This document shows, piece after piece, positions 1 through 64,000 of a stretch of 64,000 nt of DNA. The translations under genes were made by a program, and so were the position numbers. Within the stretch, counting starts at the first letter, position 1; each line of letters opens with the position of its first letter. Below the pieces are notes generated by a model. The model ran no database searches. It was not told the DNA's origin and saw only the letters and a list, made by a program, of their open reading frames with translations. The stretch is from an uncultured Acidimicrobiia bacterium (GTDB lineage Bacteria > Actinomycetota > Acidimicrobiia > UBA2766). Where the stretch lies: contig CAYJLW010000001.1 of the NCBI GenBank assembly GCA_964370965.1, positions 98,084 to 162,083 on the forward strand, given 5' to 3'.

Positions 1-48
1 GAGGTCCGTATCGGCCGCCGGCCCGGCGGTCATGAGCCGCAGGACCGG

Positions 49-54
49 TACAAT
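49..54 (+). promoter_or_regulatory. Probable sigma70-type -10 box (TACAAT) for pdtaS
   Basis: TACAAT at 49-54; SD-like GAGGTG just before GTG at 175. No clear -35. Confidence 0.5.
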
Positions 55-174
55 CCCGGGTTCGCGAGCGTAGAGGAAGCCTGGCGTCGCCGCTGCGGGG
101 CGGTTGCCGGCCCCCGGGGCTCGCGACCAGCACGCGAGCCAGACCCAGAGGCTCTCACGAGCCAGTGAGGTGCC

Positions 175-1653
175 GTGACCACCGTCGCGAATCTTGCCCG
201 CCAGCACGTCGACCTGCCACCGGTCGTCCTCGACCACCTGCAGCGCCTCGTCGGGGAGTGGGAGATCATCGCCGACCTCTACTTCTCGGACCTGCTCCTG
301 TTCGTGCCCGTGGAGGGCGCCGGCCGCTACCTGGTGCTCGCCCACGTGCGTCCCACCAACAGCCAGACGATCTACCGGGAGGACCCTGTGGGGCGGGTCT
401 TCGCTGCTGCCGACCGGCCCTGGGTCGCCCAGGCATGGGCGAGCGGCGAGATCATCGGGGGCGACGTGAGCGAGTCGGTGCGCATCGAGCAGCTCCGCGT
501 GGAGGCCGTCCCGGTGCGCTGTCGCGGCAAGGTCGTGGCTGTCCTGTCCCGTGAGTCCTGGCTCCAGGTCGGCCGCCGGCCCAGCCCGCTCGAGGAGGAG
601 TATGCCGAGGCGGGTGCCGATCTCGCCCGCATGGTCGCCGACGGGGCCTTCCCGTACCACGCCAGCGGCGCCGTTCTGACGGAGACCGTGCGAGTGGGCG
701 ACGGCCTCGTGCGCCTGGACCACGAGCTCCGCGTCCGCTACGTGTCGCCGAACGCGATCTCGGCCCTGCATCGCCTTCGCATCGTCGATCCCGTCGACGG
801 CCTCACGCCGTCCGAGCTCGGCGTGGACGACACCGCCATCCGCACCGCGGTGCGCACGGCGACGTCGGCGACCGGGGAGTGGGAGGGCGGGGCCGTGTCG
901 ATCCTCATGCTTGCCCTCCCCATCATCATCGCGGGCCGTCCCAGCGGGGCGATTCTCGTGGTGCGAGACGTCACCGAGCTGCGGCGCCGCGACCGCCTCC
1001 TCATGTCCAAGGACGCCACGATCCGCGAGATCCACCACCGGGTGAAGAACAACCTGCAGACGATCGCGTCCCTGCTTCGGCTCCAGGCGCGCCGCCTCGA
1101 GTCGCGGGAGGCGAAGGTCGCGCTCGAGGAATCCGTGCGCCGCATCAAGTCGATCGCACTCGTGCACGAGACCCTCGCCCGGGAGGCGGGCGGCATGCTT
1201 CCCTTCGACAGCATCCTGCGACCCCTGGTGCGTGACGTCGAGGAGGGCCTTGTCGGGGACCGCCGTATCGCTTTCGAGATCGAAGGCGACGCCGGGATCC
1301 TTCCCGCGGCCGTGGCCACTCCGCTCGCCGTTGTGCTCACCGAGCTGTTGCAGAACACGGTCGAGCACGGATACCCGGAGGATGACGCCGAGACCTCAGG
1401 GACCGTCCACGTCGAGATCGTGCGCGGCACGCGTCGCATGACGGTGGACGTCATCGACGACGGGGTCGGCTTCGGACCGGGCTTCTCCCTCGAGGAGCAC
1501 GCGAACCTCGGTCTCCAGATCGTGCGCGGTCTCGTGCAGGCCGAGCTCGAGGGCACTCTCGGTGTCGCCAGCGGGGCGACGGTCGGCGCCCATGTCCGCA
1601 TCGAGTTCCCGCTACCCACGGTCACGGACGCGATCGACTCCACATCCCTCTGA
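175..1653 (+). CDS. pdtaS: PdtaS-like cytoplasmic sensor histidine kinase (GAF-like N-terminus, PAS, HisKA_2, HATPase)
   Basis: H-box EIHHRVKNNLQ, N-box ELLQNTVEHG, DDGVG and LGLQIV boxes; no TM segment; convergent with a whiB1-like gene as Rv3220c/Rv3219 are in M. tuberculosis. Confidence 0.88.
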   Translation: MTTVANLARQHVDLPPVVLDHLQRLVGEWEIIADLYFSDLLLFVPVEGAGRYLVLAHVRPTNSQTIYREDPVGRVFAAADRPWVAQAWASGEIIGGDVSESVRIEQLRVEAVPVRCRGKVVAVLSRESWLQVGRRPSPLEEEYAEAGADLARMVADGAFPYHASGAVLTETVRVGDGLVRLDHELRVRYVSPNAISALHRLRIVDPVDGLTPSELGVDDTAIRTAVRTATSATGEWEGGAVSILMLALPIIIAGRPSGAILVVRDVTELRRRDRLLMSKDATIREIHHRVKNNLQTIASLLRLQARRLESREAKVALEESVRRIKSIALVHETLAREAGGMLPFDSILRPLVRDVEEGLVGDRRIAFEIEGDAGILPAAVATPLAVVLTELLQNTVEHGYPEDDAETSGTVHVEIVRGTRRMTVDVIDDGVGFGPGFSLEEHANLGLQIVRGLVQAELEGTLGVASGATVGAHVRIEFPLPTVTDAIDSTSL

Positions 1654-1852
1654 CGAGGGCCCGCCCGGGAGGGGTGCGTTCCCGACCGTCGATGCAGGGC
1701 CTCTGCTGGCACGAGGCGCCGCCGAACCGGAGCAAGGCCGAGGGGCCGGCTTCGCGGGCCGTGGACGGCCCCTCGGCGATGGTGGGCTACTCGCAAGGCC
1801 GGGCTTTGCCCGGCCGGAACGGAGCGAGGCTCGGACGGTGGCCGCGTCGGAT

Positions 1853-1892
1853 GGGGGAGTTCGAGGAGGGACGGGTCCCCCCTCGAAGGATC
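1853..1892. repeat. Dispersed palindromic intergenic repeat, copy 1 (REP-like)
   Basis: GGGGGAGTTCGAGGAGGGACGGGTCCCCCCTCGAAGGATC, ~35/41 identical to 17071-17111; 13-bp imperfect inverted repeat. Confidence 0.7.
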
Positions 1893-2187
1893 AGGCGCTG
1901 CGGCGCTGGCGGGCGAGCCAGCTCTTGCGGAGCTTGCGGCGCTCTTCCTCTGAGGTGCCGCCCCACACGCCCGACTCCTGGTTGGTCGTCAGGGCGTAGT
2001 CGAGGCACTCTCCCCGGACCTCGCAGAGGCGGCAGATGGCCTTGGCGGCCTCGATCTGCTCGAGTGCGGGGCCGGTGGTCCCGACGGGGAAGAAGAGATC
2101 GGGGTCGGTGTCACGACAGGCGGATTCAAGGCGCCATTCGCGGTACGCGATCGGATCGGTCTCAATTGGTCGTTCCAGGGTCTGCAA
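1891..2187 (-). CDS. whiB1: WhiB1-family Fe-S transcription regulator
   Basis: Four Cys (C..C-x2-C-x5-C), DPDLFFPVGTTGPA, GVWGGTSEEER. TTG start at 2187 chosen because GGAGG lies 10 nt upstream; the ORF track extends to 2268. Confidence 0.93.
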   Translation of the reverse strand: MQTLERPIETDPIAYREWRLESACRDTDPDLFFPVGTTGPALEQIEAAKAICRLCEVRGECLDYALTTNQESGVWGGTSEEERRKLRKSWLARQRRSA

Positions 2188-2225
2188 GGTGACCCGCCCT
2201 CCTTCTTGTTCTGCCCCCCGAATAT

Positions 2226-2241
2226 CGTGATTACGTTCACA
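2226..2241. promoter_or_regulatory. CRP/GlxR-type palindromic operator in the whiB1 leader
   Basis: CGTGA-TTACGT-TCACA, a 9/10 match to TGTGA-N6-TCACA; M. tuberculosis whiB1 is a known CRP target. Confidence 0.65.
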
Positions 2242-2251
2242 AGGTCGGCGC

Positions 2252-2294
2252 AAAAAAAAGCCGTTCAAACACCTTGTGCTGGTGGGGTGAACGC
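2252..2294 (-). terminator. Possible intrinsic terminator/attenuator in the whiB1 5' leader
   Basis: Minus-strand CGUUCA..CACC-loop-GGUG..UGAACG followed by GC and U8 (A8 at 2252-2259). Confidence 0.4.
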
Positions 2295-2301
2295 ACGTGT
2301 T

Positions 2302-2330
2302 ACGCTACCGACACATGACGGCCATGTCAA
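2302..2330 (-). promoter_or_regulatory. SigA-type promoter of whiB1
   Basis: TTGACA (2330-2325), exact 17-nt spacer, TAGCGT (2307-2302) on the minus strand. Confidence 0.8.
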
Positions 2331-2376
2331 TGAATTGTTGCTGGCGCTGCAAATTCCCCGTCTGAGCTGCCCTTTC

Positions 2377-3186
2377 ATGTCGATCTTCCCGCCCCGCCGG
2401 TGCTCCGTGGTCGCGCACAGAGGCGCCTCCGCCGCGGCACCCGAGAACACGCTGGTGGCCTTCGAAGCGGCGGCGGCCGCAGGCGCCGACGCTGTGGAAC
2501 TGGACGTCCGCCGCACCCGAGACGACGCCGTCGTCGTGCTCCACGACGAGCGTCTCGAGCGCACCACGCAACTCTCGGGACCGGTGGGAACGATGAACGC
2601 CGCCGAGGTGCGCCGGGCGGACGCCGGGTGGCGTTTCGTCGATTCCGTCGGCGGGCACGCCTTCCGCGACCGCGGGATCGGGATCCCGACTCTTGAGGAG
2701 GCCCTGGACTGCTGCGCGCGGCACGTTCTCGCCGTGAACGTCGAGATCAAGAACATCCCCGGGCGCGAGGGCTTCGACCCGGCATGCACGCTCGCCCGCC
2801 GCGTGGCGTCGCTCGTCGCCGAGCGCCGTGAAGCTGACCGGGTCGTCCTGTCCTCGTTCAACCTCCTCGACCTCCACGCCGTTCGCGAGGTCGCCCCCCA
2901 GGTCGGCGTCGCCTGGCTGACAGTGGGGACGATGGACCCCAGAGTGGCCCTGGACGTCGTCGTGGAGCAGGGTCTCGGCGGTCTTCACGCCGCCGGCGCA
3001 GCGCTGGGCGGTGAGACGGCCGCGGTCGTGGCCGGGTTGGCCGAGGCGGCGGGGAAGTGGCTCATGGCCTGGACGGTCGACGACGCCGACAAGATCCGCG
3101 CGCTCGCCGCCGCCGGCGTGGACGCGATCTGCACCAACGAGCCCGCCCTCGCCAGGCATGCCCTGGAGGCGATCGGGCGCACGTGA
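2377..3186 (+). CDS. Glycerophosphodiester phosphodiesterase (GDPD family)
   Basis: AHRGASAAAPENTL, VELDV, LHD, NVEIK, WTVD motifs; ATG 2377 preferred over the ORF-track start at 2206. Confidence 0.9.
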   Translation: MSIFPPRRCSVVAHRGASAAAPENTLVAFEAAAAAGADAVELDVRRTRDDAVVVLHDERLERTTQLSGPVGTMNAAEVRRADAGWRFVDSVGGHAFRDRGIGIPTLEEALDCCARHVLAVNVEIKNIPGREGFDPACTLARRVASLVAERREADRVVLSSFNLLDLHAVREVAPQVGVAWLTVGTMDPRVALDVVVEQGLGGLHAAGAALGGETAAVVAGLAEAAGKWLMAWTVDDADKIRALAAAGVDAICTNEPALARHALEAIGRT

Positions 3187-3207
3187 CGTCCAGGCGGCGA
3201 CGGCGAG

Positions 3208-4401
3208 CTAGAAACGGTAAGAGAAGCAGCGCTCCGCGAGGGTCCCGATCGCGTAGTGGCGGTAGAGGCCGAAATACATGTTCTTCGTACGGTCGGCCCA
3301 GCGGAGGGCCTTGGGGGCGGCGCAGCGGCGCAGTTCCTGGATGTAGCCGCCCTCGTGGACGGTGTAGAGGGCCCAGGCGCCCGGGTAGTCCTTCGTGGCC
3401 GAGACCTCGGCGTGGGGGACGCGCCCCGTGGCCGGGAAGCGCCGCACACGGTTGCGGTGGGTGTGGCCGGCGAAGAAGCCGTGCACGTTCGGGCGCGTGG
3501 AGAAGACGTCGAGCATCGCAGCGGAGTGGTCGCGGTGGATGCCGAACGAGCGCTTGCGCCTCTTGCGGGGATCCGAGGTGTAGTGGTGGGCGAAGACGAG
3601 AGTCGGGGTGGCCTCGTCTCCGGCGAGTGTGTCTGCGAGGGCTTCCCTCCTCTCGGCGGGGAAGACGCCGCCGTCGCGCCCCGCGTCCACCGTGTCGAGG
3701 AGCACGAGGCGGACGCCGGGGGCTTTCTCGGCCCGGGCGGCGTGGTCGGGCTGACCGAGCGTCAAAAGGCCGTCGACGCCGTTCTGCATGCGGTCGTGGT
3801 TGCCGAGCACGACATGGCAGGGAGCGGCGAGCTCGGCGAGGACCGCTTTGGCGAGCCCGAACTCCTCAGCGCGGCCGTCGCCAGTGAGGTCGCCCTTGAC
3901 CACGACCGCGTCCACCGCCGCGGCGTTGACCTCGGCCACGACCGCTTCGTTCATGTACGCCCAGTACGGGGGGTTCTCGTCGGCGGCACGGAAGATCGGG
4001 CCCTCGTCGCCCGTGGGCCCCAGGCCGCAGACCTTCTCGCCCAGATGCAGGTCCGAGAGCGTGGCGAAGGTGCCGAGGCGTTCGCCGGGTGGAGTGCGCA
4101 GGGTGCGGAACTCCGCCGGGAAGAAGAGGGCGTCGGGGTGGGCGAGCTCGCCGCCGGAGCGGATGTCCACGTCGTAGACGGTGTCCGCCTCCAGGCCTTC
4201 GACGCGCACGAGGCGCACGGCGGACTCCGCCTCGGCGTCCGCGGCGGGCGCGGGAACGATCCTGCGCGCCCCCCCCTCCGCGGGCCGGAGGATGATCTCG
4301 GCGTCCTCGGGGGCCGGAGAGCCCGTGTCGTCGGTGGTGGCGAAGACGAGCGTGAGTGCCGTGTCGGAGACGGAGGAGATCTCCGGGTTCGTGATACCCA
4401 T
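3208..4401 (-). CDS. Calcineurin-like metallophosphoesterase with N-terminal FN3-like domain
   Basis: All five motifs: SDLH, GDLT, GNHD, HH, GHTH; N-terminal VEGLEADTVY resembles a purple-acid-phosphatase FN3 domain. Confidence 0.85.
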   Translation of the reverse strand: MGITNPEISSVSDTALTLVFATTDDTGSPAPEDAEIILRPAEGGARRIVPAPAADAEAESAVRLVRVEGLEADTVYDVDIRSGGELAHPDALFFPAEFRTLRTPPGERLGTFATLSDLHLGEKVCGLGPTGDEGPIFRAADENPPYWAYMNEAVVAEVNAAAVDAVVVKGDLTGDGRAEEFGLAKAVLAELAAPCHVVLGNHDRMQNGVDGLLTLGQPDHAARAEKAPGVRLVLLDTVDAGRDGGVFPAERREALADTLAGDEATPTLVFAHHYTSDPRKRRKRSFGIHRDHSAAMLDVFSTRPNVHGFFAGHTHRNRVRRFPATGRVPHAEVSATKDYPGAWALYTVHEGGYIQELRRCAAPKALRWADRTKNMYFGLYRHYAIGTLAERCFSYRF

Positions 4402-4409
4402 CGCAGCGA

Positions 4410-4419
4410 AGAGTACCGT
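4410..4419. promoter_or_regulatory. Overlapping bidirectional -10 boxes between the phosphoesterase and ligD
   Basis: TACCGT (+, 4414-4419) 6 nt before GTG 4426 and TACTCT (-, 4415-4410) 8 nt before ATG 4401, sharing one TA step. Confidence 0.5.
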
Positions 4420-4425
4420 CGCCGC

Positions 4426-5433
4426 GTGGCCGATCCCGCTGTTGCGTCCAGGCTCCCGGCGCCCTTTGCGCCCATGCTCGCGGTCGCCGCAGCGGCGGCC
4501 TTCGACGACGACGACTGGGTCTTCGAACCGAAGCTCGACGGCGGGCGCGTTCTGGCCTTCGTGGATCGCGGAACCGTCACGCTGTGGGGCCGGCGGGTCC
4601 AGAACCAGACCGCCTGGTACCCCGAGCTCGCCCGGCTGGGCGCGGCCCTCCCCGGGGCCGAGACGGCGGTCCTCGACGGCGAGGTCGTCTGCGCGGGCGA
4701 CGACGGGACACCGTCGTTCTCACGCCTGCAGCACCGGTTCGGCGTCGTGGGCCCGTCCGCAGAGACCCTCGCCGACCACCCCGTGGCCTACGTGGCCTTC
4801 GACCTCCTCTGGCTGGACGGGGAGGATCTCCGAGGGCTGCCCCTCGAAGAGCGCCGGGTCCGCTGCGACGCCGCCCTTGTGGAGGTCGCCGACCTCGCCC
4901 GCGCCCGGGCCGTGCGCGGGGCCGGGAGGGCCCTCTTCGCGGAGGTCGCCGCCGCCGGTCTTGAGGGTGTCGTGGCGAAGCGCCTCGCATCCCGCTACCG
5001 GCCGGGGGTGCGGAGCCGGGACTGGCTCAAGGTCAAGCTTCACGACGACGTCGACGTGGTGATATGCGGGTGGACGCAAGGCCGGGGGCGGCGGGCCGGG
5101 GGCATCGGCTCCCTTGTCATGGGTGCTCACGACGGCACCGGTCGCCTCGTCCACGTGGGCCAGGTCGGCACGGGCTTCAGCGACGACGACCTCGGCGTGC
5201 TCGCCGCCGGCCTCGGCCCGCTGCGCACGGCGGAGAGCCCCTTCCCGGACGACTGGGACGTCCCCGAGGTCCCTGGCGTCACCTGGGTGCGTCCCGAGGT
5301 CGTGGCCGTCGTCCGCCACAGGGGATGGGGCGGCGAGGGCCGCCTACGGGCGCCGTCGTTCCTCGGTATCCGCTCCGACAAGGACCCCGAGGAGTGCGTG
5401 TTGGAGCCGCCGGAGGCCCCGGCGGCTACTTGA
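4426..5433 (+). CDS. ligD: ATP-dependent DNA ligase, stand-alone LigD/LigC-type ligase domain
   Basis: EPKLDG (motif I), VLDGEV, AFDLL, EGVVAK, WLKVK, OB-fold LRAPSF..IRSDK; no polymerase or phosphoesterase domain; ku nearby. Confidence 0.88.
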   Translation: MADPAVASRLPAPFAPMLAVAAAAAFDDDDWVFEPKLDGGRVLAFVDRGTVTLWGRRVQNQTAWYPELARLGAALPGAETAVLDGEVVCAGDDGTPSFSRLQHRFGVVGPSAETLADHPVAYVAFDLLWLDGEDLRGLPLEERRVRCDAALVEVADLARARAVRGAGRALFAEVAAAGLEGVVAKRLASRYRPGVRSRDWLKVKLHDDVDVVICGWTQGRGRRAGGIGSLVMGAHDGTGRLVHVGQVGTGFSDDDLGVLAAGLGPLRTAESPFPDDWDVPEVPGVTWVRPEVVAVVRHRGWGGEGRLRAPSFLGIRSDKDPEECVLEPPEAPAAT

Positions 5434-6157
5434 CGGCTTTCACCGGGGAGAAGGCCACGAGAGCGGCTCCGGTGAGGGCGAGGGCCATCGCCACCGCCAG
5501 CCACGGCGCCGGGTCGTAGCCCGTCGCGGGCAGCGTGCCGGCGCCGGTGCTCGACACGGTGGTACCAGCCACGCCGGATGTCGCCGTGGGTGTGGGTGTC
5601 GGGGTGGGGTTGTTGCACGGCGGCGAGTCCGGCTGGTCGTACTGCATGCCGTCGATGATGTTGTTGAAGCCGAGTTGGTCCCACCCGGTGTCGAGCAGCT
5701 TCGGGATCACGGTACCCCCGCGGAAGAAGTCCACCTGGGAGGCGCACACCTTCTCGGCGGACGTGGGGAGTTGGACCTCCCAGTGGTACTCGCCCGGAGC
5801 CTGGAGCGTCTTGATGTCGTACTTGTACAGCGTCTGATTCGTGGGCCAGTGGCTGCCGTCGTCCTTGACGAAGACGGCCAACTGGACGGCGAGTGGGTCA
5901 GCGATCTCCGTACCGAGCACGCAGTCGACGGAAGCGGTCGTTCCGCTGACCTTGATCCACTTGCCCCGTTCCCAGCGCGCACCGCCGAGCTCGAGGCAGT
6001 CGAGCGAGGGAGTGGCGCTCGGGGTGGCCGAGGGGGTGGGGGAGGGCGACGAATCCTCCGCCGCCGCGGGCGCGGCCAGACAAGCGACTACCGCGAGGGC
6101 GCCGGCAAGTGCGCGTATCGCGCGGATCGGGCTCGAAAGTGTCGTTCTCAACACCAT
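5426..6157 (-). CDS. Secreted protein with LPxTG-like sorting signal
   Basis: Signal peptide, PT-rich linkers, four Cys in the mature part, C-terminal LPATG + hydrophobic helix + KAVK. Confidence 0.65.
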   Translation of the reverse strand: MVLRTTLSSPIRAIRALAGALAVVACLAAPAAAEDSSPSPTPSATPSATPSLDCLELGGARWERGKWIKVSGTTASVDCVLGTEIADPLAVQLAVFVKDDGSHWPTNQTLYKYDIKTLQAPGEYHWEVQLPTSAEKVCASQVDFFRGGTVIPKLLDTGWDQLGFNNIIDGMQYDQPDSPPCNNPTPTPTPTATSGVAGTTVSSTGAGTLPATGYDPAPWLAVAMALALTGAALVAFSPVKAVK

Positions 6158-6259
6158 AGGTCTTCGCCCATATTGGCACTTCTCCTGCCCGGATGTGCGA
6201 ATCCCCCGACGGGTGGCGACGACGGGGCCGTAGACACCCGACCCGTGCCCGCTCTCGCC

Positions 6260-7078
6260 TCAGCTCCCGGTGTCGGCCTGGCGGTCGTCTCTGCCCTCTC
6301 GCGCCCGGGCCCGCGCCACGGAAGCCTGCAGCGCCTCCATGAGGTCGACGATCTTGCCCGCCGGTGCCGCTGCCGGGGCCAGGACCGCCTCTCCGGCGAG
6401 CTTGGCGTCGACGGCGGCGAGGATGCGTTCCCGGGTCTCGTCGTGGAAGCGCTCCGGCTCGAAGTGACCGGCGGTCGCCTCCACCAGTTGGCGGGCCATG
6501 GCGCGTTCGGCCTCCGTGATCTCCGTCTCGCGCCCGGCGCCCTCGACGTCAGGCACCCGGATCTCGTCGGGCCAGAACATCGTCTCGAGGACGAACACGG
6601 CATCGCGGAGACGCAGGGTGGCGACGTACTGCTTTTCCCGGATCGCCATCCGGCACAGCGCCACGAGGCCGGACTCGGCGAGGGTCTCCGCGAGGAGCCG
6701 GTAGGCCTTCAGGGCGCCTTCGTCCTCGGGGCCGAGGTAGTACGACTTCCGGTAGTAGATGGGATCGACCTCGGCGAGGGGCACGAACGCCACGATGTCT
6801 ATCGTCCGTGACGACTCCCCGTGGAGCTCGGCGAGCTCGTCGTCCGCGAACGTGACGTAGCGCCCCTTGCCCACCTCGTAGCCGCGGATGATCTCCTCGG
6901 GCGGCACCGGGCCGGCGTCCTCCTGGCCCTCCGCCACCTTCTGGTAGCGGATCCGGGCGCCGTCGGCGGCGCGGAGCTGGTGGAAACGAACCGACTTCTC
7001 CTCGGTCGCCGAGTACATGGCGACCGGTATCGTCACCAGCCCGAAGCTGATGGTTCCTTTCCACAACGCTCTTGCCAC
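6260..7078 (-). CDS. ku: Ku protein (NHEJ)
   Basis: MARALWKGTISFGLVTIPV, RIRYQKV, DPIYYRKSYYL, VDLMEALQAS; TAGCAT 6 nt upstream (leaderless). Confidence 0.96.
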   Translation of the reverse strand: MARALWKGTISFGLVTIPVAMYSATEEKSVRFHQLRAADGARIRYQKVAEGQEDAGPVPPEEIIRGYEVGKGRYVTFADDELAELHGESSRTIDIVAFVPLAEVDPIYYRKSYYLGPEDEGALKAYRLLAETLAESGLVALCRMAIREKQYVATLRLRDAVFVLETMFWPDEIRVPDVEGAGRETEITEAERAMARQLVEATAGHFEPERFHDETRERILAAVDAKLAGEAVLAPAAAPAGKIVDLMEALQASVARARAREGRDDRQADTGS

Positions 7079-7129
7079 ACCGACATGCTATGAGCGCTGC
7101 GGGAGGCTTGGTCACCGCTGGGGGACGTC

Positions 7130-7840
7130 TTGGCGTATTCGCGAAACCGAGATGCCACGGGGATCGACTCCCTGGAACGACTCCGGGCGGACGTCGTCGC
7201 ATGCCGCCGCTGCCCCCGGCTCGTCGCCTGGCGGGAGGAAGTCGCCCGCCGGAAGCGGGCGGCGTTCGTCGGGTGGGACTACTGGGGGCGGCCCGTCCCG
7301 GGATTCGGCGACCCCGCGGCACGCCTGTACGTGCTCGGTCTCGCCCCCGCCGCGCACGGAGGCAACCGCACGGGCCGGGTCTTCACGGGCGACCGCTCCG
7401 GCGACTGGCTGTACGCGTCCCTCCATCGCTGCGGGTTCGCGAACCAGGCCCGTTCGGAGTCCTCCAGCGACGGCCTCCGCCTGTGCGACGCGTACGTCGC
7501 CGCTGCCGTGCGTTGCGCCCCGCCGGCGAACCGCCCCACGGTGGAGGAGAGGGAGAGCTGCGCCCCCTTCCTCGTCCGTGAGGTGGGCCTCCTGACCCGG
7601 CTTCGCGTCGTCGTCGCCCTCGGCGGCTTCGCCTGGGACGCGGCACTCCGCCACCTCGGGCCTGTGCGCCCGAAGCCTCGCTTCGGCCATGGGGCGGAGA
7701 CGCCGCTCCCGGGGGGTGGGCGCCTGCTCGGCTCCTACCACCCCAGTCAGCAGAACACGTTCACGGGCCGGCTCACGCAGGACATGTTCGACAGCGTGTT
7801 CCGGCGGGCGAGGGACCTGCTCCGCTCCAAGGAGCCCTAG
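7130..7840 (+). CDS. udgB: Family 5 uracil-DNA glycosylase (UdgB, Fe-S)
   Basis: CRRCPRL, GLAPAAHGGNRTGRVFTGDRSG, RCAPPANRP, YHPSQQNTFTG. Confidence 0.92.
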   Translation: MAYSRNRDATGIDSLERLRADVVACRRCPRLVAWREEVARRKRAAFVGWDYWGRPVPGFGDPAARLYVLGLAPAAHGGNRTGRVFTGDRSGDWLYASLHRCGFANQARSESSSDGLRLCDAYVAAAVRCAPPANRPTVEERESCAPFLVREVGLLTRLRVVVALGGFAWDAALRHLGPVRPKPRFGHGAETPLPGGGRLLGSYHPSQQNTFTGRLTQDMFDSVFRRARDLLRSKEP

Positions 7841-7939
7841 TCGAAGGGGGTTGTCGCTACCGCTGTGGAGACCGCTGCGACGAGGACCAGTCCGGACGGA
7901 GTCGCTTCGGCCGGCGGTGCTTCAGGCGGGAGCGGGGCG

Positions 7940-8102
7940 GGAAGAGACTGGGTCGCACGACGTCCCGGGCGACGCCCGGCGCCCTGTCGGATCGGTACCT
8001 CTCGTAGGGGTGCACGACCTCTCCTGTGGCTGCGGTGGGGGGGCTGCGTTCAACGCAGGGATCGGCACGACAACGCCCGGAATTAGGGGCGGGTTCTCTT
8101 CC
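7940..8102 (+). ncRNA. Candidate structured non-coding RNA, family unknown
   Basis: Nested stems 7940-47/8095-8102, 7965-71/8074-80, 7985-93/8060-67 closing three apical hairpins; five G-U pairs favour the + strand; lies between convergent genes. Confidence 0.5.
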
Positions 8103-8124
8103 AGGGCCGGCGGGCGCCCAGCAG

Positions 8125-8787
8125 CTACACCTCGGCCTGGTCGGCCTCGGACACGTCAGCGAAGAGGCCCCCGAAGAGGACCGTACGGGCGGCGGCGGCC
8201 ACGGCGTCGGGGTCGGCGTCCTCGGCCACGGCCTCGGCGGCGGCATCGACGACGCCGTTCACGAGTGCCGCCACCACATCCGCGCCCGCACTGCCGAGGC
8301 GCACGGCCCCCGCCTCGTTCCCCTCGGCGAGTATCTCGGCGAGGAGCTCCTCAGAGGTGCCCCTGAGGTCCTCGAAGTCGTCTTCCCACTCCTCGTCCAG
8401 GGCGGCGCCTTCCGCGAGGAGAGCCTCGAGGCGGGCGTCATGGCCAGCCTCGGCCCGTTCCACCCGGATGTCCACGTAGGCGGCGAGCTTCGACCGGGCG
8501 CCCCGGACCCCGGCGAGCTGGCGGGTGACGACGGCCATCTCGGCGAGCACCTCGCGTTCCAGGGCGGCGAGGAAGGCGGCCTCCTCGGAGTCGTAGGCGA
8601 GGTCGTCGCGCTCGATACCGAGAGTGAGGGCCACGGCATCGAGGTCGAGGGCCTCGATGCCGGCGGTGGCGACGAACTCGGCCACCAGCTCGAGCACGGG
8701 GTCGGGCGGCCCTTCGGCGATGTCGTCTTCGGACCCGCCGGGTCCGCCCGGGAGGGGGCTGGGGTCGTGGATGCGCCTGTAGCCCAT
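8125..8787 (-). CDS. Highly acidic TetR/AcrR-fold-like protein with degenerate HTH
   Basis: Helical pattern resembles TetR (EFVATAGIEALDLDAVALTLGI); about 50 D/E versus 14 K/R; TAGAGT 6 nt before ATG 8787. Confidence 0.55.
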   Translation of the reverse strand: MGYRRIHDPSPLPGGPGGSEDDIAEGPPDPVLELVAEFVATAGIEALDLDAVALTLGIERDDLAYDSEEAAFLAALEREVLAEMAVVTRQLAGVRGARSKLAAYVDIRVERAEAGHDARLEALLAEGAALDEEWEDDFEDLRGTSEELLAEILAEGNEAGAVRLGSAGADVVAALVNGVVDAAAEAVAEDADPDAVAAAARTVLFGGLFADVSEADQAEV

Positions 8788-8950
8788 GGGCACACTCTAG
8801 AGACCCGCGGGTTCCCGGTGGGGCTGGCCCGATGCGTGGGTTCCAGGGACGTCTTCCGCGTGCGTGATCGCAGCGCCCGCGGCCTCTTCCTGCCTGGCGA
8901 CCCGCGGCGCCGACTCCTGAGATCCGGTCCCGGCTCGTGGAGGCCGGATC

Positions 8951-10213
8951 TCAAGGCTCGCCCCGCCCCCCGCCCGCGGGGCCGGGATCGGCGGCGATCT
9001 CGCCGATGACGTCCGCACCGGCGGTCTCCGGTAGGCCGCGCACGAGTGTGCCGGCCACCAGGAGGCCGCCGGCCCCGAAGAGGAACTGCGTGGCCGGGGC
9101 GACAGTGGCGGCGAGGGCGCCCACGACGAGGAGGCCCAGGGAGCCCGCGAGCACCTGGCAGGCGAGCACGAAGGACGTGCACGTCGCCCTCACCTCCGTG
9201 CTGAAGAGCTCCGCCAGGTAGGCCTGCGTGACGGCCGAGGTCGCAGCGAGGGACGCCACGATCAGCCAGTAGCCGGGGGCGAACGTGGCCCGGGAGCGGG
9301 TGAAGACGAGCACGGTGCCCCCGGCCATCATCGCGAAGGCCACGAGCAGGATCCGTCGCCGCCCAAGGCGGTCGCTGAGACGGCCTCCGATCAGGAAGCC
9401 CAGGAACCCCCACGGTCCCGCCCCGATCACGATCGCCGTGAACAGTCCCTTCCAGTGGTACGTGTCCTGGGCGAGTTGGGCGGCGTAGAGCGTGGCGGGC
9501 GTGACGAGGCAGCCGAAGGCGCCCGCCAGGACGGCGGCCCGCCAGAGCCGCGAGCGGTGCAGCCTGTCGACGTGGGGCCAGAAGCCGGCCTGCACCCGGT
9601 TCGATTCGCGGGCCACCTCGAACGCGCGGGTCTCGCCCAGGTTTCGTCTCAGGTAGGCCACGACTCCGAGGGGGAGGAGGGCGAAGAGGTAGAGGATCCG
9701 CCATCCCAGCGACGTGTCGTCGACGACGAGGAGGAGGAGGGCCACGGGTGCCCCCCCGATGCCGGAGATCATCCCCAGCATCGAGAGGCCCGCGCCGCGG
9801 CGGTCGGGGCGGATCTCCTCGGCGACGACGAGGGCGGCGAGGGACGACTCCACGGTGAGGAACACGCGGCAGACGGACTGCACGACGACGAAGGCGGCGA
9901 GTGACCAGGCCGCGGCGGTCAGGCCGGTGCTGAGCGTGAAAACCGCGATCGAGATCACGAGGAGGCGCTGGCGACCCCACTGGTCTGCGAGGCGCAGGAA
10001 CGGCACACTGGCCAGGGAAGCGATCCGGATCACGGCCACACCGATGCCGAACACGGCCACCGAGACGCCGAGGCCCTTGGCCACGACGGGGCCGGCGACG
10101 CCGATGATCGTGGCGTCGTACTGCTCGAAGAACCCGGCGAGGAGGAGCGGGGCGAGGACTCGCCTCTCGTGGGAGTCGAAGTCGAACATGCCTCGCACGT
10201 GGTGGAACGGCAC
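8951..10213 (-). CDS. MFS transporter
   Basis: About 12 TM helices; motif A twice (LADQWGRQR, LSDRLGRRR); AEE..PDRRG and ELFSTEVRAT. Confidence 0.9.
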   Translation of the reverse strand: MPFHHVRGMFDFDSHERRVLAPLLLAGFFEQYDATIIGVAGPVVAKGLGVSVAVFGIGVAVIRIASLASVPFLRLADQWGRQRLLVISIAVFTLSTGLTAAAWSLAAFVVVQSVCRVFLTVESSLAALVVAEEIRPDRRGAGLSMLGMISGIGGAPVALLLLVVDDTSLGWRILYLFALLPLGVVAYLRRNLGETRAFEVARESNRVQAGFWPHVDRLHRSRLWRAAVLAGAFGCLVTPATLYAAQLAQDTYHWKGLFTAIVIGAGPWGFLGFLIGGRLSDRLGRRRILLVAFAMMAGGTVLVFTRSRATFAPGYWLIVASLAATSAVTQAYLAELFSTEVRATCTSFVLACQVLAGSLGLLVVGALAATVAPATQFLFGAGGLLVAGTLVRGLPETAGADVIGEIAADPGPAGGGRGEP

Positions 10214-10240
10214 CGGGGAGTTCTACTAGTTCTGGGCGGC

Positions 10241-10570
10241 ATGACCGAGCCCGCCGCCCTCTATGACGTCGCCGCCGGAGCCTGCGTGCTGCGCCTACAC
10301 GTGCAGCCCGGCTCCGGTCGGGACGCCGTCGCCGGTGTGCACGGCGACGCGCTCAAGGTGCGGGTACGGGCCCGACCGCACGGCGGGGAGGCCAACGCCG
10401 CCGTCCTCGCCTTCCTCGCCGGGGCGCTCGAGGTGCCCAAGACGTCCCTGGTGCTGCTCTCCGGGGAGCGTTCCCGGGCCAAGCGCGTGCGGGTGCCCCT
10501 CGCCGCCGGCGTCCTCGACGCCCGTCTCAGAGCGCTCCTGGACGCCACCCCGCGCCGGCGGCACCGCTGA
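10241..10570 (+). CDS. DUF167/YggU (UPF0235) family protein
   Basis: LHVQPGSGR, LKVRVRARPHGGEANAAV, LLSGERSRAKRV. Confidence 0.85.
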   Translation: MTEPAALYDVAAGACVLRLHVQPGSGRDAVAGVHGDALKVRVRARPHGGEANAAVLAFLAGALEVPKTSLVLLSGERSRAKRVRVPLAAGVLDARLRALLDATPRRRHR

Positions 10571-10576
10571 GCTCGC

Positions 10577-11923
10577 CTACGGCCCCGTGGCCACCCCGGG
10601 TCCGTCGGCGAGGGTGAGGCGCCGGCCCGTGCGCCGCCGGTACGCGTACTCGGCCACGAAGCTGAGCGCGAGCACGGCGAAGAGGACGATCCAGGTGGCG
10701 GCGGGCGCGGAGCGCACCACGTAGATCATGAGGATCACGAACATCCCCCCGCAGGCGACGGTCGAGGCCACGATCACGAGGGGACGGGCTCCTGTCTCCC
10801 GGTGCAGCCGCAGGTGCGCCGCGTTCACTGCGGTGTACACGATGAGGAAGGCGGCGCTGCCCATCATCGCTATGGGCCCGAGCGGGAAGAAGAGCACGAA
10901 GGCGATCACCAGGCCCGCTGTGATGAACAGTCCCTCCCCGTTGTGGGACCACACCCGGCGGCTGAAGTCGGCCGGGAGTTGGCCGTCCTTGGCTATCTGG
11001 TAGCTCACGTTCGCGGCGCCGAAGAGCGTGGCGTTCACGGCCGACGAGGTGGAGAGGAGGGCGGCGACAGCCACGAGTGTGAATCCGAGCCGGCCGAGGA
11101 ACGGCTTCGCCGCCTCCGCCAGGGCGTAGTCCTTGGACCTCACCATGTCGGGGATGCTCACGTTGCCGATGACCACGACCGAGACGGACACGTAGACGGC
11201 GATCACCAGGAACACCGCCACATAGAGGGAGCGGGGGAGCTCTCGCCGCGGGTCGACCATGTGGCCGGCGGCGTTCGTGACGAGGCCGAACCCCTCGTAT
11301 CCGATGAACAGCACGCCCGCGCCGAAGACGACGTCGATGCCGTTGGGCCACCCGGACACGGCCATCCGGCCCGCCTCGACGGTGAAGGCGCCGGCGGTGA
11401 CGAACCCCACGAGTATGAGCACCTTCACGGCCACGATGGCGGTCTCCGCCCTGCCCATGGCGCCGACACTCACGAAGTTCAGGGCCGTGAAGAGCATGAC
11501 CACGCCGACGGCGACGAGCTTCGGCGTGAATCCGGGAAGCCCCTTGGGGAGGAACGTCATCGCGTATCCGGCGAAACCGCTTGCGTAGAGGGCGATGGAG
11601 ATGACGTAGGCCATGTACTGGAAGATGTTCAACGCTCCGCTGAGGACACCGTCGCCGAGGCCTTTGACGAGGAACTGCACGGCCCCGCCGACGCTCGGGT
11701 ACCGCACGCCGAGCTTCACGTAGGAGTAGGCGGACAGCAGGGCGACGACACCGCCGACGGCGAAGGAGACGGGCAGGGCAGACCCGCTCACCTCGGCCAC
11801 GACGCCCAGGATCGCGAAGATCCCGGCGCCGATCATTCCCCCGACCCCGATGCTCACCGCCGCCCAGAACCCGATCTCGCCCCTTGGGGCCGGGGCCGGG
11901 GACGGCCGGCTGCTGGATTCCAT
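10577..11923 (-). CDS. APC-family amino acid permease
   Basis: GVGGMIGAGIF unwound-helix motif, YEGF, about 12 TMs; alternative start at 11944. Confidence 0.88.
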   Translation of the reverse strand: MESSSRPSPAPAPRGEIGFWAAVSIGVGGMIGAGIFAILGVVAEVSGSALPVSFAVGGVVALLSAYSYVKLGVRYPSVGGAVQFLVKGLGDGVLSGALNIFQYMAYVISIALYASGFAGYAMTFLPKGLPGFTPKLVAVGVVMLFTALNFVSVGAMGRAETAIVAVKVLILVGFVTAGAFTVEAGRMAVSGWPNGIDVVFGAGVLFIGYEGFGLVTNAAGHMVDPRRELPRSLYVAVFLVIAVYVSVSVVVIGNVSIPDMVRSKDYALAEAAKPFLGRLGFTLVAVAALLSTSSAVNATLFGAANVSYQIAKDGQLPADFSRRVWSHNGEGLFITAGLVIAFVLFFPLGPIAMMGSAAFLIVYTAVNAAHLRLHRETGARPLVIVASTVACGGMFVILMIYVVRSAPAATWIVLFAVLALSFVAEYAYRRRTGRRLTLADGPGVATGP

Positions 11924-12033
11924 GGGCCTCCTTCGGGCGGCCATTAGACACGCTGGAGGGCCTCGCCGTCGACGACCCGGCCGGGTGCGGAACCGGCTGG
12001 GAGGAACGGCGGGTCACGCGCGAACCTGTGGCC

Positions 12034-13440
12034 ATGGACTTCCGTGACGTACCCGCCGGCACGCCGGTCGCCGTAGGCGACCACCTCGTGCCCATGCCCG
12101 CTCTGGCCCAGGGTGACAGGGTGCTCGCCGTCCCGAGGCGGGGAGAACTCCTGGTCGTCCCTGCGGCGGCCCACGCCGAGGCGGCCGCGGCCGTCGCCGA
12201 GGCGCAGGCCGCATTCGCAGCCATGGCCACGGTCTCACACGACGCCGTCTCGGCCTTCTTCGACGGTTTCGCGGATCGCCTCGCGGACGGCGCCGTCTGG
12301 GACGAGGTTGCGGCCGCGAACGCCGCCGACGTCGCCCGGGCCAAGGAGGCGGGGCGTTCCACGACCCGTCTCGTCGCCACCGAGAAGATGCGTGCCGGGA
12401 TGGTCGCCGGCCTCCGGGGCTGGGCGACCTCGCCCACGCTGGTCGGTGAGGTCATCGAGAGACGGGAGGCCCAGGACTACGTCATCGAACGCCGCCGGGC
12501 GCCTCTCGGCGTCGTAGCCTTCGTGTTCGAGGGCCGGCCGAACGTCTTCGCCGACGGTGCCGGCGTCCTGCGGAACCTGAACACCGCCGTGATGCGCATC
12601 GGCCAGGACGCCCTCGGCACCGCCGAGGCCGTCGACGACCTCGCTCTGCGCCCCGCCCTCGCCGCCGCCGGGCTGCCCCAGGCCGCCGTCCGGCTCGTGC
12701 GCAGCCGCGACCGGGCCGCCGGCCAGGCGCTGTTCGCCATGCACGAGGTGCGTCTCGCCGTCGCCCGCGGATCCGGGCCCACGGTGGCGTTGCTGGGCAG
12801 CATCGCCGAGCAGGCCGGGATCACGGCTTCGCTGCACGGCACCGGGGGCGCCTGGGTGTACGTGGAGGCCTCGGCATCCGCGGAGGCTGTGGCGAACGCC
12901 GTCCGCCACAGCCTCGACCGCAAGGTGTGCAACACGCTCAACGTGCTCGTCCTGCAGCGTTCCGCGGTGGCGACCCTCGGTTCGGTCGTGGCCGCCGTGC
13001 TCGCCGAAGCCGCCGCCGCCGTACATGCTGCTCCGGGCGCCGAGGGGATCGTGGCGGGCGCTGCGCCCCTCGCGCTCGAGGACCTCTCCCGGGAGTGGGA
13101 GTGGGAGGACGTCCCGGAGTGCTCCCTCGCCGTGGCCGGCGACCTCGGCGAGGCGGTCGCCCTCGTCAACACCTACAGTCCGCACTTCGTGGCCTCGATC
13201 GTCTCGGGTCGCCCCGGGGCCTTCGACGAGTTCTACGCCGCGGTGGACGCTCCGTACGTGGGCAACGGCTTCACCCGCTGGGTGGACGGCCAGTGGGCAT
13301 GGGAACGGCCCGAGCTCGGCCTCACGAACTGGGAACGGGGCCGCCTCCTGGGCCGCTCCGGGATCCTCTCCGGCGACGACGTCTGCAGCGTCCGGGACGT
13401 CTTCCTCGACCTCACCGGTCGCGCGCCCCAGGCACGTTAG
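12034..13440 (+). CDS. Divergent gamma-glutamyl-phosphate reductase (ProA)-like aldehyde dehydrogenase
   Basis: PLGVVAFVFEGRPNV, catalytic KVCN, FTRWVDG correspond to ProA IYESRPNV, CN, STRFTDG; extra N-terminal segment. Confidence 0.7.
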   Translation: MDFRDVPAGTPVAVGDHLVPMPALAQGDRVLAVPRRGELLVVPAAAHAEAAAAVAEAQAAFAAMATVSHDAVSAFFDGFADRLADGAVWDEVAAANAADVARAKEAGRSTTRLVATEKMRAGMVAGLRGWATSPTLVGEVIERREAQDYVIERRRAPLGVVAFVFEGRPNVFADGAGVLRNLNTAVMRIGQDALGTAEAVDDLALRPALAAAGLPQAAVRLVRSRDRAAGQALFAMHEVRLAVARGSGPTVALLGSIAEQAGITASLHGTGGAWVYVEASASAEAVANAVRHSLDRKVCNTLNVLVLQRSAVATLGSVVAAVLAEAAAAVHAAPGAEGIVAGAAPLALEDLSREWEWEDVPECSLAVAGDLGEAVALVNTYSPHFVASIVSGRPGAFDEFYAAVDAPYVGNGFTRWVDGQWAWERPELGLTNWERGRLLGRSGILSGDDVCSVRDVFLDLTGRAPQAR

Positions 13441-13479
13441 GATCGCGGGCTTGGCCCCGCCCTGGAGAGAAGCTGGTCC

Positions 13480-15246
13480 GTGAGCGCTGACGGCTGGATC
13501 ACCCTGGTGGTGCTCGTCGCCGCCGTCGCGCTCATGGCGAGCGAGCGGGTGCAGCCCGCCGTGGCCATGGTGGGGGCCGTGATCGTCCTCGTCACCCTGG
13601 ACGTCCTGAAGCTCGAGGACGCCTTCCTGGGCTTCGCCAACGACGCCCTGGTGACGATCGCGGCGCTCTACGTCATCGCCCACGCCGCAGAGACCACCGG
13701 GCTCACGACGGTGCTCTCGCCCCTTTTCGGCCGGCCCCGGGGGGAGCGGGCGAACCTCGTGCGCATCCTGGGTATCACGGCGACGGCGTCGGCGTTCGTC
13801 CCGAACACGCCGTTGGTGCAGGCGATGGCGCCGCAGGTCGCGGACTGGACGCGCCGCAACCGCCTGTCCGCGTCCCGCTACCTCATGCCCATGAGCTACG
13901 CCGCCCTCCTCGGCGGGATGGTCACGCTCATAGGCACTTCGACCAACCTCACGGTCGCCGGACTCATGCAGAAGGCGAAGATGGCGCCCATGGGCCTGTT
14001 CGAGATCACGAAGGTGGGCCTGCCCGTCGCCGTCGTGGGCGTCGTGGTCCTCGTGCTCGTCCTTCCCGTGGTCCTGCCCAAACGCAAGGGCACCCTCGAA
14101 CAGCTCGGCGAGGGCCGCGAGTTCACCGTCGAGATGGTCGTCCCGCCCGGGAGCCCCCTGGCGGGCCAGACCGTCGAGGAGGCCGGCCTGCGCCACCTCG
14201 AAGGCGTCTTCCTGTTCGAGATCGAACGCGGAAGGCGCGTGATCGCGCCCGCCCGCCCCGACGAGGCCCTCGAGGAGGACGACCGCCTCATCTTCGCCGG
14301 CAACGTCGCCCAGATCCTCGACCTGCAGCGCATCCGCGGTCTCGTCTCCGCGGAGCAGCGCCACTTCGACCTCGGCCGGGGCGGCCTGGAGCAGCGCTTC
14401 TACGAAGCGGTCGTGGGGGCGAACTCCGGCCTCGCGGGGACGACGCTGAAACGGGCCGGGTTCCGCTCCCAATACGGCGCCGCCGTGCTGGCCATCCACC
14501 GGGCCGGTCAGCGCCTCCCCGCCAAGCTGGGCGAGGTCGTCCTGCGCCCCGGCGACGTCCTCATCGTCCTCGGCGAGGAGGACTTCGCGTCCCGTTGGGG
14601 TGATCGGGGCGACTTCCTGGTCATCGCCCCCGTGGGGGGGACGAACCCGATCCGCACGTCCCGGGCGCCCGTCGTCGGGACCATCGTCCTGGCCATGGTC
14701 GTCCTGGCGACGACGGGCGCCATGCCCCTCGCGAAGGGAGCTCTGCTCGCAGCCCTCCTCGTCGTCGTCTTGCGGATCCTGTCTCCCCGTGAGGCCCGTT
14801 TCGCCCTCGATCTCGACGTGCTCGTACTCATCGGGGCCAGCGTCGGCCTCAGCACGGCCATCCAGCAGAGCGGTCTCGCCGCCGAGCTCGCCCGCCTCCT
14901 CACCGATGCCTCCGCGGGCCTCGGACCGACCGCGGCGCTCGCCGGGGTGCTCGTCGCCACGACGATCCTCACCGGCCTGATCTCGAACAACGCGGCCGCC
15001 GCCCTCATGTTCCCGATCGGGGTCGCCCTCGCCCGGGGCTTCGGCGCGGACGCCCGCCCGTTCGTGTTCGCCATCGCTCTGGCCGCCTCGATCGACTTCA
15101 TGACACCCGTCGGGTACCAGACGAACGCTCTGATCTACAGCATGGGCGGGTACCGCTTCCTCGACTTCACCCGGGTGGGTGCGCCTGTCACGGTCGTCTC
15201 CCTGGCGCTGGCCACCGTCCTGATCCCCGTCGCCTGGCCGTTCTGA
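13480..15246 (+). CDS. SLC13/DASS-family transporter with two TrkA-C domains
   Basis: SAFVPNTP, TLIGTSTN, SNNAAA, TPVGYQTN motifs; central RCK_C repeats. Confidence 0.9.
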   Translation: MSADGWITLVVLVAAVALMASERVQPAVAMVGAVIVLVTLDVLKLEDAFLGFANDALVTIAALYVIAHAAETTGLTTVLSPLFGRPRGERANLVRILGITATASAFVPNTPLVQAMAPQVADWTRRNRLSASRYLMPMSYAALLGGMVTLIGTSTNLTVAGLMQKAKMAPMGLFEITKVGLPVAVVGVVVLVLVLPVVLPKRKGTLEQLGEGREFTVEMVVPPGSPLAGQTVEEAGLRHLEGVFLFEIERGRRVIAPARPDEALEEDDRLIFAGNVAQILDLQRIRGLVSAEQRHFDLGRGGLEQRFYEAVVGANSGLAGTTLKRAGFRSQYGAAVLAIHRAGQRLPAKLGEVVLRPGDVLIVLGEEDFASRWGDRGDFLVIAPVGGTNPIRTSRAPVVGTIVLAMVVLATTGAMPLAKGALLAALLVVVLRILSPREARFALDLDVLVLIGASVGLSTAIQQSGLAAELARLLTDASAGLGPTAALAGVLVATTILTGLISNNAAAALMFPIGVALARGFGADARPFVFAIALAASIDFMTPVGYQTNALIYSMGGYRFLDFTRVGAPVTVVSLALATVLIPVAWPF

Positions 15247-15260
15247 GCACCCCGGCGCGG

Positions 15261-16064
15261 TCAACCGAGGAGGTGACCGAGGACGAGGTCCCGGAGACGC
15301 CGCGCGTCGACGGACACGGCGAGCCGGCAGTTCGGCTCCCCGGCAACCCGGGTGGCGGAACCGTCGTCGTCGAGCTCGAGGCGAACGGTCTCGTACTCGC
15401 AGAGGCCGTCCTCGACGACCGCGGCCACGGCCACCGGGTCGTGGAGGACCACGGCTTCGCGGCCGCTGTGGGCGAGCCAGATGCGGGCGAGGCGGGCGAG
15501 CGTCGCGGCGAGGTCGTCCCCCCGGCCAAGGTCGGCGAGGTCCTTGCCGGACAGTCGGCAGGTACGGGTGACCTCCACGGGGTGGACGAGGGGGACGGTG
15601 TGCTCGTCGAGGACGACCTCGGCTGCCGCCGGGTCGGCCGTCCAGTTGGTCTCGTCGGCGAGTCCCCCCGTCACGCTGAGGCGCACGGCCCGCAGGCCGG
15701 TGCGCGCCATCCACGCCAGGTTCGTGAGCGGTCCTGTGGCGACTGTCCAGTCGTCGGGGTCGGGTTCGGGCAGCCGGGGCGGGCCCGCCCCGGGCGGTGG
15801 GGCGTCGAGGATTCCCTCGCCTTCGTGACCGGCCATGGGCGCCTCGCGGCCGATGGTCATGGGGGCTCCGTGACCCGCCACCACAGGGGCGCCCGTGCCG
15901 GCGAGGTCGAGGATGCGCCGGGCTACGGCAGCCCGCACCGCCGTGTTTCCAGAGACCGTCGACACGCCGGTGAGAGCGATCCGGGCGTCGCGGGCGGCGA
16001 GGGCGAGGGCGAAGGCGTCGTCCACGTTCGTGCCGACGTCGGTGTCGAGCCAGATCGAGGTCAC
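15261..16064 (-). CDS. Inosine/uridine-preferring nucleoside hydrolase family
   Basis: DTDVGTNVDDAFAL, TGPLTNLA, NWTADP, LHDP. Confidence 0.88.
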   Translation of the reverse strand: MTSIWLDTDVGTNVDDAFALALAARDARIALTGVSTVSGNTAVRAAVARRILDLAGTGAPVVAGHGAPMTIGREAPMAGHEGEGILDAPPPGAGPPRLPEPDPDDWTVATGPLTNLAWMARTGLRAVRLSVTGGLADETNWTADPAAAEVVLDEHTVPLVHPVEVTRTCRLSGKDLADLGRGDDLAATLARLARIWLAHSGREAVVLHDPVAVAAVVEDGLCEYETVRLELDDDGSATRVAGEPNCRLAVSVDARRLRDLVLGHLLG

Positions 16065-16194
16065 TGCGTGCCCGAGGCTACGGCGGTGTGGCGCCCGCCG
16101 CCCCGAGCCCGGGGCCCGCGTTCAAGACTTCCGCGGTGTCCCGCCGATACATGGGCCGTACGACTCACCACGCACCACATCGAGCGACGTCAAC

Positions 16195-16902
16195 ATGGCC
16201 CTCCTTCGCACCCACAGTCGCAGTCCCCGGCGTGTCCGCGCCCGTGGTCGCGGTTTCACCGTCGCCGTCCTGATCGCGGCCCTCGCCGCCGCCCTGGCCG
16301 TCGAGGGCCTCGCACCGGCCCAAGCGTCGGCCGATCCCGCAGGTGACTGGCTCTCCCTCGTGAACCAGGCCCGGGCATCGGCCGGCGTGGGCCCGGTGAG
16401 CCTGGACCCCACGCTCATGGGCCAGTCCGGGATCCACTCCAACTTCATGGCGTCCACGGGCCGGTTCTGTCACTCCACGGACTGCGATCCGGCGGGCGGC
16501 CCCGTTCAGAACGGGACCTGGAGCTCCTGGGGCGAGAACGTGGGCTGGACCTCTGACTGCAACGTCGTCACGCTGCACAACGCGCTCATGAATTCCCCCG
16601 GGCACAGGGCGAACATCATGAACCCGTCCTTCACCCGCCTCGGTGTGGCGTGGGTACAGGGGCGTTCGCCGGATCCCAACTACGGCTCCGTCTGCTACGT
16701 CACGGAGCAGTTCACGGCCGCAGCGGCGGCCCCGGCCCCCCCGGCAGCGGGCGCCGGGAGAGGCGTGCAGTCCGCCACGAGGACGGTGTGCAGGGGCAAG
16801 GGGCGCAAGAGGCGCTGCCGAAGCGTCCGTGCGAAGGCCCGCAAGGGCAAGGCCCGCCAGGCCCGCAGGGCCCGCAGGCCCCGCAAGGCCCGCCGCCGCT
16901 GA
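16195..16902 (+). CDS. Secreted CAP/SCP-domain protein with Lys/Arg-rich C-terminal tail
   Basis: VNQARA, GENVG, LMNSPGHRANIMNP..LGV, TEQF; signal peptide; tail CRGKGRKRRCRS...RKARRR. Confidence 0.85.
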   Translation: MALLRTHSRSPRRVRARGRGFTVAVLIAALAAALAVEGLAPAQASADPAGDWLSLVNQARASAGVGPVSLDPTLMGQSGIHSNFMASTGRFCHSTDCDPAGGPVQNGTWSSWGENVGWTSDCNVVTLHNALMNSPGHRANIMNPSFTRLGVAWVQGRSPDPNYGSVCYVTEQFTAAAAAPAPPAAGAGRGVQSATRTVCRGKGRKRRCRSVRAKARKGKARQARRARRPRKARRR

Positions 16903-17070
16903 CCGCCGGCGGGGAACCCGACCTGGGACCGACCTCATCAGGGCGCGGGCAATCAGGAGGGCGGGCTGGGAGGTCCCCGCCAGCCCGCGGAGCGCTGCCA
17001 GAGTGGGGCCGGAGGGCCGGCTCCGCCGGCCCGGAACGGCGACCTGGCGGCAGGCGGTCCGGTTCTGACA

Positions 17071-17111
17071 GGGGGGTGTTCGAGGGGGGACGGAGTCCCC
17101 CTTCGAGGATC
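17071..17111. repeat. Dispersed palindromic intergenic repeat, copy 2
   Basis: GGGGGGTGTTCGAGGGGGGACGGAGTCCCCCTTCGAGGATC; same orientation as copy 1 and likewise abuts the stop of a minus-strand gene. Confidence 0.7.
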
Positions 17112-18190
17112 TAGAGGGGCCGCAGCAGGGCGCCGGCCATCGTGGCTCCGGTGCCGATCCCGCACATCGCCACGGACTTGTACCCGCGGATGCGCTCGAG
17201 GTGCTCGTAGAACGCCACCGGGCAGGACGCCGTGGAGAGGTTGCCGCGGTCGGCGAAGTTGTCGACGTAGTCCCAACCCTCCGGGAGGTTGGCGGCGAGT
17301 CCCCCGAGGACGGCCCCGGACCCCTGGTGGGGGACGATGATCCCCGGGAGCTCCACGTCGGCGTGCTTGGTGACGGCCCGGAACACGTCGAGCATCCCCG
17401 GCACCGCGCCCAGGACGGCCTGGGCGGCGTTGTGCGTGAGACGCGTGCTCGCGGGATCTTCGTGCGGGAAGCGGCCGGTGATCCGGGCGTCGAACTCGTC
17501 GTTGGCGGGGTGGACGTCGAAGGGCACCTTGTAGCCGTTGATCGGCATCACGATGACCTCGGCCTCCTCGTCGCCGATCTTCTGGTCCGTGAAGGCCGCG
17601 ACCTCCTGGACCTCGAAGAGGGGGAAGTCGCCGCCCTCGCGGGGCAATGAGGAGAGGATGAACGCGGCGCCGGCGTCGCCGAAGAGGAAAGCCTCCACGG
17701 GGTAGCGGATCATCCTGATCATCGACGTGATCGACTCGCTGGCGGTGACGAGCACCGTGGAGGCGAACCCGGAGCGGATGAAGTTCGTCGCCTGCGTGAT
17801 GCCCTGCATGAACGCCGCGCAACCCCCGTAGAGGTCGAACGTGGCCACGCGCTCGATGTCGAGGTGCTTCAGGAGCCGGGACCCCACCGACGGCATGATG
17901 TAGTCCAGGCCCGAGCAGGCGGTGATCACGCAGTCGATCTCGTCGGACTTCATGCCTGCGGAGTCGAGGGCGTCCTTCGCGGCGTTTCCCGCGAGGACGT
18001 CGTTCGTGTGGATCATCCGCATGTTCTTCATGTCGCACAGCGAGTAGCGACCGCGGATGCCGATCAGGTTGGCGTACTTGTCGACGGTCTTCTGCGAGAG
18101 CCCGAAGACCGCCCCGATGTCCTCGTTCGTGAGGTAGTTGGGCGGGAAGGCGATGCCGGCGCCGACCAAGTACACGGAGTTGTCGCTCAT
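17111..18190 (-). CDS. FabH/KAS III-like condensing enzyme
   Basis: Cys-His-Asn triad: GGCAAF, PHQ, RGNLSTAS; FGDAGAA; low apparent similarity to canonical FabH. Confidence 0.8.
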   Translation of the reverse strand: MSDNSVYLVGAGIAFPPNYLTNEDIGAVFGLSQKTVDKYANLIGIRGRYSLCDMKNMRMIHTNDVLAGNAAKDALDSAGMKSDEIDCVITACSGLDYIMPSVGSRLLKHLDIERVATFDLYGGCAAFMQGITQATNFIRSGFASTVLVTASESITSMIRMIRYPVEAFLFGDAGAAFILSSLPREGGDFPLFEVQEVAAFTDQKIGDEEAEVIVMPINGYKVPFDVHPANDEFDARITGRFPHEDPASTRLTHNAAQAVLGAVPGMLDVFRAVTKHADVELPGIIVPHQGSGAVLGGLAANLPEGWDYVDNFADRGNLSTASCPVAFYEHLERIRGYKSVAMCGIGTGATMAGALLRPL

Positions 18191-18277
18191 CGTGCGGGTG
18201 CCTTTCCTCTCGTCCCCGGAGAACCTCCCTAGCAGTCGATCACTTCGACGCCGGGGCCGCTCGATCCTTCGCGGCGG

Positions 18278-19177
18278 CTACGCCTTGCCGTTGTCCTCCG
18301 GAGCCGACGCGGTGTCCGGAACGGCGGCCATCGTGCCGTCCTCGAGCCTGCGGGCCGCGTAGCCGTGCCGGGCGGGGTCGAAGGTCACCGGGTCCGGGAG
18401 TTGCGCGAGGGCCTCGTCGGATGTGCGGTACATGGGCCCGGGTTCGCCGCCCGCCCAGCACACCACGGCCTGGACCATGGGATTGCTCAGGGTGGGGAGG
18501 TTGCCCCCCTTGGGTTTCGCGGGCGTCCCGCCGAGGAGGATCGCGGGCGTGAGCCAGTGGCCGGAGACGACGGAGTGGGGCAGGACGGCCGTGACGTCGG
18601 ACAGGACGGTCCCCGGGTTGACCGACGACTTCGCCCCGATGCCGACTATGCGGCCGAACTTGATCGGGTCCGAGATCGCGATGCGCTCGACGTCGACCTC
18701 GCCCTTCTCGTCGAAGGCGTGGTGGGAGTCGAACATCGACACGTACTCCCCACAGCCCCCGACGGCACCCCAGTGCAGGCCCTGCTGGATGCGCAGGACG
18801 ACGCCCTTGTTGAGGCGGATGCCCCCCTCGAAGAAGATCTTCCCCGACAGGTAGATCGCCACGTCGTCCGCGAAGTGGCAGTGGGGGCCGATCAGGAACT
18901 GCGGCTCCTGGCCGAGATTGGGATCTATGAACAGCCGGAAACGGTCCTGGATCACCGTTCCCTCACCGATCCGGATCGTCGTCTTCCGCTTCCACGGCTT
19001 CACACCGGAGTGGGCGACCTCGATCTTGCAGTCGTGGCCGACACGAACCGAGGGGTGCACCTCGATGGTGACGTCGACGCCCAAGAGGCGGGCCATGAGC
19101 CGGGTGCGTTCCACGAACCACCAGCGGCGCAGCCGCGACGGCAACGAGTAACCGGTATGAAGGAGCATGCGCAGCAT
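18278..19177 (-). CDS. Left-handed beta-helix (hexapeptide) acyltransferase
   Basis: IGEGTVI, IGPHCHF hexapeptide pattern; FDSHH; GIGAKSSVNPG; GGTPAK. Confidence 0.7.
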   Translation of the reverse strand: MLRMLLHTGYSLPSRLRRWWFVERTRLMARLLGVDVTIEVHPSVRVGHDCKIEVAHSGVKPWKRKTTIRIGEGTVIQDRFRLFIDPNLGQEPQFLIGPHCHFADDVAIYLSGKIFFEGGIRLNKGVVLRIQQGLHWGAVGGCGEYVSMFDSHHAFDEKGEVDVERIAISDPIKFGRIVGIGAKSSVNPGTVLSDVTAVLPHSVVSGHWLTPAILLGGTPAKPKGGNLPTLSNPMVQAVVCWAGGEPGPMYRTSDEALAQLPDPVTFDPARHGYAARRLEDGTMAAVPDTASAPEDNGKA

Positions 19178-19246
19178 TTCGAGTCCTTTCCGACCCGACC
19201 GGGGGGTGGGGTGGTGCTACTTGGAGCGGGATTTCGATGTCGGCCC

Positions 19247-20122
19247 TCAGGACTCCTCTCCGGGATCGCCCTCTCGCCGGCTCGCAAGGAAGTCTTCGAG
19301 CTCGGCGGCGAGCTCCTCTCCGGTGGGGAGATGTCCGGGAGCGAGTGCCTCGCCGGCGTCGTAGCGGCGCTCCAGGTCCTTCACGTAGTCCACGACCTCG
19401 TCGTTCTCCCGCATCGCCTCGTTCACTCCCTCGCAGAACCTCTCGGCGTCGCCGCGGAGCTCGTCGAGCTCCAGAGTGAGGCCCGCCAGGTCGGCCACGG
19501 CTTCCACGAGCGCGAGAGCGGCCTGCGGATTCGGCGTCGCCGACACGTAGTGGGGGACGGCCGCCCACAGGCTCACGGTCTCGAGGCCCGAGCGCGAGGC
19601 GGCGTCGTGGAGCACGCCCACTATGCCCGTGGGTCCTTCGTAGCCGGAGCGCTGGAGGTGGAGACGTTCGGCGAGGGCGGCGTCGGAGGTGATCCCGGTG
19701 AGGCGCACCGGTCGCGTGTGGGGGACGTCGGCGAGGAGGGCGCCCACGGAGACGACCCGGCGGGCGCCGCTGCGCCGGGCCACCTCGAGATGGCACGCGC
19801 AGAAGTCGCGCCACCGGACGTGCGGTTCGACGCCGACGCCGAGGACGAGGTCGTGGCCGCCGGCGCGGGAGCCGTGGAAGTCGTTCACCGGCCAGTCGAG
19901 ACCCCGCGTGTCGCCGTCCACGAGGTGGACCGTGGGCCGCAGGAGCTGGAAGTCGTAGAACGGGTCCGGGTCGATTCCGGCGAAGCGCTCGGCGCCCAGG
20001 CGGTTGCGCAGGACTTCCAGGGCGGCGGTGGCGGCGTCTCCTGCGTCGTTCCAGCCTGCGAAGGCGACGACGAGAACGGGGTCGGTGAGGCCGGGGTCCG
20101 ACTCGAAACGGAGGGCGTCCAT
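19247..20122 (-). CDS. PAC2 family protein (proteasome assembly chaperone-like)
   Basis: AFAGWNDAGDAA, GVEPHVRW, ADVPHTRP, YEGPTGIVG, WAAVPHY, AEL..FL; TAGCCT 6 nt upstream. Confidence 0.92.
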   Translation of the reverse strand: MDALRFESDPGLTDPVLVVAFAGWNDAGDAATAALEVLRNRLGAERFAGIDPDPFYDFQLLRPTVHLVDGDTRGLDWPVNDFHGSRAGGHDLVLGVGVEPHVRWRDFCACHLEVARRSGARRVVSVGALLADVPHTRPVRLTGITSDAALAERLHLQRSGYEGPTGIVGVLHDAASRSGLETVSLWAAVPHYVSATPNPQAALALVEAVADLAGLTLELDELRGDAERFCEGVNEAMRENDEVVDYVKDLERRYDAGEALAPGHLPTGEELAAELEDFLASRREGDPGEES

Positions 20123-20163
20123 GTCGCCAGGCTAGCGACGGCGCCGCGGGGCGCCGCGAGCCG

Positions 20164-21192
20164 CTACGAGGCCGTCACCGCCCCGGAGGAGGGGACGAGT
20201 GACCACCATGTCGTACCCGCTGCGAGGGCGAGGGGCTTGCCCGCCTGGTCCTGAAGCCGGGTCGGCGTCGAAGGTGCCACACGGGACCAGGTGCAGGGTG
20301 TCACCGTGGCGCCCCTGGCCACGAAGCAGTTCCCGTTGCCGACCACCTTCCAGGACGGAGCCGGGTTGCCGGCGGCGTCCTTGACTCCCGTCCGCTCCAT
20401 CTCGACGGTCTGGAAGACGAGGTTCGTGAAGGCCACGGGGGCGCCGCTCGGGACGGTCTGGGGGTTCGGCCCCTTCATCCGCCTGTAGCGGCCGGTGGCA
20501 CCGTCCCAGGTCCACGTGACCACGTTGCGGGGTGCGAACGTCACCTTCAACGTTCCTGCCGGGGTTCCGCCGGGGAGGGGCGTGGAGGCGAACGACCACT
20601 GCTCGGGTGGGGCGCCGTTCTTCTGCGCGAGGGAGTCGTAGATTGCCTGTGAGCTCGTGAAGACGTTGTGGGGCGCCCTCCGGGAGCGGTTGCGAGTGAA
20701 GAGCTTCGCCCACTCGCTGTCCTGGGTGCGGGTCTCGATCCCGGCGCGCTCGACCTCCCGGAGGAACGCTGCCGCGCCCCCCGAGAAGACGAGGACGGGA
20801 CGCCCCAGGGAGCCGGCGAGGACGGGGTCGACGGGTCGCACGGAGCGGATGGGCCCGATCTCCGGGACGTCCTGGGAGTGCACCACAGCCATGAACCTGG
20901 TGAGGCCGCCCTCCACGACCTCCTCGTAGACGACGTCGCTGAGGTCGAGGCCGGCCTGGGGCTGTGCCGCCGGGGCGTTGTCGATCTTGAACAGCAGCGC
21001 CCGGCGTTGCGTGCCCGCCGGCCCCTCCGGCATGCCCGTGAGCGGTGCCGGCTTCGGCTTGGTCGTCGTGGTCGTGGTCGTGGGCCGCTTCCTGGGCGAC
21101 GCGGAGGGCTCATCGAAGCCGGTGCCCGACGCGCACGCCCCCAGGAGAGCGGCGACGGCGAGAAGGGAAGCCACCCTGCGGGTCTGTGCCAT
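20164..21192 (-). CDS. DUF3048 family lipoprotein
   Basis: Lipobox LGAC; KIDN..AAQPQAGL..SDVVYEEVVEGGLTRF, GPIRSVRP, RRAPHN. Confidence 0.88.
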   Translation of the reverse strand: MAQTRRVASLLAVAALLGACASGTGFDEPSASPRKRPTTTTTTTKPKPAPLTGMPEGPAGTQRRALLFKIDNAPAAQPQAGLDLSDVVYEEVVEGGLTRFMAVVHSQDVPEIGPIRSVRPVDPVLAGSLGRPVLVFSGGAAAFLREVERAGIETRTQDSEWAKLFTRNRSRRAPHNVFTSSQAIYDSLAQKNGAPPEQWSFASTPLPGGTPAGTLKVTFAPRNVVTWTWDGATGRYRRMKGPNPQTVPSGAPVAFTNLVFQTVEMERTGVKDAAGNPAPSWKVVGNGNCFVARGATVTPCTWSRVAPSTPTRLQDQAGKPLALAAGTTWWSLVPSSGAVTAS

Positions 21193-21253
21193 GACGGAAG
21201 TGATAGCAGCGCGGGCCCGTGCGGCGGTACCCCGGCGTGTACGCTCCCGCGCC

Positions 21254-22426
21254 GTGACGGGAGAAACGCTCCGTGCGGAACTCGTGCGCCTCGTCCGCGA
21301 CTTCGTCGAGGCGGAGGTCGTCCCGGCCGCCGCTGAGCACGACGCCCAGGACACGTACCCGGGCGCCATCATCGACGGCATGCGGGAACTCGGCCTTTTC
21401 GGCATCACCGTGCCCGAGGAGTACGGCGGCCTCGGTCTCGACCTCACGACATACTCCATGGTCGTCGAAGAGCTCGCACGCGGGTGGATGTCCACGTCGG
21501 GTGTCCTCAACACCCACTTCATGACGTGCTTCCTCGTCAACACGTTCGGCACCGAGGACCAGCGGCGGCGCTTCCTCCCGCGCCTCGCGAGAGGCGAGGT
21601 ACGGGGGGCCTTCTCGATGTCGGAGCCCGACTGCGGATCCGACGTGCAGGCGATCCGCACGAGCGCCGTCCGTGACGGCGACGAATACGTCGTGCGCGGA
21701 ACGAAGATGTGGGTCACGAACGGCCTTCACGCGGGTGTCATGAGCACCCTGGTGAAGACGACCGTGGGCACAGAACCGGCGCACCGGGGGATGAGCGTGC
21801 TGCTCGTGGAGAAGCAGCCGGGGCGCGAGCGCGACGGCGGTGTCCTCGTGACCCGCCGGATCCACAAGCTCGGCTACCGGGGCATCGAGACCGTCGAGAT
21901 CGTCTTCGACGACCACCGGGTCCCGGCGGCGGATCTCCTCGGGGGCGAGGAGGGCCACGGGTTCCAGCAGATGATGGCGGCCGTCGAGCTCGGCCGGGTG
22001 AACATCGCGTCGCGGGCCGTGGGTGTGGCCCAGCGGGCCTTCGAAGAGTCCATCCGGTACGCGCAGCAGCGTCACAGCTTCGGCCGGCCCATCGCCGAGC
22101 ACCAGGCGATCCAGTTCAAGCTCGCCGAGATGGCCACGAAGATCGCCGCCGCCCGTCTCCTCGCCCGCGACGCTGCCGCCAGGAAGGACTCGGGGGACCG
22201 TTCCGACCTCGAGGCCGGGATGGCGAAGTACTTCGCCTCCGAGGCTTGCCAGGAGGTCTGCACGGAGGCCCTCCGCCTCTTCGGCGGGTACGGCTACGCG
22301 GCGGAGTTCCCGATCGAGCGCCTGTACCGTGACGCCCCCCTCATGCTCGTGGGCGAGGGCACGAGCGAGATCCAGAAGCTGGTCATCGCGAGACGCCTGC
22401 TGGAGCGGTGGCGGTTCCCCGCCTGA
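21254..22426 (+). CDS. Acyl-CoA dehydrogenase
   Basis: GAFSMSEPDCGSD, GTKMWVTNG, KLGYRG, QQRHSFGRPI, GGYGY, RDA..VGEGTSEIQ. Confidence 0.93.
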   Translation: MTGETLRAELVRLVRDFVEAEVVPAAAEHDAQDTYPGAIIDGMRELGLFGITVPEEYGGLGLDLTTYSMVVEELARGWMSTSGVLNTHFMTCFLVNTFGTEDQRRRFLPRLARGEVRGAFSMSEPDCGSDVQAIRTSAVRDGDEYVVRGTKMWVTNGLHAGVMSTLVKTTVGTEPAHRGMSVLLVEKQPGRERDGGVLVTRRIHKLGYRGIETVEIVFDDHRVPAADLLGGEEGHGFQQMMAAVELGRVNIASRAVGVAQRAFEESIRYAQQRHSFGRPIAEHQAIQFKLAEMATKIAAARLLARDAAARKDSGDRSDLEAGMAKYFASEACQEVCTEALRLFGGYGYAAEFPIERLYRDAPLMLVGEGTSEIQKLVIARRLLERWRFPA

Positions 22427-22570
22427 TGGGACGGGTCCGGCGAGTTCCCGGCCCCGCCACAGCGTGGGGAGAGTGTGGCATGACGAGCGTCCCTCGAGGT
22501 CAACGGACGTCCCTTCGGGGCTCCTCCCGAGGAGCCGGGGGGCGGCTCAAGGCGTGTTCGGAACCCGTCG

Positions 22571-24592
22571 ATGCTGCACGTCATGGGAGAACGTGAGGGG
22601 TCCGCCGGGGTGGAGCCCGACGCCGGGCTGGTGAGCCGCGCGCTGGAGGCGTCGGGGAACGGGATCCTGATCACCGACCCCCGGCGGACGGACAACCCCA
22701 TCGTCTACGTGAACGCCGCCTTCGAGCGGCTCACGGGCTACCGTGCCGTCGACGCCATCGGTCGCAACCCCCGCTTCCTGCACCGCGACGACAGCGATCA
22801 GGCGGCGCTCTCGGAGCTCCGCAGGGGCGTGGCCGAGGCGCGTCCCGCGAGTGTCGTCCTGCGCAACTACCGCCGGGACGGGCGCCAGACATGGGTCGAG
22901 CTCGACGTGTCTCCCGTCTTCGACGACGACGACGTCCTCGTGGCCTTCATCGGCGTCCAACACGACGTCACGCTGCACAAGTTCGCCGAGGAGGCGCTCC
23001 TGCACGCCCGGACACAGGCACTCGCCGCGTCCCGGTTGAAGTCGGAGTTCCTGGCCACGATGAGCCACGAGATCCGCACGCCGATGTCGGCGATCATCGG
23101 GATGAGCGACCTTCTCCTCGACATGGGTCTCGACGAGGAGCAGACGGGGGCGGCGCGCATGGTGCGCGACGCCGCGGGTTCACTCATGCAGATCCTGGAC
23201 GACATCCTCGATTTCTCCCGCATCGAGGCGGGGGAGCTCACTCTGGAGGCGAGGGACTTCGAGCCCGGGCGCCTTCTCGAGGAGGTCGTCGGTCTCCTCG
23301 GCCAGCAGTCCAGGGACAAAGGACTCGCCCTCTCTGTCCACGTGGACGGCCTCGTCTCTCCGGTGCTCACCGGCGACCCGCTCCGGCTCCGGCAGGTCCT
23401 CGTGAACCTCGTCGGGAACTCCCTCAAGTTCACCGACGAGGGCAGTGTCGAAGTGCGGGTGGGGCAGCTCGCGAGCGACGCCGCCACGGAGACGATCCGC
23501 TTCGAGGTCGCCGACACCGGAATCGGTCTCGACGCCGCCGACCACGCCCGCCTCTTCCAGCCGTTCACGCAGGCGGACGGGTCCATCACCCGCAAGCACG
23601 GGGGAACCGGTCTCGGCCTGTCCATCTGCCGGCGTCTCGTCGATCTCATGGGCGGCACGATCGGGGCGGAGGGCGAGCCGGGTGGCGGAGCCATGTTCTG
23701 GTTCACCGTCCGGCTCCTGAGACCCGAGACTGCGCCGGGTCCCGCTGTCACGCCCGTGGCCACGGCGACGCCGCCACGCCCGGTCATGCCCAGCGTCCCG
23801 CCGCCCGCGCCCGAGACGGACGCCGGCGGCGCGCATGTCCTCCTGGCGGAAGACAACGAGGTCAACCAGCGGGTCGCGTGTCTGCAGCTCAAGAAGCTGG
23901 GCTACTCGGTCGATGTGGTCGCGAACGGACGCGAGGCCGTCGAGGCGGTCCGGCGGCGCCGCTACGGCGTCGTCCTCATGGACTGCCAGATGCCCGTGAT
24001 GGACGGCCTCGAGGCCACCCGCACGATCAGGCGGGCGGAGCGGCCCGACGGCGGGCGGCTCCCGATCATCGCCATCACGGCGAACGCCATGGTCGGGGAC
24101 AGGGAGGCGTGTCTGGCGGCCGGCATGGACGAGTACATCGCCAAACCGGTCGACATCGGCGTGCTGAGCGAGACGCTGGAGAGATGGATGGACGAACAGG
24201 TGGAACCGATGGACGTGCAGAACGCGACCGGCAGCGCCGGCAGCGTGGAGGTGCTGGACGCCGAGGTCCTCGCGTCCCTCCGGGAGCTGCAGGCCGACGA
24301 CGACCCTGACTTCGTCGCCGAGCTCATCGACGTGTTCCTGGAGGACTCCCCGGCGCGGTTGCGGGACATACGCGCGGCAGCGGCGGAAGGTGACGCAGAC
24401 CGCCTCGTGCGGGCCGCCCACACCCTGAAGTCCGCCTCGGCGAACGTCGGGGCCGCGCGGGTCTCAGACGTCTGTGCCCGCATCGAGGATCGGGGCAAGA
24501 TGGGCGACCTCGCCGACGCCATGGCCATGGTGCAGGCCGTCGAGGCGGAGTTCGAGCGCGCCGCCCACGCTCTCATGCACGAGCGGGGCTGA
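22571..24592 (+). CDS. Soluble hybrid histidine kinase: LOV-like PAS, HisKA, HATPase, REC, Hpt
   Basis: MSHEIRTPM, NLVGNSLKFT, DTGIG, GGTGLGLSI, LMDCQMP, AHTLKSAS; N-terminal DNPIVYVN..F..LTGY..GRNPRFLH. Confidence 0.93.
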   Translation: MLHVMGEREGSAGVEPDAGLVSRALEASGNGILITDPRRTDNPIVYVNAAFERLTGYRAVDAIGRNPRFLHRDDSDQAALSELRRGVAEARPASVVLRNYRRDGRQTWVELDVSPVFDDDDVLVAFIGVQHDVTLHKFAEEALLHARTQALAASRLKSEFLATMSHEIRTPMSAIIGMSDLLLDMGLDEEQTGAARMVRDAAGSLMQILDDILDFSRIEAGELTLEARDFEPGRLLEEVVGLLGQQSRDKGLALSVHVDGLVSPVLTGDPLRLRQVLVNLVGNSLKFTDEGSVEVRVGQLASDAATETIRFEVADTGIGLDAADHARLFQPFTQADGSITRKHGGTGLGLSICRRLVDLMGGTIGAEGEPGGGAMFWFTVRLLRPETAPGPAVTPVATATPPRPVMPSVPPPAPETDAGGAHVLLAEDNEVNQRVACLQLKKLGYSVDVVANGREAVEAVRRRRYGVVLMDCQMPVMDGLEATRTIRRAERPDGGRLPIIAITANAMVGDREACLAAGMDEYIAKPVDIGVLSETLERWMDEQVEPMDVQNATGSAGSVEVLDAEVLASLRELQADDDPDFVAELIDVFLEDSPARLRDIRAAAAEGDADRLVRAAHTLKSASANVGAARVSDVCARIEDRGKMGDLADAMAMVQAVEAEFERAAHALMHERG

Positions 24593-24636
24593 CAGGCCCG
24601 GCGGGCGTCGGGTCCCCCGGTCGCAGCGAGGTCTCA

Positions 24637-24660
24637 GAGGGGGGGCTTGGTCCCCCACGA
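24637..24660. repeat. Possible degenerate third copy of the palindromic repeat
   Basis: GAGGGGGGGCTTGGTCCCCCACGA versus GAGGGGGGACGGAGTCCCCCTTCGA; again at the 3' side of a minus-strand gene (the tRNA). Confidence 0.35.
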
Positions 24661-24666
24661 GTGGAG

Positions 24667-24738
<72 letters not shown>

Positions 24739-24813
24739 GGATGCGCGCAGTGTAGCCCCCGCCCTCTCCAACTACCCTCGGTGTCCCAGGCCCCGCGAAC
24801 CAGCCCCGCCCAC

Positions 24814-26145
24814 ATGACCGACGCACTCCCGCCAGATCTCGTACCCGTACTGCCCGCGACGGCGGCCGTGAACGCCGCCGGTCACCTCGAGGTGGGCGGT
24901 TGCGACACCCTGGCGCTGGCCGAGGAGTTCGGCACCCCGCTCTTCGTGTACGACGAGGACGACTTGCGGGGTCGCTGCCGCGAGTTCCGTGAGGCCTTCG
25001 CCTCACAGCCGGTCCGGGGCCGTGTGGCGTACGCCTCCAAGGCGTTCAGCTGCCTGGCCATGGTCCGTCTCGTCGCCGAGGAGGGCCTCTGGCTCGACGT
25101 CGCCACCGGCGGGGAGCTCGCCGTCGCCTTGGCGGGGGGCTTCCCGGCTGCGCGGGTCATCCTCCACGGCAACAACAAGAGCGAGGCGGAGATCGCCGCC
25201 GCGCTCGACGCCGGCGTGGGGCGCATCGCCGTGGACTCCGAGGCGGACGTCGACATGGTCGACCGTCTCGTCACGGCCCGTGTCGGCGGCGCCGCGGAGG
25301 TGCACCTCCGCCTCACCCCCGGCATCGACGCCGACACCCACGAGTACATCCGCACCGGCCAGGAGGACTCCAAGTTCGGCCTCGGTCTGCGCAGCGGGCA
25401 GGCGCTCGCCGTCGCCAAGCGCATCGGCGGTCTGGACACGATCGTGCTCCGGGGCGTGCACTGCCACATCGGCAGCCAGATCCTCGACCTCGCCGGGTTC
25501 CGGGACGCCGTCGAGGCAGTCATGGGCTTCGTGGCCGAGGCGGGTCCTGCTTCCGGGTCCGAGCTCCGCGAGGTCAACCTCGGCGGTGGGCTCGGGATCG
25601 CCTACACGGCGGGCGAGCGGGCCACGTCGCCGGGGGAGTGGGCCCGTCTCCTGAGCGGCGCCGTCGCGGAGCGGGCGGCGGCCGCCGGCGTGGCGGACCC
25701 CACGATCTTCGTGGAGCCGGGTCGGGCGATCGCCGGGCGCGCCGGGATCACCCTCTACACCGTGGGCACGATCAAGAACATCCCCGGCGTGCGCACGTAC
25801 GTAGCCGTCGACGGAGGCATCAGCGACAACCTCCGCCCCGCCCTCTACGGCGCCCGCTACGAGGCGATGCTCGCCGAGCGTCCCTCTGCCCCCAGGAGCG
25901 GGGCAGCCACGGTGGCGGGCAAGCACTGTGAGAGCGGAGACGTCGTCGTCGAGGATGCCCTGCTGCCCGCAGACGTCGCCCCGGGGGACGTCCTCGTGAC
26001 GCCCGCGACGGGTGCCTACGGTTACGCCATGGCGAACAACTACAACCTCGTCGGCCGCCCGGCCGTCGTGTTCGTGAGCCGCGGCGCAGCCCGCGTCGTG
26101 GTCCGCCGTGAGGAGGTCGCCGACCTCGTGCGGCTCATGCAGTGA
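24814..26145 (+). CDS. lysA: Diaminopimelate decarboxylase
   Basis: YASKAF (PLP Lys), HGNNKS, SKFGL, HCHIGSQI, NLGGG, EPGR, GKHCESGD, GAYGY.M.NNYN. Confidence 0.97.
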   Translation: MTDALPPDLVPVLPATAAVNAAGHLEVGGCDTLALAEEFGTPLFVYDEDDLRGRCREFREAFASQPVRGRVAYASKAFSCLAMVRLVAEEGLWLDVATGGELAVALAGGFPAARVILHGNNKSEAEIAAALDAGVGRIAVDSEADVDMVDRLVTARVGGAAEVHLRLTPGIDADTHEYIRTGQEDSKFGLGLRSGQALAVAKRIGGLDTIVLRGVHCHIGSQILDLAGFRDAVEAVMGFVAEAGPASGSELREVNLGGGLGIAYTAGERATSPGEWARLLSGAVAERAAAAGVADPTIFVEPGRAIAGRAGITLYTVGTIKNIPGVRTYVAVDGGISDNLRPALYGARYEAMLAERPSAPRSGAATVAGKHCESGDVVVEDALLPADVAPGDVLVTPATGAYGYAMANNYNLVGRPAVVFVSRGAARVVVRREEVADLVRLMQ

Positions 26146-27113
26146 CGCGGCGCCGGGTTCCCGCCGTGGTCCTCGCAGTCTGGCTCGGGTCTGCCGCCTG
26201 CGCAGGGACAACGCAGGAGAGCCGCATCGCCGACGCCACGGCGACGCCGACGCCCACGTCGAGCGCCTTGGCGAGCGGGCCCTTCAAGGACGGCGGCGCC
26301 TACCGGTTCGCGGACGTGGTCCTCGACGAGGCCTCGTGCCGGGAGACCCCGGCGCGCGACCCGCTCGACATCGTCCCGAACCCCGCACGTCAGACGCCAG
26401 GGACCGGTCCCGTGAACGTCGACCTGGCGGAGGCGGACGTCGCCGCGGTAGCCGACACCATCGGGGACATGCGCCTCCGGGTGGCCGCCGACGGGACGCT
26501 CCTGGTCTCCTCCGCCAAGCCCGACCGCAGCGCCACGATGCCCTGGGTGGGCAACGTCGACCGCCGAAACCCGGCGCGTCTGTCGTTCACATCCGTGGCG
26601 GCCGAGTCCGGCGACCGCACCGTGCGGGGCGTTCTCCTCGTCGAGAGCGACCTCCGGGGCCGTCTCAACCTGGAGTGGCGGGAGTCCACGATGCTCCCCC
26701 CCTGGTTCGGGCCCGCCCACGCCGACCCGGCCCGCTGCGAGGCCGATGCGGTCGTCCGGGTCGAGCGCACGGGCGACGCCCCGCCTCCCGCCCCGCCCGC
26801 GCCCAGCGGACTCGTCGTCGTGCAGAAGGCCACGCCCCCACCCGCGGCGGGTTCCGCTCTCGCCGCCACGGTGGCGGGCCTCTCCACCCTCACCTGGTTC
26901 ATCGGCGAGAGCGGCACCCTGGGACTGAAGGACGCCGACGCCAAGACCGTGGCCGTGGGAACGGGCATCCCCCGTGGGGGTGCATACGTCGTCGTGCTCG
27001 ACGGCACAGCGGGAGGCCAGGCCTTCTCCCTGCGGGGCACCCGGACGGCCGACGGCGGTTTCCGCTGTACCCTGAGCGCCGCCGGGGGAGAGGCGGCCCT
27101 CGAGCTGGCATGA
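26142..27113 (+). CDS. Hypothetical lipoprotein
   Basis: Basic N-terminus, hydrophobic stretch and lipobox SAAC; GTGA overlap with the lysA stop; Pro-rich linker separates two beta-rich regions. Confidence 0.65.
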   Translation: MTRRRVPAVVLAVWLGSAACAGTTQESRIADATATPTPTSSALASGPFKDGGAYRFADVVLDEASCRETPARDPLDIVPNPARQTPGTGPVNVDLAEADVAAVADTIGDMRLRVAADGTLLVSSAKPDRSATMPWVGNVDRRNPARLSFTSVAAESGDRTVRGVLLVESDLRGRLNLEWRESTMLPPWFGPAHADPARCEADAVVRVERTGDAPPPAPPAPSGLVVVQKATPPPAAGSALAATVAGLSTLTWFIGESGTLGLKDADAKTVAVGTGIPRGGAYVVVLDGTAGGQAFSLRGTRTADGGFRCTLSAAGGEAALELA

Positions 27114-27164
27114 GAGACCGACGTCCCGATGACCTGGTGACTTGGTGACCCCGAGAGCGACGAC

Positions 27165-28481
27165 ATGAGCAGCGAGACGAGCGACCCCGTGCCCGGGACT
27201 GTGCGGGTGGGCCTGTTGGGCTGCGGGACGGTGGGCGGCGCCGTCGTACGTATGCTCGTGGACCGAGCAGGGCCCGTCGAGGCCAAGACCGGGATTGCCC
27301 TCGAAGTCGTCCGCGTGGCCGTGCGCGACGTCGAGCGCGACCGCGACGTGCCCCTCGGGGCCGAGCATTTCACGACCGACCCCGAGCGGGTCGTGGCCGC
27401 GAGCGACGTCGACGTCGTCGTCGAGGTGATGGGCGGCCTCGACCCGGCCGGGGCTCTGGTCGCGACGGCGCTGCAGGCGGGCAAGCCGGTGGTGACGGCG
27501 AACAAGGAGCTCATGGCCGACAGGGGGCCGGAGCTCCTCGACGTCGCCGAGGGCTCCGGCGTCGACCTCCTCTTCGAGGCCGCCGTGGGCGGGGGTATCC
27601 CGCTCATCCGCCCGATCACCGAGTCCCTGGCCGGCGAGCGGATCCACCGTCTCCTCGGGATCGTGAACGGGACGACGAACTACATCCTCACCCGCATGAG
27701 CGAGGAGGGCAGCGATTTCGCCACCGCGCTGGCCGAGGCGCAGGCTCTCGGCTACGCGGAGGCCGACCCCACGGCCGACGTCGAGGGTCTCGACGCGGCG
27801 GCCAAAGCGGCGATTCTCGCTTCCCTGGCGTTCGGGACCCGTGTGCACGCGTCCGACGTCCACACCGAGGGGATCACGGGCCTCCTGGTGCGCGACATCG
27901 AGCTCGGCAAGCGCCTGGGCTACGCCGTGAAGCTTCTTGCCGTCGCGGAGGCCGACGAGGGGGGGGTAGCGGTGCGGGTGCACCCTGCCCTGCTCCCAGT
28001 GACGCACCCGCTCGCGGCCGTGCGGCTCTCCTTCAACGCCATCTTCATCGAGGGCGAGAACGTGGGTGAGCTCATGTTCTACGGCCGGGGCGCCGGAGGC
28101 GGCCCCACCGCCACTGCCGTCGTGGGCGACGTCATCGACGCCGCCCGGAACCTCCGCCAGGGAGCCCGGGGTCCGCACGCTGCTCCGCCGGTCGGGACGT
28201 CGGTGAGGGCCCTGGCGGACGTCGCCGGCCAGTTCTACGTGCGCCTCGAGGTGGTCGATCGCCCCGGTGTCCTCGCCGCGGTCGCCGGTGTCTTCGGCGC
28301 TCATGGCGTCTCGATCCGTTCCGTGATCCAGGAGGGGCGCGAGAACGACGCCGAGCTCGTGCTCATCACGCACCGTTCCGCCGAGAGGGCCATGGCGGCG
28401 ACCCTCGCGGAGCTCGCCGCACAGGAAGCGGTCAAGAGCGTGGCGGCGACCCTGCGTGTAGTGGGCGAAGAGGCCGAGTGA
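27165..28481 (+). CDS. hom: Homoserine dehydrogenase with C-terminal ACT domain
   Basis: GLLGCGTVG, VVTANK, FEAAVGGGIP, NGTTNYIL, GYAEADPTADVEG, DRPGVLA. Confidence 0.97.
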   Translation: MSSETSDPVPGTVRVGLLGCGTVGGAVVRMLVDRAGPVEAKTGIALEVVRVAVRDVERDRDVPLGAEHFTTDPERVVAASDVDVVVEVMGGLDPAGALVATALQAGKPVVTANKELMADRGPELLDVAEGSGVDLLFEAAVGGGIPLIRPITESLAGERIHRLLGIVNGTTNYILTRMSEEGSDFATALAEAQALGYAEADPTADVEGLDAAAKAAILASLAFGTRVHASDVHTEGITGLLVRDIELGKRLGYAVKLLAVAEADEGGVAVRVHPALLPVTHPLAAVRLSFNAIFIEGENVGELMFYGRGAGGGPTATAVVGDVIDAARNLRQGARGPHAAPPVGTSVRALADVAGQFYVRLEVVDRPGVLAAVAGVFGAHGVSIRSVIQEGRENDAELVLITHRSAERAMAATLAELAAQEAVKSVAATLRVVGEEAE

Positions 28482-29542
28482 ACACCCGGGCCCCGTGGCG
28501 GGGCGTCGTCACGGAGTTCCGCGAGCGGCTCCCCCTGCCCCCTGGTGCCACGGCGGTCTCGCTGCTCGAAGGCGACACGCCCCTCGTGCCGGCACCGGCG
28601 CTCGGCGCGGAGATCGGAGCCGACCTTTGGCTGAAGTTCGAAGGCATGAACCCGACGGGATCCTTCAAGGACCGGGGCATGTGCGTGGCGGTCTCGGGGG
28701 CCCTCGCCGAGGGGGCAGAGGCGATCGTCTGCGCGTCCACGGGGAACACGTCGGCGTCGGCAGCCGCCTATGCCGCCCGGGCGGGGATCGCCTGTGGCGT
28801 CGTGCTTCCCGAGGGGGGCATCGCTCTGGGCAAGCTCGCCCAGGCGCTCATCCACGGCGCCAGGGTGATTCCGATCCGGGGCAACTTCGACGACGCCCTC
28901 CGCATCGCCCGGGAGCTGGCCGCCTCGGGACAGGTGACGCTGGTGAACTCCGTGAACCCGCTGCGCATCGAGGGGCAGAAGACCGTGGCGTTCGAGGTCG
29001 TCGAGGCGCTCGGCGGGCGCGCCCCCGACGTCCACTGCCTGCCGGTCGGCAACGCCGGGAACATCACGGCCGCCTGGCTGGGCTACACGGAGGCCGTCGA
29101 GATCTACGGACTCGGTGAGCGCCCCCGCATGTGGGGGGCGCAGGCGGCGGGGGCGGCCCCGATCGTCCGGGGAGAGCGGGTGGAGCGGCCCCAGACGATC
29201 GCGTCCGCGATCCGCATCGGCAACCCGGCGTCCTGGGACACGGCGGTGGAGGCCCGCGACCGCTCTGGGGGCTGCATCGAGGCGGTCACCGACGCCGAGA
29301 TCCTCGCCGCCTACAGGAAGCTCGCCACCAGTGAGGGCGTCTTCTGCGAGCCGGCGTCAGCGGCATCGGTGGCCCTGCTCTCGGCGAAGGCGGGCCGGGG
29401 CGAGATCCCCCCGGGGGCCACGATCGTCGCCACCCTCACCGGCCACGGCCTCAAGGACCCGGAGCGCACAGTGCAGGAGATCAGCGTTCCCGATGCCGTG
29501 GACGCCACCGTGGAGGCGGTCGCGTCCGGCCTCGGCCTGTGA
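28478..29542 (+). CDS. thrC: Threonine synthase
   Basis: EGMNPTGSFKDRG, CASTGNTSASAAAY, NSVNP.RIEGQKT, PVGNAGNITA, CEPASAA, LTGHGLKD. Confidence 0.97.
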   Translation: MNTRAPWRGVVTEFRERLPLPPGATAVSLLEGDTPLVPAPALGAEIGADLWLKFEGMNPTGSFKDRGMCVAVSGALAEGAEAIVCASTGNTSASAAAYAARAGIACGVVLPEGGIALGKLAQALIHGARVIPIRGNFDDALRIARELAASGQVTLVNSVNPLRIEGQKTVAFEVVEALGGRAPDVHCLPVGNAGNITAAWLGYTEAVEIYGLGERPRMWGAQAAGAAPIVRGERVERPQTIASAIRIGNPASWDTAVEARDRSGGCIEAVTDAEILAAYRKLATSEGVFCEPASAASVALLSAKAGRGEIPPGATIVATLTGHGLKDPERTVQEISVPDAVDATVEAVASGLGL

Positions 29543-29618
29543 GGACGCGACGCCTGCGGCTGTCTCACAGCTCACGTACGTGGGGTGTGAGCCGTCGACG
29601 TCGTCGTGAGGCGCCGGG

Positions 29619-30194
29619 TCACGACCCTTCGAACGGCCTCACGTGCTCCATGTCCTCGGGCCAGTCCACGTCGAGGAAGGAACGACCGTCGGGGTCGTCC
29701 GCCTTCCATTCGTCCTCCCCGATCCAGAGGACGTCGACCGCGTCCAGGAGCGCCTGCAGGCGGCGCTCGCCGTCCTCGAGGAGGGCCGCCGCCTTCTCGG
29801 CCAGGGCTGTGGCGTAGACGGCGACCAGCCACTCGGGGCCATGCGGGCCGACGGGCACGACCGCGTCCGCCTCACGCCGGCGGGCGAGGAGCCGCCCGAG
29901 TAGCGGGCGCACGAGAAGCGGGTGGTCGCAGCCGAGGACGAGGGCGTGGCGGGTGCCGACGCGGGCGAGGCCGTGGGCGAGACCGGACAGGGGGCCCTCG
30001 TAGCGGACGGGTTCGAGGTCGTGGCGGTACCCGGGGGGCGCCCAAGGGCCCACGACGAGCAGTTCGTCGACGAGGGGGGCGACGGCGTCGACGGTCCCCT
30101 CCAAGAGGGTGCGGCCCCGGAAGGGCATACGCGACTTGTCCTCCCCCATCCGGGAGGACCGGCCACCGGAGAGGACCACCGCACCTGTCGTCAT
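29619..30194 (-). CDS. mobA: Molybdenum cofactor guanylyltransferase
   Basis: LSGGRSSRMGEDK, GPLSGL, CDHP. Confidence 0.85.
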   Translation of the reverse strand: MTTGAVVLSGGRSSRMGEDKSRMPFRGRTLLEGTVDAVAPLVDELLVVGPWAPPGYRHDLEPVRYEGPLSGLAHGLARVGTRHALVLGCDHPLLVRPLLGRLLARRREADAVVPVGPHGPEWLVAVYATALAEKAAALLEDGERRLQALLDAVDVLWIGEDEWKADDPDGRSFLDVDWPEDMEHVRPFEGS

Positions 30195-30319
30195 GGCGGA
30201 GTTCTAGCGCGGGCGCGAGCCCGACAGGTCTCACGGACCCCGTCACCGGCCCCTGCACCCTCGCGGAAGTCCGTCCGGCCGGGTCGGTGACTGCGCGGCT
30301 GCTCCCTACACTGGCGGTC

Positions 30320-31393
30320 GTGCCCGATGCGGCCGTCCGCCCCCGTGTCCTGCCCGGCCTCTGGTTCCCGCTCGCTGTCTTCGGCATCTGGCGGGTGCTG
30401 CAGGCCGTCGCGGTCTGGGCTTTCGGCGGCGACCCGGTGCAGGCGGTGTACAGATGGGACGGCGGCTGGTACCGCTGGATCCTGGAACACGGCTACGCCT
30501 TCCGTCCCGACCGGGGCGCCGAGCAGCCCAGCGCATTCTTCCCCCTCGTGCCGTGGGCCGTGCGGGGTGTCCGGGCCGTCGTACGTTCGCAACTGGTCGC
30601 CGTCCACGTGGTCGCCAATGCCGCCGCCGGGGCGGCCTTCTGCGCCGTCTGGGGGGCCGTGCGGGAGTGGCGCGACGAACGTGTGGCCCGCCGGGCAGTC
30701 TTGGCCCTGGCGCTGTTCCCGACGTCGCTGTTCCTGTGGTGCTTCTACAGCGAGGCGGCCTTCGTGGCGCTCTCCGCCGGGGCCCTCTGGGCCGCGACGC
30801 GGCGGCGCCCCGTTCTCTGCGGCGTGCTGTGCGCGGCCGGCGCCATGTCGCGGGTGCCAGGCGTGCTCGTCGTGCCCGTGGCGGCCTGGACATACGTGCA
30901 AGCGGGGGGAAGGCGTCCCCGGGCGGCGTGGTGCGCCCTCGGCCTCCTCGGGCTCGTGCCCGTGCTCGTCGCCCAGGGCGTCCAGGCCGGCGACCCATTC
31001 GCGTTCGTCGGTGCCGGGGCCGCCTGGGGCCGTCACCTGGCGCCGCCGTGGGAGGTGTTCCGGACCGGCCTCGACTTCATCCTGAACGGGAGTGGGGGCT
31101 ACCGGGTCGTCACCGCCGCCGATCTCGTCGCGGCCCTGACGTTCGTCGGGGTGGGGCTCTGGATGTTCCGGCGTTGGCCTGCACCGGCGGGGGCGTGGAC
31201 CCTGCTCATGGTCGCCGTACCCTTGTTCACGGCGACTTCGGTGAGCCTCGCCCGCTACGTCCTCGCCGCCTGGCCGGCCTTCGGTGCCGCCGGGGACCTG
31301 CCCCCGTGGGCGCGGCGGGCAGGAGCCGGCGTGCTCGCGATCCTGTCGGTGGTCGTGTTGCGCGAGTTCGCCAAGGGGGGCTTCGTGGGGTAG
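30320..31393 (+). CDS. GT-C mannosyltransferase-like (PIG-V/Mannosyl_trans2-like) membrane protein
   Basis: RWDGGWY..I...GY, AFFPL, FPTSLFL..FYSEA, about 10 TMs; TACACT 7 nt before GTG. Confidence 0.82.
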   Translation: MPDAAVRPRVLPGLWFPLAVFGIWRVLQAVAVWAFGGDPVQAVYRWDGGWYRWILEHGYAFRPDRGAEQPSAFFPLVPWAVRGVRAVVRSQLVAVHVVANAAAGAAFCAVWGAVREWRDERVARRAVLALALFPTSLFLWCFYSEAAFVALSAGALWAATRRRPVLCGVLCAAGAMSRVPGVLVVPVAAWTYVQAGGRRPRAAWCALGLLGLVPVLVAQGVQAGDPFAFVGAGAAWGRHLAPPWEVFRTGLDFILNGSGGYRVVTAADLVAALTFVGVGLWMFRRWPAPAGAWTLLMVAVPLFTATSVSLARYVLAAWPAFGAAGDLPPWARRAGAGVLAILSVVVLREFAKGGFVG

Positions 31394-31446
31394 GCGCCTG
31401 TCCAGGGGGGGCTGCGGCGCCTCCGCCGAATCCGCACCCGGTTCGG

Positions 31447-31872
31447 TCAGGCCAGCTTCACGGCGGCGAGGACGAGGCCGGCGGTGCCGAACGCGAGGCC
31501 GATGTTCGCGGCGAGCACGCGGGTGCCGAGGGCAGCGAAGCGGTTCTCCACGTGAGCGAAGCGGGTCTCCATCTGGGCGAAGCGACCGTCCATCTCGCCC
31601 CTCAGCTCCGAGATCTTCCCCTCGACGCCGGCGAAGCGGTTCTCCACCCGAGCGAAGCCGGTCTCCACGGCGGCGAAGCGCTGGTCCATCTCGCCTCGCA
31701 GGAGGGCGATCTCGCCGCGCAGGCTCGTGCCGAGGGCCTCGACGTCGGCCCGCCGGGCGAGGTCGTTCCAGTCGTATGGCGGAAGTGATTCCATGAGCGT
31801 GGACGCTGGTCCGTCGCCTATCTCGGTGCGGAGGGCCTCGAAGAGCTCCCGCCGTTCGCGATCTGTGGGCAT
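31447..31872 (-). CDS. DUF1640/CCDC90-like membrane-anchored coiled-coil protein
   Basis: Head, neck (DLARRADV), heptad stalk RFAxxEx with a duplicated 32-aa unit, C-terminal TM. Confidence 0.65.
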   Translation of the reverse strand: MPTDRERRELFEALRTEIGDGPASTLMESLPPYDWNDLARRADVEALGTSLRGEIALLRGEMDQRFAAVETGFARVENRFAGVEGKISELRGEMDGRFAQMETRFAHVENRFAALGTRVLAANIGLAFGTAGLVLAAVKLA

Positions 31873-31970
31873 CGTTGCTCCCAGGGTCGCAGTCACGCTG
31901 TGGTGACACGTTCGGGGGAAGTTCCAGGTGGCCTACCGGAGCCTCATCGTAGCGCCCACCTCCGACGTGT

Positions 31971-33113
31971 TCACCCGCCGGAAGCGGCATCGGCGTACAC
32001 GTCCCTTGTGGCCCGCACGCAGGCCTCCCATGTGAACGCGGCTGCCCGCTCCCGCCCCCGGCGGGCCATGCGGATCCGTTCCGCCGGGTCAGAGAGGACG
32101 GCGACGATCGCCGCGGCCCACGCCTCCGGGTCCCGGGGGGCCAGGAGGCGGGCGGCGTCCCCGGCCACCTCCGGCAGCGACCCCGTGTCCGAGCAGACGA
32201 CGGGCGTGCCGCACGCCATCGCCTCCAGCACGGGGAGGCCGAATCCCTCTGCCAGGCTGGGCAGGACGAAGACGCCCGCTCCGGCGTAGAGCGCGGCGAG
32301 GTCGTCCTCGCCGACCCGCCCGAGCCTGCGCACGTCGCCCGAGGCCTCCAGGGCCCCGAGGCGTTCTTCCACGCCCGAGGCAGCCCAGCCCGCCACTCCG
32401 GTGAGGACGAGGCGGTGCGGGAGACCGGCCTCCCGGCGGGCGGCCGCGAAGGCGTCGAGCAGCAGGGGGACGTTCTTGCGGGGCTCGAGCGTGCCCGTCC
32501 AGAGGACGTAGGGCCTCTCGCCCACCCCGAGTCGGCTCAGGGCGCCGGCGGTGACGTCCTCAGCGGGCGCGGACATGTCACAGCCCATGGGGACGACGCG
32601 GATGCGGCCGGGGTCGAAGCCGCCCGCCGCCCGCACGTCGGCGGCGACGGCCTCCGACGGGCAGATCACGAGGCGGGCCCGGCGGCCGGCGGCGGCGAGG
32701 CCGCGGCGGTGGAACCAGCGGCCCCGGCCCGGGTAGGTCTCCGGGAACTGGGCGGGGAAGAGGTCGTGAACGGTGGCGACGAGGGGCGTGTCCCCCACGG
32801 CCGGGACGGCGAGGGAGGGGGCGTGGACGGCGTCGAGCCCCCGCAGCCGGGTCGAGCACCACGCCAGCCTGGGGATGCCGAGGAGGTGCCAGGCGTCATA
32901 GAGCAGGGGGCGGGGGAGCGGAAGTACGACGGTGTCACCGGCGGCGGGGTCGACTGCGGCCCGCACGGCGGCGGGGGGGTGCCGAGCGCAGAAGGGGACC
33001 CAGGCGTCGTCGGGGAACAGGCGCGGGAGTAGGGTGAGGAGCCGGTCTGTGTACCGCCCGATCCCGCCGGGCGCCGGCTGCAGCAACTGCTCGACGTTGA
33101 TGGCTACGCGCAT
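31971..33113 (-). CDS. GT4 glycosyltransferase (MtfB/WbpX-like)
   Basis: GGIGRY, TVHDL, GTLEPRKN, EGFGLPVLEAMACG. Confidence 0.92.
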   Translation of the reverse strand: MRVAINVEQLLQPAPGGIGRYTDRLLTLLPRLFPDDAWVPFCARHPPAAVRAAVDPAAGDTVVLPLPRPLLYDAWHLLGIPRLAWCSTRLRGLDAVHAPSLAVPAVGDTPLVATVHDLFPAQFPETYPGRGRWFHRRGLAAAGRRARLVICPSEAVAADVRAAGGFDPGRIRVVPMGCDMSAPAEDVTAGALSRLGVGERPYVLWTGTLEPRKNVPLLLDAFAAARREAGLPHRLVLTGVAGWAASGVEERLGALEASGDVRRLGRVGEDDLAALYAGAGVFVLPSLAEGFGLPVLEAMACGTPVVCSDTGSLPEVAGDAARLLAPRDPEAWAAAIVAVLSDPAERIRMARRGRERAAAFTWEACVRATRDVYADAASGG

Positions 33114-35406
33114 GGTCCGAATCCTCTTCATTCAACCCGTTGCCGAGGCCGGCGGGTCGGACCATTGCCTCTTGCGCATGATCAGGGCCCTGCCCCGGGA
33201 CCGTTTCGAGTGCCACGTCGCCCAGCCCGCCCCCGGGCCCCTCGCCGCGGAGCTCGCGGCGGCGGGGGCCACGATCCACACCGTCCCGATGCGCCGCATC
33301 ACGACGGGTGGCGGCCCCGGGTGGTGGGTGCTCTACGCCCTGGGCTGGCCGCTGGCGGTGTGGCGCCTCGCCCGCCTCGCCCGCCGCCTCGGTGCCGACG
33401 TCGTGCACACGAACTCGCTGCACTCCTGGTACGGCTGGGCGGTCGCCCGCCTCGTCGGCGTCCCCCACGTCTGGCACGCCCGGGAGATCACCGTGCAGTC
33501 CGGGGCCGCCCTCCGCCTCGAACGCTTCCTCTGCCGGCGCTTCGCCGATCGGGTCGTGGCCATGTCCTATGCCATCGCGGGCCAACTCGACCCGGCGAAC
33601 GTCGTGGTCGTCTACGACGACGTCACCCCGGGGGAGTTCTCCCCCGACCGGGCGGGGCGGTTCCGCCGCGACGCCGGGATCCCCGACGACGCCCCGCTCG
33701 TGGGCAGCGTGGGGCGGATCGACACCTGGAAGGGCGTCGACGTCCTCCTCGACGCCTTCGCTCTCGTGAAGGAACGTGTCCCCGGCGCCCACCTCGTCGT
33801 CGTGGGCCCCGCCGTGGCGGGCAAGGAGGACTACGCCGCCGCCCTGGAGCGGCACGCCGCGGGGATCCCCGACGTCCACTGGGCGGGCTCCCGTAGGGAC
33901 GCCCCGGACGTCTTCGCCGACCTCGACGTCTTCGTCCTGGCCTCCACCGAACCCGAGCCCTACGGCCTCGTCGTGGTCGAGGCCCTCGCGAGTGGCGCCC
34001 GTGCCGTCGTCACCGACCACGGCGGCGCCGCTGAGATCGCCGTTCGGGCACCCGGCCACGCCCGCCTCGTCCCGCCCCGGGACCCGGCCGCTCTTGCAGA
34101 CGTCCTTGCTGCCGAACTCGCCGGCCTCGGTGCCACGTCGACGGCGTCGCGCCGGGCCCGGCCCCCGGCCTGGACGCCGGTCACGCCGGACTACGCCGAG
34201 GTCTACCGGCCGTCCGTCCCCGCCGCCGGCCGCGACCGCTCCGACGTCACGGCCGTCGTCTTGAACTACGGGGGGCCTTCCGACGTCCTCGGTGCCTGCA
34301 TCGACTCCCTCCTCGCGCAGACGCACCCCGTCGACGTCCTCTTGGTGGACAACCGTTCGCCGCAGAACCTCGACGCCGTCGAGGGCGTCATGCGCCGCCA
34401 TCCCGAGGTCCGCCTGCTCCGCCTCACGCGCAACTTCGGCTACGCGGGCGGCATGAACCCCGGCATCGCCGCCGTCTCCACGCCGTACCTGATGCCGGTG
34501 AACAACGACGCCCGCCTGGCTCCGGACGCCACGGCCGAGATGCTCGCCGTCCTCGACGCCGGCGGCGACGAGGTCGTCGGCGCCTGCCCGAAGATCGTCT
34601 TCGAGTCCGCTCCCCACCTCGTGGACTCCGTGGGGAACCTCATCCGCCCTAACGGCGTGGCCTTCAACCTCGGGATCGGCCAGTGTGACGTGGGGCAGTT
34701 CGACCGGAGCGAGGCTGTCTTCGGGGCGTGCTTCGCCGCCACGCTCCTGCGCCGGCGGGCATTCGACCCCGGCGACGTCGGCCCGCTCGACGAGGCGTAC
34801 TTCATGTACTTCGAGGACGTCGACTGGTGTTTCCGCGCCGGCGCCCTCGGCCACCGTTTCCTCACGGCGCCGGGTGCCGTCGTCCACCACATGCACTCGC
34901 TGTCGACCCGCCAGCAGGAGTTCGGGTTCAAGTACCACCTCATCCAGCGCAACCACATGCGCACGGCGATCAAGGACTTCGAGGCCCGCCACGCCGCCTG
35001 GACCGTGTTCCGCCGCTGTCTCACGCTCGCCTACAGACTCGCGTTCGGGCCCTGGCGCCGCCCCAGCCTCGACGCCTTGGCCGACACGGTGAAGGGCCTG
35101 CCGGCCATGCTCGCCGAGCGTCGGCGGCTGCAGCGGCGCCGCCGCGTCCCGGACCGCACCCTCTTCGCCTTCGCCGAGGGCGAGACCCCTTACTTCGACT
35201 CGATCAACTACGAACCGATGACGTCCGCGGACGTCCTCTCCGCCATGTACGGCCGCCGCTACCGCATCACACAGGACGACGCCGACCGCCGCATCTCCGA
35301 GGCGGCCCGCGCCCGCCGGGCGCGGGCCCGCCAGGAGCTCGTCCCTCTCGTCGCCGGGGAGCCCGACTACGTGAAGGACATGGTCGCAGGCCTGGGAGGC
35401 CGCTGA
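33112..35406 (+). CDS. GT4-GT2 fusion glycosyltransferase
   Basis: GT4: GRIDTWKG, EPYGLVVVE; GT2: VVLNY, VDN, NFGYAGGMN, VNND, FMYFEDVDW. Confidence 0.9.
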   Translation: MVRILFIQPVAEAGGSDHCLLRMIRALPRDRFECHVAQPAPGPLAAELAAAGATIHTVPMRRITTGGGPGWWVLYALGWPLAVWRLARLARRLGADVVHTNSLHSWYGWAVARLVGVPHVWHAREITVQSGAALRLERFLCRRFADRVVAMSYAIAGQLDPANVVVVYDDVTPGEFSPDRAGRFRRDAGIPDDAPLVGSVGRIDTWKGVDVLLDAFALVKERVPGAHLVVVGPAVAGKEDYAAALERHAAGIPDVHWAGSRRDAPDVFADLDVFVLASTEPEPYGLVVVEALASGARAVVTDHGGAAEIAVRAPGHARLVPPRDPAALADVLAAELAGLGATSTASRRARPPAWTPVTPDYAEVYRPSVPAAGRDRSDVTAVVLNYGGPSDVLGACIDSLLAQTHPVDVLLVDNRSPQNLDAVEGVMRRHPEVRLLRLTRNFGYAGGMNPGIAAVSTPYLMPVNNDARLAPDATAEMLAVLDAGGDEVVGACPKIVFESAPHLVDSVGNLIRPNGVAFNLGIGQCDVGQFDRSEAVFGACFAATLLRRRAFDPGDVGPLDEAYFMYFEDVDWCFRAGALGHRFLTAPGAVVHHMHSLSTRQQEFGFKYHLIQRNHMRTAIKDFEARHAAWTVFRRCLTLAYRLAFGPWRRPSLDALADTVKGLPAMLAERRRLQRRRRVPDRTLFAFAEGETPYFDSINYEPMTSADVLSAMYGRRYRITQDDADRRISEAARARRARARQELVPLVAGEPDYVKDMVAGLGGR

Positions 35407-35434
35407 GGCGACTGCTTCGCTACCCTTTCAGGCT

Positions 35435-36499
35435 GTGAAAGCCCTCGTTCTCGCCGGCGGCAGCGGCACGCGTCTCCGGCCCATCACCCACACGTCCGCG
35501 AAGCAGCTCGTCCCGCTGGCGAACAAGCCCATCCTCTTCTACGGGATCGAGGCGATCGCCGCCGCCGGCATCCGCGAGGTCGGCATCATCGTGGGCGAGA
35601 CCCGCGCTGAGGTCGAGGAGGCCGTCGGCGACGGGTCTCGCTGGGGCATAGACGTCACCTACATCCCCCAGGACGCCCCCCTCGGCCTCGCCCACTGCGT
35701 CCTCATCGCCCGGGACTTCCTCGGCGACGACCCCTTCGTCATGTACCTGGGCGACAACTTCATCGTCGAAGGGGTGAAGGCTTTCGTCGAGGAGTTCCAG
35801 CGGGAGCGGCCCAACGCTCAGATCCTCCTCACCAAGGTGGAGCACCCCGAGCAGTTCGGCGTCGCCGAGCTCGACGCCGACGGCCGCGTCGTGCGCCTCG
35901 TGGAGAAGCCCAAGGACCCGCCTTCGGACCTCGCCCTCGTGGGCGTCTACCTCTTCGACGCCTCGATCCACGAGGCCGTGCGGGCGATCGAGCCGTCCTG
36001 GCGTGACGAGCTCGAGATCACCGACGCCATCCAGTGGCTCATGGACAACGGCCGCACGGTGCGCCCCCACATCATCACGGGCTGGTGGATCGACACCGGA
36101 AGGGTCGAGGACCTCCTGGAGGCGAACCGCATCGTCCTGGACATGACCGAGGGCGACATACGGGGTAGCGTCGACGGCGACTCCCGCGTCGTGGGCCGGG
36201 TCGTGATCGAGGAGGGCGCGGAGCTGATTCGCTCCGTGGTGCGCGGCCCCGCCATCATCGGGGAGCGTACGAGGCTTGTGGACAGCTACGTGGGCCCGTA
36301 CAGCGCAGTCGCCTACGAGTGCGAGATCGTCGATTCCGAGATCGAGCACTCGATAGTCCTCGAGCAGTCCCGCATCCACGGGATCCGCCGCATCGAGGAC
36401 AGCCTCATCGGCAAGAACGTGGCGGTGGGGCGGTCCCAGGAGCAGCCGCAGGCGTTCCGGCTCATGCTCGGGGACCACTCTCAAGTCAAGGTCGTCTAG
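35435..36499 (+). CDS. rmlA: Glucose-1-phosphate thymidylyltransferase (long form)
   Basis: LAGGSGTRLRPITHTSAKQL, GLAH, YLGDN, VEKP, ELEITDA, WIDTG; C-terminal LbH domain. Confidence 0.95.
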   Translation: MKALVLAGGSGTRLRPITHTSAKQLVPLANKPILFYGIEAIAAAGIREVGIIVGETRAEVEEAVGDGSRWGIDVTYIPQDAPLGLAHCVLIARDFLGDDPFVMYLGDNFIVEGVKAFVEEFQRERPNAQILLTKVEHPEQFGVAELDADGRVVRLVEKPKDPPSDLALVGVYLFDASIHEAVRAIEPSWRDELEITDAIQWLMDNGRTVRPHIITGWWIDTGRVEDLLEANRIVLDMTEGDIRGSVDGDSRVVGRVVIEEGAELIRSVVRGPAIIGERTRLVDSYVGPYSAVAYECEIVDSEIEHSIVLEQSRIHGIRRIEDSLIGKNVAVGRSQEQPQAFRLMLGDHSQVKVV

Positions 36500-36516
36500 A
36501 AGCAAGCGAGGTTGTC

Positions 36517-37509
36517 TTGCGGCTCTTCGTCACCGGCGGCGCCGGCTTCATCGGCTCGAACTACGTCCGCCAGGTCCTGGCCGGGCACCCCGAGGACGAG
36601 GTCGTCTGCTTCGACCTCCTCACGTATGCGGGCAACCGGGCGAGCCTCGCCGACGTGGAGGCCGACGCGCGCTTCGACTTCGTGCAGGGGGACGTCGCCG
36701 ATCCCGACGCCGTGGGCGAGGCGATGGCCGGCTGCGACGCCGTCGTGAACTTCGCCGCCGAGAGCCACGTCGACCGCTCGATCCTCGACGCCGGCGCCTT
36801 CGTGCGCACCAACGTGGGGGGCGTCCAAGTCCTCCTCGACGCCGCCCGCCGCCTCGGCGTGGACCGGTTCCTGCACGTCTCCACGGACGAGACCTACGGA
36901 TCCATCGAGGTGGGCTCCTTCCGGGAGGGCGACGCCCTGGAGCCCAACAGCCCCTACGCGGCGTCGAAGGCGGCCGCCGACCTCTTGGCCCGCTCCTACT
37001 TCGTCACCCACGGCCTGCCGGTGGTCGTCACCCGCTCCTCGAACAACTACGGGCCCTACCAGTTCCCCGAGAAGGTCCTGCCCGTCTTCGTCACCAACCT
37101 CATGGAGGGGCGTCCGGTCCCTCTCTACGGCGACGGCGGCAACGTCCGGGACTGGTGCTGGGTGGAGGACAACTGCCGGGGCGTCGACCTCGTCCTCCGC
37201 AAGGGCGTCGAGGGCGAGATCTACAACATCGGCGCCGGCAACGAGGTCCCCAACGTCGACGTCACCCGCAAGCTCCTCGACATCTTCGGCCTGGGCGAGG
37301 ACATGATCCGTTGGGTGCCCGACCGCCCCGGCCACGACCGCCGCTACTCGATCGCCACGGACAAGGCCAGGGCGCTGGGCTGGGAGCCGGAGATGCCCCT
37401 TGACGAGGGCCTCCGCCGCACCGTGGAGTGGTACCGGGACAACGAGGATTGGTGGCGGCCCCTGATGGACCGGGCGGCAGACGGCGTGTTGCCCACGACG
37501 AGGGTGTGA
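36517..37509 (+). CDS. rmlB: dTDP-glucose 4,6-dehydratase
   Basis: TGGAGFIGS, AAESHVDRSI, VSTDETYG, YAASK, NNYGPYQFPEK, RDW, DRPGHDRRY. Confidence 0.96.
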   Translation: MRLFVTGGAGFIGSNYVRQVLAGHPEDEVVCFDLLTYAGNRASLADVEADARFDFVQGDVADPDAVGEAMAGCDAVVNFAAESHVDRSILDAGAFVRTNVGGVQVLLDAARRLGVDRFLHVSTDETYGSIEVGSFREGDALEPNSPYAASKAAADLLARSYFVTHGLPVVVTRSSNNYGPYQFPEKVLPVFVTNLMEGRPVPLYGDGGNVRDWCWVEDNCRGVDLVLRKGVEGEIYNIGAGNEVPNVDVTRKLLDIFGLGEDMIRWVPDRPGHDRRYSIATDKARALGWEPEMPLDEGLRRTVEWYRDNEDWWRPLMDRAADGVLPTTRV

Positions 37510-37539
37510 CGTGGTGGGGCTCCATACGCTTCCCGCCCG

Positions 37540-38559
37540 GTGGTCCCGGTCGTCCCGGTGGTGAGGTCGGTGGCCGCCGACGTCGCAGCGGAGGGACAGC
37601 CGGCACGCGAGCCCGATGCCGCCCCTCCTCGTTCCATCGGGTCCGGCGACGGGGGGGTCGTGAGAGTCAGCCCGCCGGAGCGTTTCTGGCGGGGATTCGT
37701 CCCTCAGGTGCGCAACATCTGGAGCTACCGCGAGCTCCTCGTGAACCTCACGCACAAGGAGCTGCGGGTCAAGTACAAGGGGTCGGCCCTCGGCTTCGTG
37801 TGGTCGCTCGTGCGGCCCCTCATGCTGCTGGTCATCTACTGGATCGTGTTCGGCAAGTTCCTGAAGGCGGGCCTGCCGAACTTCGCCTTCTACCTCTTCT
37901 CCGGCCTCATCGCCTGGGACTTCTTCTCGTCCTCGGTCGTGGCGGCCACGAGCTCCGTGGTCTCCAACAGCTCCCTCGTGAAGAAGGTGTACTTCCCCCG
38001 GGAGATCTTCCCGCTCGCCGCCGTGGGTGCCGGGGTGGTGCACTTCGCGATCCAGGTCGGAGTCTTCATCGCCGTGCTCGTCGTGTTCCGCTACCCGTTC
38101 TGGGGTCCGAACCTCCTGTTCCTGCCCCTCGCGTTCGTCGCCATGGTGGCCCTGGCGGCGTCGATCGGCCTGTTGTTGTCGGCGTGGAACGTCTACCTGC
38201 GCGACATCCAGCACCTCATCGAGGTGTTCCTGCAGTTCTGGTTCTTCATGACCCCGATCGTGTACCCGATCAACTTCGCGCTCTCGGCGCTGGCGAAGCG
38301 CAGCATCGGTCCCCTGACCCTTGACCAGGTGTACCTCATGAACCCGATGGCAGATGTGGTGATGGGGTTTCAGCGCGCCTTCTACCGCTTCGTGACGGTC
38401 ACCGGCCCGTCGGGACGCAAGGTCGTGGCCCTCTACCCGGGTAGCTGGCAGGCATACACGGGACGCCTCCTGGGTGTTCTCGGTGCCTCCCTGTTCCTCC
38501 TCTGGGTCGCCCAACGAGTGTTCGCGAAGCTGCAGGGCAACTTCGCCCAGGAGCTGTGA
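37540..38559 (+). CDS. wzm: Polysaccharide ABC exporter permease
   Basis: YRELL..L..KELRVKYKGSALG..WSL..P, VKKVYFPRE, RDIQHL, FMTPIVYP, NPM; true start may be downstream of 37540. Confidence 0.93.
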   Translation: MVPVVPVVRSVAADVAAEGQPAREPDAAPPRSIGSGDGGVVRVSPPERFWRGFVPQVRNIWSYRELLVNLTHKELRVKYKGSALGFVWSLVRPLMLLVIYWIVFGKFLKAGLPNFAFYLFSGLIAWDFFSSSVVAATSSVVSNSSLVKKVYFPREIFPLAAVGAGVVHFAIQVGVFIAVLVVFRYPFWGPNLLFLPLAFVAMVALAASIGLLLSAWNVYLRDIQHLIEVFLQFWFFMTPIVYPINFALSALAKRSIGPLTLDQVYLMNPMADVVMGFQRAFYRFVTVTGPSGRKVVALYPGSWQAYTGRLLGVLGASLFLLWVAQRVFAKLQGNFAQEL

Positions 38560-39752
38560 TGTCTTCGGCTCCGGCCATCCGTGTCGCGGACGTCTCCAAG
38601 AGCTTCGTCCTGCGCCATGAACGGTCCCTGAAGGAGAGGCTTCTCCACCGCGGCCGCGGCAGCGAGGAGTTCTGGGCGCTGCAGGGCGTGAACGTCGAGG
38701 TCGCACAGGGGCGCACGATCGGCCTCATCGGCCACAACGGGTGTGGCAAGACCACGCTCCTCAAGCTCATCGGCGGAATCCTCACTCCCAGCTCTGGCTA
38801 CGTCGAGCGGAGGGGCCGAATCGCCGCCCTACTGGAGCTGGGCGCCGGCTTCCACCCCGACCTCACCGGGCGGGAAAACGTCTACCTGAACGCCAGCATC
38901 CTCGGCCTCAGCCGTCGCCAGACCGACGCCTACTTCGACGATATCGTGGACTTCTCGGGCATCGAGCGCTTCATCGACAACCCGGTGAAGTTCTACTCCT
39001 CTGGCATGTACCTCCGTCTCGCCTTCGCCGTCGCCGTCCACGTCGATCCCGAGATCCTCCTTGTGGACGAGGTCCTGGCCGTCGGCGACGAGCCGTTCCA
39101 ACGCAAGTGCATCCATCGGATGCGCCAGTTCCAGCGGGAGGGGAGGACGATCGTCTTTGTCACCCACGCGTTGGACCTGCTCCGCCAGTTCTGTGACGAG
39201 GCTGTCCTGCTTGACGCTGGACGTCTCGTCCGGCAGGGACGCCCGAGCGATGTGTTGCGGACGTTCCGAGAGGAGAACAGCGACCAACCCGGGTCGGCCG
39301 ATTCGCAGCCCAACGCAGAACGCCCCGTCGAGATCACAGACGTGACCGTCACGGACGGGCGGGGCGAGACGCAGGAGACCTTTCGGCCAGGTGACTCCAT
39401 GGGCGTCGACATCGGGATCGAGGCGAAGGAGCCCGTGGAGGACCCGATCGTCGGGCTGGCTCTCAACGACCACATGGGCATGCTCTTGTACGGCACCAAC
39501 ACGGGCCTGCGGAAGGTGGACCTGGGCATCGTGGAGGGCCGTCGCCGCGTGCGTTTCGCGTTCGAGTCCATCCCGATGATGGAGGGCCGCTACTACGTGT
39601 CGGTGAGCGTCCACACTCGCGACGAGAGCCGGATGTACCACTTCTGTGAGAACACGACGGGCTTTCGAATCCACGGAGACACAGACGAGCCAGGAGTGAT
39701 TCACCTCGCTGTGAGATGCACGGCAGCGGACACCACTGGTTTCGGGGCCTGA
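38559..39752 (+). CDS. wzt: Polysaccharide ABC exporter ATPase with C-terminal Wzt_C carbohydrate-binding domain
   Basis: GHNGCGKTT, GFHPDLTGREN, YSSGM, LLVDE, VTH; about 150-aa beta-rich C-terminal extension; TGATG overlap with wzm. Confidence 0.94.
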   Translation: MSSAPAIRVADVSKSFVLRHERSLKERLLHRGRGSEEFWALQGVNVEVAQGRTIGLIGHNGCGKTTLLKLIGGILTPSSGYVERRGRIAALLELGAGFHPDLTGRENVYLNASILGLSRRQTDAYFDDIVDFSGIERFIDNPVKFYSSGMYLRLAFAVAVHVDPEILLVDEVLAVGDEPFQRKCIHRMRQFQREGRTIVFVTHALDLLRQFCDEAVLLDAGRLVRQGRPSDVLRTFREENSDQPGSADSQPNAERPVEITDVTVTDGRGETQETFRPGDSMGVDIGIEAKEPVEDPIVGLALNDHMGMLLYGTNTGLRKVDLGIVEGRRRVRFAFESIPMMEGRYYVSVSVHTRDESRMYHFCENTTGFRIHGDTDEPGVIHLAVRCTAADTTGFGA

Positions 39753-39776
39753 GGGAGCTATGCCCGCGCCCATACC

Positions 39777-42700
39777 ATGCCCCGCAAAGGGGAGTCGATG
39801 GTGACGACAGAACAGGTTGGCCCGAGCAGCCCCCAGCCAGCGGGGACCAGTCCGGCCGGAGAGCATCGTGCCTGGGGTCGCCTCATGCGGTGTGGAGTCA
39901 CTGCGATGCTTGCGGCGGCGGTGGTGCTGTTCGTGCGCTCACGAATCTCCGTCGAGCTCGATGCACGCACAGATCTTGTCGGATTTCCCACCTACACGGG
40001 ATTCAACATCTCCCGGATGATCCGCTCCCACTACCTCCTGATGATCGCGTTTCCTGTCTTGAGTGTTCTCTTCTACTGGGGCCTGACGAGGCTGCGTCGC
40101 TCCGGCGCTTCATCTCCGCCGAGCGAGGCGACACCGCATGCCGATCACGCGACGCCGGCCGGGGGGAGGCCCGAGTCGGTCTCAGAGCCGTCGAGGTTGG
40201 CAGTCGTGGCCCGGATCGCGTTCGTGGGGTTTGTTCTTGGGTGTGAGGTGGCTGCTGCCTCGGGATGGATGCCCTGGTGGACCACGGTCGGTGTGGTGAC
40301 GGTGTCATACGCGACGACAGCCAGCGTTGTACCCGTGCTCCGGTGGGGAACGCGCAGAGGGTTGCGCAACGTGGCCGCGGTCAACTCGCTAGTGGTGCCC
40401 TTCCTCATCCTCGGCGCGGGCGTGGTCGCCTCTTCGACACGCGTTGCCATCGAGGGCGCCGGGTCAGTGCGGTCCTACGTCTGGCTTCCGGCATGGCTGT
40501 TCGTCCCGGCCTTCATCGCCCTCGAAACATGGGTGATATGGCGACTGCGGGCGGACCCCATGTCGTGGGTCAAGACGGAAGGCCTACTGCTAACTCGCGT
40601 GGCGGGCGCCATTGGCGTCTTCTTGCTCCATTCCCATCTCCCCGGGGCCCTGGGCCCGATGGACCTCTACCACGAGGGAGAACCGCTGGTGGCCGGGCGC
40701 CTGGTGGCTGCGGGCCGGATACCGTGGAGAGATCTCTTCTTCGTTCATGGGTTTCTGGCCGATGTCTTGCGCCCCTGGCTCGGATGGGCGGTGTTCGGTG
40801 ACAGTCGCTGGGGTTTGGCGGCGGCCGACCAGCTTCTCCTGGTGCCGCTCTACTGGGTGTGTGTCTATGAGCTGTGCGCCCACCTATTCCGCGAGAGATG
40901 GACATATCTCCTCGCCACCCAGATTGGCATCATCGCCCTCTTGGCCGCGAGCGGCGATGTGTCGCCGCCTGGTTGGCCAGCCTCGTCCAGATTCTTGCTA
41001 ATGCCCATCTGTGCACTGCTGCTTGTGCGCGTACTGCGCTACCCTGCCCCAAGGTGGACGGTCGGTCTCGTTCTACTTCTATTCATCCAGGCGGTGCTCG
41101 TCCCGGAGTCGGGGTATTACCTTGTGGCATGCGCGCTCGTTGTCTTCGCATTTGAGCTGTCCAAGAGGGAGCGAGGTGCGCCACTGATGAGCCAGTTCCC
41201 CCGGACTGCCTGGGGTCTCCTTGCAGGTCTGGTGTTGGGAATCGCATGGTGTGGCATTCTCTGGGCGATGGGGGCCTTGGGTGCATATCTGGAGTTTCAC
41301 CTGGACTTGATGAGAGCCCACAGCCTGATTGCCGGAATACCGATATCGGGGAACGGAGCACTCTTTGAGCTTCAGCAATGGGCTCCGATTGTCGCCGTCG
41401 TCGGTGGGGGTCTCTATCTCGGCGTTTGCCTGTCTGAGGAGCGTCGCAGGATTGCCTTGGACGACTGGGTTATGGCCAGCTACATGATCTTCACGGCCTT
41501 CTACTATTTCAAGTTCTTGGCGCGTGCCGATGCCGCCCATCTGCATCAGGTGTTCACGGTCTGCTTGCCCCTCATGCTCTACGTCGTCTACCGGCTCGCG
41601 CGAGTGGGCGATGCGCTCGTCGCTCGCTCCAAGTCCTTGTCTTGGCTTCGGCGGGCAGCGACGACAAGCTGTCTTCTCGTGGCAGTTGTGATCGCTTGGG
41701 GAGCCACCGGCAGCGCCTTGGCAGAGATGCCGCAAGACTTCCGAAAGGCGGCTCCCCGTCCTTGGAATGCCAGACTCGGGTTCGTTGAGCGGCAGGCGGA
41801 CGGAGGGGAAAACCTCGCCCTGTCGCCTCTCGCTCTGGATGATCTACGCCATGTGATTGAGGCCTATGCGGGTGCGAGAGGGCGGATATTCGACTTCACC
41901 AACTCGCCTGGTCTGTTTGAGTACCTGATACCCGGAGATCCTGTGTCTCCATACTATCACGTGCTTCTAGCTACCCGTCTGAAGGACCAGGATGCGCTGG
42001 TTGAGAGTCTTGAACGCGAGAGGCCGCGACTTGTGATTTATGAGTCCACCATGCTCGGAATGTCCAGCTGGGACGGAATAGCGAATGCAGTGCGTCACTA
42101 TGAGGTGAGCCGTTACCTACTCAGGGCGTATCGGCCGCTGCTACGAGTTCACGGGTATCTGTTCCTTATCAGCCGGGCAGTGAAGGATGTGCGAGACCCG
42201 AACACCTTAGAGTTGTCTAGTCCTCCCATCACGCACGATCTGGATGCCCTGGAGTCTGGCTGCAACTGGGGATTGTCGCCGTTGTTCTTGGATATCGGAC
42301 CGCAGCCGGGGCGGTCCGAGGACATTCCGGTGGATCTCCCGTCGCTGAGGACTCGTGTCACAGGCTGGGCGGTGGATCCAGAAAGTAATGAGCCGGCGAC
42401 GGAGGTCGTCGTTAGGGTTGGCGGGAAGGAAGTCGGGCGAGGTGTCACTGGGGTCCAAAGGGCGGACGTTCGAGATCGTCTCGGCGCTGCGGCGGAGCGG
42501 AGCGGCTTCGACATGGTCTTGGACGTCCCGGTGTCCGAGTTCAAGCGTCTCGATGTGAAGGCGTGGGCCTTGGACGCGAAAGGCGGGAGGTGGCCCCTAC
42601 GGATCGAGGTTGGAGGTGGCGTAATAGGGGAGACCGAATCGACCGGACGGTGGCTGTCGGATGCGGCCGTGCCGGGGGCGATCGACGGGCTGGGTGCTGG

Positions 42701-42956
42701 CTACCGCGTGCGACTTCCGCGAGGCGCGTTTCGGTACGGGTGGCTGCGTCTGCGAACGAGCGGGCCAGGCGGGGGCGTCGTGGCCGTGCGTGAGGAGGGG
42801 GCCGAGGCGGGCATCACTTTCAGGACCGGGAGGGGTGTCCGATCCTACGTCTTGTCCGTGGGGAGTTGTCCACAGTGGAAAGGGAATTCGGGAGTGGACG
42901 TGGAGGTGGGAGTTGACCCCACAGTGGAGGTCACCCAGATGAGTCTGGTCCGCTAG
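39777..42956 (+). CDS. Large polytopic membrane protein, GT-C-like, with extracellular C-terminal domains
   Basis: More than 12 hydrophobic segments; MDLYHEGE and RDLFFVHG in the first large loop; C-terminal VTGWAVD...RADV...SGF beta-domain. Confidence 0.6.
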   Translation: MPRKGESMVTTEQVGPSSPQPAGTSPAGEHRAWGRLMRCGVTAMLAAAVVLFVRSRISVELDARTDLVGFPTYTGFNISRMIRSHYLLMIAFPVLSVLFYWGLTRLRRSGASSPPSEATPHADHATPAGGRPESVSEPSRLAVVARIAFVGFVLGCEVAAASGWMPWWTTVGVVTVSYATTASVVPVLRWGTRRGLRNVAAVNSLVVPFLILGAGVVASSTRVAIEGAGSVRSYVWLPAWLFVPAFIALETWVIWRLRADPMSWVKTEGLLLTRVAGAIGVFLLHSHLPGALGPMDLYHEGEPLVAGRLVAAGRIPWRDLFFVHGFLADVLRPWLGWAVFGDSRWGLAAADQLLLVPLYWVCVYELCAHLFRERWTYLLATQIGIIALLAASGDVSPPGWPASSRFLLMPICALLLVRVLRYPAPRWTVGLVLLLFIQAVLVPESGYYLVACALVVFAFELSKRERGAPLMSQFPRTAWGLLAGLVLGIAWCGILWAMGALGAYLEFHLDLMRAHSLIAGIPISGNGALFELQQWAPIVAVVGGGLYLGVCLSEERRRIALDDWVMASYMIFTAFYYFKFLARADAAHLHQVFTVCLPLMLYVVYRLARVGDALVARSKSLSWLRRAATTSCLLVAVVIAWGATGSALAEMPQDFRKAAPRPWNARLGFVERQADGGENLALSPLALDDLRHVIEAYAGARGRIFDFTNSPGLFEYLIPGDPVSPYYHVLLATRLKDQDALVESLERERPRLVIYESTMLGMSSWDGIANAVRHYEVSRYLLRAYRPLLRVHGYLFLISRAVKDVRDPNTLELSSPPITHDLDALESGCNWGLSPLFLDIGPQPGRSEDIPVDLPSLRTRVTGWAVDPESNEPATEVVVRVGGKEVGRGVTGVQRADVRDRLGAAAERSGFDMVLDVPVSEFKRLDVKAWALDAKGGRWPLRIEVGGGVIGETESTGRWLSDAAVPGAIDGLGAGYRVRLPRGAFRYGWLRLRTSGPGGGVVAVREEGAEAGITFRTGRGVRSYVLSVGSCPQWKGNSGVDVEVGVDPTVEVTQMSLVR

Positions 42957-43640
42957 CTAGGAGCGTGGCGAGGTGGGGGGGGGACTTGATGTGCGGCAAA
43001 CGGCATAGGTGTTGAGGCCAAACTTGTAGCGAGCGCACTTGATGTCGCGGGGACGGAATCCTGCCCTCACGAGAAGGGGCCAGAGGTCGGCGGGGTTGTA
43101 GTAGGTCTTGTGATCGTCGATTTCCGCAAGCGGGCTGAGGCCGAGGGTGAAGGCGGAGAACTCAAGGTAGCGTCTTCCACGCCAAGAGGGAACGCTGAGG
43201 ACGGACATCCCGCCTGGGGCCAGGAGACGTCTGATTGCTCGCAGGGTGTCGAGGGGGTCCCAGAGATGCTCGATCACCGACGTGCAGACGACTAGGTCCA
43301 GGGACTCGGAGGGAACGCCGCCGAGGATTCCGGGAAGGCCTCCCTCCATCGCTGTGACCTTGGAGTGTGCGTGGAGGTCCGGTGACAAGCTGACGTCGAC
43401 GACCAAGGCGCTTTCGACGTCGTCAAGGATGGACCGTACGAACAGGGCGTCGAAGCCTGCCCCCAGGTCGCCGACTCGGAGGCCCTGGAAGGAACCCACG
43501 GTGCCCCTGATGCGGCGCCTCGACATCCACGTGCCCAGGCGATCGACGATCGTGAGATCGGCATGCTGGCCGAAGGCGTGGGAGCGGCCCGTCTCAAACA
43601 GGGGGGCTCGTCTCCGGCTGGAGCCGCAAAGACACCGCAT
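42957..43640 (-). CDS. Class I SAM-dependent methyltransferase
   Basis: VGDLGAGFD, DLVVCTSVIEHL, LAPGG, VPSW; start uncertain. Confidence 0.85.
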   Translation of the reverse strand: MRCLCGSSRRRAPLFETGRSHAFGQHADLTIVDRLGTWMSRRRIRGTVGSFQGLRVGDLGAGFDALFVRSILDDVESALVVDVSLSPDLHAHSKVTAMEGGLPGILGGVPSESLDLVVCTSVIEHLWDPLDTLRAIRRLLAPGGMSVLSVPSWRGRRYLEFSAFTLGLSPLAEIDDHKTYYNPADLWPLLVRAGFRPRDIKCARYKFGLNTYAVCRTSSPPPTSPRS

Positions 43641-44868
43641 GAAGTATCAGTGTAAACGTGAAGAGCATGAACGATGCGATCATCGCCTGCAAACCCGTGA
43701 CAGCCAGGTAGTTGGTCCAGTTCAAGCCGTCACTCAAGGTGAAACCATTCTGGACATAGCGAAAGACAAGAGGGACACCCATTCCAGCGCCCGCAAGAAG
43801 GAAGACGGCCGAGATGACGACTGTCCGCGTATATCGAAATATGCCGAGCCACTTCTTGCCGGCGAGGCTTGCGAAGTCGTAGAGAACCTGAGCAATCACG
43901 CCGAGAAAGAGACATTGGAGGCCAAGGACAACGAGTGTGACGCCAAGGAGCATCCAGTAGAAGGAAAATGTGATCGGACCCAGGGTCAATGGGCCGAAAC
44001 TGAGAGGCAAGGTGAGCAATAGCCCGAGTGCCACAAACACAGCACCGGGTTTGAGCAAGAAGAAGTCTGCTCCGTAGACGAACATTGCCTTGAGGTTGAT
44101 CCACGCGGCTGCCCACGGGGAGAACCATCCACGCCTCCTGTGGTGGCTCAAGCGGCCGTCGCGGTCCTTCAGAAAGCGGACAGGGACTTCGGTCGTGCGG
44201 AGGCGCATATGCACGGACTTCAGCACCATTTCCGACGCGTATTCCCAGGACTGAGACCTCAGGCCCATCCTCCTCAACGATTCCCTGGTGATGCCTCTCA
44301 TGCCACAGTGGATGTCGGTGAACTTGCTGCTGTAGAGAAGGTTCAGGATCGCTGTCGTGACCGGGGTTCCGAAATAGCGGTGGAGGGCTGGCATGGAACC
44401 TGGTTCTATGTAGCCGCGGAAGCGCGAGCCCATTACGAACTCACACCCTTCCCGAAACTTCTCCACAAAGCCAGCCAGCTCACGGAAGTCATACGTGCAG
44501 TCCGCGTCGCCCATGAGGACGTACTTGCCCCGGACGTACGGGATAGCGTCGATGTAGGCGCGGCCGAGGCCGCGACGGGGTGTCTGGAGAACACGAGCGC
44601 CCCTTGCTACGGCCATCTCCGCGGTGCCATCCTCAGAACTGTCAATGATGAGGATTTCGCCGGCGATGTCCGCTCCGGCAAGGCCTCTCTTGCACCAATC
44701 GACGAAGTCCGAGATCGTCAGGCTCTCGTTGAGCGCGGGGACGAGGATCGTCACCTCAGGTGCCAAGACATCCTGGGTGGGGACGAGGAGGGTGAGTTCC
44801 GGTTCGCGTGGCCGCGGTGCAGCGTCACGCTCAGTGGCAGGGGGGAGATGGGTGCCGAGGGCAGGCAT
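43594..44868 (-). CDS. DPM1-like GT2 (polyprenyl-phosphate sugar synthase-like) with C-terminal TMs
   Basis: ILVPALNE, IDSS, MGDADCTY, VMGSRF, DIHCGMR, EYASEMV; four C-terminal TMs. Confidence 0.88.
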   Translation of the reverse strand: MPALGTHLPPATERDAAPRPREPELTLLVPTQDVLAPEVTILVPALNESLTISDFVDWCKRGLAGADIAGEILIIDSSEDGTAEMAVARGARVLQTPRRGLGRAYIDAIPYVRGKYVLMGDADCTYDFRELAGFVEKFREGCEFVMGSRFRGYIEPGSMPALHRYFGTPVTTAILNLLYSSKFTDIHCGMRGITRESLRRMGLRSQSWEYASEMVLKSVHMRLRTTEVPVRFLKDRDGRLSHHRRRGWFSPWAAAWINLKAMFVYGADFFLLKPGAVFVALGLLLTLPLSFGPLTLGPITFSFYWMLLGVTLVVLGLQCLFLGVIAQVLYDFASLAGKKWLGIFRYTRTVVISAVFLLAGAGMGVPLVFRYVQNGFTLSDGLNWTNYLAVTGLQAMIASFMLFTFTLILHAVSLRLQPETSPPV

Positions 44869-44877
44869 CAGATGAGT

Positions 44878-45612
44878 CTAGTTTGTGTGGCCCTCGGCGA
44901 GCATTCTCGAAGCGGGGCCCGCGCGCCTGAAGCTGGCGACGAGGAAGAGAGGGGCGCCGAAGGGAAGTCGGACTCGCCGGACAGGCACGAGGTCCTCGGG
45001 GACGGCATTGAAGACATCAGCGACGGTCCTCACGTGGCCCTCGCCGCTCGTGCCGGACAAGCGCCGGACGCCACGATAAAGGCGGTTTTCGGTGGGGCCC
45101 GAGATGACCCAGATCCCCCGCGGGCCCGTGACGGCGAGAAGCCGGGCCATCTCGGTGTCTATGTCGTCGACGTGCTCCAGGACGTCGAGCGCGACGACAG
45201 CGTCGTAGCCTCGGCCCCCCTTCGGGGGTGCGGGAGTCCTCGCAACTTGGACATGTGGGGTGTGCAGGCGCTCCCGCATGAATTCGGTCACCTCGGGGTC
45301 GATGTCACACGCCACGACATGTGCGAAGAGGGCGGAGAGGCCCGGCAGCATGACCCCGAGGCCCGACCCGTAGTCGAGAGCGGCTCCGGTGCCAGTGGCC
45401 GAGAGGGCGAGGAGTCTGCTGGCCCAAGCCACTCTGCGCCACGCCAGGTACGAAACCGCTGGCACTCGGCTGGTGTAGACAGAAAGCGCCGTCTCCTGGA
45501 GGCGGGACCGGCCGAAGGCCTCCATGAGATCCGGGTAGGCGTTGTCCAGGATGCGCCGGGTGGCGCGGGCGGTACCGGCCGTGGTCGGGGTCAGGTGTCC
45601 GCGTCGGGGCAT
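44878..45612 (-). CDS. Class I SAM-dependent methyltransferase
   Basis: ALDYGSGLG, CDID, YDAVVALDVLEHV. Confidence 0.85.
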   Translation of the reverse strand: MPRRGHLTPTTAGTARATRRILDNAYPDLMEAFGRSRLQETALSVYTSRVPAVSYLAWRRVAWASRLLALSATGTGAALDYGSGLGVMLPGLSALFAHVVACDIDPEVTEFMRERLHTPHVQVARTPAPPKGGRGYDAVVALDVLEHVDDIDTEMARLLAVTGPRGIWVISGPTENRLYRGVRRLSGTSGEGHVRTVADVFNAVPEDLVPVRRVRLPFGAPLFLVASFRRAGPASRMLAEGHTN

Positions 45613-45655
45613 ACCTGGGGATCCTTGGTCGTGTGAGGACCGGTGAGCGAGCGCC

Positions 45656-48127
45656 TCATCGGTTCCGGAGTTGTCGTTGTCGGAGGCGCTTGTAGACCGG
45701 TAGGAGGAGAGGGTAGAGGCCGCCGTCGCGCAGCATTTCCTTAGCGCGTGAGACGAAGCGGAACCAGAGCACTCCGCCGGCTCGTTTGCGTCGCTCGAAC
45801 AGGGCCCGGCGAGCGTCCTCGGTCAGGGTGACGGTGCGGGGACGGAGTTCTTTCAGTGCGGTCCAGCGCCAAGGCTCTTCCAACACCCGCCGGATGGGAT
45901 TGACCGCAGCGGCCCAGGTGTGAGTAGCCGCCAGCTTGCAGGCTGCCTCAGCGGAGCGCGTGCGGAGATCGACGTCCGAAACGAGGCGCCAGAGGGCGTC
46001 GGTCATGGCGGGGAGGTCGGCGGCGGGTACGACGAGGCCGGCGCCGTGGGCCTCGACCTCCTCGGCGAGAACGTCTCCGCCGGTCACCAGGGAGGGTAGC
46101 CCGGCCCAGAAGTGATCGAGGAGGCGAGACCTGAAGGCGAGGCGCGTCTCGGCGAGGTCCTTGGTGGCAAGCACGCCGACGTCTGCCTCGATCAGGTAGG
46201 CGCCCCTCTCGTCGTATGGCACCCAGTTCCCGAACAGGACTCTCGTGCCAGCAAGGCCGAGCTCCGAGGCGCGCTGACGGAGACGTTCCACGATCGGCAT
46301 GCGTGGCACGTTGCGTCCAGCGAGTTCGAGGCCCATGAAGTAGAGCCGAACGCGCGGGTCACGCTTCTGGACGGCATCGAATGCGTCCAGCACCAGAAGG
46401 GGGTCGAACCACTCCCAGGTGCCTCCACTCCAGAGGATCAGGATGTCGTCCTGTCCGACCTCCGGATGCACGCCCTTGATCACGGGCCGGGAGGGTACCG
46501 GTGGCTCGGAGGGGCAGCCGTACGGCACGACGTCGACAAGGTCGCGGAGGTGGGGATCCTCCTTGTAGTCGGCACGGTTGACTCGCCCCATGGAGCTCAG
46601 GGCGCCCATCCAGTAGTCGCGTTGGCGCTCTGACGCGCAGAGGAAGAAGTCGCCGTGTCGCAAGGCCGTGTTCTGTATCTGCGTGTCATGGGTCAGGTTC
46701 TTGTCCCCCACGAGGTCCCCGACGGCTGCGTGCAACTCCAGACTCTCGAAGAGCCAGGGGTCATAGACGTCGACGATCACGACGGGGTTGCACGATTGGA
46801 GGACCGGCCACTGGTGCAACGCTGGGGTCTGCACCAGGACGGCGTCGTGCTCCTCGAGCAGAGCGACCAACTCGTTGCGGGACTTGAACACCTCCGTGTG
46901 GATGTGCGGGTGGCTTCGCTCCACCGGCCACGGTGATCCGAGCGTCACGTGTGCGTCAGCGGCGATCGCCTTGGCAACTTCCCAACACCGGGCCCCAGGC
47001 CCGGCCATGCGGTCGCTGATCCGGTCGTAGGCGATCACCAAGAGCCGAGCGCTCCCGCGTTGACCCAGGGCGGCGTCGAGCCCCAGGAACTGGGTCACCG
47101 CCGCCGACGTCTCGGCGTAGAGCGGAGGTGCGTCGTCCGGGATAGCGAAGGGGCGCCCGACAGTCCGGAAGATCTCCTGGTCGCTGCGGCGCCGGCGCAA
47201 TTGAACGAGGCGTCGCGCCTCCTGGATCTCCGCGAGGCTGTGGGCGATGTCGGTGATCGCGTGGAATCTGGCCAGTGCGACACGGTCCACTTCCTCGGCA
47301 TCGCCTGTCGGCGCTGCCCCTGCTTCGTAGTCGGGGCGGCTTGAGCCGGAGGCGACGACTCCTCGCTCGTTGGCCAAGAGGAGACCCGCGGTCAGGAGGC
47401 TTTCCACTAGTCCCGATTCGGCATTCTTCGCCACTATTCGTAGCCAGGCCCTCTCGTGGGCGAGAGCCTCGGCACTTCCGATCGCCTGGCGGGAGGAGAG
47501 TCTGGTGATGGCCCTGGCTGCTGGGGCCCGGACCACTTCGAAACCAGCAGCCCAGAGCCGCCAGCCCAAGTCCACCGTGACAGAGGCTGGCGGGAGTTGC
47601 GCGTCAAAGCCGCCCAGCTCGACCAGGACGGGGCGCGAAACCACGAACGCGTCCACCGGGGGAAAGGCCGTGGTCCTGGGCTCCAGATCGAGTGGGTCTG
47701 AGTCGGCCCAGCTTCCGCGCCCATCAGTCGTGAACGCGGAGTCGCCCCTCACGATGCTGCCGGTCGAGTCGATCAGGGTGCCACACGCGCAGGCGCGTCC
47801 CCGCTCTGGGTCGAGTTCGGCGAGGACGTCTCCCAGCCAATCCGGATCCACGAGGACGTGCGACGCGACGACGGCAAGGGTGTTCGTTGCCGCGGCGTCC
47901 ACGCAGTCTTGTGCCACTTCGATGTGGTTCCTGTGCGGAGGGACCGCTAGGCAGGCCACGCCGGGAAGCGACCTGAGCGTATCCGGCCTGGCTGTGACGA
48001 CCATCACCTGCTTCGGCGGCGTCGTCTGCGACGCTATGTGGTGCAGGCATTCTGCTACGTCGCCGCCTGTGTCCAGCACGACCACCGTCGTGGACAGAGT
48101 GAACTCGTTGTCGGCTGGAGGATTCAT
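45656..48127 (-). CDS. Two-domain glycosyltransferase: degenerate GT2-like domain plus GT4-like domain
   Basis: C-terminal half MAGPGARCWE, DVYDP, WSGGTWEWFDP, FRSRLLDHFWAG; the N-terminal GT2 fold lacks acidic motifs; ATG 48127 avoids overlap with the upstream gene. Confidence 0.75.
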   Translation of the reverse strand: MNPPADNEFTLSTTVVVLDTGGDVAECLHHIASQTTPPKQVMVVTARPDTLRSLPGVACLAVPPHRNHIEVAQDCVDAAATNTLAVVASHVLVDPDWLGDVLAELDPERGRACACGTLIDSTGSIVRGDSAFTTDGRGSWADSDPLDLEPRTTAFPPVDAFVVSRPVLVELGGFDAQLPPASVTVDLGWRLWAAGFEVVRAPAARAITRLSSRQAIGSAEALAHERAWLRIVAKNAESGLVESLLTAGLLLANERGVVASGSSRPDYEAGAAPTGDAEEVDRVALARFHAITDIAHSLAEIQEARRLVQLRRRRSDQEIFRTVGRPFAIPDDAPPLYAETSAAVTQFLGLDAALGQRGSARLLVIAYDRISDRMAGPGARCWEVAKAIAADAHVTLGSPWPVERSHPHIHTEVFKSRNELVALLEEHDAVLVQTPALHQWPVLQSCNPVVIVDVYDPWLFESLELHAAVGDLVGDKNLTHDTQIQNTALRHGDFFLCASERQRDYWMGALSSMGRVNRADYKEDPHLRDLVDVVPYGCPSEPPVPSRPVIKGVHPEVGQDDILILWSGGTWEWFDPLLVLDAFDAVQKRDPRVRLYFMGLELAGRNVPRMPIVERLRQRASELGLAGTRVLFGNWVPYDERGAYLIEADVGVLATKDLAETRLAFRSRLLDHFWAGLPSLVTGGDVLAEEVEAHGAGLVVPAADLPAMTDALWRLVSDVDLRTRSAEAACKLAATHTWAAAVNPIRRVLEEPWRWTALKELRPRTVTLTEDARRALFERRKRAGGVLWFRFVSRAKEMLRDGGLYPLLLPVYKRLRQRQLRNR

Positions 48128-48159
48128 GCGAAGGGAGACTAGCGGTGGGTTGGGCGCCT

Positions 48160-49821
48160 TCAGGCGGTGCGGGAGCGGATCCACTCCCAGTTGCCGGTCC
48201 CCGTGTCATACCAGGTCGTGGGTTGGTCAAATGCGGCTCCGTTGGGAGCTGGCGAGAAGGTGAGGACTCCTGTCCTTGCTGAGCCGTAGTCGTACAGGAC
48301 GGCCAGAGAGTCCGTCGATCCGCCGGCGAACCGGCCGGCGACAGGCTTCGTGCGGTTGTAGCTCCAAGCCCAGTCCGAGGTGTTGAACCACAAGGCGGGT
48401 CCGTGGAAGTCCGTGCCAGTCGATTCTGCGACCCAGAAGCCCGTGCGGCTTTTCCCGTAGTTGTAGACGAGAGCGATGTCCGTGCGCCCGTCTCCCGAGA
48501 AGTCCCCCGCCAACGGTTCTGTGAGGTGGAACTCCCAATTGCCGGTCCCGCTGTGCCACCATGCCAACGGGGCCTGGAACGCGTTGTCCGCAGCGTGCAG
48601 GACCCACAAGCCCGATGTGGATCCGCCGTAGTTGTAGAAGAGGACGATGTCGTCACCGGCGGCCGCGTCGAAGTTGCCCGCCTGGGGGCGGGACCGGAAC
48701 GATTCCCAGTTCCCAGGCCCGCTCGACCACCATACGGCGGGCGTGCCGATACGAGTTCCTGACGATGGGAACACCCATACCGCTGTCAGCGCGACGCCGT
48801 AGTCGTACTGCATCGCCAAGTCGTCCCGACCGTCGTTCGTGAAGTCCCCGGGCACGGGACGGGATCGGGGCATGTCCCAGTGACCCGGAGCGCTGAACCA
48901 CCACGGTGAGGGTGGCGCGAAGCTGCTGCCCGTGGACGTGAGGACCCAGAAACCCGCAGTGGCGTTTCCGTAGTCGTACGTCATCCCGATGTCGTCCGCT
49001 CCTGCTCCGTCGAAGTTCCCGGCCAGCAGTTTCGAGCGGTTCGGGTCCCACGCGCCGCGCCCGCTTGCCCACCAGAGCCGCGGGCTGCCGAAAGCCTGGC
49101 CCGTCGAGGGGAAGATCCACAGGCCCGCAGTCGAGTTCCCGTAGTCGTACAGAACGGCGACGTCATCTCTCTGGTCGCCTGTGAAGTCGCCCTCGATTCG
49201 CTCCCCGCGTGGCCGCGGCATGGACCGATGTGGCTGCCACCAGCTCGTCGTTTGAAAGGCGCCTGCCCAACTGAAGCTGAAATGCACGTGGTCCGTATGA
49301 GGGCTCGCTCCGCCGTAGCTCTGCCAGCCGCGTTCGGGTTGGTACGACTTCCATATGCGCCTGTTCCAGATGACGTACATGATTCCGAGCCGGCGGGCCA
49401 TGGCGTTGGGGTTTCCGTACTCGTCGGAGGCCAAGAGCCAGTTCAGCAGTGACTGGGCGGCGGCTGCCTCCGCAGGGTTGTTGATGCGCACCCCCCAGTC
49501 CCATGCGCGGCCCTCCTTGTGCTCGCTCTGGCCCCCGATGCCGCAGTTGCGCGAGATGCCCGAGTCCCGGGTCCCCAGGTATGTCTTGAGGACGGTGGAC
49601 CTGAACGTCGACACTCCCGCTTGCGGGCTGGGCGAGCACGTCGATTGCCCGTCGTAAGGCTGGTAGTCATCTATGGCGCTGCCGAAGCCCGGTGCCGGCA
49701 GCACAGCCCGGGCATCGCCTATGGTTCCCGTCGACGTCACCGCAACGGTGGCCGCCACCACAACGAGATGTCCTGCCAGTGACCGGATGCCTGAAAGGAC
49801 CCGTTTCGTCGCATCAATCAT
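48160..49821 (-). CDS. Secreted protein: M15-like Zn-peptidase-motif domain plus six FG-GAP/VCBS-like repeats
   Basis: Signal peptide; SEHKEGRAWD and HTDHVH; six ~57-aa repeats starting G(D/N/R)F..YDYG with multiple Trp. Confidence 0.7.
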   Translation of the reverse strand: MIDATKRVLSGIRSLAGHLVVVAATVAVTSTGTIGDARAVLPAPGFGSAIDDYQPYDGQSTCSPSPQAGVSTFRSTVLKTYLGTRDSGISRNCGIGGQSEHKEGRAWDWGVRINNPAEAAAAQSLLNWLLASDEYGNPNAMARRLGIMYVIWNRRIWKSYQPERGWQSYGGASPHTDHVHFSFSWAGAFQTTSWWQPHRSMPRPRGERIEGDFTGDQRDDVAVLYDYGNSTAGLWIFPSTGQAFGSPRLWWASGRGAWDPNRSKLLAGNFDGAGADDIGMTYDYGNATAGFWVLTSTGSSFAPPSPWWFSAPGHWDMPRSRPVPGDFTNDGRDDLAMQYDYGVALTAVWVFPSSGTRIGTPAVWWSSGPGNWESFRSRPQAGNFDAAAGDDIVLFYNYGGSTSGLWVLHAADNAFQAPLAWWHSGTGNWEFHLTEPLAGDFSGDGRTDIALVYNYGKSRTGFWVAESTGTDFHGPALWFNTSDWAWSYNRTKPVAGRFAGGSTDSLAVLYDYGSARTGVLTFSPAPNGAAFDQPTTWYDTGTGNWEWIRSRTA

Positions 49822-49863
49822 CTTCGCTCATGGAATCCGTCCGATCTCGCCCTAAACGGTCTC

Positions 49864-52800
49864 TCACTTGTGCCTTCGTGCCCTCGATCCGAGGCGGCAA
49901 CGAAGGGTCCGGTTTCGCCGCCAAGCCTGCCGGAAACGGGTGGCTGTCCTTCTGAGGGTGAGGTAGAGCCCTTCCTCGTGCAGGCTTGCCCACAAGCTTG
50001 CGGCTCGGGACGCGGTCCCGCCGACTTGAGGGCGCGTCGGTCGATCATAGAGTATCGGGCCCCACACGCGGACGCACGGCGTCCCAGGGCGGGTGCGCAG
50101 CCCGTGCAGGTGGTGGCCGAGTCTTCGACCCCAGAGAGCGATGCGGCCGGACGTCCCCGCCCCTGGCCTCACGGTGACCAGCAGGCCGAGCGGGCCAATC
50201 GGGAGGAACGACGACGTGGCCTGGAGGTCGAATGCCGCCCATTCGTTGTCTCGCACCCGGCTCGCTGCCAGGTTCGCCCTGGCGAGGCACAGCCCGCTCG
50301 GGATGTCTCGGACCGAGACGCTGAGGCTGGTTCCAGGACCCGAGTATGTGGCCACTCTGAGGTCGATCCGCGACGGGACGCCGGCAGACGCTCTCAAAGC
50401 GAACCTGATCGGACGTTCCGCGGTGAGCTCAAGGGGGGTTTCGGCGTCCGCCCGGAGGACATGGGGGGCGCGTTCGTAGGGTTCCAGATCGAGGGCGGTG
50501 GGCGGGTCGTCCCTGGTCACGGGCGGGATCCGATTCGCGGCGCGAGACGGGTTGCGGGCTAGCTCCGTGGCGCGATCGAGGATGTCCGCGTATCGCTCGG
50601 CCTGCCGCCACGGTGACCAGCGCAAGAGCGCCTCCCGGCGGGCCCGCGAGCCGATGTGGCGGGCGGCCGTCGCGTCTTCCAGGAGGTGGCCGATGGCGTC
50701 GCTCCATTCGTCGGGCGTGGAAGCCAGCAGCCCCGTTTCGTCTTGGCGCACGACCTCCCGGAAGGGCTGCGTGGGGCTGGCCACGGTGGGCGTGCCCACG
50801 AGGGCCGCCTCCAGCCACTTGATCGCGCTCTTGGCCTCGTTGAAGAGGCCAGGTGTCAGCGGAGCGAGGTTCACGTCGAGATCACGCAGGGTTTGCCACA
50901 GACTGTCCCAGGGCTGGTAGGGGATGATCCTGAGCCGGTCGCCCAGGTGGGACAGGCGAGCCGACTTCGGGACGTGGCCCCCCAACCACAACTCCGTGTC
51001 TGGGTATGTCCGGAGCACGTCCAGCACAGGTTCCTCGATGAGAAGCCAGTCCAGGTCGTGCGTCGTCGTGCCGCTGAAGTAGCCGATCCTGGGCGGGCCC
51101 TGCGAGCGGTTCCTCGCCAGGGCAGCGTCGGCCAAGCGACCTCCGACCACTCCGACGCCGTTCGCGAAGCGCTCGGCGGGCAGTCCGACGACCCTGCTCG
51201 CGTGTTCGACCAGGGTTTCGGTTGACCCGATGTAGAGGTCGGCCTCCTGCATCGTCGTGCGGTACCGCTTCACGCCCTCCATCCAGAGCGCTGCTTCCTC
51301 TGGCGGGAGGAGTTGCAGGGCGGGGATGTCCTCGGCGATGCTGGGATCGAAGATGAGGTCGTCGACGTCGAAGACGATCGGGATCCCCTTGTCGCGCGCC
51401 CGATCGATGAGGGAGAGGACCGCCGGTGTCGCCGGGACGCGATAGAGGACGAGCGCCCCGACGTCTTTGAGAAGGTCGGGGAGGGCAGGGTCTCGGAAGT
51501 GACGCACATCTGAGCGGATTCCCAAGAGCCCCAGCGCTTCCGCAGGTAGTCGCGCCCGGTAGCGCAGCGGAGCACCCTCGATCCCGCAGGCGAACAGCAC
51601 CGAACCCACGGCGCGGCGAGGTGCCGGTGAGGAGGGCCGGCGTGTGGGCACCGCGAGCTCCCGGTAGAGGGCGTCGAGGCCGGACACCTGTTCGTTGATC
51701 GTGCGTGTTCGGATGCCGCGACAGCCCGAACGGAGCCGCGCTCGCAGCGGCGCGTCGGTGATGAAGCGTCGCAGGGCGTCGCTCAGCGCTTGTGGATCAG
51801 CGGCGGGGACCACGAGTCCGTTGTCCCCGTGCTCGACGACCTCCTCGGGGCCGAGGGAGTCCGTCGTTATCACGGGTACGGATCGGGTCAGCGCGTCACG
51901 GGTGAGGATCGAGTACGTCTCCCTCATCACCGATGGAATCACGAGGCCGTCGGCGCGGGAGAAGACAGTGTCGGCTTCGTCGGGATGGAACGGAGGGGCG
52001 ATTTTGACGGGGAGCCCGGAGAGCTCGGCGGGTCTCGGCGCATCCGGGGGAGCGGCCCCGTAGGCTACGAGCTCCCAGCCGGACAGGTCGGCCAGACGGG
52101 ACAGGGCTTCCCAGAGTACGTGGACGCCCTTCATCTGATGCGGCCCGCCCGCGTAGAGGAGCCGGACCAGACCGCCACCATGGCCGCCTCTCCCACCCTG
52201 GGCTCTTGTCACCTCTTGAGCCTCGACGCCGTTCTCGTCCACGCGAAGGCGGCCGGGAGCTACCCCGTTGGCCGCCATCACCTCCGCCGCGATGCGCGAC
52301 GGTGCCAGAACCATGTCGGCCGCGTCGATGATCCCGCGGAGGTACTGGGATCGTTCGTCGAGATCCGAGCGCCCTGTCTCGCATTCGCATGTTCCTGCCA
52401 CGACGACAGGGCAGCAGGGTCGGAAGGACCGATCCACGAGGAACTGGCGGGCGCAGAGCCACCAGAAATCGTGCATTGTGACTATCACCTGAGCGCCGGA
52501 GTTCGCCGAGGCCCGGACCAGGCCCGCGCCCAGAGTCTGGAGTGAGTGAAGATGCACGACGTCGGGACGAACGAGGTCCAGGTAGCGGCGGAACGCGGTC
52601 TCGACGGCCGGGTTATCGTAGTTCCTGCGGTCCTCCCAGTTCGTCCACGGCGTCGTGACTATCCACCTGATCGGCAGGCCGGACTCGTCCTTGTCTTCCC
52701 ATTCCTTCAACGGAGGCAGTCGGTCGTTCAGGTGGCCGGCGAAGACGCGCACGTCGTGGCCCAGTGCCCGCAGACCGCGGGACAGGCGCTGTGGCTGCAA

Positions 52801-52923
52801 TGTCCCGCCACTCACGAAGTTGGGGGGGTAGTGAGCGGAGACGACGACGATCCTGAGGGGCGCCTCTGTCTCCCGAGCGGAGCCAACCGACGCGAGCTGC
52901 TCTCGGCTCTCTCGCCCCGTCAC
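49864..52923 (-). CDS. Tandem GT4-GT4 glycosyltransferase with extra C-terminal domain
   Basis: HYPPNFVSGG, TMHDFW, KGVHVL, ETYSILTRD; second domain LRYRA, FDVDDL, YFSGTTTH, FNEAKSAIKWLE. Confidence 0.85.
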   Translation of the reverse strand: MTGRESREQLASVGSARETEAPLRIVVVSAHYPPNFVSGGTLQPQRLSRGLRALGHDVRVFAGHLNDRLPPLKEWEDKDESGLPIRWIVTTPWTNWEDRRNYDNPAVETAFRRYLDLVRPDVVHLHSLQTLGAGLVRASANSGAQVIVTMHDFWWLCARQFLVDRSFRPCCPVVVAGTCECETGRSDLDERSQYLRGIIDAADMVLAPSRIAAEVMAANGVAPGRLRVDENGVEAQEVTRAQGGRGGHGGGLVRLLYAGGPHQMKGVHVLWEALSRLADLSGWELVAYGAAPPDAPRPAELSGLPVKIAPPFHPDEADTVFSRADGLVIPSVMRETYSILTRDALTRSVPVITTDSLGPEEVVEHGDNGLVVPAADPQALSDALRRFITDAPLRARLRSGCRGIRTRTINEQVSGLDALYRELAVPTRRPSSPAPRRAVGSVLFACGIEGAPLRYRARLPAEALGLLGIRSDVRHFRDPALPDLLKDVGALVLYRVPATPAVLSLIDRARDKGIPIVFDVDDLIFDPSIAEDIPALQLLPPEEAALWMEGVKRYRTTMQEADLYIGSTETLVEHASRVVGLPAERFANGVGVVGGRLADAALARNRSQGPPRIGYFSGTTTHDLDWLLIEEPVLDVLRTYPDTELWLGGHVPKSARLSHLGDRLRIIPYQPWDSLWQTLRDLDVNLAPLTPGLFNEAKSAIKWLEAALVGTPTVASPTQPFREVVRQDETGLLASTPDEWSDAIGHLLEDATAARHIGSRARREALLRWSPWRQAERYADILDRATELARNPSRAANRIPPVTRDDPPTALDLEPYERAPHVLRADAETPLELTAERPIRFALRASAGVPSRIDLRVATYSGPGTSLSVSVRDIPSGLCLARANLAASRVRDNEWAAFDLQATSSFLPIGPLGLLVTVRPGAGTSGRIALWGRRLGHHLHGLRTRPGTPCVRVWGPILYDRPTRPQVGGTASRAASLWASLHEEGLYLTLRRTATRFRQAWRRNRTLRCRLGSRARRHK

Positions 52924-53912
52924 CGTCCGTCGTCACCTTCCTCCAAAAGCCGACGGATGTGGATGTCAGGGCTGGGACCGCCGCCCCGCCGCAATAGGCG
53001 CCACGCTATGAGTCCTGCGTGGAAGGACCGGGACTCCAGGACGTTGCGAAGGGCCCGCTCGAGCTTGACGATCCTGACTTGCGATGACTGCGACTCGGAC
53101 GCGTACCGCTGGTTGAGGTCGGCCAAGGCCGACACGGCGTCGGCGAGCTCCGCTCTTGCCGTTTCCAGCTCGGACTCCAGCGATGTCGCACGTTCCGTTG
53201 CCTCGCGTTCGCGGGTGAGAGCCCGGGCGAGGGGCACCCCGCGTTTCGTCGCCCGAAACACGAACTGGTATGTGTCGGCGTCGGGTTCGGTGGCGAGGTC
53301 GGCCCTCAGGTGGAGGAAGCGCTCGTCGCAGAGAGACGCCTGTTCCGTTGCTCCGATTGGGACCCGGGCGTGCGTCTCGTCGACGATCTCGAAGCCATTG
53401 CGCTCCAGGAGGTCCCGGGCCGACTCGCGTGTGAAGAACCGCAGATGGGTGTTGTCGAGCAGGCCGACATCTGTCATCCGGAAGTGGCCCGAGAGAAGCG
53501 CCAGACGTGCATCGACATGGGCGACGTTGGGGAGCGACACGACCAGGATGCCGTCGTCGACCAGATAGCGCGACAGGAGGTCGAGGATGCGGGAGGGGTC
53601 CCTCAGGTGCTCCAGGACATCGGTGGCGACCACGGCATCGAACGGGCCGAGCTTGTCCAAGTGCCCTGATCCCAAGGCGTCAAGGTCCGCCTCCAAGGCA
53701 GCATCGGCGACCTGCTCGAGGGACCGGGCTGCCGTGGGATCGAACTCGATCGCGGTGACGTGGGCTCCCCCCTCGCGCAGCCGCTTGGTGACGTGCCCCC
53801 CCGACGCCCCCAGCTCGAGGATCCAGCGGCAGTCCCGCGTCCATCTCACTGCGCACGCTGCGGGCAGATGAGGGTCGGCGGTGTCGAACTCGTATCCGTA
53901 CCTGTCGCTCAT
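52920..53912 (-). CDS. SAM methyltransferase with C-terminal coiled coil and amphipathic helix (WbdD-like terminator candidate)
   Basis: LELGASGG, FDAVVATDVLEHL, LLDNTHLRFFT; ~60-aa heptad stretch followed by SRSFHAGLIAWRLLRR. Confidence 0.8.
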   Translation of the reverse strand: MSDRYGYEFDTADPHLPAACAVRWTRDCRWILELGASGGHVTKRLREGGAHVTAIEFDPTAARSLEQVADAALEADLDALGSGHLDKLGPFDAVVATDVLEHLRDPSRILDLLSRYLVDDGILVVSLPNVAHVDARLALLSGHFRMTDVGLLDNTHLRFFTRESARDLLERNGFEIVDETHARVPIGATEQASLCDERFLHLRADLATEPDADTYQFVFRATKRGVPLARALTREREATERATSLESELETARAELADAVSALADLNQRYASESQSSQVRIVKLERALRNVLESRSFHAGLIAWRLLRRGGGPSPDIHIRRLLEEGDDGR

Positions 53913-55531
53913 GACGCCGGAACCCTACTCACGTCCCCCGCGTCCTTGCGCTGCGACGAGATCGGGGCGCCAAGGCCGGCGTCCCCGGCCACAGCGCCTG
54001 CGTGTGGGACCCCGTGACGCAGCAGCAGCAGGCACCCCAGGGCGGTTGCCACGCCGTAGCTGACGAGGAGGACGGCCGGATGCACTGGTCCCGTCCACGT
54101 CGGATCCAAGAAGTACAAGAGGGGGCCGGCGTAGCCCACGGTCACTCGGCGACCCGCCCACGCGAACGAGAGAACCTGGGCGAGCCCCCAGCAGCCCACG
54201 AGTATTGCTGCGAGTCGTCTCTCGATCCCGGGCGGCACGGACTTGGCGCCGATCGTCCCAGCGAGTATCGGTATGCCGGCGACGATCGGAATCGAGTAGC
54301 GACCCTGCCACACGAAACCGGCAGCGTTGGCCTTCAAGGACTCGAGCAGGACAGGCGCGATGAACGCGAACGCCACGAGTCCGGCCAAGGCCAGGAGTTC
54401 GCGCGCCTTCCCTCCGGCGAAGGCCGTGAAGAGGAGCATCCCCGAGACGCCTATCCAGATGAGGTAGGAGAGCGCGGGCCCGGGACTGTCCAGCCAGTTG
54501 AACACACCCACGATCTGTCGTAGCGTTGCCGCCTCGGTCTTGCCGAACGACACCCGGAGGATCGCGATCAGGGAAGCGTCGTGTGGCTTGCCAGTCACTC
54601 CCAGGCCGCCGACGGCCAGGATCCAGACGACGGCGATCACCGTGGCCAGACCGACAATTCCGAACGTCACGAGGTACCGGCGGTCCCTGATGATCAGGCG
54701 CTCCACGTCGCGGTTGCCGGCGACGGTGAGGACGACGACGATGGCCGCCAGCCACAGCGGCGACAACCCGCGCATGAGCACCAGGAGGCTGGCGCCCAGC
54801 GCGAAGCGCGACAGCGTGCGACGATCGACAAGGCTGGGCAGTCGCGTCACCATGACCAGGCCAGTTGCCCACACGGCGATGGCGGCGGCGATCTCGATCC
54901 CGTTTGGGTTCACGGAGCCGGCCAGGAACAGCGCCATCGGCGTGACCGCGTAGGTGGCGGTGGCAGCCATCCACCGGGCCTCGCGGAGGAGCCCCAGCGA
55001 CGCGAAGGCCGAGGCGAGGAGGGCGCCCACCAACGCAGCGGAGACGATGCGGGACAGGTACATGCCCTGGGCCGAGTGGAACAGGGCACTTGGGAGGCCC
55101 ACCATGACGTAGTAGAGGGGGGGGTGGCGGCCCGCCGACGTCCCGACCGGGATGTCGCGCCCACGATCTGAATACGGACCGGCGCAGCCCGGTACAGCCC
55201 CAGGCTTCGTGACCCAACATTCCGTCTGGTCTCCCGCGGTCGCCAGGTATTCCGGTGCATCGACCGCGAGTACCGCGTCCGCTTCTCCCTCCACTGGCCG
55301 ACCCAGGATCTGCCCCCGGGACGCCGCAGCGGCGCGGACTGTGTGTGAGATCTCGTCCGGTGAGCCGAAGGGGGGATCAGCCAGAGCCCACAGGGATCCC
55401 AGGGCGAAGAAGACTCCGAAGTAGGCCCACCAGCGGCGGCGTTCCGGCGCCTTCAGGAGGTTCCGCAGTCCGCGGCGCACACCAGGGTGGCCTGTCGCAA
55501 GTTCCGCTGTCGCTGCTGCGCCTCTTGTCAT
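53909..55531 (-). CDS. DUF2142-like GT-C membrane protein
   Basis: PPFGSPDEISHTVRA, HPPLYY, GSVNPNG, QGRY; about 12 TMs. Confidence 0.8.
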   Translation of the reverse strand: MTRGAAATAELATGHPGVRRGLRNLLKAPERRRWWAYFGVFFALGSLWALADPPFGSPDEISHTVRAAAASRGQILGRPVEGEADAVLAVDAPEYLATAGDQTECWVTKPGAVPGCAGPYSDRGRDIPVGTSAGRHPPLYYVMVGLPSALFHSAQGMYLSRIVSAALVGALLASAFASLGLLREARWMAATATYAVTPMALFLAGSVNPNGIEIAAAIAVWATGLVMVTRLPSLVDRRTLSRFALGASLLVLMRGLSPLWLAAIVVVLTVAGNRDVERLIIRDRRYLVTFGIVGLATVIAVVWILAVGGLGVTGKPHDASLIAILRVSFGKTEAATLRQIVGVFNWLDSPGPALSYLIWIGVSGMLLFTAFAGGKARELLALAGLVAFAFIAPVLLESLKANAAGFVWQGRYSIPIVAGIPILAGTIGAKSVPPGIERRLAAILVGCWGLAQVLSFAWAGRRVTVGYAGPLLYFLDPTWTGPVHPAVLLVSYGVATALGCLLLLRHGVPHAGAVAGDAGLGAPISSQRKDAGDVSRVPAS

Positions 55532-55639
55532 CGCGTCACCGTCAGGAACGCCTTGTGCCGGGGCACCGACGCGTGCAGGCGAGCAGAGTGGAACCCCGCC
55601 ATCTGACCGCCGCTCTCGATGTCATGGGCACCTTCGGCA

Positions 55640-56653
55640 TCACGACAGCACCGTGAGCCCCACGGCAGCGACGCGGGAGGAGAACTCGCGCAATCGGGAC
55701 GCGTGAACCAAGACCTGGTTCGGCGCTTCCGGATCGATCAGGACTGCTTCTTGGACCACGAGAACCTCCGGTCTGAGGGTGACTGCGAGATAGCCCGTTG
55801 CCGACCGGAACTTCTCCAGTTTGTCGACAGCGTCACGGTGGAGGATTTCGCAGAAGACATGCGGCCTCTGCTCGGCAAGGAGTCTCTCCGCTCCCTTCAG
55901 CACCTCATATTCGAGGCTCTCGACATCGACCTTGACAACATCCACGGGCAGGTCAAGATCCTTGACTGCAAAGTCGAGCGTTACGATGTCGACATCGTGG
56001 GAATCGGCGATGGTCTCCTTGAAGTGAGGGTTGAGGGATGCGCTTGTCTCGACGAGACCAAAGCTCTGCGGGGGAACGTGCAGCGTTGCCGTCCCCTCTC
56101 CGGCACCCACTGCCACGCGTCTGACCACCACGTTCGACAGGAGTCCGTTCAAGCGGAGGTTGGACTCCAAGAGATCGGCAATCGGCTTCAGCGGTTCGAA
56201 AGCGAGCACGCGGGCCCTTGGGGCCACGGTAGCCCCGAGGAGGGTGTAGAAGCCCGAGTTGGCCCCGACATCGATCACAGCGCATGTCGTGTTTCGGACA
56301 AGGGCTGCGAAGACATCGGGGAGCGGCCTTTCGAAGGCCGACCATCCGCGCCCCCATAGCGATTCCGCGATCTGGTCGCGCCCCGCGCAAGAATCTCTCG
56401 TGCGCATCAAGAAGGAGCTGAACGGCCGGATGTACGCGGGTACGCGCACTCTGACCACATTCCCAGTTTGAGATGTGGCATAGGCGATCTTCTGAGCGAG
56501 CCCATTCTCGCCGATGATCCCAAGGGCACCAGCGAGTCGCAATCCAAGCGCGGGATAGCGGCACACAAACCGCATGAATTCCGCTCGAGCCGCAAGACGC
56601 CGCGGTGACACGGCCAATTCGGAGTCCTTGGGGTCGGATTCGATGGCTGACAC
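55640..56653 (-). CDS. FkbM-family methyltransferase
   Basis: IDVGANSGFY, AFEP, VKVDVESLEYEVLKG. Confidence 0.9.
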   Translation of the reverse strand: MSAIESDPKDSELAVSPRRLAARAEFMRFVCRYPALGLRLAGALGIIGENGLAQKIAYATSQTGNVVRVRVPAYIRPFSSFLMRTRDSCAGRDQIAESLWGRGWSAFERPLPDVFAALVRNTTCAVIDVGANSGFYTLLGATVAPRARVLAFEPLKPIADLLESNLRLNGLLSNVVVRRVAVGAGEGTATLHVPPQSFGLVETSASLNPHFKETIADSHDVDIVTLDFAVKDLDLPVDVVKVDVESLEYEVLKGAERLLAEQRPHVFCEILHRDAVDKLEKFRSATGYLAVTLRPEVLVVQEAVLIDPEAPNQVLVHASRLREFSSRVAAVGLTVLS

Positions 56654-56665
56654 AGGAGCAGTCTC

Positions 56666-57601
56666 CTAGCGACCGTTGTTATCGAGGACATCGAGCACCC
56701 AGGCCATGATGAGGAACTGGGCACCCAGCAACAGGGGGGCGACCGAGAGCAGTACGGTTCCCGTGGAGGCTACCGGCGGCCCGATCGTCTCGACCACAAC
56801 CCAGATGCCGAAGCCGACACCCCACGCGGTGAGGGCGAGTCCCAGACCGAGGAACATGGCGACCGGCGAGAAGGACCAGAGGACGTACTTCCAGAGCATC
56901 CGTCGCCAGAAGCCCACGAAGAACGTCCACAGGAGGGCGAAGCTCGCCCGGGGGAGGCGGATGCCGGAGACCTCGTCGCCGTAGACGGCGGGGACCGCCA
57001 CGTCAGTGGCCCGGGCCCGCAGGATGTTCAGGCGGATCATGAGGTCGCACTCGAAGGAGTAGTCCCGCCGGATGTCGTCGAGCGGGAGCCGCCGGATCAT
57101 GTCCGTGGTGAGCGCCGTGTAGCCGTTCAGCGGGTCGAAGAGGTTCCAGTAGCCGGTTGCCGCCTTGGCGAGGAAGCTCACGAAGACGTTCCCTAAGATC
57201 CTGGTACGGGGCATCCCCTTGAAGGACAGGAAGCTGAAGAACCGGTTGGCCTTCGCGAAGTCGTAGCCCTCGGTGCAGATCTTGTGGAGGATGTCGGGGA
57301 GGTAGTCGGGGTCCATCTGCGCGTCGCCCGCCATCACGACCGAGATGTCGACGTCGAGCTCCACCGCCCGCCGGTGGCCCGTGAGGACAGCGCCTCCCAC
57401 TCCCTGGTTCCTCTCCAGCGTGACCACCTCCACCCGGGGGTCACCTGCCGCCCAGGCCTTCTCGGCCGTGGAGTCCGTGCTGGCGTCGTCGATGACGATG
57501 ACGTGGTCGACGAGGTCCGGCATCGTCGTGATCGTCCTGGCGATCAGGGTCTCTTCGTTGTGGGCGGGGACGACCACGGCAACGCGACGGCCTTCGTACA
57601 T
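56666..57601 (-). CDS. DPM1-like GT2 with C-terminal TMs
   Basis: VVVPAHNEE, IDDASTD, NQGVGGA, MAGDAQMD, AKANRF, DPLNGY; TGATG overlap with the upstream oxidoreductase. Confidence 0.88.
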   Translation of the reverse strand: MYEGRRVAVVVPAHNEETLIARTITTMPDLVDHVIVIDDASTDSTAEKAWAAGDPRVEVVTLERNQGVGGAVLTGHRRAVELDVDISVVMAGDAQMDPDYLPDILHKICTEGYDFAKANRFFSFLSFKGMPRTRILGNVFVSFLAKAATGYWNLFDPLNGYTALTTDMIRRLPLDDIRRDYSFECDLMIRLNILRARATDVAVPAVYGDEVSGIRLPRASFALLWTFFVGFWRRMLWKYVLWSFSPVAMFLGLGLALTAWGVGFGIWVVVETIGPPVASTGTVLLSVAPLLLGAQFLIMAWVLDVLDNNGR

Positions 57602-58551
57602 CAGGCCTGCTTCGCCGCCGCCAGGATGCGGTCGCACAGCTCCAGAGCGGCGCGCCCGGCGCGCCCGTCGACGACAAGCTCGCCCTGCCCGCTGACGGCG
57701 GCGACGAAACGCTCCAACTCCAGCCAGAGCGGCTCACCGCGATGGGACAGGTAGGGCACCTCGACGATCGAGGTCTCCCGGAGCTGGCGTGCGCCGTCGT
57801 CGAAGTACTCCACGGAGGCCTGCCGGCGGACGGTGATGTCCTGGCGGAGGAGATCGACCTCGACGACGGAGTCCTCCTGGACGACGTCGAGGCGGCGGAC
57901 CTTGTGCTGGGCGATCCGGCTCACGGTGAGCTGGGCGACCAGCCCGGACGCGAAGCGGATCGTCGCCGTGGCGACGTCCTCGCTGTCGGAGCGCACGTTC
58001 GTGGCCTCGGCGTGCACGGCCACAGGTTCCGAGCCGGCCAGGCTGAGGACGAGGTCGACGTCGTGGATCATGAGGTCCCGGATCACACCCTCGGAGATGC
58101 GGGCCGTGTAGGGGCTGAGACGCTGTGTCTGGATGAACAGGGGCTTGTCGACGAAGAGGGGCAGGTCGAGGCAGACCGGGTTGAAGCGCTCCACGTGGCC
58201 CACCCCGAGGAGCTTGCCGGCCCGGTCGGCGGCGGCGATGAGGTCGTCGGCTTCCGGCACCGTGGCGGCCACCGGCTTCTCGACGAGGAGATGGACGCCC
58301 ATCTCCAACAGGGCGACTCCGAGGCCGAGATGCGCCTCTGTGGGGACGGCGAGGACGGCGGCGTCGGCGGCCCCCGCGACGTCTGAGAGATCCGTGCTCC
58401 ACGCGCAGCCGTGGCCGGCGGCGAGGTGCTTCGCCCTGTCGGGATCGCAGTCGACGACGAGGGCGAGTCGGGCGCCGGGCAGCATCGAGAGGATGCGGGC
58501 ATGGTTGGCGCCCATGGCGCCGCAACCGACCACGGCGGTCTCCACGATCAC
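57601..58551 (-). CDS. Gfo/Idh/MocA oxidoreductase, WbpB/WlbA-like
   Basis: VVGCGAMG, LVEKP, GHVERFNP, DLMIHDVD. Confidence 0.85.
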   Translation of the reverse strand: MIVETAVVGCGAMGANHARILSMLPGARLALVVDCDPDRAKHLAAGHGCAWSTDLSDVAGAADAAVLAVPTEAHLGLGVALLEMGVHLLVEKPVAATVPEADDLIAAADRAGKLLGVGHVERFNPVCLDLPLFVDKPLFIQTQRLSPYTARISEGVIRDLMIHDVDLVLSLAGSEPVAVHAEATNVRSDSEDVATATIRFASGLVAQLTVSRIAQHKVRRLDVVQEDSVVEVDLLRQDITVRRQASVEYFDDGARQLRETSIVEVPYLSHRGEPLWLELERFVAAVSGQGELVVDGRAGRAALELCDRILAAAKQA

Positions 58552-59648
58552 GCCACGGCCTCCTTCACGGCGTGGGCGATCCGGGCGAGGTCGCGTTCCT
58601 GCAGGGCCGGGTGCACAGGAAGGGACAGTACGCGGGCGGCGGCGTCGCGTGCCCGCTCCAGGGGACCGGCCGCGCGGACCTGCGGGTGGTCCCGGTATAC
58701 GCCGAGATCGCTCATCACCTGGGGGTAGTAGACACCGCAGCCCACGCCACGTTCTGCCAGTGCGCTTACGACGGCATCCCTGTCGAGGGACGGGTCGAGC
58801 AGGATCGTGTACTGGTGCCAGGCGTGCGTCCTCCCAGTGGGGGAGCCGGGAGTCGTCACGCGTGCGACTCCGGTCAGGGCGGCGTTCAGGGATTCGGCGT
58901 TGCGCCGGCGGGCCTCGGTCCAGGCGGGCAGGCGTTTGAGCTGCGCCCGGCCGATGGCGGCGGCGACGTCGGTCATGCGCAGGTTCGTGCCCACGGCGAC
59001 GTACTCGTAGCGGGACCGCATCCCTTGGTTGCGCAGCACGCGCACGCTATCCGCGATCACGTCGTCGTCCGTGGTGACGGCCCCCCCCTCACCGGTGGTC
59101 ATGTTCTTGGTGGGGTAGAACGAGAAGCAGCCCGCGATGCCCAGGGACCCGGCGGGGTTGCCGCCGAGAGTGGCGAGGTGCGCCTGGGCGGCATCCTCGA
59201 GCACGGGAAGGGCGCACCTGCCCAGGGCGTCGACGTCCGCGCAGAGGCCGAAGAGATGCACGGGCAGGACCAGCTTCGTGCGTGGCGTGACGGCATCGAG
59301 GGCCGCCGCGGGGTCGAGCGTGAAGTCGTCACTGACGTCCACGAGCACCGCCGTGGCGCCGGAACGGATGACGGCGTTCACGGTCGCCGCGAACGTGAAG
59401 GGGGACGTGACCACCTCGTCGCCCGCTCCGACGTCGAGGGCGGCAAGGGCGAGCTCCAGGGCCGCCGTGCCCGAAGACACGGCCACCGCGTGGCGGGTGC
59501 CGCTGAGGTCCGCGGCGAGCTCCTCCTCGAAGGCGGCGACCTCGGCCCCCTGGGCGAGCCGACCGCTGCACAGGACGCGGTCGACGGCGGAGCGTTCCTC
59601 GTCCCCGATCAACGGCTGGGCCACCGAGATTGTGGCGGCTCGGGTCAC
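58548..59648 (-). CDS. DegT/DnrJ/EryC1/StrS aminotransferase, WbpE/WlbC-like
   Basis: SSGTAAL, PVHLFG, EDAAQA, SFYPTKNMTTGEGG, WHQY; GTG start overlaps the upstream TGA. Confidence 0.92.
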   Translation of the reverse strand: MTRAATISVAQPLIGDEERSAVDRVLCSGRLAQGAEVAAFEEELAADLSGTRHAVAVSSGTAALELALAALDVGAGDEVVTSPFTFAATVNAVIRSGATAVLVDVSDDFTLDPAAALDAVTPRTKLVLPVHLFGLCADVDALGRCALPVLEDAAQAHLATLGGNPAGSLGIAGCFSFYPTKNMTTGEGGAVTTDDDVIADSVRVLRNQGMRSRYEYVAVGTNLRMTDVAAAIGRAQLKRLPAWTEARRRNAESLNAALTGVARVTTPGSPTGRTHAWHQYTILLDPSLDRDAVVSALAERGVGCGVYYPQVMSDLGVYRDHPQVRAAGPLERARDAAARVLSLPVHPALQERDLARIAHAVKEAVA

Positions 59649-60187
59649 GGGAGCTCCAGTGTCGTGGCGCAGCCTCCGCATGCGCTGCCCGGACCCCCGG
59701 GGACAGGGCGCCCGCAACGGCACACCCACCCCACGGGCCGGGCGGGACTGCCCACCACGAGTCGGTGCGGGGCCACGTCGGCCGTGACGACTGCCCCGGC
59801 CCCTACTGTCGCCCATTCCCCGACTGTCACTCCGCACACGATCGTGGCGTTGGCGCCGATGGCGGCTCCGCGACGCACGAGCGTGGGCGTGATCCCCCAG
59901 TCCTCGTTGACCGCTCTCGGGTAGAGGTCATTCGTGAACGTGGCCGCAGGGCCCACGAACACCTCGTCCTGGAGGGTGACGCCAGCGTAGACGGACACGA
60001 AGTTCTGGACCTTGCAGCGGTCGCCGATGGCAACCCCGGCGTCCACGTATGACGACTTCCCGATGACGCAGTCCGCGCCGACGACGGCGCCGGCGCGGAC
60101 ATGGGCGAAATGCCAGATCCTCGTGCCGGGGCCCACTTCGGCGCCTTCCTCGACGACGGCTGTGGAGTGAACAATGGGGGCACCCAC
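59645..60187 (-). CDS. LbH N-acetyltransferase, WbpD/WlbB-like
   Basis: IWHFAHV, IGDRCKVQN..SVY, FTNDLYPRA, IGANATIVCG, GSPAR; TATCTT 6 nt upstream. Confidence 0.9.
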   Translation of the reverse strand: MGAPIVHSTAVVEEGAEVGPGTRIWHFAHVRAGAVVGADCVIGKSSYVDAGVAIGDRCKVQNFVSVYAGVTLQDEVFVGPAATFTNDLYPRAVNEDWGITPTLVRRGAAIGANATIVCGVTVGEWATVGAGAVVTADVAPHRLVVGSPARPVGWVCRCGRPVPGGPGSACGGCATTLELP

Positions 60188-60232
60188 GTCGCCAAGATAG
60201 CTCGCCCGTGCCGGACCTCCGGGGTCACCCCT

Positions 60233-60859
60233 TCACCCCACCCACTCGGCGTGGTCGGCCATATCGAGGAGGTCACGGTCTCCGGAGGAGTCGCCGTAGG
60301 CCCAGAGCTCCACGGGGGTCCCGCCCAGCCACGCCCGCAGGAGGCGGGCCTTCTCCGGGCCGCGCACGTTGGGGCCGAGGAGGCGGCCCGTGAGGTGGCC
60401 GCCGGCGACCTCGAGGCGGGTGGAGATGACGTGGTCGGCACCGAGGCGGGCGGAGACGTGGCGGAGGTAGACGTCGAGGGACGCCGAGACGATCACGATC
60501 TCGTGGCCGTCGTGGCGGTGCTGCGCGAGGCGCGCCAGGGTGTCGACCCGGAGACGACGGGCGTCGACGCGGGCGGCGAAGGACTCCCCGGCGGCGAGGT
60601 AGGCGTCCTCCGGGAAGCCGGTGAGGAGGCGGGCCACGAACGCCGCCTTCAGGGCGTCGCGGTCGCCCCGGCCGGCGGCCACACGAGCCACGGGCACGGC
60701 CTCGGCAGTCGCGGTGACGAGCAGGCGCCCCGCGCCCCGCAGGAAGCGCAGGAAGGGCACGAACGTGTCCCGGCGGGTGAGGGTGCCGTCGAAGTCGAAC
60801 GCCGCCACCCGGCGCAAGGAAGCGCCGTCCGCGGGGCCTTCAGCGGGCAACGTAGACAC
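60233..60859 (-). CDS. HAD-IB family phosphatase
   Basis: FDFDGTLT, IVSAS, GPEK, YGDSSGD. Confidence 0.9.
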   Translation of the reverse strand: MSTLPAEGPADGASLRRVAAFDFDGTLTRRDTFVPFLRFLRGAGRLLVTATAEAVPVARVAAGRGDRDALKAAFVARLLTGFPEDAYLAAGESFAARVDARRLRVDTLARLAQHRHDGHEIVIVSASLDVYLRHVSARLGADHVISTRLEVAGGHLTGRLLGPNVRGPEKARLLRAWLGGTPVELWAYGDSSGDRDLLDMADHAEWVG

Positions 60860-61799
60860 CGCCGGCGTAGACGCCCAGCCAGCAGAGGCTGATCACCTGG
60901 AGGGTGCGGTCGCCGAGGACGACGTCTTCCGGGGTGGCGCCCTTGCCGGTCTCCAGGAGAAACGCGTAGCGCAGGATGGCGAGGACGAAGGGCACGATCG
61001 AGAGCTGGTACCAAGGGAAGCCGCCGGGGCTCTTCGTCGCCTGCTCGAAGGCCCAGAGGCAGTAGGCGAGGATCGTGACGCCCGACGCCATCGACCACAC
61101 GTAGCGGAGGTACGTGACGGAGTACTCGCCCAGCGTGGAGCGGGCGTGCACGCGGTCTTCGCCGAGGTCGATGTGCTCGCCGTGGCGCTTCCCGGACACC
61201 ATGAAGAGGGACCCGAAGGACGCCACGATGAGGAACCACTCCGAGATCGGGACGTCGGTGGCGACACCGCCGGCGACCGCCCGGATGATGAACCCGGAGG
61301 CGACGGCGGCGAGGTCCACGACGGTCACGGTCTTGAGCCAGAGTGTGTAGGACGTGGTGACCGCCACGTACGCCGCCGCGACGCCGACGAACTGGAGGCG
61401 CACGAGGGCGGCGACGCCGAAGCCGGCCAGGAGGAGCGCCACGCCCACGGCGACCGCCAGCCAGACCGGCACGATCCCGGCGGCGACGGGCCGGTGGCGC
61501 TTCTCAGGGTGCGCCCGGTCGGCCTCGGCGTCGCGGGCGTCGTTGAGGAAGTACGTACCCGAGGCGACGAGGCAGAAGGCGACGAAGGCGAGGCCGGCCT
61601 CGGCGAGCACCGGACCCTCGGTGAGGACCCCGCCGGCGCCGGGGGCGGCGAAGACGAGGAGGTTCTTCAACCACTGCTTGGGACGGGCCGAGCGCAGGAG
61701 GCCTCTACCGAGTGATCCGGGCCGGGGCGCGCCGGCGTCCTCGGGAGACCCCGGAGCAGCCGGGGAGGGGGGAGAGTCGTGCGAGGAGACCTCGGCCAA
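60840..61799 (-). CDS. Polyprenyl-phosphate phosphoribosyltransferase (Rv3806c-like UbiA superfamily)
   Basis: RPKQWLKNLLVF, YFLNDARD..ADRAHPEKRHRP.A.G, KRHGE, PEDVVLGD; TTG 61799 chosen from a -10 TACAAT at 61842-61837. Confidence 0.9.
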   Translation of the reverse strand: MAEVSSHDSPPSPAAPGSPEDAGAPRPGSLGRGLLRSARPKQWLKNLLVFAAPGAGGVLTEGPVLAEAGLAFVAFCLVASGTYFLNDARDAEADRAHPEKRHRPVAAGIVPVWLAVAVGVALLLAGFGVAALVRLQFVGVAAAYVAVTTSYTLWLKTVTVVDLAAVASGFIIRAVAGGVATDVPISEWFLIVASFGSLFMVSGKRHGEHIDLGEDRVHARSTLGEYSVTYLRYVWSMASGVTILAYCLWAFEQATKSPGGFPWYQLSIVPFVLAILRYAFLLETGKGATPEDVVLGDRTLQVISLCWLGVYAGGVYVAR

Positions 61800-61886
61800 G
61801 GCGGGACCTTCGGGTGGGCCGGGCAGGGGCGGCGGGATTGTACCGGTGTTCCTTCTCGGCCCTCGGGCGCGAATCCCCCCGGTGTG

Positions 61887-61915
61887 TTGCCCTTGCCCCG
61901 AGTTGTGCCTACAAT
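61887..61915 (+). promoter_or_regulatory. SigA-type promoter for the transaldolase-like/rho operon, back-to-back with a minus-strand TACAAT (61842-61837)
   Basis: TTGCCC (61887-92), 17-nt spacer, TACAAT (61910-15). Confidence 0.65.
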
Positions 61916-62091
61916 GTGGCGCCCCCCCGTCCACTGATCGGTCTCCCGGTGACACTCGCGGAGACCGGGTCGGGCAGGTACGGGAGGCGCAGTTCCCACC
62001 GTCCCGCTCCCTCGGGCACGTCCTTGCTCGACGCCGCAGGCGTCAACTCGTCCCGGGGGTGCAAGGCCGGTTCCGCATCACGGAGAACCAC

Positions 62092-62997
62092 GTGAAGCTC
62101 TTCCTCGAAACCGCCAGCCTGCGAGAGGCGCAGGACGTCGCGGGCTGGGGCGTCCTGTCGGGCGTGACCACCACCCCCACGCTGTGCGCCGCGGAGGGCG
62201 TCGACGTCCGCCAGCGAGCCCTCGAGATCGCCCAGGTGGTCGCCGGCCCCGTGGCCGTGAGCATCCAGGGCGAACGCCGCGTCGACCTCGTCGAGAACGC
62301 CAAGGAGATCGCCGCTCTCGCCGAGAACGTCGTCGTGCAGCTCCCCGTGGGCGTCGAGGGTCTCGCCGCCTGCCGGGTTCTCGCCGAGTCCGGGATCAGC
62401 GTCGCCCTCACGCTCGTGTTCTCCGGCGCCCAGGCCCTCCTGTGCGCCGCCGCCGGGGCCGCATACTGCTGCCCCTACCTCGGTCGCCTCGACGACGTCG
62501 GGGCCGACGGCATGGCGCTCCTCGAGGACATCGTGCAGATCTACGCGGTGCAGGGTTTCGCCACCGAGGTGGTGGCGTCGTCCCTGCGCAACCCCGCCCA
62601 CGTGGTGGGGGCAGCCCGGGCCGGGTGTGACGCCGCCGCCGTCCCCCACGAGGTGTTGCGCCAGATGGCCAGTCACCCTCTCACAGACCTGGGCGCCGCC
62701 CGCTTCGGCGAAGACCTGGCGCGCATCGGTCTCGGCGGGCCCGGTTACGACCGGGGGGCCTTCGCCCCCCCGCCGGCCATGGCGCCAACCACGACCGTGC
62801 AGCCCCCCGGCGTGTCGGTGCAGCCGACCCTCGTGCCCGCGCCCCCGCCGGCGGGGGCCCCGGCGCCCGGATACCCGGGCCCGGTCCCGGCACCGCGCCC
62901 GGTCATGCCGGGCCCGATGCCCGCCCCGCCCGTCACCGGACAGGCGTCAGACCTTCCACACCGACCCGACGGCCGCAACAGGCCGTCAGGCAACTAA
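62092..62997 (+). CDS. TalC/FSA-fold protein lacking catalytic residues, with Pro-rich C-terminal tail
   Basis: KLFLETA, GVTTTPT, VVQLP, TLVFS..QALL.A.AGA.Y..PY.GRLDD, SSLR, HPLTD; GGAG SD before GTG 62092. Confidence 0.88.
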   Translation: MKLFLETASLREAQDVAGWGVLSGVTTTPTLCAAEGVDVRQRALEIAQVVAGPVAVSIQGERRVDLVENAKEIAALAENVVVQLPVGVEGLAACRVLAESGISVALTLVFSGAQALLCAAAGAAYCCPYLGRLDDVGADGMALLEDIVQIYAVQGFATEVVASSLRNPAHVVGAARAGCDAAAVPHEVLRQMASHPLTDLGAARFGEDLARIGLGGPGYDRGAFAPPPAMAPTTTVQPPGVSVQPTLVPAPPPAGAPAPGYPGPVPAPRPVMPGPMPAPPVTGQASDLPHRPDGRNRPSGN

Positions 62998-63011
62998 CGG
63001 GGAGACCCACG

Positions 63012-64000
63012 ATGGAAACGACCACGGAGCGAGCCACACTCGAGACCAAGTCGAAGGCCGACCTGGAGGAGATGGCCAAGGCCATCGGCGTGCGGGTGAC
63101 CACGGCCATGCGCAAGGGCGAGATCGTCTCGGCCATCCTCGACCAGGCGGCTCCCGGGTCCAACGGCGGGGGTGGCGGGAGTTCTGCGTCCGCGGCGACG
63201 TCCAGGGCGACGTCGAACGCGCCGCAGCCCCCGCCGGCTCCGGCTCCGGCCGACGCCAGAGTCGACCCGAAGCCGCCGACGGAGACGGAAGCGAAGGTGC
63301 CCCAGGGAGCGGACAACACCGACACGGGGGCGACGGTCCCGAAGGCCGGCGGGGAACCCGCGGGCGGCGAGAAGCCGTCAGGCGCTCCCGCCGGTGACGG
63401 GGCGTCCTCCGGGGGCGAGAAGGCCTCAGGCGGCGGCTCCGGCCCCGACGCCGGCACGGGCGAGCGCACCGTGCGCCGCGTCGAGCGGGGCGAGGGCGAA
63501 GGCGGCCAGCGCCTCTCGCGCCGGGCCCGCAGAGAACGCAACCGCCGCGGTCAGGGCGGCGGCGGTGGTCAGGGCGGCGGCGGCGGTGGCCAGGGCGGCG
63601 GCGGTCAGGGCCGCGGTCAGGGCGGCGGCGGCCAGGGCCGCGGTCAGGGCGGCGGCGGTGGCGGAGGAGGGGGCAACCAGCGGCGGCCCCACGACCGCCA
63701 GCACGACCGTCAGCAGGACCGTCAGCAGGACCGCGAGCCCCAGGAGGTCGTGGAGCGCCACGGGATCCTCGACGTCCTCCCCGACGGCTACGGCTTCATC
63801 CGCACGAACGGCTTCCTGCCCGGTCGCGACGACGTCTACGTGTCGCTCAGCCAGGTGCGGCGCTTCCACCTCCGGCGGGGGGACGAGATCACCGGCGCCA
63901 TCCGGCCGCCCAAGAGCGACGAGAAGTTCCCGGCGCTGCTGCGCATAGTCGACGTCAACGCCATGGCGCCGGAGCAGGCGTCGGACCGACCCCGCTTCGA
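63012..64000 (+). CDS. rho: Transcription termination factor Rho, 5' part (truncated by window end) with long N-terminal insertion
   Basis: Open frame from ATG 63012 to the window end; N-terminal helical domain (KSKADLEEMAKAIG..MRKGEIVSAI); GILDVLPDGYGFIR, DVYVSLSQVRRF.LR.GD. Confidence 0.97.
   Translation, partial: METTTERATLETKSKADLEEMAKAIGVRVTTAMRKGEIVSAILDQAAPGSNGGGGGSSASAATSRATSNAPQPPPAPAPADARVDPKPPTETEAKVPQGADNTDTGATVPKAGGEPAGGEKPSGAPAGDGASSGGEKASGGGSGPDAGTGERTVRRVERGEGEGGQRLSRRARRERNRRGQGGGGGQGGGGGGQGGGGQGRGQGGGGQGRGQGGGGGGGGGNQRRPHDRQHDRQQDRQQDREPQEVVERHGILDVLPDGYGFIRTNGFLPGRDDVYVSLSQVRRFHLRRGDEITGAIRPPKSDEKFPALLRIVDVNAMAPEQASDRPRF
63549..63737 (+). repeat. Low-complexity coding tandem repeats in rho (GQGGGG/GQGRG units; xDRQ x4)
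   Basis: Repeated GGTCAGGGCGGCGGC-type units at 63549-63672; a 12-bp unit encoding HDRQ-HDRQ-QDRQ-QDRE at 63690-63737. Confidence 0.85.

What the first reader, a model, noticed from the sequence alone, without database searches (positions are those of the whole stretch)
62092..62997. Catalytically dead transaldolase homologue with a Pro-rich tail directly upstream of rho
Seen, compared with TalC/FSA: Schiff-base Lys is Gln83 (CAG 62338-40, VVQLP for VVKIP), Asp6 is Glu, Asn28 is Thr (TTTP), the acid/base Glu/Gln is Ser and the second substrate Asn is Ala. Phosphate-binding Arg (GRLDD), Ser/Arg (SSLR) and the oligomer-swapping HPLTD helix are kept, and the frame is intact. An ~85-aa P/A/G-rich tail is added and rho starts 14 nt later. 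Several targeted changes argue against sequencing error or decay. Inference: a repurposed oligomeric sugar-phosphate sensor or scaffold; display of disordered tails next to an IDR-bearing Rho suggests a link between carbon status and termination.
Basis: partly seen in the sequence, partly recalled or inferred. Interest (0 to 1): 0.72.

Follow-up and report, generated by a model that had tools for sequence, protein, structure and literature searches.

The report
Conserved dead transaldolase upstream of rho
This gene encodes a short transaldolase-type protein that has lost its catalytic lysine and most of its active site and gained a floppy proline-rich tail; selection has kept it in a small group of Acidimicrobiia, and it sits next to rho because the working enzyme it descends from already sat there.

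Summary
ORF 62092-62997 (301 aa) is a TalC/FSA-type TIM barrel (Pfam 6e-37; AF2 pLDDT >96; TM 0.96 to T. maritima Tal). It has Gln83 in place of the Schiff-base Lys, plus E6, T28, S57, A105, C127 and Y129. A ~90-aa disordered Pro/Gly/Ala tail follows, and rho starts 14 nt after the stop.

This is neither an error nor decay. The CDS is identical in four independent assemblies. Thirteen protein clusters and four species genomes (Acidimicrobiia MAGs) form one monophyletic clade (500/500 bootstraps), and all members carry Gln83. Barrel dN/dS is 0.06-0.10.

Only Q83 and R132 of 11 pocket residues are invariant in the clade, and no Lys is invariant anywhere. It is therefore a true pseudoenzyme, and a specific sugar-phosphate sensor is poorly supported.

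The rho linkage is inherited. Active, Lys-bearing TalC lies directly upstream of rho-rpmE-prfA-prmC in three other Actinomycetota lineages, one of which falls in the clade's sister group. One pseudo-Tal lineage has lost the linkage.

Best reading: a non-catalytic, probably decameric scaffold that displays tails and is co-transcribed with rho. Its partner is unknown. It appears undescribed and is mis-annotated as an aldolase. Interest is moderate.

The parts
61887..61915 (+). Promoter-like site (TTGCCC-17 nt-TACAAT), the likely promoter of the pseudo-tal/rho operon
   Evidence: It is the only sigma-70-like match in 61600-63200, against 0.0 expected in shuffles. The -10 region CGAGTTGTGCCTACAATGT is identical in the 79%-identical relative L059. 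This is a consensus match only and has not been shown to function.
61916..62091 (+). Putative 5' leader with RBS GGAG at 62082-62085
   Evidence: About 76% identical to L059 upstream DNA. No Rfam match. Folding is not significant, z = -1.48.
62092..62724 (+). TalC/FSA-type TIM-barrel domain (aa 1-211) of the pseudo-transaldolase, including the C-terminal helix with the HPLTD motif
   Evidence: Pfam TAL_FSA 6.3e-37. AF2 pLDDT is 96-98 over most of residues 1-200 (blocks of 87-89 at 131-140 and 191-200), with eight predicted strand/helix repeats. Foldseek matches 1vpx with TMt 0.96 and rmsd 1.1. dN/dS versus L059 is 0.10.
62338..62340 (+). Codon 83, CAG = Gln, in place of the Schiff-base Lys
   Evidence: Alignment to 1vpx shows VVVQLP versus VVIKIP. 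Gln is present in all 13 protein clusters and in L014-L016. The codon is CAG in nine loci and CAA in L059, a synonymous change that keeps Gln.
62485..62487 (+). Codon 132, Arg (GRLDD), the only canonical pocket residue invariant across the clade
   Evidence: Invariant in A1. It is encoded by five different codons across loci: CGC, AGG, CGG, AGA and CGT.
62725..62997 (+). Disordered Pro/Gly/Ala-rich C-terminal tail (aa ~212-301) and the stop codon
   Evidence: 27 Pro, 13 Gly and 11 Ala in 91 residues. pLDDT is 43-71 with no secondary structure. GC3 is 0.88. dN/dS versus L059 is 0.26. Tails of 31-98 aa are present in all family members whose DNA was read, but their sequences are not conserved between subclades; P0008 has only about 10 residues after the barrel.
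62998..63011 (+). 14-nt spacer with RBS GGGAG (63000-63004)
   Evidence: Read directly from the sequence. No terminator-like site lies between the two genes.
63012..64000 (+). 5' part of rho (runs off the window). Covers the Rho_N domain, a ~198-aa Gly/Arg/Gln-rich disordered insertion and the start of the RNA-binding domain
   Evidence: tblastn with the L001 Rho. The full 618-aa product on L062 has Rho_N, Rho_RNA_bind and ATP-synt_ab domains.

Best explanation
The gene is the positional descendant of the short (TalC/FSA-type) transaldolase that lies directly upstream of rho in several Actinomycetota.

In one Acidimicrobiia lineage the Schiff-base lysine was replaced once by glutamine. Constraint on the rest of the catalytic pocket was then lost, so the protein cannot perform class-I aldol or transaldol chemistry.

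The barrel, the C-terminal helix that swaps between subunits in TalC/FSA decamers, and many helix-surface residues stayed under strong purifying selection. A 30-100-aa disordered Pro/Gly(/Tyr)-rich tail was added.

Most likely mechanism (inferred): a non-enzymatic, still oligomeric (pentamer/decamer) scaffold or adaptor. Its function would reside in the assembled particle and its multivalent tails, possibly with residual anion or phosphate binding at Arg132.

It is expressed from the same transcript as rho because it inherited that operon position, not because of a demonstrated functional tie to Rho.

Shown: loss of catalytic residues, single origin, purifying selection, inherited synteny, disordered tail. 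Inferred: oligomeric state, scaffold role, co-transcription.
For: Fold and dead site:
- No Lys is invariant anywhere in the 13-sequence family, and the window protein has only K2 and K71. A relocated nucleophile is therefore unlikely.
- Twelve pocket or pocket-lining positions that are at least 93% conserved in 185 canonical sequences are changed or variable in the clade: N28, E57, K83, P85, N105, T107, S127, F129, A163, R166, T183 and H195. By contrast, 65 of 212 barrel positions are invariant.

Selection:
- NG86 dN/dS for the barrel is 0.06-0.10 in five close pairs with dS 0.50-0.72. For the tail it is 0.26-0.81.
- Gln83 is kept through a CAG/CAA change, and Arg132 through five different codons.

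Single origin and ancestry:
- The clade is monophyletic in 500/500 NJ bootstraps with the catalytic columns masked. Its sister group contains the active, rho-adjacent Tal of L009.

Synteny:
- Active TalC sits 0-58 nt upstream of rho-rpmE-...-prfA-prmC in L009, L011/12 and L013.
- Dead Tal sits 12-69 nt upstream of rho in nine lineages.
- It persists without rho in L060, so its value is not purely in cis to rho.

Oligomer:
- P196, L197, T198, L200, R204, F205 and D208 of the C-terminal helix are invariant.
- That helix mediates inter-subunit swapping in decameric FSA (PMC7379660, citing Thorell 2002). B. subtilis Tal is reported as a decamer (PMC7092467).
Against: - No experiment and no partner: nothing here shows oligomerisation, binding or any phenotype.
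- The 'gain of constraint' on helix surfaces is confounded because the clade is young and narrow (mean column entropy 0.74 versus 1.57).
- Invariant Q83 and R132, plus the conservative D/E6, could mean that a small ligand is still bound.
- Whether these genomes hold another, active transaldolase was not determined. None lies in the 64-kb window.
- The family is rare: 13 clusters and four species genomes. The comparative sample is therefore small.
Confidence: 0.55

Rival explanations
1. Sugar-phosphate sensor. The dead pocket still binds F6P, S7P or E4P without turnover and reports carbon status to a partner, possibly Rho.
For: R132 and Q83 are invariant, and position 6 stays acidic (D/E) across the clade. 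The window protein also keeps T107, S164 and R166.
Against: The second phosphate site (S164/R166) is lost in P0005/7/13 (SLQ) and P0009-11 (GVT, DVA, GLT). N28, N105, T107 and S127 vary among small residues. Only 2 of 11 pocket positions are invariant, against 31% of all barrel positions, so the pocket is no better conserved than the average site.
Confidence: 0.17
2. Rho-linked factor. The decamer and its tails bind Rho or its Gly/Arg-rich disordered insertion and tune termination or condensate formation. Co-translation from one mRNA would keep the two proteins in proportion.
For: Nine of ten dead-Tal lineages have a 12-69 nt gap to rho, and in the window no terminator lies between the genes. 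All linked Rho proteins carry 139-198-aa G/R-rich IDRs. Tails contain Gly-Tyr motifs (GYGYED, GYD, GYP) that could pair with RG-rich sequence (the pairing is inference).
Against: The adjacency predates loss of catalysis. The active Tal in L009 also sits beside an IDR-bearing Rho. L060 has lost the adjacency. Tail sequence and net charge are not conserved. There is no similarity to known Rho-binding regulators; Pfam finds TAL_FSA only.
Confidence: 0.12
3. Regulatory or structural subunit that co-assembles with an active TalC-type paralogue, or another enzyme, encoded elsewhere in the genome. This is a common fate of pseudoenzymes.
For: The oligomerisation helix and barrel are strongly conserved. 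Pseudoenzymes often regulate active paralogues (general knowledge).
Against: No second Tal lies in the window. No TalC paralogue was seen on any fetched locus. Whole genomes could not be searched.
Confidence: 0.1
4. Translated spacer or cis-element. The ORF is kept only because rho expression needs its promoter, its translation (to avoid polarity) or RNA signals within it. The C-rich tail-coding RNA could act as a rut-like site for rho autoregulation.
For: The promoter-like site lies upstream of the ORF and there is no terminator before rho. The tail-coding DNA is C-rich: C/G 1.42 in the window, 1.12-1.45 in the other rho-linked tails, and 0.82 in the unlinked L060. Tail dN/dS is up to 0.8, and tail dS is lower than barrel dS in the L005/L061/L016 trio.
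Against: Barrel dN/dS of 0.06-0.10 shows selection on the amino-acid sequence itself. The gene persists away from rho in L060. The C-richness follows trivially from Pro (CCN) codons. This idea could apply to the tail only.
Confidence: 0.04
5. Sequencing or assembly error, or a recently inactivated gene in decay.
For: None beyond the missing Lys.
Against: The CDS is identical in four independent assemblies. Frames are intact in all members. The clade is monophyletic with internal dS up to ~1. dN/dS is far below 1.
Confidence: 0.01

Closest known systems
Short (TalC/FSA-type) transaldolases: T. maritima TM0295 (1VPX), T. thermophilus (1WX0), B. subtilis YwjH (3R8R), T. acidophilum (3S0C)
   Same: 45% identity to 1VPX over the whole 210-residue barrel. 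Same predicted fold (TMt 0.96, rmsd 1.1). The GRLDD and PLTD motifs and the C-terminal helix are retained.
   Different: It lacks the Schiff-base Lys and the Asp, Glu, Asn and Asn of the proton relay and substrate site. It scores below the TIGR00875 equivalog cut-off. It carries a ~90-aa disordered tail that canonical members lack (3-7 residues after the barrel).
E. coli fructose-6-phosphate aldolase FSA (1L6W)
   Same: Same subfamily and decameric architecture. The window protein has Tyr at the position (129) where FSA has its catalytic Tyr and transaldolases have Phe (the F-to-Y switch is cited in PMC7092467).
   Different: Identity is lower (E 3e-28). There is no Lys. The Tyr is not conserved in the clade, where the position is Y, A, E, F or S.
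Active TalC directly upstream of rho in other Actinomycetota (P0092/L009, P0105 'Ca. Solincola'/L011, P0068/L013), and the B. subtilis fbaA-ywjH...glpX-rho locus
   Same: Same gene position and orientation relative to rho-rpmE-prfA-prmC. P0092 falls in the sister group. In B. subtilis, transcripts from the fbaA-ywjH promoter read through to rho (PMC11599450).
   Different: Those proteins keep the full D-N-E-K-N-T-S-F-R-S-R signature and have no long tail.
Pseudoenzymes in general (catalytically dead paralogues kept as scaffolds or regulators)
   Same: Loss of the catalytic nucleophile together with strong purifying selection on the fold.
   Different: No dead transaldolase family was found in the literature searched. 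Here the dead copy replaced the active one at its locus rather than arising as an extra paralogue nearby.

Membership tests
TalC/FSA transaldolase subfamily (Pfam PF00923; NCBIfam TIGR00875) | TAL_FSA domain and (beta/alpha)8 barrel fold | tested here: met
   Pfam 6.3e-37. AF2 pLDDT is 96-98 over most of the barrel. Foldseek matches 1vpx with TMt 0.96.
TalC/FSA transaldolase subfamily (Pfam PF00923; NCBIfam TIGR00875) | Schiff-base-forming Lys at the end of strand beta4 | tested here: not met
   Gln83 (CAG 62338-62340). Gln is present in every clade member, and no Lys is invariant anywhere.
TalC/FSA transaldolase subfamily (Pfam PF00923; NCBIfam TIGR00875) | Catalytic and substrate residues Asp6, Asn28, Glu/Gln57, Asn105, Thr107, Ser127 | tested here: not met
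   The window protein has E6, T28, S57, A105, T107 and C127. These positions are variable across the clade.
TalC/FSA transaldolase subfamily (Pfam PF00923; NCBIfam TIGR00875) | Phosphate-binding Arg132 and Ser164/Arg166 | tested here: inconclusive
   All three are present in the window protein. Across the clade only R132 is invariant, and S164/R166 are lost in six of 13 clusters.
TalC/FSA transaldolase subfamily (Pfam PF00923; NCBIfam TIGR00875) | Score above the curated equivalog cut-off | tested here: not met
   TIGR00875 scores 213.8 bits against a cut-off of 245.95.
TalC/FSA transaldolase subfamily (Pfam PF00923; NCBIfam TIGR00875) | Decamer built by swapping the C-terminal helix | not testable with these tools
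   The helix is predicted (residues 196-211) and its PLT-L-RF-D residues are invariant. The oligomeric state needs experiment or multimer modelling.
TalC/FSA transaldolase subfamily (Pfam PF00923; NCBIfam TIGR00875) | Transaldolase or aldolase activity | not testable with these tools
   Requires an enzyme assay.
Pseudoenzyme (dead homologue maintained by selection) | Catalytic residues missing while the fold stays under purifying selection in several lineages | tested here: met
   dN/dS is 0.06-0.10. The clade is monophyletic in 500/500 bootstraps. 65 of 212 barrel positions are invariant.
Known Rho-binding regulators (Rof/YaeO, Psu) | Sequence or domain similarity to a known Rho inhibitor | tested here: not met
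   TAL_FSA is the only Pfam domain, and the NCBIfam hits are all transaldolase or FSA models.

The most novel reading that the evidence does not exclude
The dead-transaldolase decamer, with its ten disordered Pro/Gly/Tyr tails, is a dedicated partner of the IDR-bearing actinobacterial Rho. It might act as a co-scaffold of Rho condensates or as a brake on Rho loading. It would be made in fixed proportion from the same mRNA, so an ancient metabolic neighbour of rho has been turned into a termination regulator.
Probability: 0.1. Interest if true: 0.8.

Novelty: new variant of a known kind. Interest (0 to 1): 0.45.

Why it matters
- **Annotation.** Public records name these proteins 'fructose-6-phosphate aldolase' (P0011). 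Metabolic reconstructions of these Acidimicrobiia would therefore wrongly credit them with a transaldolase or FSA step.
- **Evolution.** This is a clean natural case of an enzyme dying in place. There was a single K-to-Q event, the pocket then drifted, and the oligomeric shell stayed under strong selection and acquired a disordered tail. That makes it useful for studying how pseudoenzymes arise.
- **Biology.** If the protein does interact with Rho, or senses a metabolite, it would be a new kind of regulator in a poorly studied class of environmental Actinomycetota. The present data do not show this.

Tried and rejected
- **More family members.** The metagenome-contig scan with the family profile returned only canonical TalC at 50% identity or less over short segments, no new members. 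The genome-contig scan gave four family loci and 41 canonical Bacteroidota-type loci.
- **Family size.** The search of 1.84 billion representatives found one representative of this family (P0012, 458 bits). The next hit scored 242 bits, so the family is narrow.
- **Sister lineage.** A homologue search with the active sister P0092 was meant to show whether Acidimicrobiia also keep an active TalC. Its hits are labelled only 'Actinomycetota bacterium', so it was not informative.
- **Closest canonical hits.** P0014 is followed by an HtrA-like protease, not rho. The Firmicutes MAG locus of P0017 is not next to rho either. The tal-rho adjacency is therefore not universal.
- **Second transaldolase in the window.** tblastn and an HMM built from 256 canonical and other non-family sequences, run against all six-frame ORFs, found none.
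- **RNA element in the leader or around the junction.** No Rfam hit at E<=1, and the leader fold has z = -1.5.
- **rut-site idea.** C-richness of the tail DNA is real but is explained by Pro codons, so it cannot be separated from the protein composition.
- **Failed script.** The first tree script timed out and a second had a bug.
- **Literature.** Searches for a dead or inactive transaldolase, or for transaldolase in Acidimicrobiia, found nothing relevant.

Full report
**1. The observation**

- The ORF starts at GTG 62092, with GGAG 6 nt upstream, and ends at TAA 62995-62997, giving 301 aa.
- It matches Pfam TAL_FSA at 6.3e-37. Its best solved relatives are short transaldolases: T. maritima 1vpx (4.7e-57) and T. 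thermophilus 1wx0.
- It scores 213.8 bits on NCBIfam TIGR00875 (fsa_talC_mipB), below the curated cut-off of 245.95.
- I mapped residues through an alignment with 1vpx and many homologues. The canonical signature D6 N28 E57 K83 N105 T107 S127 F129 R132 S164 R166 is identical in 176 of 269 collected sequences. The window protein reads E T S Q A T C Y R S R.
So are the retained GRLDD, SSLR and HPLTD motifs. S127C and F129Y are additional changes.
- The last ~90 residues are 30% Pro, 14% Gly and 12% Ala. AlphaFold2 models them without structure at pLDDT 43-71, whereas most of the barrel scores 96-98. The model superposes on 1vpx with TM 0.96 and rmsd 1.1 A.
- The tail is in a coding-like frame, with GC3 of 0.88 against 0.92 for the barrel.
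- rho begins at ATG 63012, 14 nt after the stop, behind a GGGAG. The full-length product on a longer contig of the same organism has Rho_N, Rho_RNA_bind and ATPase domains.
- The CDS is base-for-base identical in four independently assembled metagenome contigs. A sequencing error at codon 83 is excluded.

**2. It is a family, not an accident**

- A homologue search gave 12 further protein clusters (50-83% identity, 219-308 aa) that all carry Gln at the Schiff-base position. The next best hits (about 50% identity, ~215 aa) are ordinary Lys-bearing enzymes.
- Scanning one genome per species found four carriers: three MAGs labelled Acidimicrobiia and one labelled 'Actinobacteria bacterium ATB1'.
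- A profile search of 1.84 billion representative proteins found a single representative for the family. The score then dropped from 458 to 242 bits. A metagenome scan added no members. The family is real but small and phylogenetically narrow.
- In a neighbour-joining tree built with the 11 catalytic columns removed, the Gln-bearing sequences form one clade in 500 of 500 bootstraps. This points to a single origin.

**3. Selection**

- Nei-Gojobori estimates for five close pairs (dS 0.50-0.72, not saturated) give dN/dS of 0.06-0.10 for the barrel and 0.26-0.81 for the tail.
- Gln83 is CAG in nine loci and CAA in the window's closest relative. Arg132 is written with five different codons.
- 65 of 212 barrel positions are invariant in the clade. 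No lysine is invariant anywhere, and the window protein has only two lysines in total. A relocated nucleophile is therefore very unlikely.
- Twelve pocket or pocket-lining positions that are at least 93% conserved in 185 active sequences are changed or variable within the clade: N28, E57, K83, P85, N105, T107, S127, F129, A163, R166, T183 and H195.
- Only Q83 and R132 of the 11 signature residues are fixed.
- The pattern is a dead pocket that has largely been released from constraint, inside a shell that is tightly constrained. Part of that shell is the C-terminal helix, whose P196, L197, T198, L200, R204, F205 and D208 are invariant. In FSA this helix crosses onto the neighbouring subunit and holds the decamer together (PMC7379660). 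B. subtilis Tal is also reported as a decamer (PMC7092467).

**4. The rho linkage**

- Dead Tal is followed by rho after 12-69 nt in the window and in L059, L001/L002, L003/L004, L005-L008/L017, L061, L014, L015 and L016.
- The same is true of active, Lys-bearing TalC in three other Actinomycetota lineages. In these, tal is followed after 0-58 nt by rho, rpmE, (DUF1385), prfA and prmC.
- One of these active proteins (P0092/L009) falls in the sister group of the dead clade. Its Rho also has a long Gly/Arg-rich insertion.
- In B. subtilis the short transaldolase gene ywjH lies just upstream in the rho locus, and transcripts from the fbaA-ywjH promoter read through to rho (PMC11599450).
- The adjacency is therefore inherited and older than the loss of catalysis.
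- It is not universal. It is absent in a Firmicutes MAG, in the contig of P0014 and in Bacteroidota.
- One dead-Tal lineage (P0007/L060, short tail) has lost rho as a neighbour yet keeps an intact, conserved gene.
- The protein's value therefore cannot lie only in cis to rho. The neighbourhood alone is no evidence for a functional tie to termination.

**5. The tail**

- All members whose DNA was read have 31-98 extra residues. P0008 has only about 10 residues after the barrel.
- Sequence is conserved only within subclades. Net charge flips from basic in the window and L059 to acidic elsewhere.
- Recurrent features are Pro/Gly richness, Gly-Tyr motifs (GYGYED, GYD, GYP), and a loosely shared [DG]GG[FT]G-P motif near the C-terminus in three subclades but not in the window.
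- This is typical of a disordered, weakly constrained appendage. Multivalent display on an oligomer is a plausible role but is inferred.

**6. Operon anatomy in the window**

- One sigma-70-like site (TTGCCC-17-TACAAT, 61887-61915) lies ~177 nt upstream of the start. It is the only such match in the region, and its -10 region is identical in L059.
- No terminator-like site separates the two genes.
- No Rfam family matches, and the leader does not fold better than shuffles.
- Co-transcription is likely but not shown.

**7. Interpretation**

- Best supported: an in-place pseudoenzyme. It is the descendant of the rho-adjacent transaldolase, now non-catalytic and kept for a structure-dependent role, probably as an oligomeric scaffold or adaptor carrying disordered tails.
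- The sugar-phosphate-sensor idea keeps some support from the invariant R132 and Q83. It is weakened by loss of the second phosphate site and of the sugar-binding residues in much of the clade.
- A Rho-directed role is possible but unsupported.
- A purely cis-acting 'translated spacer' role is contradicted for the barrel by its dN/dS. It could still apply to the tail.
- Error or decay is excluded.
- Not determined: whether the carriers have an active transaldolase elsewhere. None lies in this 64-kb window.

**8. Novelty and score**

- Searches of the paper library found no description of a dead transaldolase family. Public annotation calls these proteins fructose-6-phosphate aldolase.
- I classify it as a new variant of a known kind. 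It is of moderate interest: a clean example of enzyme death in place and a real annotation trap, but it is rare, has no functional lead, and its most eye-catching feature (rho next door) is explained by ancestry.

Noticed in passing
Proteins P0160, P0202, P0212, P0226, P0257: Five other 50%-identity cluster representatives of short transaldolases also lack the Schiff-base Lys (G, N, S, N and R at that position). They have different patterns at the other catalytic sites and no long tail. Loss of catalysis seems to have happened several times independently in this subfamily.
   Followed up: partly
L005:6631-6828, L061:6631-6828, L016:4631-4828 (tail-coding DNA just upstream of rho): In this trio, synonymous divergence in the tail (dS 0.16-0.27) is two- to three-fold lower than in the barrel (0.50-0.63). 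This might reflect a nucleotide-level constraint upstream of rho, or recombination. It is not seen in the window/L059 pair or the L014/L015 pair.
   Followed up: no
window 61887-62091: The promoter-like -10 region and parts of the ~175-nt leader are conserved with L059 (76% identity overall, with long identical runs such as GTTCCCACCGTCCCG). L059 also carries a ~50-nt insertion just before its start codon. There is no Rfam match and no significant fold.
   Followed up: partly
window 63150-63740 (rho): Rho carries a ~198-aa disordered insertion with 60 Gly, 22 Arg and 17 Gln. It includes GGGGQG/RGQ repeats and a DRQ(H/Q)DRQQDR run. Similar insertions of 139-171 aa occur in all Rho proteins next to dead Tal, and in the Rho next to active Tal in L009. 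They are absent from L011 and L013.
   Followed up: partly
window 57601-61955, minus strand: Divergently transcribed from the pseudo-tal is a probable cell-envelope glycan cluster. It encodes a UbiA-family prenyl-phosphate transferase, a HAD phosphatase, a hexapeptide acyltransferase, a DegT-type aminotransferase and a GFO/IDH/MocA oxidoreductase, followed further on by GT2 and methyltransferases. In other family loci the upstream neighbours are VldE-like, GT2 and SpoIID genes instead.
   Followed up: no
L009:2604-5017 and L011:2546-4830: Upstream of the active tal-rho pair in two Actinomycetota lineages lies a conserved pair of genes. One has a CpgS_N (cyclic 2,3-diphosphoglycerate synthetase N-terminal) domain and the other is an AAA_33/zeta-toxin-like kinase.
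   Followed up: no
L062:12872-15443 (same organism, just beyond the window end): In this genome a 420-aa BNR/Asp-box repeat protein and a small reverse-strand ORF lie between rho and rpmE, which are adjacent or nearly so in the relatives.
   Followed up: no
window 62059-62091: Gene callers start this protein 11 codons upstream (P0001, 312 aa, MQGRFRITENH...). All homologues begin at the M/V-[KR]-LFL motif and GGAG lies 6 nt before GTG 62092, so the shorter 301-aa form is more likely.
   Followed up: yes
L060:1-5522: This is the one dead-Tal lineage not followed by rho. It sits between a 1191-aa protein with an Amidase_2 (N-acetylmuramoyl-L-alanine amidase) domain and a class-I methyltransferase whose start overlaps the pseudo-tal stop. 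It also has the shortest tail, 31 aa.
   Followed up: partly
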